Both the position numbers and the translations under genes were made by a program. This document shows positions 1-64,000 of a DNA stretch of 64,000 nucleotides, one piece after another. This DNA comes from Heptranchias perlo (lineage: Eukaryota). Under the pieces are notes generated by a model. The model was not told the DNA's origin. It saw only the letters and a list, made by a program, of their open reading frames with translations, and made no database searches. The stretch is taken from the NCBI RefSeq assembly GCF_035084215.1, contig NC_090338.1, positions 5,642,001-5,706,000 on the forward strand, written 5' to 3'. Numbering within the stretch: position 1 is the first letter of the stretch; each line of letters begins with the position of its first letter.

Positions 1-134
1 ATTTAAATCGATGAATCCAGAATGAATGCAACTGCCTAAATTCTGCCCCCGCTCTTTATGAAGACAAAATTGGCACAGTTTTGTTTAAAGACTAAAGGGA
101 AGGCAAAGGCAGTGTGAGATATCAGCATATGAAC

Positions 135-2390
135 ATCTCTCACCCTATCCCTCAATCCCGTCTCTCACCCTATCCCTCAATCCCGTCTCTCACCCTATCC
201 CTCAATCCCGTCTCTCACCCTATCCCTCAATCCCGTCTCTCACCCTATCCCTCAATCCCGTCTCTCACCCTATCCCTCAATCCCGTCTCTCACCCTATCC
301 CTCAATCCCGTCTCTCACCCTATCCCTCAATCCCGTCTCTCACCCTATCCCTCAATCCCATCTCACCCTATCCCTCAATCCCATCTCACCCTATCCCTCA
401 ATCCCATCTCACCCTATCCCTCAATCCCGTCTCTCACCCTATCCCTCAATCCCACCTCACCCTATCCCTCAATCCCGTCTCTCACCCTATCCCTCAATCC
501 CACCTCACCCTATCCCTCAATCCTGTCTCTCACCGTATCCCTCAATCCCGTCTCTCACCCTATCCCTCAATCCCGTCTCTCACCCTATCCCTCAATCCCG
601 TCTCTCACCCTATCCCTCAATCCCGTCTCTCACCCTATCCCTCAATCCCGTCTCTCACCCTATCCCTCAATCCCGTCTCTCACCCTATCCCTCAATCCCG
701 TCTCTCACCCTATCCCTCAATCCCGTCTCTCACCCTATCCCTCAATCCCGTCTCTCACCCTATCCCTCAATCCCATCTCACCCTATCCCTCAATCCCGTC
801 TCTCACCCTATCCCTCAATCCCGTCTCACCCTATCCCTCAATCCTGTCTCTCACCCTATCCCTCAATCCCGTCTCTCACCCTATCCCTCAATCCCGTCTC
901 TCACCCTATCCCTCAATCCCGTCTCTCACCCTATCCCTCAATCCCGTCTCTCACCCTATCCCTCAATCCCGTCTCTCACCGTATCCCTCAATCCCGTCTC
1001 TCACCCTATCCCTCAATCCCGTCTCTCACCCTATCCCTCAATCCCGTCTCTCACCCTATCCCTCAATCCCGTCTCTCACCCTATCCCTCAATCCCGTCTC
1101 TCACCCTATCCCTCAATCCTGTCTCTCACCCTATCCCTCAATCCCGTCTCTCACCCTATCCCTCAATCCCGTCTCTCACCCTATCCCTCAATCCCGTCTC
1201 TCACCCTATCCCTCAATCCCGTCTCTCACCCTATCCCTCAATCCCGTCTCTCACCCTATCCCTCAATCCCGTCTCTCACCGTATCCCTCAATCCCGTCTC
1301 TCACCCTATCCCTCAATCCCGTCTCTCACCCTATCCCTCAATCCCGTCTCTCACCCTATCCCTCAATTCCGTCTCTCACCCTATCCCTCAATCCCGTCTC
1401 TCACCGTATCCCTCAATCCCGTCTCTCACCCTATCCCTCAATCACGTCTCTCACCCTATCCCTCAATCCCGTCTCTCACCCTATCCCTCAATCCCGTCTC
1501 TCACCCTATCCCTCAATCCCGTCTCTCACCCTATCCCTCAATCCCGTCTCTCACCCTATCCCTCAATCCCGTCTCTCACCCTATCCCTCAATCCCGTCTC
1601 TCACCCTATCCCTCAATCCCGTCTCTCACCCTATCCCTCAATCCCGTCTCTCACCCTATCCCTCAATCCCGTCTCTCACCCTATCCCTCAATCCCGTCTC
1701 TCACCCTATCCCTCAATCCCGTCTCTCACCGTATCCCTCAATCCCGTCTCTCACCCTATCCCTCAATCCCGTCTCTCACCCTATCCCTCAATCCCGTCTC
1801 TCACCCTATCCCTCAATTCCGTCTCTCACCCTATCCCTCAATCCCGTCTCTCACCGTATCCCTCAATCCCGTCTCTCACCCTATCCCTCAATCCCGTCTC
1901 TCACCCTATCCCTCAATCCCGTCTCTCACCCTATCCCTCAATCCCGTCTCTCACCCTATCCCTCAATCCCGTCTCTCACCCTATCCCTCAATCCCGTCTC
2001 TCACCCTATCCCTCAATCCCGTCTCTCACCCTATCCCTCAATCCCGTCTCTCACCCTATCCCTCAATCCCGTCTCTCACCCTATCCCTCAATTCCGTCTC
2101 TCACCCTATCCCTCAATCCCGTCTCTCACCGTATCCCTCAATCCCGTCTCTCACCCTATCCCTCAATCCCGTCTCTCACCCTATCCCTCAATCCCGTCTC
2201 TCACCCTATCCCTCAATCCCGTCTCTCACCCTATCCCTCAATCCCGTCTCTCACCCTATCCCTCAATCCCGTCTCTCACCCTATCCCTCAATCCCGTCTC
2301 TCACCCTATCCCTCAATCCCGTCTCTCACCCTATCCCTCAATCCCGTCTCTCACCCTATCCCTCAATCCCGTCTCTCACCCTATCCCTCA
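135..2390. repeat. Minisatellite, 25-bp unit TCTCTCACCCTATCCCTCAATCCCG (~90 copies, a few 23-bp variants)
   Basis: Directly visible tandem array; the overlapping ORF repeats every 25 aa (3 x 25 nt). Confidence 0.98.
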
Positions 2391-3194
2391 CCTGAAACAG
2401 ACTAGTTTCCTCTCAAACTCATTTGGACCGTCTGTCTCCGAGACCTGCTGGTACCTTAACCACAACTCAATCCCCTTTCAGATCAAGTCAATTGCTTTAA
2501 CTAATGTCAAAAGTAATTACTTTCTAAAGTTATTTTTCTCCGCACTCTAATAGACCGAGTACATTTATTACAGCTGTGTAGAAATTTATGAATTTAAAAA
2601 GATTTTTTAATCTGTGAATTCCAGGGAGGTTTCTTCTCCCCTTAAACTAACCTGTTCCTCAAATCATTTGTTAGTAGTTAATTTATCTGGATAACTATGG
2701 TCCAATGCGACCTCTAGTGTCCCAGTGTTTATAAGATCGTGGAGGCGAAATTGAGCGCCCGTTTTGTAGGCCATCTCGGTAAAGGCGTTTGCGGGCACGC
2801 ACCTAGCGAGCGGCGGCAGCATGCAGGGCAGGGAGACTATGACGTGAATCGGTGTGCGAGGTGGATTTGAAGCAGCCAGTGAAATTTTGGAACTCCCCGC
2901 TCCAGCCAGCGCCCTGTCTTAACCTCGCACGGCTGAACAGGACTTAAAGGGGCAGGACGGGACCTCCCCCACTCCCCCGTACCCCACCTCCAGCGCTATT
3001 TAAAGGGAGCGTGCAGGAGTTCCAGGTTAGTTGCTGGATTAGTCATTCTGGCTGCTGGTACAATTGTGGGTGTTTGTGGAAGTTCCCATACATTTGGAGA
3101 AAGTTGCAATATTTTATAGAGAGGGGCCTGGCTGGTCCGTGTTGTGCTGTTAGCGCCTTTTAAAATATTGGGCTGAACAAAGTTGCTTCCAGGC

Positions 3195-4337
3195 ATGGGT
3201 GGCCCGCTTAGGGCTTCCTCCGAGAATTGAACATGACTGGGAGCGTGCAGAGAGGCCACACAGAGCAGGGCAAGCTGCTCGAAGAGGGAGGAGGAGGAGG
3301 AGGAGGCGCAGGGCACTCAGCAGGAGGCCATAATCCAAGGAGGGTCTTCAGGGACCAATTCTCTTACCTCAACTTCAGCGACAACCAGTGCATCAGACGT
3401 CTGCGGTTCACTAAAGAGGTCGTGACTGAGATTTGTCAACTGCTGCAGCCACAACTGCACCCTGAGAGCAGGGCAAGGACAGCATTGCCTGTGGCTCTCG
3501 AGGTGACCCTGGCATTTAGTCTTTATGGCTCTGGTTCCTTTCAGGCTGTTGCTGGAGAAGTACATCTCGCAGTTTGCAGTTCACTGCTGTATGAGGGAGG
3601 TCACTGAGACTCTGTACAGACTCAGGTTCATCTCGTTCCCTATTTGACAGAGACAAGCAGCGGGAGCGAGCACGAGGATTTGCTCAGGTTGCAGGCTTCC
3701 CCATGGTGCAGGGTGCCATTGACTGCACGCACATTGCCCTGTGCACTCCACATCTGGACTCGGCCATAATCGTGAACAGAAAGTGGTTCCACTCCCTCGA
3801 CGTGCAGCTGGTATGCGACCACGCGCAGCGCATCACGCAGGTCGATGCCCGTTACCCCGGGAACAGACATGACTCCTTAATTCTGCGGCAGTCCAACGTC
3901 CCACCCACGTTTCAACCGGCTCAGCAAGTCAAAGGCTGGCTACCAGATGGCAAGGGTTTTATCCCTTCCTGAAACGGCTCATGACTCCGGTCAGGAACGG
4001 AGGCACACATGCAGAGCAGGCCTGCGGTGAGAGCCATGCTGCCACATGGGACATCATCGAGCACACCGTAGGGGTACTCAAGCAACGCTTCCGCTGCCTG
4101 GACCGTTCTGGAGGAGCCCTGCGGTCGTCAGCTGAGCGGGTGCCAAGGTTTGTGGTCGAATGCTGCATGCTGCACGAGCTCGCCAGTCCGAGGGGACAGC
4201 ACTTGCCACCGCCTATCTGACGAGAGCCTGAGCCAGAGGCGGAGGAAGTGGAGGAAGAGGCAGGGAGGCAACAAGGTAGACAGGCCCTGACTGCCAGGGC
4301 TCTGCATGATCAGATTATTAATGAGCGATACCAGTAA
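3195..4337 (+). pseudogene. Harbinger (HARBI1-like) DDE transposase, frameshifted
   Basis: ORF pieces RRLRFTKE, GSGSFQ, VQGAIDCTHI, NRKWFHSLDVQLVCD, ARYPGNRHDS and IIEHTVGVLKQRFRCL match Harbinger transposase motifs across several frames. Confidence 0.9.
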
Positions 4338-4532
4338 CCTCAACGACACCTCCCCACATTCACTAACTGTCCCTCACTCCTTACCTTCCCACTCCCACAT
4401 GTCCATCAAATCGTCCTCCTTATGATTATTGCTTCCTCCCTCAGCTCATCGCAGAAATGAAAACCAACGCCAAATGCAAATTCATAACCACATTTATAGA
4501 TTTAGACATGAAATGATTAAAACAAAATGAGA

Positions 4533-5339
4533 CTATTCCCCCTTGTGCATTCCCTCAGTGCCTGTCGCTCGTGTGCCTCTACCTATCCTAGTGCTCCCTC
4601 GAGGTGCATCCCCAGTGGCTGGAGCATGGGTGGTGGGAGGCTGCTGACCTTCAATGGAGGAGCGTGCAGATGGCCTTGGAGGACGACCTCGAGCAGCTCT
4701 GGGCCGGGAGGGCCCGGCTTCAGACTGTACCATCTCGGCCTGGGCTGCAGCAGTCTGGCCTGGCTGGCTGACAGGCAACAGCAAGGGCACTGGCGGAGTG
4801 GCAGGGGTGGGAGCAGGAAGGCTGTCATCCCGAGAGGGTCGTCTTTCATGGCGCCACTGGCACTCTCCCAGGGCGATCTGCTGGAGAACGGATTGCTGGA
4901 GTGCCGTGACGCCATGGAAGCCCCTCTCAACAGTGGTCCCCAGAGCCACACGAGCAGCAGTCTGAGCTTCCAATGCAGCATTTGAAGAGTTGCGTACTGA
5001 TGGAAAGAGTCAGTTGGTAGGTGGGTGATGGGGGGGTGTAGTGCGTGGAGCAGTGGATGCGGCTAGTGGTGTAGTTGGTAGGAGACGCCACGTGACTGTT
5101 GAACTGACTCACCCTGACCACTTGCGTCAAGTCATTGAACGTCTTCCCACACTATATCCACAAGGCCTGGCATTGACCTCGTCCGCTATTTCCTCCCACT
5201 GCCTCTTGAGCATACGTCTAGAGGGCCTCCTGCCCCAGCGCGGATACAGGATGCCCCTCCTTCTGTCCATCTCTTCCACCAAGACCTCTAATGCACTGTC
5301 CGAGAACCTTGGTGCACGCTCTCTCGCAGGCCGAGCCAT
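4533..5339 (-). pseudogene. Harbinger Myb/SANT-like DNA-binding partner gene (probably spliced, decayed)
   Basis: MARPARERAPRFSDSALEVLVEEM...QWEEIADEVNA is the Myb/SANT-like N-terminus; GGTGAG donor-like site near 5108-5113 on -; low-complexity C-terminal ORF 4533-4973. Confidence 0.8.
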
Positions 5340-5754
5340 TCTTCAGTATTGTCCAGCACAGGTTTACTTCACAATGGAGTTCGTTCTCACCTTGAAGAGG
5401 TGCAGGCTGCCTTTAAGTAGTGCTCACCACTCCCACTATCGGGGGCCCCCTGCTGACGTGTGCAGCCAATCAACAGCACAGGTAGCACTGGCTGCACGCA
5501 GCAATCATTGAAAACCATCAGGCAGCACGAATGTTACGCGCTGCCTGCATCGCAACGAATGGGCGCGGGTTAACCGTGGACCGCGATCCCAGTGTCCGTT
5601 TTCAGGGGTTATCCAGTATAAACCCCCATGTGTCATGTAGAAGCAGTTTATAGTCCTTTTCAATGTGATCAATCCAGGTGTCCAAAAATAGCAATATTGT
5701 TCTTTAGTTCTACATAGTTTCAGGTCGAACAAAGTCTAAATAAAAAAGGTTGTG

Positions 5755-6190
5755 ATTCAGTGGGGAGCCCTCTCACCTCTGAGTCAGAAGGTCACGGGTT
5801 CAAGTCCCTCTCCAGAGTCTTGAGCATAAAATCCAGGCTGACACTCCCAGTGCAGTGCTGAGGGAGCGCTGCACTGTTGGAGGTGCCGACCTTCGGATGA
5901 GATGTTAAACCGAGGCCCCGTCTGCCCTCTCAGGTGGACATGCAAGATCCCAAGGCCGCTATTTCAAAGAAGTACAGGTGAGTTCTCTGCAGAGTCCTGG
6001 TCAATATTTATCCCTCAACCATCATCACTAAAACAGGTCATTATCGCATTGCTGTTTGTGGGATCTTGCTGTGCGCAAATTAGCTGCTGCGTTTCCCTAC
6101 ATTACAACAGTGACTACACTTCAAAAGTATTTCATTGGCTTTAAAACACTTTAAGACATCCTGAGGTTATATAAGTTCTTTCTTTCTCAA
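5755..6190 (+). mobile_element. tRNA-derived Deu-domain SINE (SacSINE1-like)
   Basis: B box GGTTCAAGTCC, Deu-type core GATGAGATGTTAAACCGAGGCCCCGTCTGCCCTCTCAGGTGGAC and L2-like tail; homologous copies at 18.7, 45.7 and 50.1 kb. Confidence 0.8.
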
Positions 6191-6699
6191 AATGGAAGAC
6201 AGGAGACATCAAGGTGAAGAAAAGGGACAATTCCTGTTGATCAAGAATAAGTTCGGTTTCAGGTGCTTTGATAGGGGACAGAGTGTTTAAAATGTTAATG
6301 GGTGAAGATATAATTCTAATTGCTTTCAGCTGTTTGAACAAACAGGTTATTCTGCTGGGGAGACCAGCAGTTACAAGCCGTTAACCCATTGACTACCGAG
6401 ATGGGAAGTCTCGTAATATTTTAGTTGCCTGCGTGCTTCAAGGAACTTGCTTGAAAAAACATCGTTATAACTAAGGACCTTCTCCTGGTCTCCCACTAGC
6501 CCTCCACCTTATAACTAAGCACCTTCTGCTCTCCCATCTTTTAAACTTGCTTTTCACCCAGCGATCTTGACTAACTCTAAGTAATATTGAGGCTTCACTT
6601 TATCTAAACCATTTACTAAGTTATAAAAATCAGTGATTTGGCTCCTTAATCACGCTGTAGGGTGGATATTGAGGCTGTAGATGGGTAATGGCGCAGGGT

Positions 6700-8075
6700 C
6701 ACTGGGATGCTGCCTGGTATGAGGAAATACAAGTTCAAAGAAAGAGTTGAAAAATTAGGTCATCCTTTTGTTAGAAAAATCGCAGATCATGGGGTGATGT
6801 AATGGCAGTGTTCAAAATGATAAATATTAGGATAGGGTCGGTAGAATCAGATTGTTTCCAATAGTTGAGGGGTTAAGAATGAGTGGCCGTGTGGTTGATA
6901 GTGAGGGAGGAAAGCTGTAGACTGCAGGAAGATATCAATGGGCTGGTCAGGTGGGCAGAAAAGTGGCAAATGGAATTCAATCCAGAGAAGTGTGAGGTAA
7001 TGCATTTGGGGAGGGCAAACAAGGCAAGAGAATACACAATAAATGGGAGGATACTGGAAGTTGTAGAGGAACAGAGGGACCTTGGAGTGCATGTGCACAG
7101 ATCCCTGAAGGTAGCAGGATGGGTAGATAAGGTGGTTAAAAAGGCATACAGGATACTTTCCTTTATTAGCCGAGGCATAGAATATAAGAGCAGGGAGGTT
7201 ATGCTAGAACTGTATAAAACACTGGCTAGGCCACAACCTGTACTGCGAACAGTTCTGGTCACCACATTACAGGAAAGATGTGATTGCACTCGAGAGGGTG
7301 CAGAGGAGATTTACGAGGATGTTGCCAGGGCTGGAGAATTTTAGCTATGAGAAAAGATTGGATAGGCTGAGGTTGTTTCCTTTGGAACAAAGGAGGCTGA
7401 GGGGAGATTTAATTGAGGTGTATAAAATTATGGCAGGACTAGATAGAGTGGACAGGAAGGACCTATTTCCCTTAGCAGAGGGGTCAGTGATCAGGGGGCA
7501 TAGATTTAAAGTGATTAGTAGAAAGATTAGAGGGGAGCTGAGGAGAAATGTTTTCACCCAGAGGGTGGTGGGGGTCTGGAACTCACTGCCTGAAAGGGTG
7601 ATAGAGGCAGAAACCCTCAACTCATTTAAAAAGTACTTGGATGTGCACTTGAAGTGCCGTAACCTACAGGGCTACGGACCAAGTGCTGGAAAGTGGGATT
7701 ACGCTGGATAGCTCTTTTTCGGCCGGCACGGACACGATTGGCCGATGGCCTCTTTCTGTGCCGTAACTCTCTATGATTCTATGATTCTTAGCCAGAGATC
7801 CAAGATTAAATGTAAGAGATTTAGAACGGGAGAAACTTCTTCACACAGAGAGTTGTGAGACTGTGGGATTCACTTCCAGGGTTAGTGGTTGAGGCAGAAA
7901 CTGTGTCAGCATTCAAGATTAGATTGGAGAGGTGGATGAAGGGAAAGGGGTTTGAGGGGATGTGGTAACAGGGAGAGTAAACGTGATTGGGACGATTTGT
8001 TCATGTGGACGGTAATCACCAACGTGGACCGGTTGGGCCGAATGGCCTGTTTCCGTGTTGTAACTTCTATGTATT
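6700..8075 (+). mobile_element. CR1 LINE 3' fragments: younger copy ~6885-7790 nested in an older one
   Basis: ORF2 C-terminal motifs (WQMEFNPEKCEVMHLG, RRLRGDLIEVYKI, WNSLP) and ATTCTATG-type tail at ~7772-7790. Confidence 0.9.
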
Positions 8076-8199
8076 AACCTCTCTGACTATAGAGCATGAT
8101 CTACTCCAATCTTTCCTCATGGCTCATTCCCCTTTATAATGCCGATTCTTCTTGTTGCTTTACACCCTTCTACAGGACTTCACATTGTCAATTTATAAA

Positions 8200-9235
8200 G
8201 TCATAGAATCACACAGCACAGAAAGAGGCCATTCGGCCCATCGTGCCTGTGCCGGCTCTTTGAAAGAGCTATCCAATTAGTCCCACTCCCCTGATCTTTC
8301 CCCATATCCCTGCAAATTTTTCCTTTTCAAGTATTTATCCAATTCCCTTTTGAAAGTTACTATTGAATCTGCTTCCACCGCCCTTTCAGTCAGCGCATTC
8401 CAGATCATAACAACTCGCTGCGTGAAAACATTTCTCCTCATCTCCCCCTCTGGTTCTTTCGCCAATTATCTTTAATCTATGTCCTCTGGTTACCGACCCT
8501 TCTGCCAGTGGAAAGAGTTTCTCCTTATTTATTCTATCAAAACCTCTCGTAACTTTGAACACCTCTATTAAATCTCCCCTTAACCTTCTCTGCTCTAAGG
8601 AGAACAATCCCAGCTTCTCCAGTCTCTCCACATAACTGAAATCCCTCATTCCTGGTACCATTCTAGTAAATCTCCTCTGCACTCTCTCTAAGGCCTTGAC
8701 ATCCTTCCTAAAGTGTGGTGCCCAGAATTGGAGGCAATACTCCAGCTGAGGCCTAACCAGTGTTTTGTAAAGGTTTAGCATAACTTCCTTGCTTTTGTAC
8801 TCTATGCCTCTATTAATAAACATAATGTGGAGATGCCGGTGATGGACTGGGGTGGACAAATGTAAGGAATCTTACAACACCAGTCCAACAATTATATTTT
8901 AAAATCACAAGCTTTCGGAGATTATCTCCTTTGTCACTCATTCACTTGACGAAGGAGATAATCTCCGAAAGCTTGTGATTTTAAAATAAAATTGTTGGAC
9001 TATAACCTGGTGTTGTAAGATTCCTTCTATTAATAAAGCCCAGGATCCCATCAGCTTTTTTTAACAGCTTTATCAACTTGTCCTGCCACCTTCAAAGATT
9101 TGTGTACATACACCCCCAGGTCCCTCTGTTCCTGCACTCCCTTTAAAATTGTACCATTTAGTTTATATTGCCTCTCCTCATTCTTCCTTCCAAAATGAAT
9201 CACTTCACACTTTTCTGCATTAAATTTCATCTGTC
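8200..9235 (-). mobile_element. CR1 LINE 3' fragment
   Basis: ORF 8386-8859 contains FINRGIEYKSKEVML...LEYCLQFWAPHFRKD; CR1 tail near 8200. Confidence 0.92.
8821..9025. mobile_element. Penelope-like fold-back (inverted pLTR) insert with mutated hammerhead motif
   Basis: Imperfect palindrome plus unique tail; 12-bp TSD TCTATTAATAAA (8809-8820 and 9026-9037); TTGACGA...GAAAGCTTGTGA core at 8946-8978. Confidence 0.8.
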
Positions 9236-9306
9236 AGGTATCTTGTTCCTTTGGGAACCAACAAAGCTTTGCGGAGATTTATTATACATAAAGCTTCATG
9301 CTGACA

Positions 9307-9660
9307 CAACAACAACAACAACAACTGCTACTACTCGCATTTATATAGCGCCTTTAACATCCTAAAACGTCCCAAGGTGTTTCACAGGAGCGATTATCAG
9401 ACAAAGATTTGACACCGAGCCACATAAAGGGGATATTAGAACGGGTGACCAAAAGCTTAGTCAAGGAGATAGGTTTTAAGGAGCGTCTTAAAGGAGGAGA
9501 GAGAGGCGGAGAGGTTTAGGGAGGGAATTCCAGGGCTTAGGGCCCAGGCAGCTGTAGGCACGGCCGCCAATGGTGGAACGATGGTAAACGGGGAAGTGCA
9601 AGAGGCCAGAATTGGAGGAGCGCAGAGATCGCGGAGGGTTGGAAGGCTGTAAGAGGTTAT
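9307..9660 (-). mobile_element. L2 LINE 3' end
   Basis: IGGRAYSCLGPKPWNSLP motif and (CAA)n tail; homologous to 11335-12050. Confidence 0.85.
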
Positions 9661-10479
9661 TTTTATCAATAGAGCCGTTTTTCTCAATAGAAATTTTTGC
9701 AGGTGTCTTTGTGCCGATGCAAATAAATTTGTTAAGTAGCCAGCAGAATAAATGGACAATCTCAGGGTGATATTTAGGTGCCTCCCACTTGGGAGAAAAT
9801 CCAATGACGCATGATATGTGGATCTGTGTACACAATTCCCCTGCACAAGTCTAGAGGATACTGTGGTGTGCAGAATAGTTTTGCTTCTCTCTTACACAAC
9901 ACAGAAGTGAAACTAGCCTGGGGGCCCTTGTTTGGCACTGCTAGATTAAAGGGAATTTCACAAAAAAAACGGTAAAACATTGTTAACACTTGGATCGCCA
10001 ACAGGTCCAGAGAATCCCCTGCACCCTGGGCTGACTGCTTTTCAGTTCACAAACTACAACCCTGAAATAAACACTAATATTACAGTAATAAATTTACACC
10101 AATATGATAAATAGGTTTACTATCGGAAACAGTAAACTATTTAAATAAACACTAAAACATAATTTGAATTGAAAACAAAAAAACTCTCTGTCCTTTCCTA
10201 TTTTTTCTCTGTCCTATTTCATTTTTCAACTTTAGTTTTTTTTTGATTTTGTGCGAGTGATAGCATATCGCACAGAGTCAAAATTCCCCCCGCTGAACCC
10301 ACCCTATACTTTTGTTAATCTTTAACCCGGTAGCAAATTCAGAGAGTAATTTCGGTTTCCCCGGGCTGACTGGTTTTATTTTCCTTCGAGCACTGCAAGC
10401 ACTTAAGCACTAAATCATCGTAATAAAAATGGCCAAAGATCAGGAGTATTTTAGTCACAGGGATATTAGCCCATGAACT

Positions 10480-11040
10480 GACAAAGCCCTGGTTAGACCA
10501 CACCTGGAGCACTGTGCAGCGTTCTGGGCACTGCACCTTAGAAAGGATATACCGGCCTTGGAAGGAGAGCAGTGCAGATTCCCCAGAATGTTAGCAGGAT
10601 TAGATTATGAGGAGAGATTATATAAATCAGGCTTGTATTCCCCGGAATATAAAAGGTTAAGGGCTGATTTGATTAAGATTTTTAGAACTTTAAAAGCAAT
10701 TGATAAGGTAAATAGAGAGAAACTTTTTCCGCTGGTGGGGGAGTCTAGGACAAGGGGACATAACCTTAAAATCAGAGCCAGGCCATTCAAGAGAGAAGTT
10801 AGGAAACACTTCTTCACACAAAGGGTGGTAGAAGTGTGGAACTCACTCCCACTAAAAGCAGTAGATGCTCAATTAATAATTTTAAATCTGAGATCGATAG
10901 ATTTTTGCCAGACAAGGGTATTAAAGGATATGGAGCTAAGGCAGGTAGATGGAGTTAAGATACAGATCAGCCATGATCTCATTGAATGGCAGAACAGGCT
11001 CGGGGAGCTGAATGGCCTCCTCCTGTTCCTGTGTTTTTAT
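10480..11040 (+). mobile_element. CR1 LINE 3' fragment
   Basis: RLRADLIKIF...FFTQRVVEVWNSLP motif and CR1 3' UTR. Confidence 0.9.
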
Positions 11041-11334
11041 GAATTAACTAATTATTCAATTAAAACACAGGTTGACACAATAAATAATATGTTTTAAACA
11101 CTTTACCCACTCTTGCCAAAGTTTTCCTTCTACCTGATTGTGGTTCCTTTCTATCAAATATTCTCAGGTCGATAAATTCCTCAGCTGGTGAGTCCAGTGG
11201 ATCTATTGGGATCTCACACACTCCGACATCTACCCATCATTTGGGGGTCGGAGGAGGGACGGGGAAAGGGGGAGGATTGCCCTGGCCAACCCCTGTGTAA
11301 GGGGGCAGATGAAGAATTTTTTTTCGTTTAAAGT

Positions 11335-12050
11335 TATTTGACCCTGAGCTGAGGTTCCGACCCCACAATCCTCTCCGTCACCAACACCGCCTGGTCCCAC
11401 CTCTGTAACATCGCCCGTCTCTGCCCCCACCTCAGCTCATCTGCTGCTGAAACCCTCATCGTGCCTTTGTTACCTCCAGACTCGACTATTCCAATGCTCT
11501 CCTGGCCGGCCTCTCATCTTCCACCCTCTGTAAACTTGAGCTCATCCAAAACTCTGCCGCCTCGTATCCTAACTCGCACCGAGTCCCGTTCCCTGTGCTC
11601 GCTGACCTACATCGGCTCCCGGTCCGGGAACGCCTCGATTTTAAAATTCTCATCCTCGTGTTCAAATCCCTCCATGGCCCTCGCCCCCCTCCCTATCTCT
11701 GTAACCTCCCCCAGCCCTACGACCCTCCAAGATCTCTGCACTCCTCCAATTCTGGCCTCTCGCGCATCCCCGATTTCCTTCGCTCCACCATTGGCGGCCG
11801 TGCCTTCAGCTGCCTGGGCCCTAAGCTCTGGAATTCCCTCCCTAAACCGCTCCGCCTCTCTCTCCTCCTTTAAGATGCTCCTTAAAACCTACCTCTTTGA
11901 CCAAACGTTTGGTCACCTGTCCTAATATCTCCTTATGTGGCTCGGTGTCGAGTTTTAGTCCGTTTACGCTCCTGTGAAGCATCTTGGGCTTTTAACTATG
12001 TTAAAGGTGCTATAGAAGTGCAGGTTGTTGTTGTCGTCATCGTCGTCGTT
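11335..12050 (+). mobile_element. L2 LINE 3' fragment
   Basis: [27 protein letters not shown]...GGRAFSCLGPKLWNSLP and (GTT)n-like tail. Confidence 0.9.
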
Positions 12051-13140
12051 GTCTTTGTTTTGGGGAGGGGGGCGTGGGGTCCACACCACTACCCTGGAAG
12101 ATATATTTATCCATGCAGAGGCCTGAACGTATCGCCAGGTTCGGGACTGGGCCAGGCGAGAGGGAACAGCCATCCCAAGGAGACCCCATCCCTGCCTTCG
12201 CTCTGCCCCCGCTCCCTCCCCCACTCCCCCCACTCCCCTGTCCACCCTTCAGTACCTATTGCCCTGTAAGAGTTGGGTGGGAGTCCTGCTCCTTTACAAG
12301 GCATGTCGGAAACCCCCAGAAAACAGCGAGGCTCTGTCTGTTTTTACCCTTTGTTCCCAGTTTCTCTAACTCAAGATCTTTGGCATCAGTTTTTTACGGG
12401 AGGAGGTGGGCAGGAAGGGAAGGAAAGGGCGGGAGCCTGGTAGCAAGGCCCGGGACCCAGATGCCCCGCCGCTCTTAATGGAAGGGCCTCATAAATAAAT
12501 CTAGGCAGAGCCCAGCACTGACAACAGGTCAGATTGACCGCCTGGCCAGCAGGACGAGATCGTGCATCTAGCGGCAGGAGACTGCAGCCGGGGATATGTT
12601 TACCAATCTTTCCAGGGCTCCCCCTATCCCCTCCCCCTGTCTCCTCTCCCTCATGTTTTATATCACTGCACGTCCCTTCCGCTCTAGGCTTCTCGCTACT
12701 CGCCCCTCCCTCCCTTCGCTCCTCCTCCTCCTCCATCACTCTCTCCACTCCTCCAACACCAGGATCTCCTCGCCCCTCGTTCATTACCAGTGGCCTATAA
12801 CCGAGTCGCTTTGCTGATGTCCTCCATCACTCCCCTCCATCTCACCGCCTCTTTCCCTGCTTTCAACAAACTCTTTTCCGACCACGACTTCCATTCCCCA
12901 TCCTTACCCACTCCATTCCCCTCCCCTTTCCCCATATTCCGTATCCCCTTCCTCCCGACTGTCCGAGATATTTTCCTGCATGAGCAGTATATCGATGCAA
13001 ATTGTTGCTGCAATCTCCAAATCCTCCTGCCCGCTTCTCCTCCTCCCTGTATCCTCACTGTGCTGAAAACCAAGAGTCATTGCATCGTCTCCGACTCAAG
13101 CCCATTCTTTCCAGGATTCAAAACTATGGATTTCCTCCCC

Positions 13141-13858
13141 CCCGCCTCCGTCTCCCCTCCCTCAGTCTCTCCTCCCTCAGTCTCTCCTCCCTCAGTCTCC
13201 CCTCCCTCAGTCTCTCCTCCCTCAGTCTCTCCTCCCTCAGTCTCTCCTCCCTCAGTCTCCCCTCCCTCAGTCTCCCCTCCCTCAGTCTCCCCTCCCTCAG
13301 TCTCCCCTCCCTCAGTCTCCCCTCCCTCTGTCTCCCCTCCCTCTGTCTCCCCTCCCTCTGTCTCCCCTCCCTCTGTCTCCCCTCCCTCTGTCTCCCCTCC
13401 CTCTGTCTCCCCTCCCTCTGTCTCCCCTCCCTCTGTCTCCCCTCCCTCTGTCTCCCCTCCCTCTGTCTCCCCTCCCTCTGTCTCCCCTCCCTCAGTCTCT
13501 TCTCCCTCTGTCTCCCGTCCCTCAGTCTCCCGTCCCTCAGTCTCCCGTCCCTCAGTCTCCCGTCCCTCAGTCTCCCGTCCCTCAGTCTCCTCTCCCTCAG
13601 TCTCCTCTCCCTCAGTCTCCTCTCCCTCAGTCTCCTCTCCCTCAGTCTCCTCTCCCTCAGTATCCTCTCCCTCAGTCTCTCCTCCCTCAGTCTCTCCTCC
13701 CTCAGTCTCTCCTCCCTCAGTCTCCCGTCCCTCAGTCTCCCGTCCCTCAGTCTCCCGTCCCTCAGTCTCCCCTCCCTCAGTCTCCCCTCCCTCAGTCTCC
13801 CCTCCCTCAGTCTCCCCTCCCTCAGTCTCCTCTCCCTCAGTCTCCCCTCCCTCAGTCT
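13141..13858. repeat. Minisatellite, 15-bp unit CCTCCCTCAGTCTCC with blocks of variants
   Basis: Directly visible; translates as (PPSVS)n. Confidence 0.97.
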
Positions 13859-14089
13859 TTACTTCCTCCTACAATCTACAGGCTTTTAAAGTCCTAGTTT
13901 GGTGTTAACGAACCAATACTCCATTGCTTTACCATCTCCTCCACTCCTTGCAACCTTGGTGGTGATCAGCACCGTGGGCCTTTTCACAAAATAGGGAGGG
14001 GCAGTTATCTTCCATCTGTTCTCGGTGTGGGGGGAGATATGTCCCACCTCTCGCCAGACTTGGTCGCATCGTTACCATCGTTATATTGG

Positions 14090-14970
14090 TTAGGAACTTC
14101 AGGAAGGTTGTCAGGGCCTTGGAGAGGGTGCAGAGGAGATTTACCAGAATGGGACCAAGGACGAGGGGACTTCAGTTACATAAAGAGATTTGGGGAAGCT
14201 GGGATAGTAACGGACTTCAGGAGGACAGAGACGGACTGGTGAAATGGGCAGACACACGGCAGATGAAATTTAACACAGAGAAGTGTGAAGTGATACAGTT
14301 TGGTAGGAAGAATGAGGAGAGGCAAAATAAACTAAATGGTACAATTTTAAAGGGGGTGCGGGAACAGAGAGACCTGGGGGTGTATGTACACAAATCTTTG
14401 AAGGTGGCAGGACAAGTTGAGGAGGCTGTTAAAAAAGCAGATAGGATCTTTGGAGTACAAAAACAAGGAAGTTATGCTAAACCTTTATGAAACACTGTCT
14501 AGACCTCAGCTGGAGAATTGTGTCCAATTCTGGGCACCTCACTTCAGGAAGGATGTCAGGGCCTTGGAGAGGGTGCAGAGGAGATTTACTAGAATGGGAC
14601 CAGGGATGAGGGACTTCAGTTATGTGGAGAGATTGGAGAAGCTGGGATTGTTCTCCTTAGAGCAGAGAAGGTTAAGGGGAGATTTAATAGAGGTGTTCAA
14701 AATCATGAAGTAAATAAGGAGAAATTGTTTCCAGTGGCAGGAGGGTCGGTAACCAGAGGACACAGATTTAAGGTGATCGGCAAGAGAACCAGAGGGGAGA
14801 TGAGGAAAAGCTTTTTTTAACGCAGCGAGTTGTTATGATCTGGAATGCGCTGCCTGAAAGGGCGGTGGGAGCAGATTCAATAATAACTTTCAAAAAGGGA
14901 ATTGGATAAATACTTGAAGGGGAAAAATTTTCAGGGCTATGGGGAAACAGCCGGCAAATGGGACTAATTT
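14090..14970 (+). mobile_element. CR1 LINE fragments with internal deletions
   Basis: ORFs 14086-14490 and 14417-14713 carry CR1 ORF2 C-terminal motifs. Confidence 0.88.
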
Positions 14971-15084
14971 AGGGGCCGTTTCTCAGAATCCACAGGAAAC
15001 GGCCCCCAAATTTCAGGGGTTGAGGGTTCAGGAGGCTAGAGGTGCAAGAAGGATCATGTTTGGCCTCAGCGCATCCTGCCGAGC

Positions 15085-17330
15085 CTCGCCCCCTCCCCAA
15101 ACCCTGTAACCCCCCTCCATAGACTCGCCCCCTCCCCTAACTCTGTAACCCCCCCTCCATAGACTCGCCCCCTCCCTATCTCTGTAACCCCCCCTCCATA
15201 GATTCGCCCCCTCCCCTAACTCTGTAACCCCCCTCCATAGACTCGCCCCCTCCCCTAACTCTGTAACCCCCTCCATAGACTCGCCCCCTCCCCTAACTCT
15301 GTAACCCCCCCTCCATAGACTCGCCCCCTCCCCTAACTCTGTAACCCCCTCCATAGACTCGCCCCCTCCCCTAACTCTGTAACCCCCCTCCATAGACTCG
15401 CCCCCTCCCTAACTCTGTAACCCCCCCTCCATAGATTCGCCCCCTCCCCTAACTCTGTAACCCCCCTCCATAGACTCGCCCCCTCCCCTAACTCTGTAAC
15501 CCCCCTCCATAGACTCGCCCCCTCCCTAACTCTGTAACCCCCCCTCCATAGATTCGCCCCCTCCCCTAACTCTGTAACCCCCCTCCATAGACTCGCCCCC
15601 TCCCCTAACTCTGTAACCCCCCTCCATAGACTCGCCCCCTCCCCTAACTCTGTAACCCCCCCTCCATAGACTCGCCCCCTCCCTATCTCTGTAACCCCCC
15701 CTCCATAGACTCGCCCCCTCCCCTAACTCTGTAACCCCCCTCCATAGACTCGCCCCCTCCCCTAACTCTGTAACCCCCCTCCATAGATTCGCCCCCTCCC
15801 CTAACTCTGTAACCCCCCCTCCATAGACTCGCCCCCTCCCTAACTCTGTAACCCCCCCTCCATAGACTCGCCCCCTCCCCTAACTCTGTAACCCCCCCTC
15901 CATAGATTCGCCCCCTCCCCTAACTCTGTAACCCCCCTCCATAGACTCGCCCCCTCCCCTAACTCTGTAACCCCCCTCCATAGACTCGCCCCCTCCCTAA
16001 CTCTGTAACCCCCTCCATAGACTCGCCCCCTCCCCTAACTCTGTAACCCCCTCCATAGACTCGCCCCCTCCCCTAACTCTGTAACCCCCCCTCCATAGAT
16101 TCGCCCCCTCCCCTAACTCTGTAACCCCCCCTCCATAGATTCGCCCCCTCCCCTATCTCTGTAACCCCCCCTCCATAGACTCGCCCCCTCCCCTAACTCT
16201 GTAACCCCCCCTCCATAGACTCGCCCCCTCCCTAACTCTGTAACCCCCCTCCATAGACTCGCCCCCTCCCCTAACTCTGTAACCCCCCCTCCATAGATTC
16301 GCCCCCTCCCCTAACTCTGTAACCCCCCTCCATAGACTCGCCCCCTCCCCTAACTCTGTAACCCCCCTCCATAGACTCGCCCCCTCCCCTAACTCTGTAA
16401 CCCCCCCTCCATAGACTCGCCCCCTCCCCTAACTCTGTAACCCCCTCCATAGACTCGCCCCCTCCCCTAACTCTGTAACCCCCCTCCATAGACTCGCCCC
16501 CTCCCCTAACTCTGTAACCCCCCTCCATAGACTCGCCCCCTCCCCTAACTCTGTAACCCCCCCTCCATAGACTCGCCCCCTCCCTAACTCTGTAACCCCC
16601 CTCCATAGACTCGCCCCCTCCCCTAACTCTGTAACCCCCCTCCATAGACTCGCCCCCTCCCCTAACTCTGTAACCCCCCTCCATAGACTCGCCCCCTCCC
16701 TAACTCTGTAACCCCCCTCCATAGACTCGCCCCCTCCCTAACTCTGTAACCCCCCCTCCATAGACTCGCCCCCTCCCTATCTCTGTAACCCCCCCTCCAT
16801 AGACTCGCCCCCTCCCCTAACTCTGTAACCCCCCTCCATAGACTCGCCCCCTCCCTATCTCTGTAACCCCCCCTCCATAGACTCGCCCCCTCCCCTAACT
16901 CTGTAACCCCCCTCCATAGACTCGGCCCCTCCCCTAACTCTGTAACCCCCCTCCATAGACTCGGCCCCTCCCCTAACTCTGTAACCCCCTCCATAGACTC
17001 GCCCCCTCCCCTAACTCTGTAACCCCCCTCCATAGACTCGCCCCCTCCCCAAACCCTGTAACCCCCCTCCATAGACTCGCCCCCTCCCCTATCTCTGTAA
17101 CCCCCCTCCATAGACTCGCCCCCTCCCCAAACCCTGTAACCCCCCTCCATAGACTCGCCCCCTCCCCAAACCCTGTAACCCCCCTCCATAGACTCGCCCC
17201 CTCCCCAAACCCTGTAACCCCCCTCCATAGACTCGCCCCCTCCCTATCTCTGAAACCCCCTCCATGGCCTCACCCCCCCCCTCCCTATCTCTGAAACCCC
17301 CTCCATGGCCCTCGCCCCTCCCTATCTCTG
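15085..17330. repeat. L2-derived minisatellite, ~38-41-bp unit CTCCATAGACTCGCCCCCTCCCCTAACTCTGTAACCCCC
   Basis: Tandem array that grades into L2 sequence at ~17300. Confidence 0.95.
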
Positions 17331-17580
17331 TAAACTCCTCCAGCCCTACAACCCTCCGAGATCTCTGCGATCCTCCAATTCCGGCCTCTTGCTCATCCCC
17401 GATTTTCATCACCCCACCATTGGCGGCCGTGCCTTCAGCTGCGTGGGCCCTAAGCTCTGGAATTCCCTCCCTAAACCTCTCCGCCTCTCTCTCTCCTCCT
17501 TTAAGACGTTCCTTAAACCCTACCTCTTTGACCAAGCTTTTGGTCACCTGTCCTAATATCTCCTTATGGTGGGTTGGAGT
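17300..17580 (+). mobile_element. L2 LINE 3' end
   Basis: PYLCKLLQPYNPPRSLRSS...WNSLPKPLRL. Confidence 0.9.
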
Positions 17581-17769
17581 CAAACTGCTGTTGTTGGATC
17601 AGTCCAGACACTGGAATGGATAGAATGATTTACATAGAATTACATACAATTTACAGCACGGAAACTGGCCATTCGGCCCAACTGGTCTATGCAGGTGTTA
17701 ATGCTCCACACAAGCCTCCTCCCACTCTATCTAACCCTATCAGCATAACCTTCTATTCCTTTCTCCAGA

Positions 17770-18230
17770 TACCAGGGCTTAGAGGGTTAAATGATGAGGA
17801 CAAGTTGCATAATTTTGCCTTGTGTTCCCCTGAGTTTAGCAGGTTGGGGGGTGATCAATCGCGGAGTTTAAAATGTCAAAAGCATTTGATAGGGTAGATA
17901 CGGTGAAACTATTTCATCTGTTGGGGGGAGTCCAGAACAAGGGGGGCATAACCTTAAAATCAGAGCTCGGCCGTTCAGGAGTGAAATCAGGAAGCACTTC
18001 TTCACACAAAAGGGAGTGGAAATCTGGAACTCTCTCCCCCAAAAGGCTGTGGATGCTGGGGGTCAATTGGAGCTTTCAAGGCTGAGATCGATAGATTTTT
18101 GTTGGGTGAGGGTATCGAGGGATACGGAGCAAAGGCGGGGAAATGGAGTTGAGGTACAGATCGACCATGATCTAATTGAATGGCGGAGCAGGCTCGAGGG
18201 GCTGAATGGCCTCCTCCTGTTCCTAATGTT
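17770..18230 (+). mobile_element. CR1 LINE 3' fragment
   Basis: Homologous to 54470-55110 and 61045-61515. Confidence 0.85.
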
Positions 18231-18699
18231 CCATATCATGGGAGATGCAGGCATCATTGCCTCAGTTCAACATTGTACAGAAATACCACTCCACAGTGAG
18301 AAAAAAGGATGTGAAATTACAAGTAAAATGCATTTCCAGAAAATAAAGAGAAATGTTGGCAAGAAAATGTTCTTTTATTTTAACCAGAGAGGAAACATCT
18401 GTTTTTGGAGACAGATTTCACGTGTAGAGTTCTATGAAGGGTTACATGCTAACCAGAAAAGTCCTGTACGGTCGAAATAAAAACACATCGAGCTTGCACA
18501 GCGAGTCTGTTTACCTCAGTCTTGGCCAGGTTTCCATGAGTGTAAGGTTCAGGCCGTCTAGTTTCAGATATCAAATGTCTTGGTTCCCCTGCTTAGCTCT
18601 ACCAGTTATGGAGTGGAGTCGTTAGCTCTTAAGGTTTGCTGTTCGTTTTTATCAGCAAACGTCAGAGACCTCCAACCATGATCTCACACTGCCTCGCGT

Positions 18700-19120
18700 C
18701 GTTCCCCTCATTGGGCAGCACCCTCGCCTCCGAGTCAGAAGGTCGTGGGTTCGAGTCCCCACTCCAGAGATTTGAGCACGTAATCCAGGCTGACAGTACT
18801 GAGGGAGCGCCGCGCTGTCGGAGGTGCCGTCTGTCGGATGAGACGTTAAACAGAAGCCCCGTCTGTCCTTTCAGGTGGACGTAAAAGATCCCATGGCACA
18901 ATTCAAAGAAGAGCATGGAAGTTCTCCCTGGTGTCCTGAGCCAATATTAATCCCTCAACTAACATCACTAAAAACAGGTCATCTGGTCATTTATCTCATT
19001 GCTGTTTGTGGGATCTTGCTGTGCACAAATTAGCTGCTGCGTTTCTTACATTACATCAGTACATTGGCTGCAAAGCAGTTTGGGAAGTTGTGAAGAGTGT
19101 TATATAAATTCAAGCCTTTC
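18700..19120 (+). mobile_element. tRNA-derived Deu-domain SINE
   Basis: B box GGTTCGAGTCC and the same core and tail as 5755-6190. Confidence 0.82.
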
Positions 19121-19281
19121 TATCCTATCCCACCCTATCCTTATCCCGACCTTGGTCCAGTTTTGGATTGTGTGAAAACGGGCAAACTTTAGGCAGGATG
19201 TCCATGGAAGGGCCTGACTTTTGGGGACATGTCTCCTCCCCCATGTCTTATATCACAATCCAACAGGTCACTGTTCAGAGA

Positions 19282-19352
19282 GGTACGGTAGCATAGTGGT
19301 CATGTCACTGGACCAGTAATCCAGAGTCATGAATTCAAATCCCACCACGGCA
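19282..19352 (+). promoter_or_regulatory. tRNA-derived type-2 Pol III internal promoter (A and B boxes), tRNA-Gln-like scaffold
   Basis: A box TAGCATAGTGG at 19289-19299; D stem GCAT/ATGT; perfect anticodon stem CTGGA/TCCAG (19308-19324) with a 7-nt loop; B-box-like AATTCAAATCC at ~19332-19342 with one mismatch. Acceptor and T stems do not pair, so it is not a functional tRNA. Confidence 0.8.
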
Positions 19353-19619
19353 GCTGGCGAATTTAAATTCAATTAATTAATTAAAATTCAATTAATTAAA
19401 TAAAAATCTGGAATTAAAATACTAGTATCAGTAATGATAGCCATGAAACTACCGGATTGTCGTAAAAACCCATCTGGTTCACGAATGCCCTTCAGGGAAG
19501 GAAACCTGCCGTCCTTACCCGGTCTGGCCGATATGTGACTCCAGACCCACAGCAATGTGGTTGATTCTTAATTGCCCTCTGAAATGGCCTAGCAAGACAC
19601 TCAGTTGTAAAATCTTGCT

Positions 19620-22600
19620 ATGAAAAGTCATAATAAGAATAAAACCGGACAGACCACTAGGCACCGGACACGACAACGGCAAAACACCAAGCCCAGTCGA
19701 CCCTGCAAGGCCCTCCTTACTAACATCTGGGGACTTGTGCCAAAATTGGGAGAGCTGTCCCACAAACGAGTCAAGCAACCGCCTGACAGAGCCGTACTCA
19801 CAGAATCATACCTTTCAGCCAACATCGCAGACTCTTCCATCACCATCCCTGGGTATGTCCTGTCCCACCGGCAGGACAGACCCACCAGAGGTGGCGGTAC
19901 AGTGATATACAGTCAGGAGGGAGTGGCCCTGGGAGTCCTCAATATTGACTCTGGACCCCATGAAATCTCATGGCATCAGGTCAAACATGGGCAAGGAAAC
20001 CTCCTGCTGATTACCACCTACCACGCTCCCTCAGCTGATGAATCAGTCCTCCTCCATGTTGAGCACCACTTGGAGGAAGCACTGAGGGTAGCAAGGGCAC
20101 AGAATGTACTCTGGGTGGGGGACTTCAATGTCCATCACCCAGAGTGGCTCGGTAGCACCACTGCTGGCCGAGTCCTGAAGGACATAGCTGCCAGACTGGG
20201 CCTGCGGCAGGTGGTGAGCGAACCAACACGAGGGAAAAACCTACTTGACTGCATCCTCACCAATCTACCTGTCGCAGATGCATCTGTCCATCACAGTATT
20301 GGTAGGAGTGACCATCACACAGTCCTCGTGGAGACGAAGTCCCGTCTTCGCACTGAGGACACCATCCAACGTGTTGTGTGGCACTACCACCGTGCTAAAT
20401 GGGATAGATTCAGAACAGATCTAGCAGCTCAAAACTGGGCATCCATGAGGCGCTGTGGGCCATCAGCAGCAGCAGAATTGTATTCCAGCACAATCTGTAA
20501 CCTCATGGCCCGGCATATTCCTCACTCTACCATTACCAACAAGCCAGGGGATCAACCCTGGTTCAATGAGGAATGTAGAAGAGCATGCCAGGAGCAGCAC
20601 CAGGCGTACCTAAAAATGAGGTGCCAACCTGGTGAAGCTACAACTCAGGACTACATGCATGCTAAACAGCGGAAGCAACATGCTATAGACAGAGCTAAGC
20701 GATTCCACAACCAACGGATCAGATCAAAGCTCTGCAGTCCTGCCACATCCAGTCGTGAATGGTGGTGGACAATTAAACAACTAACGGGAGGAGGAGGCTC
20801 TGCAAACATCCCCATTCTCAATGATGGCGGAGTCCAGCACGTGAGTGCAAAAGACAAGGCTGAAGCGTTTGCAACCATCTTCAGCCAGAAGTGTCGAGTG
20901 AATGATCCATCTCGGCCTCCTCCCGATATCCCCACCATCACGGAAGCCAGTCTTCAGCCAATTCGATTCACTCCACATGATATCAAGAAATGGCTGAGTG
21001 CACTGGACACAGCAAAGGCTATGGGCCCCGACAACATCCCAGCTGTAGTGCTGAAGACTTGTGCTCCAGAACTAGCCGTGCCTCTAGCCAAGCTGTTCCA
21101 GTAAAGCTACAACACTGGCATCTACCCGACAACGTGGAAAATTGCCCAGGTATGTCCTGTCCACAAAAAGCAGGACAAAGGGCAAAAGAGTAACTAGGGA
21201 GAGAGTAGGGCCTCTTAAGGATCAACAAGGTCATCTATGTGCGGAACCACAAGAGATGGGTGAGATCCTAAATGAATATTTCGCATCGGTATTTACGGTT
21301 GAGAAAGGCATGGATGTTAGGGAACTTGGGGAAATAAATAGTGATGTCTTGAGGAGTGTACATATTACAGAGAGGGAGGTGCTGGAAGTCTTAACGCGCA
21401 TCAAGGTAGATAAATCTCCGGGACCTGATGAAATGTATCCCAGGACGTTATGGGAGGTTAGGGAGGAAATTGCGGGTCCCATAGCAGAGATATTTGAATC
21501 ATCGACAGCTACAGGTGAGGTGCCTGAAGATTGGAGGGTAGCAAATGTTGTGCCTTTGTATAAGAAGGGCGGCAGGGAAAAGCCTGGGAACTACAGACCG
21601 GTGAGCCTGACATCTGTAGTGGGTAAGTTGTTAGAGGGTATTCTGAGAGACAGGATCGATAGGCATTTGGAGAGGCAGGGACTGATTAGGAACAGTCAGC
21701 GTGGTTTTGTGAGAGGAAAATCATGTCTCACAAATTTGATTGAGTTTTTTGAAGGGGTAACCAAGAAGATAGATGAGGGCTGTGCAGTAGACGTGGTCTA
21801 CATGGACTTTAGCAAAGCCTTTGACAAGGTACCGCATGGTAGGTTGTTACATAAGGTTAGATCTCACGGGATCCAAGGTGAGGTAGCCAATTGGATACAA
21901 AATTGGATTGACGGCAGAGAGTGGTTGTAGAGGGTTGTTTTTCAAACTGGAGGCCTGTGACCAGCGGTGTGCCTCAGGGATCGGTGCTGGGTCCGCTGTT
22001 ATTTGTTATTTATATTAATGATTTGGATGAGAATTTAGGAGGCATGGTTAGTAAGTTTGCAGATGACACCAAGATTGGTGGCATCGTGGACAGTGAAGAA
22101 GGTTATCTAGGATTGCAACGGGATCTTGATAAATTGGGCCAGTGGGCCGATGAATGGCAGATGGAGTTTAATTTAGATAAATGTGAGGTGATGCATTTTG
22201 GGAGATCGAATCGGGCCAGGACCTACTCCGTTAATGGTAGGGCGTTGGGGAGAGTTATAGAACAAAGAGATCTAGGAGTACAGGTTCATAGCTCCTTGAA
22301 AGTGGAGTCACAGGTGGATAGGGTGGTGAAGAAGGCATTCAGCATGCTTGGTTTCATTGGTCAGAACATTGAATACAGGAATTGGGATGTCTTGTTGAAG
22401 TTGTACAAGACATTAGTTAGGCCACACTTGGAATACTGTGTACAGTTCTGGTCACCCTATTATAGAAAGGATATTATTAAACTAGAAAGAGTGCAGAAAA
22501 GATTTACTAGGATGCTACCGGGACTTGATGGTTTGACTTATAGGGAGAGGTTGGATAGACTGAGACTTTTTTCCCTGGAGAGTAGGAGGTTTAGGGGTGA

Positions 22601-24291
22601 TCTTATAGAAGTCTATAAAATAATGAGGGGCATAGATAAGGTCGATAGTCAAAATCTTTTCCCAAAGGTAGGGGAGTCTATAACAAGGGGGCATAGATTT
22701 AAGGTGAGAGGGGAGAGATACAAAAGGGTCCAGAGGGGCAATTTTTTCACTCAAAGGGTGGTGAGTGTCTGGAACGAGCTGCCAGAGGCAGTAGTAGAGG
22801 CGGGTACAATTTTGTCTTTTAAAAAGCATTTGGACAGTTACATGGGTAAGATGGGTATAGAGGGATATGGGCCAAGTGCAGGCAATTGGGACTAGCTTAG
22901 TGGTATAAACTGGGCGACATGGACATGTTGGGCCGAAGGGCCTGTTTCCATGTTGTAAACTTCTATGATTCTAAATCCAATCCGGCCAATTACCGCCCCA
23001 TCAGTCTACTCTCAATCATCAGCAAAGTGATGGAAGGTGTCGTCGACAGTGCTATCAAGCGGCACTTACTCACTAATAACCTGCTCACCGATGCTCAGTT
23101 TGGGTTCCGCCAGGACCACTCGGCTCCAGACCTCATTACAGCCTTGGTCCAAACATGGACAAAAGAGCTGAATTCCAGAGGTGAGGTGAGAGTGACTGCC
23201 CTTGACATCAAGGCAGCATTTGACCGAGTGTGGCACCAAGGAGCCCAAGTAAAATTGAAGTCAATGGGAATCAGGGGGAAAACTCTCCAGTGGCTGGAGT
23301 CATACCTAGCACAAAGGAAGATGGTAGTGGTTGTTGGAGGCCAATCATCTCAGCTGCAGGAGTTCCCTAGGGCAGTGTCGTAGGCCCAACCATCTTCAGC
23401 TGCTTCATCAATGACCTTCCCTCCATCATAAGGTCAGAAATGGGGATGTTCGCTGATGACTGCACAGTGTTCAGTTCCATTCGCAACCCCTCAAATAATG
23501 AAGCAGTCCAAGCCCGCATGCAGCAAGACCTGGACAACATCCAGGCTTGGGCTGATAAGTGGCAAGTAACATTCGCGCCAGATAAGTGCCAGGCAATGAC
23601 CATCTCCAACAAGAGAGAGTCAAACCACCTCCCCTTGACATTCAACGGCATTACCATCGCCGAATCCCCCACCATCAACATCCTGGGGGTCACCATTGAC
23701 CAGAAACTTAACTGGACCAGCCATATAAATACTGTGGCTACGAGAGCAGGTCAGAGGCTGGGTATTCTGTGGCGAGTGACTCACCTCCTGACTCCCCAAA
23801 GCCTTTCCACCATCTACAAGGCACGAGTCAGGAGTGTGATGGAATACTCTCCACTTGCTTGGATGAGTGCAGCTCCAACAACACTCAGGAAGCTCGACAC
23901 CATCCAAGATAAAGCAGCCCGCTTGATTGGCACCCCATCCACCACCCTAAACATTCAATCCCTTCACCACCTGCGCACTGTGGCTGCAGTGTGTACCATC
24001 CACAGGATGCATTGCAGCAACTCGCCAAGGCTTCTTCGACAGCACCTCCCAAACCCGCGACCTCTACCACCTGGAAGGACAAGAGCAGCAGGCACATGGG
24101 AACAACACCACCTGCACGTTCCCCTTCAAGTCACACACCATCCCGACTTGGAAATATATCGCCGTTCCTTCATTGTCGCTGGGTCAAAATCCTGGAACTC
24201 CCTTCCTAACAGCACTGTGGGAGAACCGTCACCACACGGACTGCAGCGGTTCAAGAAGGCGGCTCACCACCACCTTCTCAAGGGCAATTAG
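19620..24291 (+). pseudogene. APE endonuclease-reverse transcriptase ORF (~960 aa when reconstructed)
   Basis: APE motifs TNIWGL, LTESYL, RGGG, GDFNVHH, PTRGKNLLD and SDHH; RT motifs NYRPISLLS, LDIKAAFDRVWH and FADD. Lesions: TAA at 21102 (TAC or CAC in sister copies), CR1 insert, and a 13-bp deletion near 23353. Confidence 0.93.
21180..22972 (+). mobile_element. Young 5'-truncated CR1 LINE nested in the single-ORF LINE
   Basis: [25 protein letters not shown] and FADDTK motifs; tail TTCTATGATTCT; host CAGGACAAA/TCCAATCC is split with an AAA duplication. Confidence 0.95.
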
Positions 24292-24604
24292 GGATGGGCA
24301 ATAAATGCTGGCCTCGCCAGTGACGCCCACGTCCCGTGAATGAATCAAAAAAAAGGATGTCCCCACATATCAGCAGCTCTCATCCACATGCTGTACCCAG
24401 TTTGCTTCACACTCTGTCTGCTTTTATATTAACTCCATTTGAGTCCTGTTTTGTAAAAAGTCCCTTTACAAATTATTTCATCACTACAGTTTTCTAACTC
24501 CCAGCCTGCCCAGAATCTATTCCTTTCCAGTCGAAGCCTATTCACTATCTCACAACAACATTACAGTACTTTTGTTTTCTCATTGCCCCCCAAAAACAGA
24601 TTGA

Positions 24605-24905
24605 CCGTGTCATGCAGCAAGTCCTGGACAACATCCAGGCTTGGTCTGATAAGTGGCAAGTAACATTCGCACCACTCAAGTGTCAGACAATGACCATCTC
24701 CAACAAGAGAAAGTCTAACCACCTCCCCTTGATATTCAATGATATTACTATCATCGAGTCCCCAACCATCAACATCCTGGGGGGTCACGATTGACCAGAA
24801 ACTCAAGTGGACCAGTCAGATAAATGCCTTGGCTACTCGAGCAGGTCAGATGCTGGATATTCTGCAGCGAGTGGCTCATCTCCTGCCTCCCAAAGCCTCT
24901 CCGCC
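24605..24905 (+). mobile_element. Older fragment of the single-ORF LINE family
   Basis: MQQVLDNIQAWSDKWQVTFAP, a diverged homologue of 23518-23810. Confidence 0.85.
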
Positions 24906-25528
24906 AACAACACTTCAAACAAGAGGGTTGATGAGGGCAATGCGGTTGATGATGTGTATATGGACTTTCAAAAGGCACTTAATAATGTGCCACATAATAG
25001 GCTTGTCAGCAAAATTGAAGCCCATGGAATAAAAGGGGCAGTGGCAGCATGGATAGGAAATTGGCTAAGTGGCAGGCAACAGAGAGTGGTGGTGAACGGT
25101 TGTTTTTCGGACTGGAGGGAGGTGTACAGTGGTGTTCCCCAGGGGTCGGTACCAGGACCACTGCTTTTTTGATATATATTAATGACTTGGACTTGGGTGT
25201 ACAGGGCACAATTTCAAAATTTGCAGATGACACAAAACTTGGAAGTGTAGTGAACAGTGAGGAGGATAGTGATAGACTTCAAGAGGACATAGACAGGCTG
25301 GTGGAAAGGGCGGACACATGGCAGATGAAATTTAATGCAGAAAAGTGTGAAGTGATACATTTTAGCAGGAAGAACGAGGAGAGGCAATATAAACTAAATG
25401 GTACAATTCTAAAGGGGGTGCAGGAACAGAGAGACCTGGGGGTATATGTGCACAAATCTTTGAAGGTGGCAGGACAGGTTGAGAAAGCAGTTAAAAAAGC
25501 ATACAGGATCCTGGGCTTTATAAATAGA

Positions 25529-25749
25529 TTGTAAACAATTTTACAACACCAAGTTATAGTCCAGCAATTTTATTTTAAATTCACAAGCTTTCGGAGATTT
25601 TCTCCTTCCTCAGGCAAATGTTTCAAGATCTCCTTGAAGCCTACGCATTAAATGCGTAGGCTTCAAGGAGATCTTGAAACATTTGCCTGAGGAAGGAGAA
25701 AATCTCCGAAAGCTTGTGAATTTAAAATAAAATTGCTGGACTATAACTT
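25529..25749. mobile_element. Penelope-like fold-back insert with perfect 99-bp inverted arms
   Basis: Arms 25551-25649 and 25651-25749 with a 1-nt spacer; TSD CTTTATAAATAGA (25516-25528 and 25747-25759, overlapping the arm end by 3 nt). Confidence 0.85.
25681..25721 (+). ncRNA. Minimal type I hammerhead ribozyme motif (mirror copy on - at 25579-25619)
   Basis: Helix I AUUUGC/GUGAAU, core CUGAGGA(A), helix II GGAGA/UCUCC, GAAA, palindromic AAGCUU in place of helix III, predicted cleavage after CUU (25715). Confidence 0.75.
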
Positions 25750-26909
25750 TATAAATAGAGGCATAGAGTACAGAAGCAAGCAAGTTATGTTGAACCTTTA
25801 TAAAACACTGGTTTGGCCACAACTGGAGTATTGTGTCCAATTCTGGGCACCGCACTTTAGGAAGGATGTGAAGGCCTTAGAGAGGGTGCAGAAGAGATTT
25901 ACTAGAATGGTTCCAGGGATGAGGGACTTCAGTTACATGGATAGACTGGAGAAGCTGGGGTTATTCTCCCGAGGACAGAGAAGGTTAAGGGGAGATTTGA
26001 TAGAAGTGTTCAAAATTATGAAGGGTTTATACAGAGTAGATAGAGAGAAACTGTTCCCATTGGCGGAAGGGTCGAGAACCAGAGGACACAGATTTAAGGT
26101 GATTGGCAAAAGAACCAAAGGCGACATGAGGAAAAACTTCTTTCGCAGTGAGTGGTTATGATCTGGAATGTGCTGCCTGAAAGGGCGGTGGAAACAGATT
26201 CAATCATGGCTTTCAAAAAGGAATTGGATAAATACTTGAAGGGAAAAAATTTGCAGGCCCTGGGGAAAGAGCAGGGAATTGGGACTAACTGGATTGCTTT
26301 TACAAAGAGCCGGCACGGGCTCGATGGTCCGAATGGCCTCCTCCTATGCGGTAGCCACTCTATGATTCTAAGTGCTTTATTGACTGTAAAGCTCTTTGGC
26401 TTTAATTTATTAATTCAAACTTACAGTACGTTACAGGGCCATTCGGCCCGTCATGCCTATGCCAGCTCTCTGAAAGAGCTCTCCAGTTAGTCCCACTCCT
26501 CCCACTTGTTCCCCATGGCCCTGCAAATTTTCCCCTTTTGCTTTGAATTACATAGAATGTGCAGCACAAGCACAGGCCATTCAGCCTAACAGGTCCATGC
26601 CAGTGTGGATGCTCTGCACGAGTTTCCTCCTAACCAGAGATCCTTTTGAAAGTTATTATTGAATCTGCTTCCACCGCCCTTTCAGGGAGCGCATTCCAGA
26701 TCATCACAACTCAATGCGTAAAAAAAATTCTCCTCATTTCCCCGCTGGCTTTTTTGCCAAGTACCTTAAATCTGTGTCCATCCAACTGGTCTTTGCCAGC
26801 GTTTATGCTCCACACAAGACTCCTCCCTCCCTACTTCATCAAACCTTATCAGGATACCTCCTATTCCTTTCTCCCTCATGTACTTATCTAGCTGCCCCTT
26901 AAATGCATC

Positions 26910-27930
26910 AATGCTAAACAGCAGGAGCAGCATGCTATAGACAGAGCTAAGCGATCCCACAACCAACGGATCAGATCAAAACACTGCAGTCCTGCCACAT
27001 CCAGTTGTGAATGGTGGTGGACAATTAAACAAATAACAGGAGGAGGAGGCTCTGTGAACATCCCCATCCTCAATGATGGCAGAGTCCAGCACGCGAGTGA
27101 AAAAAACAAGGCTGAAGCGTTTGCAACCATCTTCAGCCAGAAGTGCCGAGTGGATGATCCATCTCGGCCTCCTCCCGATATCCCCACCATCACAGAAGCC
27201 AGTCTTCAGCCAATTCGATTCACTCCACGTGATATCAAGAAACGGCTGAGTGCACTGGATACAGCAAAAGCTATGGGCCCCGACAACATCCCGGCTGTAG
27301 TGCTGAAGACCTGTGCTCCAGAACTAGCTGCGCCTCTAGCCAAAATGTTCCAGCACAGCTACAACACTGGCATCTACCCCACAATGTGGAAAATTGCCCA
27401 GATATGTCCTGTCCACAAAAAGCAGGACAAATCCAATCCGGCCAATTACCGCCCCATCAGTCTACTCTCAATCATCAGCAAAGTGATGGAAGGTGTCGTC
27501 GACAGTGCTATCAAGCGGCACTTACTCACCAATAACCTGCTCACCGATACTCAGTTTGAGTTCCGCCAGGACCATTCGGCTCCAGACCTCATTACAGCCT
27601 TGGTCCAAACATGGACAAAAGAGCTGAATTCCAGAGGTGAGGTGAGAGTAACTGCCCTTGACATCAAGGCAGCATTTGACCGAGTGTGGCACCAAGAAGC
27701 CCTAGTAAAATTGAAGTCAATGGGAATCAGGGGGAAAACTCTCCAGTGGCTGGAGTCATACCTAGCAAAAAGGAAGATGGTAGTGGTTGTTGGAGGCCAA
27801 TCATCTCAGCCCCAGGACATTGCTGCAAGAGTTCCTCAGGGCAGTGTCCTAGGCCCAACCATCTTCAGCTGCTTCATCAATGATCTTCCCTCCATCATAA
27901 GGTCTGAAATGGGGATGTTCGCTGATGATT
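26910..27930 (+). mobile_element. Internal fragment of the single-ORF LINE family
   Basis: ORF 27054 onward is near-identical to the 19.3-kb element up to FADD. Confidence 0.93.
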
Positions 27931-30198
27931 TTTTAAAAATTCGTTCATGGGATGTGGGCATCGCTGGTGAGGCCGGCATTTATTGCCCATCCCTAATTGC
28001 CCTTGAGAAGGTGGTGGTGAGCTGCCTTCTTGAACCGCTGCAGTCCGTGTGGTAAAGGTTCTCCCACAGTGCTGTTAGGAAGGGGGTTCCAGGATTTTGA
28101 CCCAGCGACAATGAAGGAACGGCCGATATATTTCCAAGTCGGGATGGTGTGTGACTTGGAGAGGAATGTGCAGGTGGTGTTGTTCCCATGTGCCTGCTGC
28201 TCTTGTCCTTCTAGGTGGTGGAGGTCGCGGGTTTGGGAGGTGCTGATGAAGATGCCTTGGCGAGTTGCTGCAGTGCATCCTGTGGATGGTACACACTGCA
28301 GCCACAGTACGCCGGTGGTGAAGGGAATGAATGTTTAGTGTGGTGGATGGGGTGCCAATCAAGGGGGCTGCTTTGTCCTGGATGGTGTCGAGCTTCTTGA
28401 GTGTTGTTGGAGCTGCACTCATCCAGGCAAGTGGAGAGTATTCCATCACACTCCTGACTTGTGCCTTGTAGATGGTGGAATGGCTTTGGGGAGTTAGGAG
28501 GTGAGTCACTCACCGCAGAATACCCAGCCTCTGACCTGCTCTTGTAGCCACAGTATTTATGTGGCTGGTCCAGTTAAGTTTCTGGTCAATGGTGACCCCC
28601 AGGATGTTGATTGAGGGGGATTCGTCGATGGTAATGCTGTTGAATGTCAAGAGGAGGTGGTTAGACTCTGTCTTGTTGGAAATGGTCATTGCTTGGCACT
28701 TGTCTGGCGCAAATGTTACTTGTCACTTATCAGCCCAAGCCTGGATGTTGTCCAGGTTTTGCTGCATGTGGGCACGGACTGCTTCATTAGCTGAGGGGTT
28801 GCGAATGGAACTGAACACTGTGCAATCATCAGCGAACATCCCCACTTCTGACCTTATGATGGAGGGAAGGTCATTGATGAAGCAGCTGAGGATGGTTGGG
28901 CCTAGGACACTACCCTGAGGAACTCCTGCAGCAATGCCCTGGGGCTGAGCTGATTGGCCTCCAACAACCACTACCATCTTCCTTTGTGCTAGGTATGACT
29001 CCAGCCACTGGAGAGTTTTCCCTCTGATTCCCATTGACTTCAATTTTATTCGGGCTCCTTGGTGCCACACTCGGTCAAATGCTGCCTTAATGTCAAGGGC
29101 AGTCACTCTCACCTCACCTCTGGAATTCAGCTCTTTTGTCCATGTTTGGACCAAGGCTGTAATGAGGTCTGGAGCCGAGTGGTCCTGACGGAACCCAAAC
29201 TGAGCATCGGTGAGCAGGTTATTGGTGAGTAAGTGCCGCTTGATAGCACTGTCGACGACACCTTCCATCACTTTGCTGATGATTGAGAGTAGGCTGATGG
29301 GGGGTAATTGGCTGGATTGGATTTGTCCTGCTTTTTGTGGACAGGAACAGAGAGATCTGGGGGTATATGTACACAAATCATTGAAGCTCTGCAGTCTTGC
29401 CACATCCAGTCGTGAATGGTGGTGGACAATTAAACAACTAACGGGAGGAGGAGGCTCTGTAAACATCCCCATCCTCAATGAAGGCGGAGTCCAGCACATG
29501 AGTGCAAAAGACAAGGCTGAAATGTTTGCAACCATCTTCAGCCAGAAGTACCGAGTGGATGATCCATCTCGGCCTCCTCCCAATGTTCGCTGATGATTGC
29601 ACAGTGTTCAGTTCCATTCGCAACCCCTCAGCTAATAAAGCAGTCCGTGCCCGCATGCAGCTAGACCTGGACAACATCCAGGCTTGGGCTGATAAGTGAC
29701 AAGTAACATTTGCGCCAGACAAGTGCCAAGCAATGACCATTTCCAACAAGACAGAGTCTAACCACCTCCTCTTGACATAACTGGGCAATTTTCCACATTG
29801 TCAGATAGATGCCAGTGTTGTCGCTGTACTGGAATAGGCTAAGGCGCAGCAAGTTCTGGAGCACAAGTCTTCAGCACTACAGCCGGCATGTTGTCAGGGC
29901 CCATAGCCTTTGCTGTATCCAGTGCACTCAGCCGTTTCTTGATATCACGTGGAGTGAATCGAATTGGCTGAAGACTGGCTTCTGTGATGGTGGGGATATC
30001 GGGAGGAGGCCGAGATGGATCATCCACTCGGCACTTCTGGCTGAAGATGGTTGCAAACATTTCAGCCTTGTCTTTTGCACTCATGTGCTGGACTACGCCT
30101 TCATTGAGGATGGGGGCGTTTACAGAGCCTCCTCCTCCCGTTAGTTGTTTAATTGTCCACCACCATTCACGACTGGATGTGGCAAGACTGCAGAGCTT
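27927..30198 (-). mobile_element. 5'-truncated single-ORF LINE copy with a templated patch at ~29344-29775
   Basis: Reverse-complement homology from the 3' tail (27927) to AAGCTCTGCAG (30198). Confidence 0.9.
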
Positions 30199-31490
30199 CA
30201 ATGATTTGTGTACATATACCCCCAGATCTCTCTGTTCCTGTATACATTTTAAAATTGTGCCCTCTAGTTTATATTGCTTCTTTCATTCTTCCTACCGAAA
30301 TGTATCACTTTCTGCGTTAAATTTCATCTGCCACGTGTCCGCCCATTCCACCAGCCTGTCTGTATCCTCTTGAAGTCTATCACTATCCTCCTCACTGTTC
30401 ACTACACTTCCAAATTTTGTGTTGTCTGCAAATTTGAAATTGTGCCCTGTACACCCAAGTCCAAGTCATTAATATATATCAAGAAAAGCCGTGGTCCCAG
30501 CACCGACCCCTGGGGAACACCACTGTACACCTCCCTCCAGTCCGAAAAACAACCGTTCACCACCACTCTCTGTTTCCTGTTACTTAGCCAATTCAGTATC
30601 CATACTGCTACTGCCCCCTTTTATTCCATGGGGTTCAATTTTGATGACAAGTCTATTATGTGGCACTTTATCAAACGCCTTTTGAAAATCCATATTCACC
30701 ACATCAACCGCATTGCCCTCATATGTTACCTCTTCAAAAAACTCTATCAAGTTAGTTAAACATGATTTGCCTTTAACAAATCTGCGCTGGCTTTCCCTCA
30801 TCAATCCACACTTGTACAAGTGACTGTTAATTCTGTCCCGGATTATCATTTGTAAAAGTTTCCCCACCATCGAGGTTAAACTGACTGGCCTATAGTTGCC
30901 AGGTTTATCCTCACACCCTTTTTTGAACAAGGGTGTAACATTTGCAATTCTCCAGTCCTCTGGCACCACCCCTGTATCTAAGGATGTTTGGAAGATTATG
31001 GCCAGCACCTCCACAATTTCCACCCTTACTTCCCTCAGCAACCTAGGATGCATCCCATCCGGACCGGGTGACTTATCTACTTTAAGTACAGCCAGCCTTT
31101 CTAGTACCTCCTTTATCAATTTTTAGCCCTTCCAGTATCTCAACTACATCTTCCTTTACTGAGACTCTGGCAGCATCTTCAACCTTGGTAAGGACAGATG
31201 CAAAGTACTCATTTAGTACCTCGGCCGTGCCCTCTGCCTCCATGAGCAGATCTCCTTTTTGGTCCATAATTGGCCCCACCCTTCCTCTTACTACCCATTT
31301 ACTGTTTACATGCCCATAGAGACTTTTAGATTCCGTTTCATGTTGACCACCAGTCTATTCTCATACTCTTTCTTTGCCCCTCTCATTTCCTTTTTCACTT
31401 CCCCTCTGAACTTTCTATATTCAGCCTGGTTCTCAATTGTGTTATCAACCTGACATCTGTCATAAGCCCTGTCATTTTTCTGCTTCATCT
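30195..31490 (-). mobile_element. CR1 LINE ORF2 internal fragment
   Basis: KVDKSPGPDGMHPRLL, NYRPVSLTS and MDFQKAFDKVPH. Confidence 0.92.
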
Positions 31491-31491
31491 T

Positions 31492-31600
31492 AGTTGGAAA
31501 TATATCGGCCGTTCCTTCATCGTCGCTGGATCAAAATCCTGGAACTCCCTTCCTAACAGCACTGTGGGAGAACCTTCACCACACCGACTGCAGCGATTCA
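31492..31600 (+). mobile_element. Short 3' fragment of the single-ORF LINE family
   Basis: Matches 24148-24253. Confidence 0.85.
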
Positions 31601-31634
31601 TTGGCTACAAAGCTCTGTGGGAATCATTTGTTCA

Positions 31635-31975
31635 TTCAATCATACAGCACAGAAGGAGGTCATTCGGCCCATCGTGCCTGTGCCGGCTCTCTGAAAAAGC
31701 TACCAATTAGTCCCACTGCCCTATTGTTTCCGCATAGCCCTGCAAATTTTCCCTTTTTAAGTATTCATCCATTTCCCTTCAGAAAATTACTATTGAATCT
31801 GTGTCCACCACCATTTCAGGCAGCGTATTCCAGATCATAACAACTCACTGCGTAAAAAAGTTAAGCGTCTTTCCCCCCTGGCTTTTTTGCCAATTATCTT
31901 AAATCTGTATCCTCTGGTTACCGATCCTCCTGCCAGTGGAAACAGTTTCTCCCTATCTACTCTACCAAAACCCTG
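31635..31975 (-). mobile_element. CR1 3' end
   Basis: Homologous to 8200-8540. Confidence 0.85.
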
Positions 31976-31976
31976 A

Positions 31977-34900
31977 AGAACATAAGGAGCAGGAGTAGGC
32001 CACACGGCCCCTCGAGCTGCTCTGCCATTCAATCAGATCATGGCTGATCTTCAACCACAACTCCACTTTCCTGCCCGATCCCTATATCCCTTGATTCCCC
32101 TAGAGTCCAAAAATCTATCCAACTCAACCTTGAATATACTCAACGACTGAGCCCTCTGGGGTAGAAAATTCCAAAGATTCACAACCCTCTGAGTGAAGAA
32201 ATTCTTCCTCATCTCAGTCTTAAATGGCCGACCCCTTATCCTGAGACTATGCCCCCTAGTTCTAGACTCTCCAGCCAGGGGAAACAAACCTTCAGCATCT
32301 ACCCTGTCAAGCCCCCTCAGAATCTTATATGTTTCAATGAGATCACCTCTCATTCTTCTAAACTCCAGAGAGTATAGGCCCATTCTACTCAACCTCTCCT
32401 CATAGGACAACCCTCTCGTCCCAGGAATTAATCTAGTGAATGTCCGCTGCACCGCCTCTAAGGCGAGTATATCCTTCCTTAGATAAGGAGACCAAAACTG
32501 TACACAGTACTCCAGGTGAGGTCTCACCAAAGCCCTGTACAACTGTAGTGAGACTTCCTTACTCTTGTAACTATCAGGGTAGTTTGCTCTAAAGGCCAAC
32601 ATGTCATTTTCCTTCCTAATTGCCTGCTGTACCTGCATGCTAACTTTTTGTGTTTCTTGCACCAGGACCCCCAAGTCTCTCTGAACACCAACATTTCATA
32701 GTTCCTCACCATTTAAAAAATATTGTTTTTCTAGCCTTCCTACCAAAATGAATAACCTCACATTTCCACACATTATACACCATCTGCCACCTTCTTGCCA
32801 ACTCACTTAACCTGTCTTTATCCCTTTGCAGACTCTTTGGGTCCTCCTCGATAAAATTAACATAAGTAAAGCAACAATAATCAAGAAAATAATAGCACTA
32901 AAGTGTGACAAATCCCCAGGACCAGATGGTTTCCATCCCAGGGTTTTAAAGGAAGTAGGTGAGCAGATTGCAGATGCCCTAAGTATAATCTTTCAAAGTT
33001 CTCTAGATTCAGGAACTGTCCCTCTAGATTGGAAAATTGCACATGTCACTCCGCTTTTTAAGAAAGGAGCGCGAGGGAAACCTGGGAATTATAGACCAGT
33101 TAGCCTAACATCTGTTGTGGGGAAAATGCTGGAGTCTATAATTAAGGATAGGGTGACTGAACACCTCGAGAATTTTCATTTAATCAGAGAGAGCCAGCAT
33201 GGATTTGTGAAAGGTAGGTCGTGCCTGACAAACCTGATTGAATTTTTTGAAGAGGTGACTAAAGTAGTGGACAGGGGAATGTCAATGGATGTTATTTATA
33301 TGGACTTCCAGAAGGCATTTGATAAGGTCCCACATGAGAGACTGTTAGCTAAGATAGAAGCCCATGGAATCGAGGGAAAAGTACGGACTTGGTTAGGAAG
33401 TTGGCTGAGCGAAAGGTGTCAGAGAGTAGGGATAATGGGTAGGTATTCATATTGGCAGGATGTGACTAGTGGAGTCCCGCAGGGATCTGTCTTGGGGCCT
33501 CAATTATTCACAATATTTATTAACGACTTAGATGAAGGCATAGAAAGTCTCATATCTAAGTTTGCCGATGACACAAAGATTGGTGGCATTGTAAGCAGTG
33601 TAGATGAAAACATAAAATTACAAAGCGATATTGATAGATTAGGTGAATGGGCAAAACTGTGGCAAATGGAATTCAATGTAGACAAATGTGAGGTCATCCA
33701 CTTTGGATCAAAAAAAGGATAGAACAGGGTACTTTCTAAATGGTAAAAAGCTAAAAACAGTGGATGTCCAAAGGGACTTAGGGGTTCAGGTACATAGATC
33801 ATTGAAGTGTCATGAACAGGTGCAGAAAATAATCAATGAGGCTAATGGAATGCTGGCCTTTATATCTAGAGGACTGGAGTACAAGGGGGCAGAAGTTATG
33901 CTGCAGCAATACAAAACCCTGGTTAGACCACACCTGGAGTACTGTGAGCAGTTCTGGGCAACGCACCTTCGGATGGACATATTGGCCTTGGAGGGAGTGC
34001 AGCGTAGGTTTACTAGAATGATACCCGGACTTTAAGGGTTAAGTTACGAGGAGCGATTACACAAATTGGGGTTGTATTTTCTAGAGTTTAGAAGGTTAAG
34101 GGGTGATCTGATCGAAGTTTCTAAGATATTAAGGGGAACGGATAGGGTGGATAGAGAGAAACTATTTCCGCTGGTTGGGGATTCTAGGAGTAGGGGGCAC
34201 AGTCTAAAATTTAGAGCCAGACCTTTCAGGAGCGAGATTAGAAAACATTTCTACACACAAAGGGTAGTAGAAGTTCGGAACTCTCTTCCGCAAAAGGCAA
34301 TTGATACTAGCTCAATTGCTAAATTTAAATCTGAGATAGATAGCTTTTTGGCAACCAAAGGTATTAAGGGATATGGGCCAAAAGCAGGTATATGGAGTTA
34401 GATCACAGATCAGCCATGATCTTATCAAATGGTGGAGCAGACACGAGGGGCTGAATGGCCTACTCCTGTTCCTATGTTCCTTTGTTCCTCACAGCTTACT
34501 TTCTCACCTAATTTTGTATTGTCAGCAAACTTGGATACATTACACTCGTTCCCTTCATCCAAGTCATTAATATAGATTGTAAATAGCTGAGGCCCAAGCA
34601 CCGATCCTTGCGGCACCCACTAGTTACAGCCTGCCAACCTGAGGGTGACCCGTTTATCCCTACTCTTTGTTTTCTGTCCGTTAACCAATCCTCTATCCAT
34701 GCTAATATGCTACCCCCAACCCCATGAGCCCTTACCTTGTGTAACAACCTTTTTTGTGGCACTTTGTCGACTGCCTTTTGAAAATCCAAATATACGACAT
34801 CCACTGGTTCCCCTTTACTCTGCTGGTTACATCCTCAAAAAACTCTAATAGATTTGTCAAACACAATTTCCCTTTCATAAAACCATGTTGACTCTGCCTA

Positions 34901-35700
34901 ATCATAGTATGACTTTCTAAGTGCCCTGTTACCACTTCCTTAATAATAGATTCCAGCATTTTCCCGATGACTGATGTCAGGCTGACTGGCCTGTAGTTCC
35001 CTGTTTTCTCTCTCTCTCCTTTCTTGAATAGCGGGGTTACATTTGCTACCTTCCAAACCGCTGGGACCGTTCTAGAATCTAGGGAATTTTGGAAGATAAT
35101 ATCCAAAGCATCCACTATCTCTGCAGCCACCTCTTTTAGAACCCTCGGATGTAGGCCATCAGGTCCAGGGGATTTATCAGCTTTTAGTCCCATTAGTTTC
35201 TCCAGTACTTTTTCTCTATTGATAATAATTACTTTAAGTTCCTCACTCTCATTAGCCCCTTGGTTCCCCACTATTTCGGGTATGTTTTTTGTAACTTCTA
35301 CTGTGAAGAAAAATACAAAATATTTGTTTAATGTCTCTGCCATTTCCTGATTCCCCATTATAATTTCTCCTGTTTCAGCCCCTACGTAACCAACATTTAC
35401 TTTTGCTACTCTCTTCCTTTTTACATACTTGTAGAAGCTCTTACAATCCGTTTTTATATTTCTTGCTAGTTTACTTTCATATTCTATTTTCTCCCTTTTT
35501 ATCAATTTTTTGGTCGTCCTTTGCTGGTTTCTAAAACTCTCCGAATCCCCAGGATTACGACTATTCTTGGCAACATTATAGGCCTCTTCTTTTAATCTAA
35601 TAATCTCCTTAACTTCTTTAGTTAGCCACAGGCGGAGCACTTTTCCCGTGGAGTTTTTATCTCTCAATGGAATGTATATTTGTTGTGAATATTGAAATAG
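31977..35700 (-). mobile_element. CR1 LINE ORF2 and 3' end, split by a + strand CR1
   Basis: ORFs 34732-35667, 34508-34804 and 32051-32674 are collinear; host sequence resumes at ~34486 with TCCTC duplicated. Confidence 0.9.
32850..34485 (+). mobile_element. 5'-truncated CR1 nested in an opposite-strand CR1
   Basis: ORF 32826-33722 is an RT domain; tail CCTATGTTCC. Confidence 0.93.
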
Positions 35701-37060
35701 TTCTTGATACGATAATCCGGGACAGAATTAACAGTCATTTGGACGACTGTGGATTGGTTCGGGGAAGCCAGCATGGATTTGTTAAAGGCAAATCATGTTT
35801 AACCAACTTGATAGAGTTTTTTGATGAGGTAACAGAGAGGGTAGATAAGGGCAATGCAGTTGATGGGGTGTATATGGACTTTCAAAAAGCGTCTGATAAA
35901 GTGCCACATGGTAGACTTGCTATTAAGATTGCGGCCCATGGAATAAAGGGGGCAGTAGCAACTAAATGATTAATTGGCTAAATGACAGGAAGCAGAGGGT
36001 GGCGGTGAACGGATGTTTTTCGGACTGGAGGGAGGTGTACAGTGGTGTTCCCCAGGGGTTGGTACTAGGACAATTGCTTTTCTTGATACATATTAATGAC
36101 TTGGACTTGGGAGTACAGGGCACAGTTTCAAAATTTGCAGATGACACAAAACTTGGAAGTGTAGTGAACAGTGAGGAGGATAGTGATAGACTTCAAGTGG
36201 ACATAGACAGGCTGGTGGCATGGACGGACACATGGCAGATGAAGTTTAACGCGGAAAAATGTGAGGTGATGCATTTCGGTGGGAAAAATGAGGAGAGGCA
36301 ATATAAACTAGAGAGCACAATTCTAAAAGGGGTACAGGAACAGAGAGACCTGGGGGTTTATGTACACAAATCGTTGAAGGTGGCAGGGCAGGTTGAGAAA
36401 GCTGTTAAAAAAGCATACGGGGTCCTGGGCTTTATATATAGCGGCATAGAGTACAAAAGTAAGGAAGTCATGATGAACCTTCATAAAATATTGGTTCGAC
36501 CACAACTGGAGTATTGTGTCCAGTTCTGGGCACCGCACTTTAGGAAAAATGTGAAGGTCTTAGAGAGGGTGCAGAAGAGATTTACTAGAATGATTCCAGG
36601 GATGAGGGACTTCAGTTACGTGGATAGACTGGAGAAGCTGGGGTTGTTCTCCTTGGAACCGAGAACGTTGAGAGGAGATTTGATAGAGGTGTTCAAAATC
36701 ATGAAGGGTCTAGACAGAGTAGATAGAGAGAAACTGTTCCCATTGGCGGAAGGGTCAAGAACCAGAGGACACAGATTTAAGGTGATTGGCAAAAGAATCA
36801 AAGGTGACATGAGGAAAAACTTTTTTACGTAGCGAGTGGTTAGGATCTGGAATGCACTGCCCGAGGGGGTGGTGGAGGCAGATTCAATCATGGCCTTCAA
36901 AAGGGAACTGGACAAGTACTTGAAACGAATAAATGTGCTGGGCTACGGGGATAGGGCATGGGAGTGGGGGACTAGCTGGATTGCTCGTGCATAGAGCCGG
37001 CGTGGACTCGATGGGCCAAATGGCCTCCTTCCATGCTGTAACCTTTCTAAGATTCTATGA
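35700..37060 (+). mobile_element. 5'-truncated CR1
   Basis: ORFs 35667-35969 and 35966-36832; tail GATTCTATGATTC. Confidence 0.93.
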
Positions 37061-37625
37061 TTCATGATTTTGAACATCTCTATCAAATCTCCCCTTAACC
37101 TTCTCTGCTCTAAGGAGAACAACCCCAGCTTCTCCAGTCTCTCCACAAAACTGAAATTCCACATCCCTGGTACCATTCTAGTAAATCTCCTCTGCACCCT
37201 CTCCAAGGCCTTGATGTCCTGAGAGGTGGTGAAAGGTGCTATATAAGAACATAGGAACAGGAGTAGGCCATTCAGCCCCTCGTGCCTGCTCCACCATTTG
37301 ATAAGATCATGGCTGATCTGTGATCTAACTCCATATACCTGCTTTTGGCCCATATCCCTTAATACCTTTGGTTGCCAAAAAGCTATCTATCTCACATTTA
37401 AATTTAGCAATTGAGCTAGTATCAATTGCCGTTTGCGGAAGAGAGTTCCAAACTTCTACCACCCTTTGTGTGTAGAAATGTTTTCTAATCTCGCTCCTGA
37501 AAGGTCTGGCTCTAATTTTTAGACTGTGCCCCCTACTCCTAGAATCCCCAACCAGCGGAAATAGTTTCTCTCTATCCACCCTATCCGTTCCCCTTAATGT
37601 CTTATAAACTTCGATCAGATCACCA
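37060..37625 (-). mobile_element. Two CR1 fragments
   Basis: 37245-37625 is near-identical to the 3' end of 32850-34485; 37060-37220 is an internal ORF2 piece. Confidence 0.88.
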
Positions 37626-37949
37626 AATAAATATATATATTTATAAATATATAAATGCGAGTTCTTTCTTTCAACTCTTTCTGGACTTAGTCCAGGATCT
37701 TGGTCACAGAGGAGAGTTGGAGCCACATGAGAGTTCCTCTTCCACTGCACCGCACGCTTCTGGGCAAAACAAGGATGCTGTACTGTGGTGTGGGAGCTCA
37801 ACATTGGTGTTGTATGTGCACGCAAGGCCCATGGACCAGAGTTCGGGCTCAGTACCTCACAAGGGCAAAGGTCACACCATGTCTTAAAGAAATCCATGGG
37901 GTAAATTCTGTGCTAATTGGCGTTTGCCTACATTACAACAGTGACTACA

Positions 37950-38400
37950 TAAGAACATAAGAAATAGGAGCAGGAGTAGGCCATTCGGCCCCTCAAGCCT
38001 GTTCCACCATTCAATAAGATCATGGCTGATCTTCAACCTCAAATAGAGGGATATGGGCCAAGTGCAGGCAATTGGGACTAGCTTAGTGGTATAAACTGGG
38101 CGACATTGTCATGTTGGGCTGAAGGGCCTGTTTCCATGTTGTAACTTCTATGACTTCTATGATTCTAACTCCACTTTCCCGCCTGATCCCTTGATTCCAT
38201 TACTGTCAAAATATCCATTGATCTCAATTTTGAATATACTCAACGACTCAGCATCCACAGCCCTCTGGGGTAGAGAATTCCAAAGGTTCACAACCCTCTG
38301 AGTGAAGAAATTCCTCCTCATCTCAGTCTCAAATGGCCGACCCCTTATCTTGAGACCATGATCCCTAGTTATAGACTCTCCAGTCAAGGGAAACAACTCT
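37950..38400 (-). mobile_element. CR1 3' end with nested young CR1 tail (+, 38043-38166)
   Basis: The nested piece matches 22857-22972; host CCTCAA/CTCCAC is split. Confidence 0.88.
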
Positions 38401-39865
38401 ACTTCATTAGCTGTGAAGCACTTTTGGGATGTCCTGAGGTGGTGAAAGTCAAGATATAAATGCAACTTCTTTCTTAACGGGAGCGCAGATTGGGCTTGAA
38501 GGTCATCGAAGGCAGTTGGCAACAACCCCTATCTTCTGGTCATTAAATCCAATGTTTTCCACATCCAAGGAGCCACGAAGGAACGGGAACAAAGACTGGG
38601 AAGGGACTACCATCGGTGGAAACAAAAGCCAGGCCCCGCCCAGGCCCATCAGTGGCCCACTGGGTCCTGTATATGACCACGCCATGGATTCTCATTTCAG
38701 AAGCGGTTGTGGGCCAGGATTTTCCGTCGTTGCTGAAGGGTGGGAGGAGGCTCGCGTGGAGCATAAACACCGGCATGGACCAGTAGGGCCGAACGGCCTG
38801 TTTCTATGCTGTGCGTTCTCAAGAGAGCTGGAATACAAGGGGGAGGAAGTGATGCTTCAGTTGTACAGAGCCTTGGTCTGACCCCATCTGGAGACTATGT
38901 TCAGTTTTGGGCACCGCACCTCAGCAAATATATATTGGCCTTGGAGGGAATGCATCACAAATTCACCAGCATTATACCAGGGCTTAAAGGGTTAAATTAT
39001 AAGGCCAGGAACATAGGAACAGGAACTGGCCATTCAGCCCCTCGAGCCTGTTTCACCATTCAATGAGATCATGGCTGATCTGTATCCTAACTCCATCCAC
39101 CTGCTTTGGCTCCATATCCCTCAATACCCTTGGCTAGTGAACATCTATCGAACTCAGATTTAAAATTATTAATTGAGTTAGCATCTATTGCTTTTTGTGG
39201 GAGAGAGTTCCACACTTCTACCACCCTTTGTGTGAAGAAGTGTTTCCTAACTTCTCTCCTGAATGGCTCTGATTTTAAGGTTACGTCCCCTTGTCCTAGA
39301 CTCCCCCACCAGCAGAAAAAGTTTCTCTCTATCTACCCTATCAATTCCTGTCAAAATCCTAACAACCTCAATCAAATCACCCCCTAACCTTCTATATTCC
39401 AGGCAATACAAGGCTAGTTTATGTAATCGCTCCTCATAATCTAACCCTTGGAGTCCTGGTAACGTTCTAGGGAATCTGCACTGCACTCCCTCCAAGGCCG
39501 GTATATCCTTTCTAAGGTGCGGTGCCTGGAACTCGACACAGTTCTCCAGATGTGGTCTAACCAGGGCTTTGTACAGCTGTAGCAAAACTTCCTCCCCTTT
39601 ATATTCTCGCCCTCTGGCTATAAAGCCTAACATTCCATTAGCCTTGTTGATTATTTTTTGTACCTGACTATACTTTAGTGACCTGTGTACACGGACCCCG
39701 AAATCTCTTTGGACCTCCACTGTTGCGAGCTTTTCACTGTTTAAAAAACACTTACCTGGGTTGAAATCCATCTGTCACAGTTTTGCCCACTCACTTAATC
39801 TATCAATGTGTCTTTGTAATTTTATGTTCCTGTTTATACTACTTACTATGCCACCAATATTTGTG

Positions 39866-39993
39866 ATGTGGAGATGCCGGTGATGGACTGGGGTGGACAA
39901 ATGTAAGGAATCTTACAACACCAGGTTATAGTCCAACAAATTTATTTTAAAAATAAATTTGTTGGACTATAACCTGGTGTTGTAAGATTCCTT
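39866..39993. mobile_element. Short Penelope-like fold-back insert (hammerhead segment absent)
   Basis: Same family as 8821-9025; perfect palindrome centred on 39949; 13-bp TSD ACCAATATTTGTG (39853-39865 and 39994-40006). Confidence 0.82.
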
Positions 39994-40414
39994 ACCAATA
40001 TTTGTGTCATCGACAAACCTCGATATGTGGCTCTCTATTGTGTTATCTAAGTCATTAATAAATATAGTGAATAGTTGAGGCCCCAGCACAGAACCTTGTG
40101 GGACACCACTAGTCACTTCCTTCCAATTCGAATATATACCCATTATCCCTAATCTCTGTCTTCTACCACCTAACCAATCTCCTAACCAGGTCAATAATTT
40201 GCCTTCAATTCCATAAGCTTTAATTTTAGCTAACAGTCTCTTAAGTGAAATCTTATCAAATGCCTTCTGGTAGTCCATATAAACTACATCCATAGATATT
40301 CCCCTGTCTACTACTTTAGTTACTTCCTCAAAAAATTCAATTAGGTTTGTTAGACATGACCTACCCCTTATAAATCCATGTTGGCTCTCTCTAATCAGCT
40401 CAAATTTCTCCACA

Positions 40415-41817
40415 TCCAATCCGGCCAATTACCGCCCCATCAGTCTACTCTCAATCATCAGCAAAGTGATGGAAGGTGTCGTCGACAGTGCTATCAAGCG
40501 GCACTTACTCACCAATAACCTGCTCACCGATGCTCAGTTTGGGTTCCGCCAGGACCACTCGGCTCCAGACCTCATTACAGCCTTGGTCCAAACATGGACA
40601 AAAGAGCTGAATTCAAGAGGTGAGGTGAGAGTGACTGCCCTTGACATCAAGGCAGCATTTGACCGAGTGTGGCACCAAGGAGCCCTAGTAAAATTGAAGT
40701 CAATGGGAATCAGGGGGAAAACTCTCCAGTGGCTGGAGTCATACCTTGCACAAAGGAAGATGGTAGTGGTTGTTGGAGGCCAATCATCTCAGCCCCAGGG
40801 CATTGCTGCAGGAGTTCCTCAGGGCAGTGTCCTTGGCCCAACCATCTTCAGCTGCTTCATCAATGACCTTCCCTCCATCATAAGGTCAGAAATGGGGATG
40901 TTCGCTGATGACTGCACAGTGTTCAGTTCCATTCGCAACCCCTCAGATAATGAAGCAGTCCGAGCCTGCATGCAGCAAGACCTGGACAACATCCAGGCTT
41001 GGGCTCATAAGTGGCAAGTAACATTCGCGCCAGATAAGTGCCAGGCAATGACCATCTCCAACAAGAGAGAGTCTAACCACCTCCCCTTGACATTCAACGG
41101 CATTACCATCGCCGAATCCCCCACCATCAACATCCTGGGGGTCACCATTGACCAGAAACTTAACTGGACCAGCCATATAAATACTGTGGCTACGAGAGCA
41201 GGTCAGAGGCTGGGTATTCTGCGGCGAGTGACTCACCTCCTGACTCCCCAAAGCCTTTCCACCATCTACAAGGCACAAGTCAGGAGTGTGATGGAATACT
41301 CTCCACTTGCCTGGATGAGTGCAGCTCCAACAACACTCAAGAAGCTCGACACCATCCAAGATAAAGCAGCCCGCTTGATTGGCACCCCATCCACCACCCT
41401 AAACATTCACTCCCTTCACCACCGGCGCACTGTGGCTGCAGTGTGCACCATCCACAGGATGCACTGCAGCAACTCGCCAAGGCTTCTTCGACAGCACCTC
41501 ACAAACCCGCGACCTCTACCACCTAGAAGGACAAGGGCAGCAGGCACATGGGAACAACACCATCTGCACGTTCCCCTCCAAGTCACACACCATCCCGACT
41601 TGGAAATATATCGCCGTTCCTTCATTGTCGCTGGGTCAAAATCCTGGAACTCCCTTCCTAACAGCACTGTGGGAGAACCGTCACCACACGGACTGCAGCG
41701 GTTCAAGAAGGCGGCTCACCACCACCTTCTCGTGGGCAATTAGGGATGGGCAATAAATGCCGGCCTTGCCAGCGACGCCCACATCCCGTGAACGAATAAA
41801 AAAAAAATAAAAAAAAA
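40415..41817 (+). mobile_element. 5'-truncated single-ORF LINE copy with open RT frame and A tail
   Basis: 425-aa ORF 40466-41743; ACAT duplicated at the flanks. Confidence 0.95.
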
Positions 41818-42799
41818 CATGTTCAGTCTCTCTGTCCTTAATTATAGATTCCAATAACTTCCCCAAAACAGATGTTACACTAACAGGTCAATAATTTTCT
41901 GGTGTCTCTCTCATCTTTCTTAAATAATGGAGTTACATTTGAAATTTTCCAATCTAAAAGGGACAATTCCTGAATCGAGAGAGCTTTGGAAGATTATGGT
42001 TAAAACATCTGCAATTTCCTCACCTACTGCCTTTAAAACCCTGGGGTGGAAACCATCAGGTCCTGGGGATTGGTCAGTCTTTAGTGCCATTATTTTTTCT
42101 AATACTGTTTTCTTGCGTTTGTTAACTTTAGTGAGTTCTAGTCCTTGTTTCGTTATTAGTTTCCCTGGAATGTCAGGTATATTGACCTCTTCCTCTACTG
42201 TGAAGACTGACACAAAGTAATCATTCAACAAGTCTGCCATTTCCTTATTTTCATTTTCAATATTACCCACATCTGTTTTTAAAGGGCCCACATTACCCTT
42301 GACTGCCCTTCCTCTTCCAATAGAAGTGTAAAAACTTCGTGTTTTAATCTTGATATCCCTCACAAGTTTCTTTTCATATTCCTTTATGAAGCTCTCACTA
42401 TCTCTTTTGTCTTCCTTTGCTGTTCTTTATGTCTCTCCCAGTCCCCTGGATCTACAATATTCTTTGCTCTTTTGTGTAATCTTTCCTTTAGTTTAACGTT
42501 ATCTCTCACCTCTTTTGTTGACCATGGCTGTTTTATTTGGTAAGTAGAGCTCTTGCCCCATAGGGGTATATACTGGTACTGTATTAAGCTAAATTCTTTT
42601 TTGAGCACCTCCCGATGTTCACCTGTAGTTTTACCCAATAACAGTTTTGACCCGTTTGCTGTGGTCAGTCTCAGTCTCATCCCATTAAAGTTATTGAAGA
42701 GGACAGGTTGCATAAACTTGGTTTGTATTCCCTTGAGTTCAGACAGTTGAAGGCTAATCTGATCGAGGTGTTTAAAATGATAAAAGGATTTGATGGCCT

Positions 42800-44611
42800 A
42801 GTGAATGGTGGTGGACAATTAAACAACTAACGGGAGGAGGAGGCTCTGTAAATATCCCGATCATCAATGATGGCGGAGTCCAGCAAGTGAGTGCAAAAGA
42901 CAAGGCTGAAGTGTTTGCAACCATCTTCAGCCAGAAGTGTTGAGTGGATGATCCATCTCGGCCTCCTGTCGATATCCCCACCATCACAGAAGCCAATCTT
43001 CAGCCAGTTCGATTCACTCCACGTGATATCAAGAAACGGCTGAGTGCACTGGATACAGCAAAGGCTATGGGCCCCGACAACATCCCAGCTGTAGTGCTGC
43101 AGACTTGTGCCCCAGAACTAGCCGCGCCTCGAGCCAAGCTGTTCCAGTACAGCTACAACACTGGCATCTACCTGACAATGTGGAAAATTGCCCAGGTATG
43201 TCCTGTCCACAAAAAGCAGGACAAATCCAATCCGGCCAATTACTGCCCCATCAGTCTACTCTCAATCATCAGCAAAGTGATGGAAGGTGACGTCGACAGT
43301 GTTATCAAGCGGCACTTACTCACCAATAACCTGCTCACCGATGCTCAGTTTGGGTTCCACCAGGACCACTCGGCTCCAGACCTCATTACAGCCTTGGTCC
43401 AAACAAAAGAGCTAAATTCCAGAGGTGAGGTGAGAGTGACTGCCCTTGACATCAAGGCAGCATTTGATTGAGTGTGGCACCAAGGAGCCCCAGTAAAATT
43501 GAAGTCAATGGGAATAAGGGGGAAAACTCTCCAGTGGCTGGAGTCATACCTAGCACAAAGGAAGATGGTAGTGATTGTTGGAGGCCAATCATCTCAGCCC
43601 CAGGGCATTGCTGCAGGAGTTCCTCAGGGCAGTGTCCTAGGCCCAACCATCTTCAGCTGCTTCATCAATGACCTTCCCTCCATCATAAGGTCAGAAATGG
43701 AGATGTTCGCTGATGATTGCACAGTGTTCAGTTCCATTCGCAACCCCTCAGTTAATGAAGCAGTCTGTGCCCGTATGCAGCAAGACTTGGACAACATCCA
43801 GGCTTGGGCTGATAAGTGACAAGTAACATTCACGCCAGACAAGTGCCAGGCAATGACCATCTCCAACAAGAGAAAGTCAAACCACCTCCCCTTGACATTC
43901 AACGGCATTACCATCGCCGAATCCCCCACCATCAACATCCTGGGGGTCACCATTGACCAGAAACTTAACTGGACCAGCCACATAAATACTGTGGCTACGA
44001 GAGCAGGTCAGAGGCTGGGTATTCTGTGGTGAGTGACTCACCTCCTGACTCCCCAAAGCCTTTCCACCATCTACAAGGCACAAGTCAGGAGTGTGATGGA
44101 ATACTCTCCACTTGCCTGGATGAGTGCAGCTCCAACAACACTCAAGAAGCTCGACACCATCCAGGACAAAGCAGCCCGCTTGATTGGCACCCCATCCACC
44201 ACCCTAAACATTCACTCCCTTCACCACCGGCGCACTGTGGCTGCAGTGTGTACCATCCACAGGATGCACTGCAGCAACTCGCCAAGGCTTCTTCGACAGC
44301 ACCTCTCAAACCCGTGACCTCTACCACCTAGAAGGACAAGGGCAGCAGGCGCATGGGAACAACACCACCTGTATGTTCCCCTCCAAGTCACACACCATCC
44401 CGACTTGGAAATATATCGTCGTTCCTTCATCGTTGCTGGGTCAAAATCCTGGAACTCCCTTCCTGACAGCACTGTGGGAGAACCTTCACCACACGGACTG
44501 CAGCGGTTCAAGAAGGCGGCTCACCACCACCTTCTCAAGGGCAAATAGGGATGGGCAATAAATGCCGGCCTTGCCAGCGATGCCCACATCCCATGAACGA
44601 ATAATAAAAAA
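42800..44611 (+). mobile_element. 5'-truncated single-ORF LINE copy with nonsense lesions
   Basis: Collinear with 20755-24354 minus the CR1 insert. Confidence 0.94.
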
Positions 44612-44652
44612 ATAGAGAGAAACTATTTCCTCTTGTGGGAGAGTCCAGAACA

Positions 44653-44682
44653 TTAGGGTTAGGGTTAGGGTTAGGGTTAGGG
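44653..44682 (+). repeat. Interstitial telomeric repeat (TTAGGG)5
   Basis: Five perfect units inside a CR1. Confidence 0.95.
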
Positions 44683-45324
44683 ACAGAACCCTAAGATTAG
44701 AGCCAGGCCATTCAGAAGTGAAATCAGGAAGCACAGGTTAATGGAAATCTGGAACTCTCTCCCCCAAGAGGCTGTGGATGCTGGGGGTCAATTGAAATTG
44801 TCAAGACTGAGATCGATAGATTTTTGTTGGGTAAGGGTATCGAGGGATACGGAGCAAAGGCGGTAAATGGAGTTGAGGTACAGATCAGCCATGATCTGAC
44901 TGAATGGCAGAGCAGGCCCGAGGGGCTGAATGGCCTCCTCCAGTTCCCGTGTTCCCAGAGTGTCTGATGGCTCTCCAACGACCCTTGGTGGACAGGACAG
45001 GATCGGGTTTCACTGTGATGCCCTCAGGGTCAAATAGCTTGCCTGAACTCATTTGCAGAGAGCTTTCTCATGTCATTGTAACATCATCAAAAGTTAACCT
45101 TCATAACTCTGAATAAAGCAACACAGATCTTGTTTGGGTGTTTTTTTTTCATTATTAAATTGAAACAGGAAGCTGTGCGTCTGGGACTTTCCACAGCAGA
45201 TTGTTGCTAGGTGCTGTCCCTATAACCTCCTTGTTCCATTGAACAGGTATGCAGTGGGTGTAGTCAGACATGCGCACTGAAAATCCCCAATTAATCAAGT
45301 ACAGAGCCCAGCTCTGAGAGCGTG

Positions 45325-45540
45325 ATCATAGAATCTTTCAGCACAGGAGGGAGCCTTTCGGCCCATCGTGCCTGTGCCGGCTCTCTGAGAAAGCTATCCA
45401 ATTAGTCCCACTCCCCCTGCTCTTTCCCCGTAGCCTGCAAATTTTTTCCCCTTCAAGTATTTATCCAATTCCCTTTTGAAAGTCATTATTGAATCTGCTT
45501 CCACCGCCCTTTCAGGCAGCGCATTCCAGATCATCACAAC
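45325..45540 (-). mobile_element. CR1 3' end
   Basis: Homologous to 8200-8415. Confidence 0.88.
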
Positions 45541-45699
45541 TGTTGTTGCTCGGGCTAATTTTAACTCTGCCCGTCTGATGGACAGGGGACAGTAGTGGAC
45601 CTGAAATCGCAGCGCTGCGCTCCCAGCCCCGTTCCCGTTCGGATCCCGCCCGCCGCCATGTTGCCCGGGGCCTTCCGCCTGCCAATTCAGGCAGGGGCC

Positions 45700-46180
45700 T
45701 CACCGTGGCTCAGTGGGCAGCACTCTCACCTCTGCATCAGAAAGTTGTGGGTTCAAACGCCACTCCTAGAGGCTTGAACACATAACCCGGGCTGGCGCTC
45801 CCAGTGCCAATACCGAGGGAGTGCTGCACTGTCGGGGATGCCGTCTTTTGTGTGAGAAATTAAACCGAGGCCCCGTCTGCCCTCTCAGGTGGGCGTAAAA
45901 GATCCCACGGCCACTATTTCGAAGAAGAGCAGGGGGGAGTTCTCTCCCCGGTGTCCTGGGCCCAATATTTATCCCTCAACCAACATCGCTAAAAACAGAT
46001 CACCTGGTCATTAATCTCATTGCTGTTTGTGGGATCTTGCTGTGCGCGAATTGGCTGCCGCATTTCCTACATTACAACAGTGACCACACTTCAAAAAATA
46101 CTTCATTGGTTGTAAAGCGCTTTGGGACATCCCGAGGTCGTGAAAGGCGATATATAAATGCAAGTCTTTCTTTCTTCTTT
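45700..46180 (+). mobile_element. tRNA-derived Deu-domain SINE, full length
   Basis: A box TGGCTCAGTGG, B box GGTTCAAACGC, Deu core and (TCTT)n tail. Confidence 0.88.
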
Positions 46181-46525
46181 CTTTCTCCCTCATGTGTTCA
46201 TCTCGATCCCCCTTAAATGCATCGATGATATTCGCCTCAACCACTCCTTGTGGTAGCGAGTTCCACATTCTCACCACTCTCTGGGTAAAAAAAAAATTCT
46301 CCTCAATTGCTTATTGGATTTATTAGTGACTATCTTATATTTATGGCCCCTACTTCTGGTCTCCCCCCACAATTGGAAACATCTTCTCCACGTCCACCCT
46401 ATGGAACCCCTTCATAATCTTAAAGACCTCGATCAGGTCACCCCTTCAGCCTTCCTTTTTCTAGAGAAAAGAGCCCCAGTCTATTCAATCTGTCCTGATA
46501 GTTATACCCTCTCAGTTCTGGTATC
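46180..46525 (-). mobile_element. Old CR1 fragment
   Basis: VRMWNSLPQGVVEAN motif. Confidence 0.8.
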
Positions 46526-46884
46526 GCCCTTGCATGGCATTTTTCACCACGTTTGGGTCAAAGGGGGAACCCGACAGAAATCGTCGGGATTATAAACAGT
46601 CCTGACAAATTAAATAATAACAGCAACAACGTAGTAAAACTTCCCAAAGGCGCTTCGCAGGAGCGATTACCAAACACAAACTAACATCTGGACACACAAT
46701 TGGATATATACATGAAGATGGGCCAAATGGCCTGTTTCTGTGCTGCAATATTCTATGATTCAAGGAGAGATCGGAACTATCAAATTTCGATTGAAACACA
46801 AAGTTGCAATATCCAAGGAACGTAAGAAGAAGGACAGGCTCAACACTTTATTCCGATCAAGTTTACCCTTCTGTCCCAGACATG

Positions 46885-48000
46885 GTGGGATGAGAGGGTT
46901 GTCCTATTGAGAATCCCTACGTGGTCAGTTTTCGGTAAAATATTAAGATGCCTACGTGGCAAAGAAGCAGAATGCAAAATGGTTAGAAAGGGTTAATTAG
47001 TTAGTAACTGAGATTGGTACAAGTGGCCTGGCCTCCTGCTGGGCCATATGCTTGCGTAGTCAGCAGGTTTGCATGGTCTTATCAATGTAGAGTCTTTGAT
47101 GTGAGTCAAGGACTGGTCTGAATGTCTCCATGTTTATGACAGATCAATATAGGTAACGAGCTTAGCCAAAGTTGAAAGACATTCCAGGTTGGGAGATAAG
47201 GAACAGAAGGAAGTATCCCCTTTGATGTCTAATAGCAACATGGTCAGCACATGGATTGTCTATGATTGGCCGGAAATAATGTAACCCCGCATGGCAACCT
47301 ATGCCCGGCTTATGATTGGTGTTGACTCTTGTGTTAATGATGTTCCAACCTCTATCGATCTGTATAAAGGTATGAGTCTTTGTCTTTGTCTTTGTCTCCT
47401 TATTCTGTTAGAATCGTTCGGATTCTCTCAGGAATCTGAATTGAAGCTACAGACTAAGATCTGCTATTAAAGTTGTTTGAACTTTACAGTGTACTCGAAT
47501 CAGTTCTTGCTGAACCAGACTGAGGGGAAAGAATCCGGTTCGTCACTATGAGGAGAGATTGAGTAAAATGGGCCTATATCCTCTGGAGTTTAGAAGAATA
47601 AGAGGTGATCTCATTGAAACATATAAAATTCTTACAGGGTTTGACAGGGTAGATGCTGAGAGGCTGTTTCCCCTGGCTGGAGAGTCTAGAACTAGGGGGC
47701 ATAGTCTCAGGATAAAGAGGTTGGTCATTTAGGACCGAGATGAGGAGAAATTTCTTCACTCAGAGGGTTGTGAATCTTTGGAATGCTCTACCCCAGAGGG
47801 CTGTGGATGATCAGTCGTTGAGTATATTCAAGGCTGAGATCGATGGATATTGGGACACTAAGGGAATCAAGGGATATGGGGATCGGGCGGGAAAGTGGAG
47901 TTGAGGTCGAAGATCAGCCATGATCTGATTGAATAGCGGAGCAGGCTCGAGGGGCCGAATGGCCTACTCCTGCTCCTATTTCTTATGTTTTTATGTGTTT
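46885..48000 (+). mobile_element. CR1 3' fragment split by a solo LTR
   Basis: GGGTTGTCCTAT/GAGGAGAGATTG is interrupted; remainder matches 31977-32420. Confidence 0.9.
46908..47545 (+). mobile_element. Solo LTR, 638 bp (ERV-like or Gypsy-like)
   Basis: TG...CA termini, 4-bp TSD CTAT, two ATTGG boxes (~47266, ~47315), TATAAA at 47363 and ATTAAA at 47466. Confidence 0.88.
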
Positions 48001-48569
48001 CGTTTTATTAGTTAAGTAATTTTTCCCCCTTCTCCCCTGAATAGCGAGATGACACATTGGAGCAAATGGTCTAAGTGTTCAGGAAACCCTCAGGTATATC
48101 ACTGGGACAGGAAGAAGGAACTTATATTTATAGAACGTGTTATGAAATCCACCAAAGCTTCATCACAACCAATTAATTATTTTGGGAGTGCAGTCACTGT
48201 TGTTGTGTAAGCAATCGCGGCAGCCAATTTTGAGCACAGCAAAGTGAGATCCCACCCTCCGAGCAGGGAGCCCTGTGCTCACAAGATCAGAGGTAGGACC
48301 TGTGCCCCCCGCAACCTCAGCTCTTCCCCTGGGATCGCAGCATCACCCAGAGCAAGAAGCCCCCAGCCCCTACCCCCAAACAACACATGAGATGAATGAT
48401 GTTTTCTGCTTGTGTTGGTTGAGGGAGGAATGGTGGTCTAGACATCGGAAGACCTTGCTGTGATTCTGCAAACCGTGCCATGGGCTCTTTTACATCGGGC
48501 CGATTATTCTTGTGGGAACCAAGTTTCCATAGGCGACACAAGCATGGGGAAACACTGCAACTAAGCCCC

Positions 48570-49285
48570 ATCTTGAACCTTGGCGTCTTGTTTGACCCTG
48601 AGCGGAGCTTCCAATCCCATTACCTCTCCATCACCAAGACCGCCGACTCCCACCTCCATAACATCTCCCGTCTCCGCCCTTGCCTCAGCTCATCAGCTGC
48701 TGAAACCCTCATCTACGCCATTGTTGCCTCTACACTTGACTCTTCCAATGCTCTCCAGGCCGGCCTCCCATCTTCCATCCTCCATAAACTTGAGCTCATC
48801 CAAAACACTGCTGCCCTGTATCCAAGTCCCGTTCACCCATCACCTCTGCGCTCGCTGACCTACATTGGCTCCCGGTCTGGCAATGCCTCGATTTTAAAAT
48901 TCTCATCCTTGTTTTCGAATCCCTCCATCGCCTCGCCCCTCCCTATCTCTGTAACCTCCTCCAGCCCTACGACGCTCCCAGATCTCTGCGCTCCTCCAAT
49001 TCTGGCCTCTCTCGCATCCCCGATTTTAATCGCTCCACCATTGGCAGCCGTGCCTTCAGCTGCCTAGGCCCTAAGCTCTGGAATTCCCTCCCTAAACCTC
49101 TCCGCCTCTCTACCTCTCTCTCTTCCTTTTAGTTGCTTCTTAAAACCTACCTCTTTGACCAAGCACCTGTCCTAATATCTCCTTATGTGGCTCGGTGTCA
49201 AATTTTGTTTGATAATCGCTCCTGTGAAGCGCCTTGGGACGTTTTACTACGTTAAAGGCGCTATATAAATGCAAGCTGTTGTATT
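48570..49285 (+). mobile_element. L2 LINE 3' fragment
   Basis: NLGVLFDPERSF...KLELIQNTAA and tail GGCGCTATATAAATGCAAG. Confidence 0.92.
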
Positions 49286-50063
49286 ATCATTGTCCCAGGC
49301 GATATCAGCACTCTCGGGCGCAACGCGAATCCACTCTGGTCGGTACGGCTGGATGAGCAGTGCATTTGCACACTGAGCCAATGGGGAAACTTGTCCTTAA
49401 CGACCTTAACTTTGGGGTTGAGTCTTGGGGTCTTTCTAGGTGCGGGGTCTCTTAATCCAGGTTCAGATTGGAATTGCGGATCTGCCAGATGAAGGAGGTA
49501 TTGTAGACGTGTCCTGGACGTGTCCGTTCGTGCTATTTTCTCCTGGGAGCCTTCTGAAGCTCATTCTCATCTCATCAGCCCCTCCCTGCTCGAAGCAGAA
49601 GAATGCAGCAGAGATTGACTCGATTACACTTTCATTTTTTTTTAATAAAATACAAACAGACGAAGCCTGATTCCCAGAAAATCAGCAACTTTACTCAAGA
49701 AACGTCCAGCTCGAAACTCCCGCCCTGAGCCTGATCTCTGCCCACAAACTCAGTCCTTGTCAAGGCTCAGAAGTCGAGAAACAACGGAGCAGGGTATTAG
49801 CGGAGGGAAATGAAAACCCCCTCCTTTTACTCGATGTTTCACCAGAGGCTTTAGCCCATTCCAAACTCACAGCGTGACATTTGCATTAAAAGGACGAACG
49901 TCACTTGAACACATGGCGGGTGACATTGGCCTTGAGGTGGTAGCAGAAAACGGGCACGAGCGAATCGACCACCCGTTACGCTCCCCGCCCGCTTCTCTCT
50001 TCCGTCTGTGGGGTGTGGAACGATTCGCCCTCACCCAAAATCCGATTCCATCCCCTGCTCACG

Positions 50064-50935
50064 GCCGTGTCAGCCTTGGCTCAGTGGGTTCAGAGTCCCC
50101 ACTCCGGAGACTCGAGCGCATAATCCAGGCTGACACTCCCAGTGAGGGAGCGCTGCGCTGTCGGAGGTGCTGCTGTTTGGATGAGACGTTAAACCGAGGC
50201 CCCCCCCTGCCCTAGGGAGAGGTTAGACAGACTGGGACTTTTTTCCCTGGAGAGTAGGAGGTTTAGGGGTGATCTTATAGAAGTCTATAAAATAATGAGG
50301 GGCATAGATAAGGTCGATAGTCAAAATCTTTTCCCAAAGGTAGGGGAGTCTATAGCGAGGGGACATAGATTTAAGGTGAGAGGGGAGAGATACAAAAGGG
50401 TCCAGAGGGGCAATTTTTTCACTCAAAGGGTGGTGAGTGTCTGGAACGAGCTGCCAGAGGCAGTAGTAGAGGCGGGTACAATTTTGTCTTTTAAAAAGCA
50501 TTTGGACAGTTACATGGGTAAGATGGGTATAGAGGGATATGGGCCAAGTGCAGGCAATTGGGACTAGCTTAGTGGTATAAACTGGGCGACATGGACATGT
50601 TGGGCCGAAGGGCCTGTTTCCATGTTGTAAACTTCTATGATTCTATGATTCTCTCAGGTGGACGTAAAAGATCCCATGACACTCTGTCAAAGAAGAGCAG
50701 GGGGGAGTTCTCCCCGGTGTCCTGGCCCAATATTTATCCCTCAACCAACAAAAACAGATTATCTGAACATTATCACATTGCTGTTTGTGGGATCTTGCTG
50801 TGCGCAAATTGGCTGCCACGTTTCCTACATTACAACGGTGACTACACTTCAGAAGTATTTCATTGGCTGTAAAGCACTTTGGGACGTCCTGAGGTCGTGA
50901 AGGGCATTATAGAAATACTAGTCCGTCTTTCTTTT
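50064..50935 (+). mobile_element. Deu-domain SINE split by a young CR1
   Basis: Core CTGCCCT/CTCAGGTGGAC is interrupted at ~50213-50652. Confidence 0.87.
50213..50652 (+). mobile_element. Young CR1 3' end
   Basis: Near-identical to 22541-22972. Confidence 0.95.
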
Positions 50936-50959
50936 TTTGTTAAGGGTTCAGCCGCTAAA

Positions 50960-51148
50960 CATGCTGCCCCTCGGTGACATCATCCAGAAACACGACATCA
51001 GGATCCACATGTACGCTGACGACACCCAGCTCTACCTCACCACCACCTCCCTCGACCCCTCCACTGCCTCTGATTTGTCACACTGCTTATCCGACATACT
51101 GGATGAGCAAACATGTCCTCCAATTAAATATTGGGAAGACCGATGCCA
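50960..51148 (+). mobile_element. L2 RT fragment
   Basis: [12 protein letters not shown] and LQLNIGKT. Confidence 0.85.

Positions 51149-64000: not shown

What the first reader, a model, noticed from the sequence alone, without database searches (positions are those of the whole stretch)
19282..24354. Candidate Pol III-transcribed, protein-coding LINE: tRNA head, no ORF1, no TTTT on the sense strand
Seen: the element opens with a tRNA-like A/B-box head, followed by a ~270-nt leader and a single APE-RT ORF (ATG 19620), leaving no room for ORF1. Scanning by eye, the ~3.3 kb of element sequence (19282-21179 plus 22973-24354) has no T4+ run and only about six TTT, versus roughly 20 A4+ runs. Sister copies 40415-41817 and 42800-44611 also show none. 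The 1.8-kb CR1 nested inside it has about nine T4+ runs, a built-in control. The first TTTT appears in the flank at 24422, ~70 nt past the A tail. Established: vertebrate Pol III terminates at T4+, tRNA heads drive SINEs, and LINEs normally use Pol II and in the CR1/L2 group usually carry ORF1. Inference: this is an autonomous SINE-LINE hybrid whose coding sequence is purged of Pol III terminators, implying translation of an uncapped Pol III RNA. I cannot confirm novelty without a database search.
Basis: partly seen in the sequence, partly recalled or inferred. Interest (0 to 1): 0.92.

Follow-up and report, generated by a model that had tools for sequence, protein, structure and literature searches.

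The report
Shark LINE carrying a SINE-type tRNA head
This is a dead, full-length copy of a very abundant shark jumping gene that encodes its own copying enzyme yet begins with the kind of tRNA-like promoter normally seen only on short non-coding SINEs, and whose coding strand avoids the T-runs that stop RNA polymerase III; this hints at, but does not prove, an unusual way of being transcribed.

Summary
Without a nested CR1-like insert (21180-22972), 19282-24354 is a 3,280-nt element: tRNA-like head, AT-rich spacer, SINE core, one APE-RT reading frame and an A tail. The sense strand has 0 T4+ runs, 6 T3+ and 21 A4+.

The head is probably the family's own 5' end. In contigs of three organisms the repeat starts sharply at about 19280, and head, spacer and ORF start have depths of the same order.

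T-run loss goes beyond codon usage. T3+ is 5 against 12.6 expected (P=0.0007), while A, C and G runs and 35 CR1-like control ORFs fit expectation. T4+=0 alone is weak (P=0.09).

Of 17 subfamily or species variants, 11 are synonymous, so the ORF evolved under selection.

New here: 2 of 5 tails in the window read AATAAA, about 38 nt, T5, A-run, the layout of Pol III "T+" SINEs.

"No ORF1" is ordinary for L2 LINEs. Pol III transcription and translation of an uncapped RNA are untested. This copy is broken.

The scan's first readers noted the same architecture on other DNA of this genome: 63 unchecked notes. Ten paper searches found no description.

The parts
19282..19349 (+). tRNA-derived, SINE-type head. 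A-box-like 19289-19299, intact 5-bp anticodon-like stem with a 7-nt loop, B-box-like 19332-19342.
   Evidence: Rfam tRNA match 19288-19346, 14.7 bits, below the gathering score of 29. ARAGORN calls none. Summed contig depth jumps from 69-195 to 6.6x10^5 at the 19280 bin. The box consensus sequences are recalled, not from a call.
19350..19440 (+). AT-rich spacer (79% A+T) with no T4; absent from some shorter SINE-like forms.
   Evidence: Composition and run counts. Joints that skip it: 19324>19453, 19326>19494, 19352>19549, 19419>19533, 19405>19521. Its depth is comparable to that of the ORF start in X1, X5 and X16.
19441..19610 (+). Conserved SINE core shared with far more abundant SINEs. Probably the Deu-type body of SacSINE1-like SINEs; that name is inferred, not tested.
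   Evidence: Depth is roughly 10 to 200 times that of the spacer and ORF-start bins in organisms B and F. Loose ends at 19583 and 19606 run straight into the element's own 3' tail; loose ends at 19609 run into an A-rich end.
19620..21179 (+). 5' part of the single ORF: basic N-terminus of about 30 aa, APE endonuclease, linker. In-frame stop at 21102-21104.
   Evidence: ORF list. Pfam Exo_endo_phos_2 E = 5.5e-11. 11 of 17 diagnostic variants are synonymous.
21180..22972 (+). Nested CR1-like LINE fragment, same orientation, inserted between two codons. Not part of the element; serves as a built-in control.
   Evidence: RVT_1 hits. T4+ = 9. T runs fit the codon shuffle: 30 against 30.6 and 9 against 9.4.
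22973..24291 (+). 3' part of the ORF (reverse transcriptase and C-terminal region). Frameshift near 23354, stop at 23368-23370, natural stop at 24289-24291.
   Evidence: Three-frame translation. RVT_1 hits.
24279..24346 (+). 3' tail shared with the partner SINEs. AATAAA at 24300-24305; predicted hairpin at 24291-24335.
   Evidence: The loose-end consensus in X16 equals 24279-24308. The tail is conserved in 4 aligned tails. The fold is not better than shuffles, z = -0.75.
24347..24354 (+). A8 tail. In 2 of 5 tails in the window a T5 sits between the conserved end and the A run; not in this copy.

Best explanation
19282-24354 is a full-length, now inactivated copy of a very abundant shark L2-type LINE with a single APE-RT ORF.

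Its own 5' 340 nt is the 5' part of a tRNA-derived SINE (head, spacer, conserved core). Its last 70-odd nt is the tail that the partner SINEs carry. So the family has the layout of a SINE with a LINE ORF between body and tail.

Shown:
- this anatomy;
- a repeat boundary at the head's first bases;
- purifying selection on the ORF;
- a T-run avoidance that codon usage does not explain.

Inferred origin: a SINE 5' part was fused to a LINE lacking ORF1, for example by template switching, and the fusion then amplified.

Inferred mechanism:
- TFIIIC and Pol III start at the head's +1 (about 19282) from the internal A and B boxes.
- Pol III reads through 3.3 kb because T runs have been purged.
- In at least some lineages it stops at a T run placed just after the tail, and the RNA is polyadenylated through the conserved AAUAAA, as in T+ SINEs.
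- The RNA serves as the template for target-primed reverse transcription through the shared tail. Either it, or rarer Pol II read-through RNAs, is translated into the APE-RT protein.
For: (1) Anatomy and counts.

(2) Family-level 5' end. In X1, summed depth is 69 in the flank (19160-19239) and 6.6x10^5 to 2.5x10^6 over head and spacer. It is 1.4-2.0x10^6 over the ORF start and 3.6-5.4x10^6 over the APE region. In organisms B and F the spacer (2.9x10^4 to 1.1x10^5; 1.9-2.7x10^4) and the leader/ORF junction (7.6x10^4; 6.2x10^4) are of one order, while the core is in the millions.

(3) Partner SINEs join the core directly to this element's tail (loose ends at 19583 and 19606).

(4) T-specific run avoidance:
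- T3+ 5 against 12.6 (P = 0.0007) and T4+ 0 against 2.0 (P = 0.09), with A, C and G runs normal;
- codon junctions xxT|TTx 0 against 5.6 and xTT|Txx 2 against 5.8;
- Phe TTT:TTC 3:16 against 190:301 for other NNY codons (P = 0.05);
- 35 CR1-like control ORF fragments, 17.7 kb: T3+ 288 against 282 and T4+ 82 against 81;
- 8 further 5'-truncated copies, 6,754 nt: T4+ = 0.

(5) ORF under selection: 11 of 17 diagnostic variants are synonymous, 12 at codon position 3, where 0.20-0.34 is expected (binomial P = 0.003-0.009).

(6) 2 of 5 tails read AATAAA, about 38 nt, T5, A6-8. This is the T+ SINE layout described in PMC12101331 (abstract and passages).

(7) In L1 assays, Pol III transcripts need ORF2p only, while a Pol II-driven Alu also needs ORF1p (abstract of PMC2666806).

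(8) Unchecked leads: 63 first-reader notes on other pieces of this genome describe the same element. The 13 distinct listed notes that give a single element's length put it at 2.5-3.4 kb, nine of them at 3,267-3,367 nt.
Against: - No direct evidence for the polymerase. All four runs laid were short contigs, which cannot show RNA starts.
- No contig spans head to ORF, so that linkage outside this copy rests on depth and on unchecked notes.
- The head is only weakly tRNA-like (14.7 bits; ARAGORN none). The B box fits at 8 of 11 in this copy.
- T4+ = 0 alone is P = 0.09.
- 3.3 kb is far longer than known Pol III units.
- The leader has 8 upstream ATGs, and an uncapped RNA should translate poorly.
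- AATAAA followed by an A tail also fits ordinary Pol II cleavage and polyadenylation. Only 2 of 5 tails have the T5, and this copy does not.
- In X19 (guessed to be RNA), 5 contigs read from differing flanks into the head at 19282, which means read-through RNA or DNA.
- A 9-nt match to the 3' flank lies 78 nt upstream of the head (19195-19203 against 24354-24362; chance roughly 0.01). If it is a true target-site duplication, this copy's template began upstream of the head.
Confidence: 0.5

Rival explanations
1. Same SINE-headed LINE family, but transcribed by Pol II. Transcription would come from an internal promoter in the head, spacer and core, as in L1 or jockey-type 5' UTRs, or by read-through from host genes. 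The head would be a fossil of the fusion or a Pol II regulatory module. T-run avoidance would serve another end, for example avoiding U-rich downstream elements that would trigger premature polyadenylation at internal AAUAAA-like sites.
For: - Conserved AATAAA 41 nt before the A tail.
- Variable A tails.
- The ORF is under selection and needs translation, which favours capped RNA.
- Contigs of a putative RNA run read from flanks into the head.
- The B box fits at 8 of 11; the leader has 8 upstream ATGs.
- Possible target-site duplication 78 nt upstream of the head.
Against: - The head must lie inside the transcript to be copied, so any Pol II promoter must act from downstream of its own start. 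An A box at +8 to +18 with a B box 43 nt on is the canonical Pol III type 2 layout.
- The depletion is specific to T runs and is absent from 35 CR1-like control ORFs.
- There are only 3 AATAAA and 4 ATTAAA sites in 3,280 nt, 5 of the 7 in the first 140 nt of the leader, so there is little to protect.
- A T5 placed exactly at the 3' end in 2 of 5 tails has no role for Pol II.
Confidence: 0.3
2. The headed form is in effect a very long SINE. Pol III RNA from it is only a template. The protein comes in trans from a rarer conventional Pol II-driven L2 master, or from copies lying inside host mRNAs. The headed copies' ORFs are then passengers.
For: - L2-type proteins recognise the 3' tail and mobilise SINEs in trans; the tail is shared with SINEs.
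- In L1 assays, Pol III RNAs need only ORF2p (abstract of PMC2666806).
- This avoids having to translate an uncapped RNA with 8 upstream ATGs.
Against: - No alternative 5' UTR appears among the loose ends shown at the ORF start, though 3,435 more were not shown.
- Head and spacer depth is one seventh to two thirds of APE depth in X1, which is too high for a side branch.
- Purifying selection on the ORF and synonymous-level T-run avoidance show that coding and T-run constraints act on the same sequence.
Confidence: 0.12
3. Chance adjacency or a one-off chimera. A SINE happens to lie, or was joined once, in front of a 5'-truncated LINE at this locus only.
For: - No second head or leader exists in this 64-kb window, while 8 headless fragments do.
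- One-off chimeras of small RNAs with L1 are known (abstract of 10.1101/2025.02.02.635956).
Against: - Spacer, leader/ORF junction and ORF start are each present at roughly 10^4 times single-copy depth in X1, and are present in two other organisms.
- The ORF starts 30 aa before the APE domain with no truncated remnant.
- 63 unchecked notes report the same element elsewhere in this genome, at about 3.3 kb in most of the notes listed.
Confidence: 0.03

Closest known systems
Single-ORF L2-clade LINEs (zebrafish ZfL2-2, eel UnaL2) and their tail-sharing SINEs
   Same: One APE-RT ORF and no ORF1. A 3' tail shared with partner SINEs. The size class of about 3.3 kb is my recollection. Single-ORF L2 sub-clades and ORF1p-less ZfL2-2 retrotransposition come from passages of 10.1101/788562 and PMC3880073.
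   Different: Those elements are not reported to begin with a tRNA-like head, and the assays drove them from a CMV Pol II promoter. Here the 5' 340 nt is a SINE 5' part and the sense strand avoids T runs. RT-based placement in the L2 clade was not tested here.
tRNA-headed conserved-core SINEs with an L2-type tail (SacSINE1 / LmeSINE1)
   Same: tRNA-related head with A and B boxes, a conserved body, and a tail homologous to an L2 LINE (L2-2_CM). They are present in sharks, chimaera and coelacanth (PMC5499810 abstract and section 7). The SINE forms seen join this element's core to this element's tail.
   Different: SINEs are 100-600 nt and non-coding. This element carries about 2.9 kb of selected coding sequence between body and tail. 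Luchetti et al. report LINE homology only at the tail. I could not compare sequences with SacSINE1 or the Deu domain because no reference was on hand, and their supplementary alignments were not opened.
T+ SINEs (for example mouse B2): AATAAA, a Pol III terminator, then an A tail
   Same: 2 of 5 tails here read AATAAA, about 38 nt, T5, A6-8. That is the order described for T+ SINEs, whose Pol III transcripts are polyadenylated in an AAUAAA-dependent way (PMC12101331).
   Different: That mechanism is described for mammalian short non-coding SINEs. Here it would sit on a 3.3-kb coding element in a shark. The T run is missing in 3 of 5 tails, including this copy. The distance from signal to T run (about 38 nt) looks long to me (recalled, not compared in any call).
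Small-RNA/LINE chimeric retrocopies (U6/L1 type) and bipartite LINE-derived SINEs (Bov-tA model)
   Same: A small-RNA-derived 5' part joined to LINE sequence, thought to arise by template switching (abstract of 10.1101/2025.02.02.635956; PMC5786205 Discussion).
   Different: Those chimeras are one-off dead copies or non-coding SINEs. Kojima found LINE 5' regions in SINE bodies only for RTE and Vingi, and states that SINEs cannot encode a protein. Here the fusion keeps an intact-type ORF and has amplified massively.
LINEs that borrow another polymerase's transcription unit (R2 in 28S rDNA; Tx1-clade elements in snRNA or other small-RNA genes)
   Same: Precedent for LINE RNA not made from a Pol II promoter of its own (PMC5786205 Discussion; PMC4494074 passages).
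   Different: Those depend on inserting into a host gene, with a ribozyme to cut the 5' end in R2. Here the promoter-like head travels inside the element and insertions are dispersed.

Membership tests
L2-clade LINE (single-ORF, tail-recognising type) | APE endonuclease and reverse transcriptase in one ORF | tested here: met
   Exo_endo_phos_2 (5.5e-11) and RVT_1 (3.7e-17, 9.7e-07) on pieces of one frame that continues across the nested insert.
L2-clade LINE (single-ORF, tail-recognising type) | RT phylogeny places it inside the L2 clade | not tested
   No reference L2 or CR1 sequences were on hand. The assignment rests on the tail relation SacSINE1 / L2-2_CM in PMC5499810 and on a recalled TGAA-like 3' motif.
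L2-clade LINE (single-ORF, tail-recognising type) | 3' tail shared with partner SINEs | tested here: met
   Loose ends at 19583 and 19606 in X16 continue with 24279-24308 of this element.
tRNA-derived SINE (SINE2) | tRNA-derived head with A and B boxes at the 5' end | tested here: inconclusive
   A box 11 of 11, B box 8 of 11 (recalled consensus), spacing 43 nt. Rfam tRNA 14.7 bits, below 29. ARAGORN finds 0.
tRNA-derived SINE (SINE2) | Short (about 100-600 nt) and non-coding | tested here: not met
   3,280 nt with an APE-RT ORF of about 960 codons that is under purifying selection.
tRNA-derived SINE (SINE2) | Deu-type conserved body | not testable with these tools
   No Deu or SacSINE1 reference sequence was available. 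Only the very high cross-species abundance of 19441-19610 is shown.
Pol III type 2 transcription unit | No T4+ run between start and intended end | tested here: met
   0 T4+ in 3,280 nt, and 0 in 6,754 nt of other copies.
Pol III type 2 transcription unit | Terminator (T4 or longer) at the 3' end | tested here: inconclusive
   T5 directly after the tail in 2 of 5 tails. It is absent in this copy, whose next TTTT is 68 nt downstream.
Pol III type 2 transcription unit | Actual transcription by Pol III (occupancy, inhibitor profile, 5'-triphosphate start at +1) | not testable with these tools
   Only contigs were served, with no read starts.
One-off small-RNA/LINE chimeric retrocopy | Single or few independent copies with a 5'-truncated dead LINE part | tested here: not met
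   Spacer, junction and ORF start are at about 10^4 times single-copy depth and are present in three organisms.

The most novel reading that the evidence does not exclude
An autonomous retrotransposon that carries and uses an internal Pol III promoter: a protein-coding "SINE".
- TFIIIC and Pol III would make a 3.3-kb RNA from a T-run-purged template.
- The RNA would end at a terminal T run and be polyadenylated through AAUAAA.
- It would be both the retrotransposition template and, uncapped, the mRNA for APE-RT.

As a corollary, the abundant tRNA-core-L2-tail SINEs of cartilaginous fishes would be internal-deletion derivatives of, or the donors to, this element. That would give a conserved SINE body a LINE counterpart outside RTE and Vingi.
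Probability: 0.4. Interest if true: 0.95.

Novelty: new variant of a known kind. Interest (0 to 1): 0.8.

Why it matters
LINEs are taken to be Pol II elements and SINEs to be Pol III elements that cannot code. Kojima states both points in the Discussion of PMC5786205.

A family with roughly 10^4 head-bearing copies blurs that division. It has a SINE head and body, a selected APE-RT ORF and a T-run-purged coding strand.

If Pol III really drives it:
- Pol III would be shown to make a multi-kilobase mRNA in a vertebrate.
- The lack of ORF1 would tie in with the L1 result that Pol III RNAs need only ORF2p.
- There would be a natural system for studying translation of uncapped Pol III RNA.
- It would bear on where conserved SINE bodies come from.

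Even if Pol II drives it, a LINE that captured a SINE 5' end and then out-amplified its relatives is a new route of LINE promoter replacement.

Tried and rejected
1. Other full-length copies.
- The search for related loci in metagenome contigs gave 19 pattern matches, none confirmed. Viral contigs gave nothing.
- The window holds no second head or leader, even with 7-nt words.
- So head-to-ORF linkage in other copies was not seen on one molecule.

2. RNA starts. All 24 runs offered were Logan contigs. Table 6 lists no start or end places, so transcription start could not be tested.

3. Target-site duplications.
- No convincing anchored duplication for 4 copies. The best was 13 of 16 for the copy at 40414 (P = 0.025 over 30 offsets).
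- The 9-nt match 78 nt upstream of the head stays unresolved.

4. RNase P or tRNA-like processing as the head's role. Set aside because no acceptor stem is present and the T arm is broken in the Rfam alignment.

5. Structured leader or IRES. The 359-nt fold is only mildly better than shuffles (z = -2.0), and the tail hairpin is not (z = -0.75). Nothing is claimed from either.

6. Protein hits. All 12 are fragments or host-gene fusions, best from Heptranchias perlo (87-95% identity). None covers the N-terminus, so conservation of the ATG at 19620 was not tested. Some notes elsewhere describe copies without an AUG.

7. Literature. Ten searches found no paper describing a LINE with a tRNA-type head or a Pol III-driven LINE.
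- Repbase and Dfam could not be searched.
- Ogiwara 1999 and Nishihara 2006 were not readable (for the latter) and are cited only as other papers cite them.
- Supplementary files were not opened. Those of PMC5499810 (SINE/L2-2_CM alignments) and PMC5786205 could bear on whether the 5' homology was seen before.
- Translation of Pol III-made mRNAs and non-canonical Pol III terminators are recalled from memory, with no paper seen.

Full report
WHAT IS THERE

Taking out a nested CR1-like fragment (21180-22972, same strand, inserted exactly between two codons), 19282-24354 is one 3,280-nt element. In order:
- A tRNA-like head (19282 to about 19349).
- An AT-rich spacer (to about 19440).
- A conserved core (to about 19610).
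- An ATG at 19620 opening a frame that carries an APE endonuclease (Pfam Exo_endo_phos_2, 5.5e-11) and a reverse transcriptase (RVT_1) and ends at 24289-24291.
- A 3' tail with AATAAA at 24300-24305.
- An A8 run (24347-24354).

The copy is dead. It has an in-frame stop at 21102-21104, a frameshift near 23354 and a stop at 23368-23370. The longest ORF in the leader is 34 aa, so there is no ORF1.

The best protein relatives are fragments annotated in Heptranchias perlo (87-95% identity). Weaker ones come from Heterodontus francisci and Pristiophorus japonicus. The window is therefore probably from a sevengill shark or a close relative.

They are right: T4+ = 0, T3+ = 6 and A4+ = 21 in the element. 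The nested CR1-like insert has 9 T4+. The first flank TTTT is at 24422.

The head is only weakly tRNA-like by models: ARAGORN finds none, and Rfam tRNA scores 14.7 bits against a gathering score of 29. However, 19289-19299 fits the A-box consensus as I recall it at 11 of 11 positions, at +8 to +18 of the element. The anticodon-like arm is intact. 19332-19342 fits the recalled B-box at 8 of 11 positions, 43 nt further on.

IS THE T-RUN ABSENCE MORE THAN CHANCE?

T4+ = 0 on its own is weak: P = 0.009 under a mononucleotide shuffle, but 0.09 under dinucleotide and synonymous-codon shuffles.

The stronger signal is at T3+. There are 5 runs against 12.6 +/- 2.6 expected when synonymous codons are permuted (P = 0.0007). 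A, C and G runs of 3+ and 4+ all sit at expectation.

The loss lies at codon junctions: xxT|TTx 0 against 5.6, and xTT|Txx 2 against 5.8. Phe TTT:TTC is 3:16 against 190:301 for the other NNY pairs (P = 0.05).

Controls from the same window show no such effect:
- The nested CR1-like ORF has T3+ 30 against 30.6 and T4+ 9 against 9.4.
- 35 CR1-like ORF fragments (17.7 kb) have T3+ 288 against 282 and T4+ 82 against 81.

Eight other 5'-truncated copies of the family (6,754 nt, sense strand) have no T4+. They share ancestry, so they are not independent tests.

IS THE HEAD PART OF THE FAMILY?

The window cannot answer this.

I therefore laid contigs of four runs on 19080-20279. In X1 (organism A, probably the source) the summed depths are:
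- 69 in the flank (19160-19239);
- 6.6x10^5 in the bin starting at 19280;
- 1.5-2.5x10^6 over the rest of the head and the spacer;
- 3.9-5.8x10^6 over the core;
- 1.4-2.0x10^6 over the ORF start;
- 3.6-5.4x10^6 over the APE region.

The tool warns that summed depth is not a copy number. Even so, the boundary at about 19280 is sharp, and head and spacer are within a factor of about three of the ORF start.

In organisms B (X5) and F (X16):
- the spacer is at 2.9x10^4 to 1.1x10^5 (B) and 1.9-2.7x10^4 (F);
- the leader/ORF junction is at 7.6x10^4 (B) and 6.2x10^4 (F), the same order;
- the core is at 0.7-1.9x10^6 (B) and 1.2-4.0x10^6 (F).

So the core is shared with much more abundant SINEs, while the spacer tracks the LINE. 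No contig spans head to ORF; pieces are about 100-300 nt. Linkage on one molecule is therefore shown only for this copy.

The scan's first readers, on other pieces of this genome, wrote 63 notes fitting "tRNA head APE-RT". Of the 13 distinct listed notes that give a single element's length, nine put it at 3,267-3,367 nt, against 3,280 here; four others give 2,513, 3,100, 3,274 and 3,281 nt. These are unchecked leads, not evidence, but they agree.

RELATION TO SINES

- Loose ends in X16 at 19583 and 19606 run from the core straight into 24279-24308, this element's own tail.
- Loose ends at 19609 in X5 and X16 run into an A-rich end just where the LINE's ATG region lies.
- Several joints skip the spacer.

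So shorter forms exist that are head/core plus tail. The LINE looks like such a SINE with an ORF between body and tail.

This matches the published picture of SacSINE1/LmeSINE1: tRNA head, Deu body, and a tail shared with L2-2_CM (PMC5499810, abstract and section 7). Those authors report LINE homology at the tail only. I could not test that the core is the Deu domain.

Kojima's survey found LINE 5' regions in SINE bodies only for RTE and Vingi, and found no LINE counterpart for the conserved bodies (PMC5786205, abstract and Discussion).

I infer that a SINE 5' part was fused to an ORF1-less L2. Conserved SINE bodies are older and more widespread than this family, and the first 30 codons (A-rich, rich in K and N) resemble a decayed A-rich SINE end. 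The opposite direction, SINEs arising as deletion derivatives, is not excluded.

IS THE ORF FUNCTIONAL IN THE LINEAGE?

One search lists 28 variants inside 19620-20279.
- 17 differ between subfamilies or species. Of these, 11 are synonymous and 12 lie at codon position 3. The expected synonymous share is 0.20-0.34 (binomial P = 0.003-0.009).
- 11 are places where this copy departs from the majority in all three DNA runs. Only 1 is synonymous, as expected for decay after insertion.
- 65 further variants were not shown by the tool.

A NEW POINT AT THE 3' END

Five tails of the family lie in the window. In two of them a sense-strand T5 sits between the conserved end and an A6-8 run: the copy ending near 27939 (minus strand, 93% identical over the tail) and an older one near 59766 (minus strand, 90% over 90 nt; 78% over the longer match). 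The conserved AATAAA lies about 38 nt upstream.

This order is the one described for mammalian T+ SINEs, where Pol III stops in the T run and the RNA is then polyadenylated in an AAUAAA-dependent way (PMC12101331, abstract and passages). The other three tails, including this copy, go straight from the conserved end into A-rich sequence.

HOW IT MOST LIKELY WORKS

Shown:
- a SINE-headed, single-ORF LINE family;
- very abundant, and present in at least three organisms;
- an ORF under selection;
- specific avoidance of T runs.

Inferred: transcription from the head's internal promoter by Pol III, read-through made possible by the purge of T runs, 3' end formation of the T+ type in at least some lineages, and reverse transcription primed through the shared tail.

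The field uses internal oligo-T as the argument against Pol III (PMC4494074 passages). Here that argument is absent rather than met. The lack of ORF1 fits the L1 result that Pol III RNAs need only ORF2p (PMC2666806 abstract). But it is also simply normal for several L2 sub-clades.

Against the Pol III reading:
- there is no direct evidence on the polymerase;
- the B box is imperfect;
- 3.3 kb is long for Pol III;
- the leader has 8 upstream ATGs, 7 in the ORF's frame;
- AATAAA followed by an A tail fits Pol II as well;
- in the putative RNA run, contigs run from differing flanks into the head (5 loose ends at 19282);
- there is a possible 9-nt target-site duplication 78 nt upstream of the head.

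I put the Pol III mechanism at about 0.45-0.5, a Pol II or read-through version of the same family at 0.3, a template-only "long SINE" at about 0.1, and chance adjacency at about 0.03.

NOVELTY

Ten full-text searches found no description of a LINE with a tRNA-type head or of a Pol III-driven LINE. Repbase and Dfam could not be searched, paper supplements were closed, and two key older papers were not readable.

I rate it a new variant of a known kind (L2 LINE plus SINE 5' module). It would be categorically new if Pol III transcription is shown.

The same thing has been noted many times by this scan on other DNA of this genome, so its interest belongs to the family and not to this particular, broken, copy.

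Noticed in passing
window 27925-27945 (minus strand) and 59735-59766 (minus strand): Two of the five family tails in the window end with the conserved tail, then T5, then A6-8, with AATAAA about 38 nt upstream. This is the T+ SINE-like order. The other three tails lack the T run.
   Followed up: partly
window 40414 against 21179/22973: The 5'-truncated copy at 40414 begins within 1-2 nt of the point where the CR1-like element is nested in the full-length copy. Its upstream flank is not the CR1 tail. This may be a hotspot or a coincidence.
   Followed up: partly
window 19195-19203 and 24354-24362: A 9-nt exact match between the sequence directly after the A tail and a site 78 nt upstream of the head (chance roughly 0.01). 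If it is a real target-site duplication, 78 extra nt belong to the insertion.
   Followed up: partly
window 26911-30198: A cluster of family fragments in alternating orientation: 26911-27928 (+), 27939-29346 (-), 29384-29778 (+, two pieces), 29774-30198 (-). It looks like inversion or twin-priming-type rearrangement, or nested insertions.
   Followed up: no
window 19302-19586: Seven of the eight upstream ATGs in the leader are in the same frame as the main ORF, each closed by a stop.
   Followed up: no
window 19080-20279 in runs X5-X18: Organisms B to F hold 31-35% of the sampled 31-mers of this stretch, so the family is nearly identical across several species. The region 19640-19679 is by far the least conserved part in B and F.
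   Followed up: partly
whole window: 35 ORF fragments of diverse CR1-like LINEs (37-98% aa identity to the nested one). The window is largely LINE debris. Another repeat ends near 19120 (depth about 1,000 in X1).
   Followed up: no
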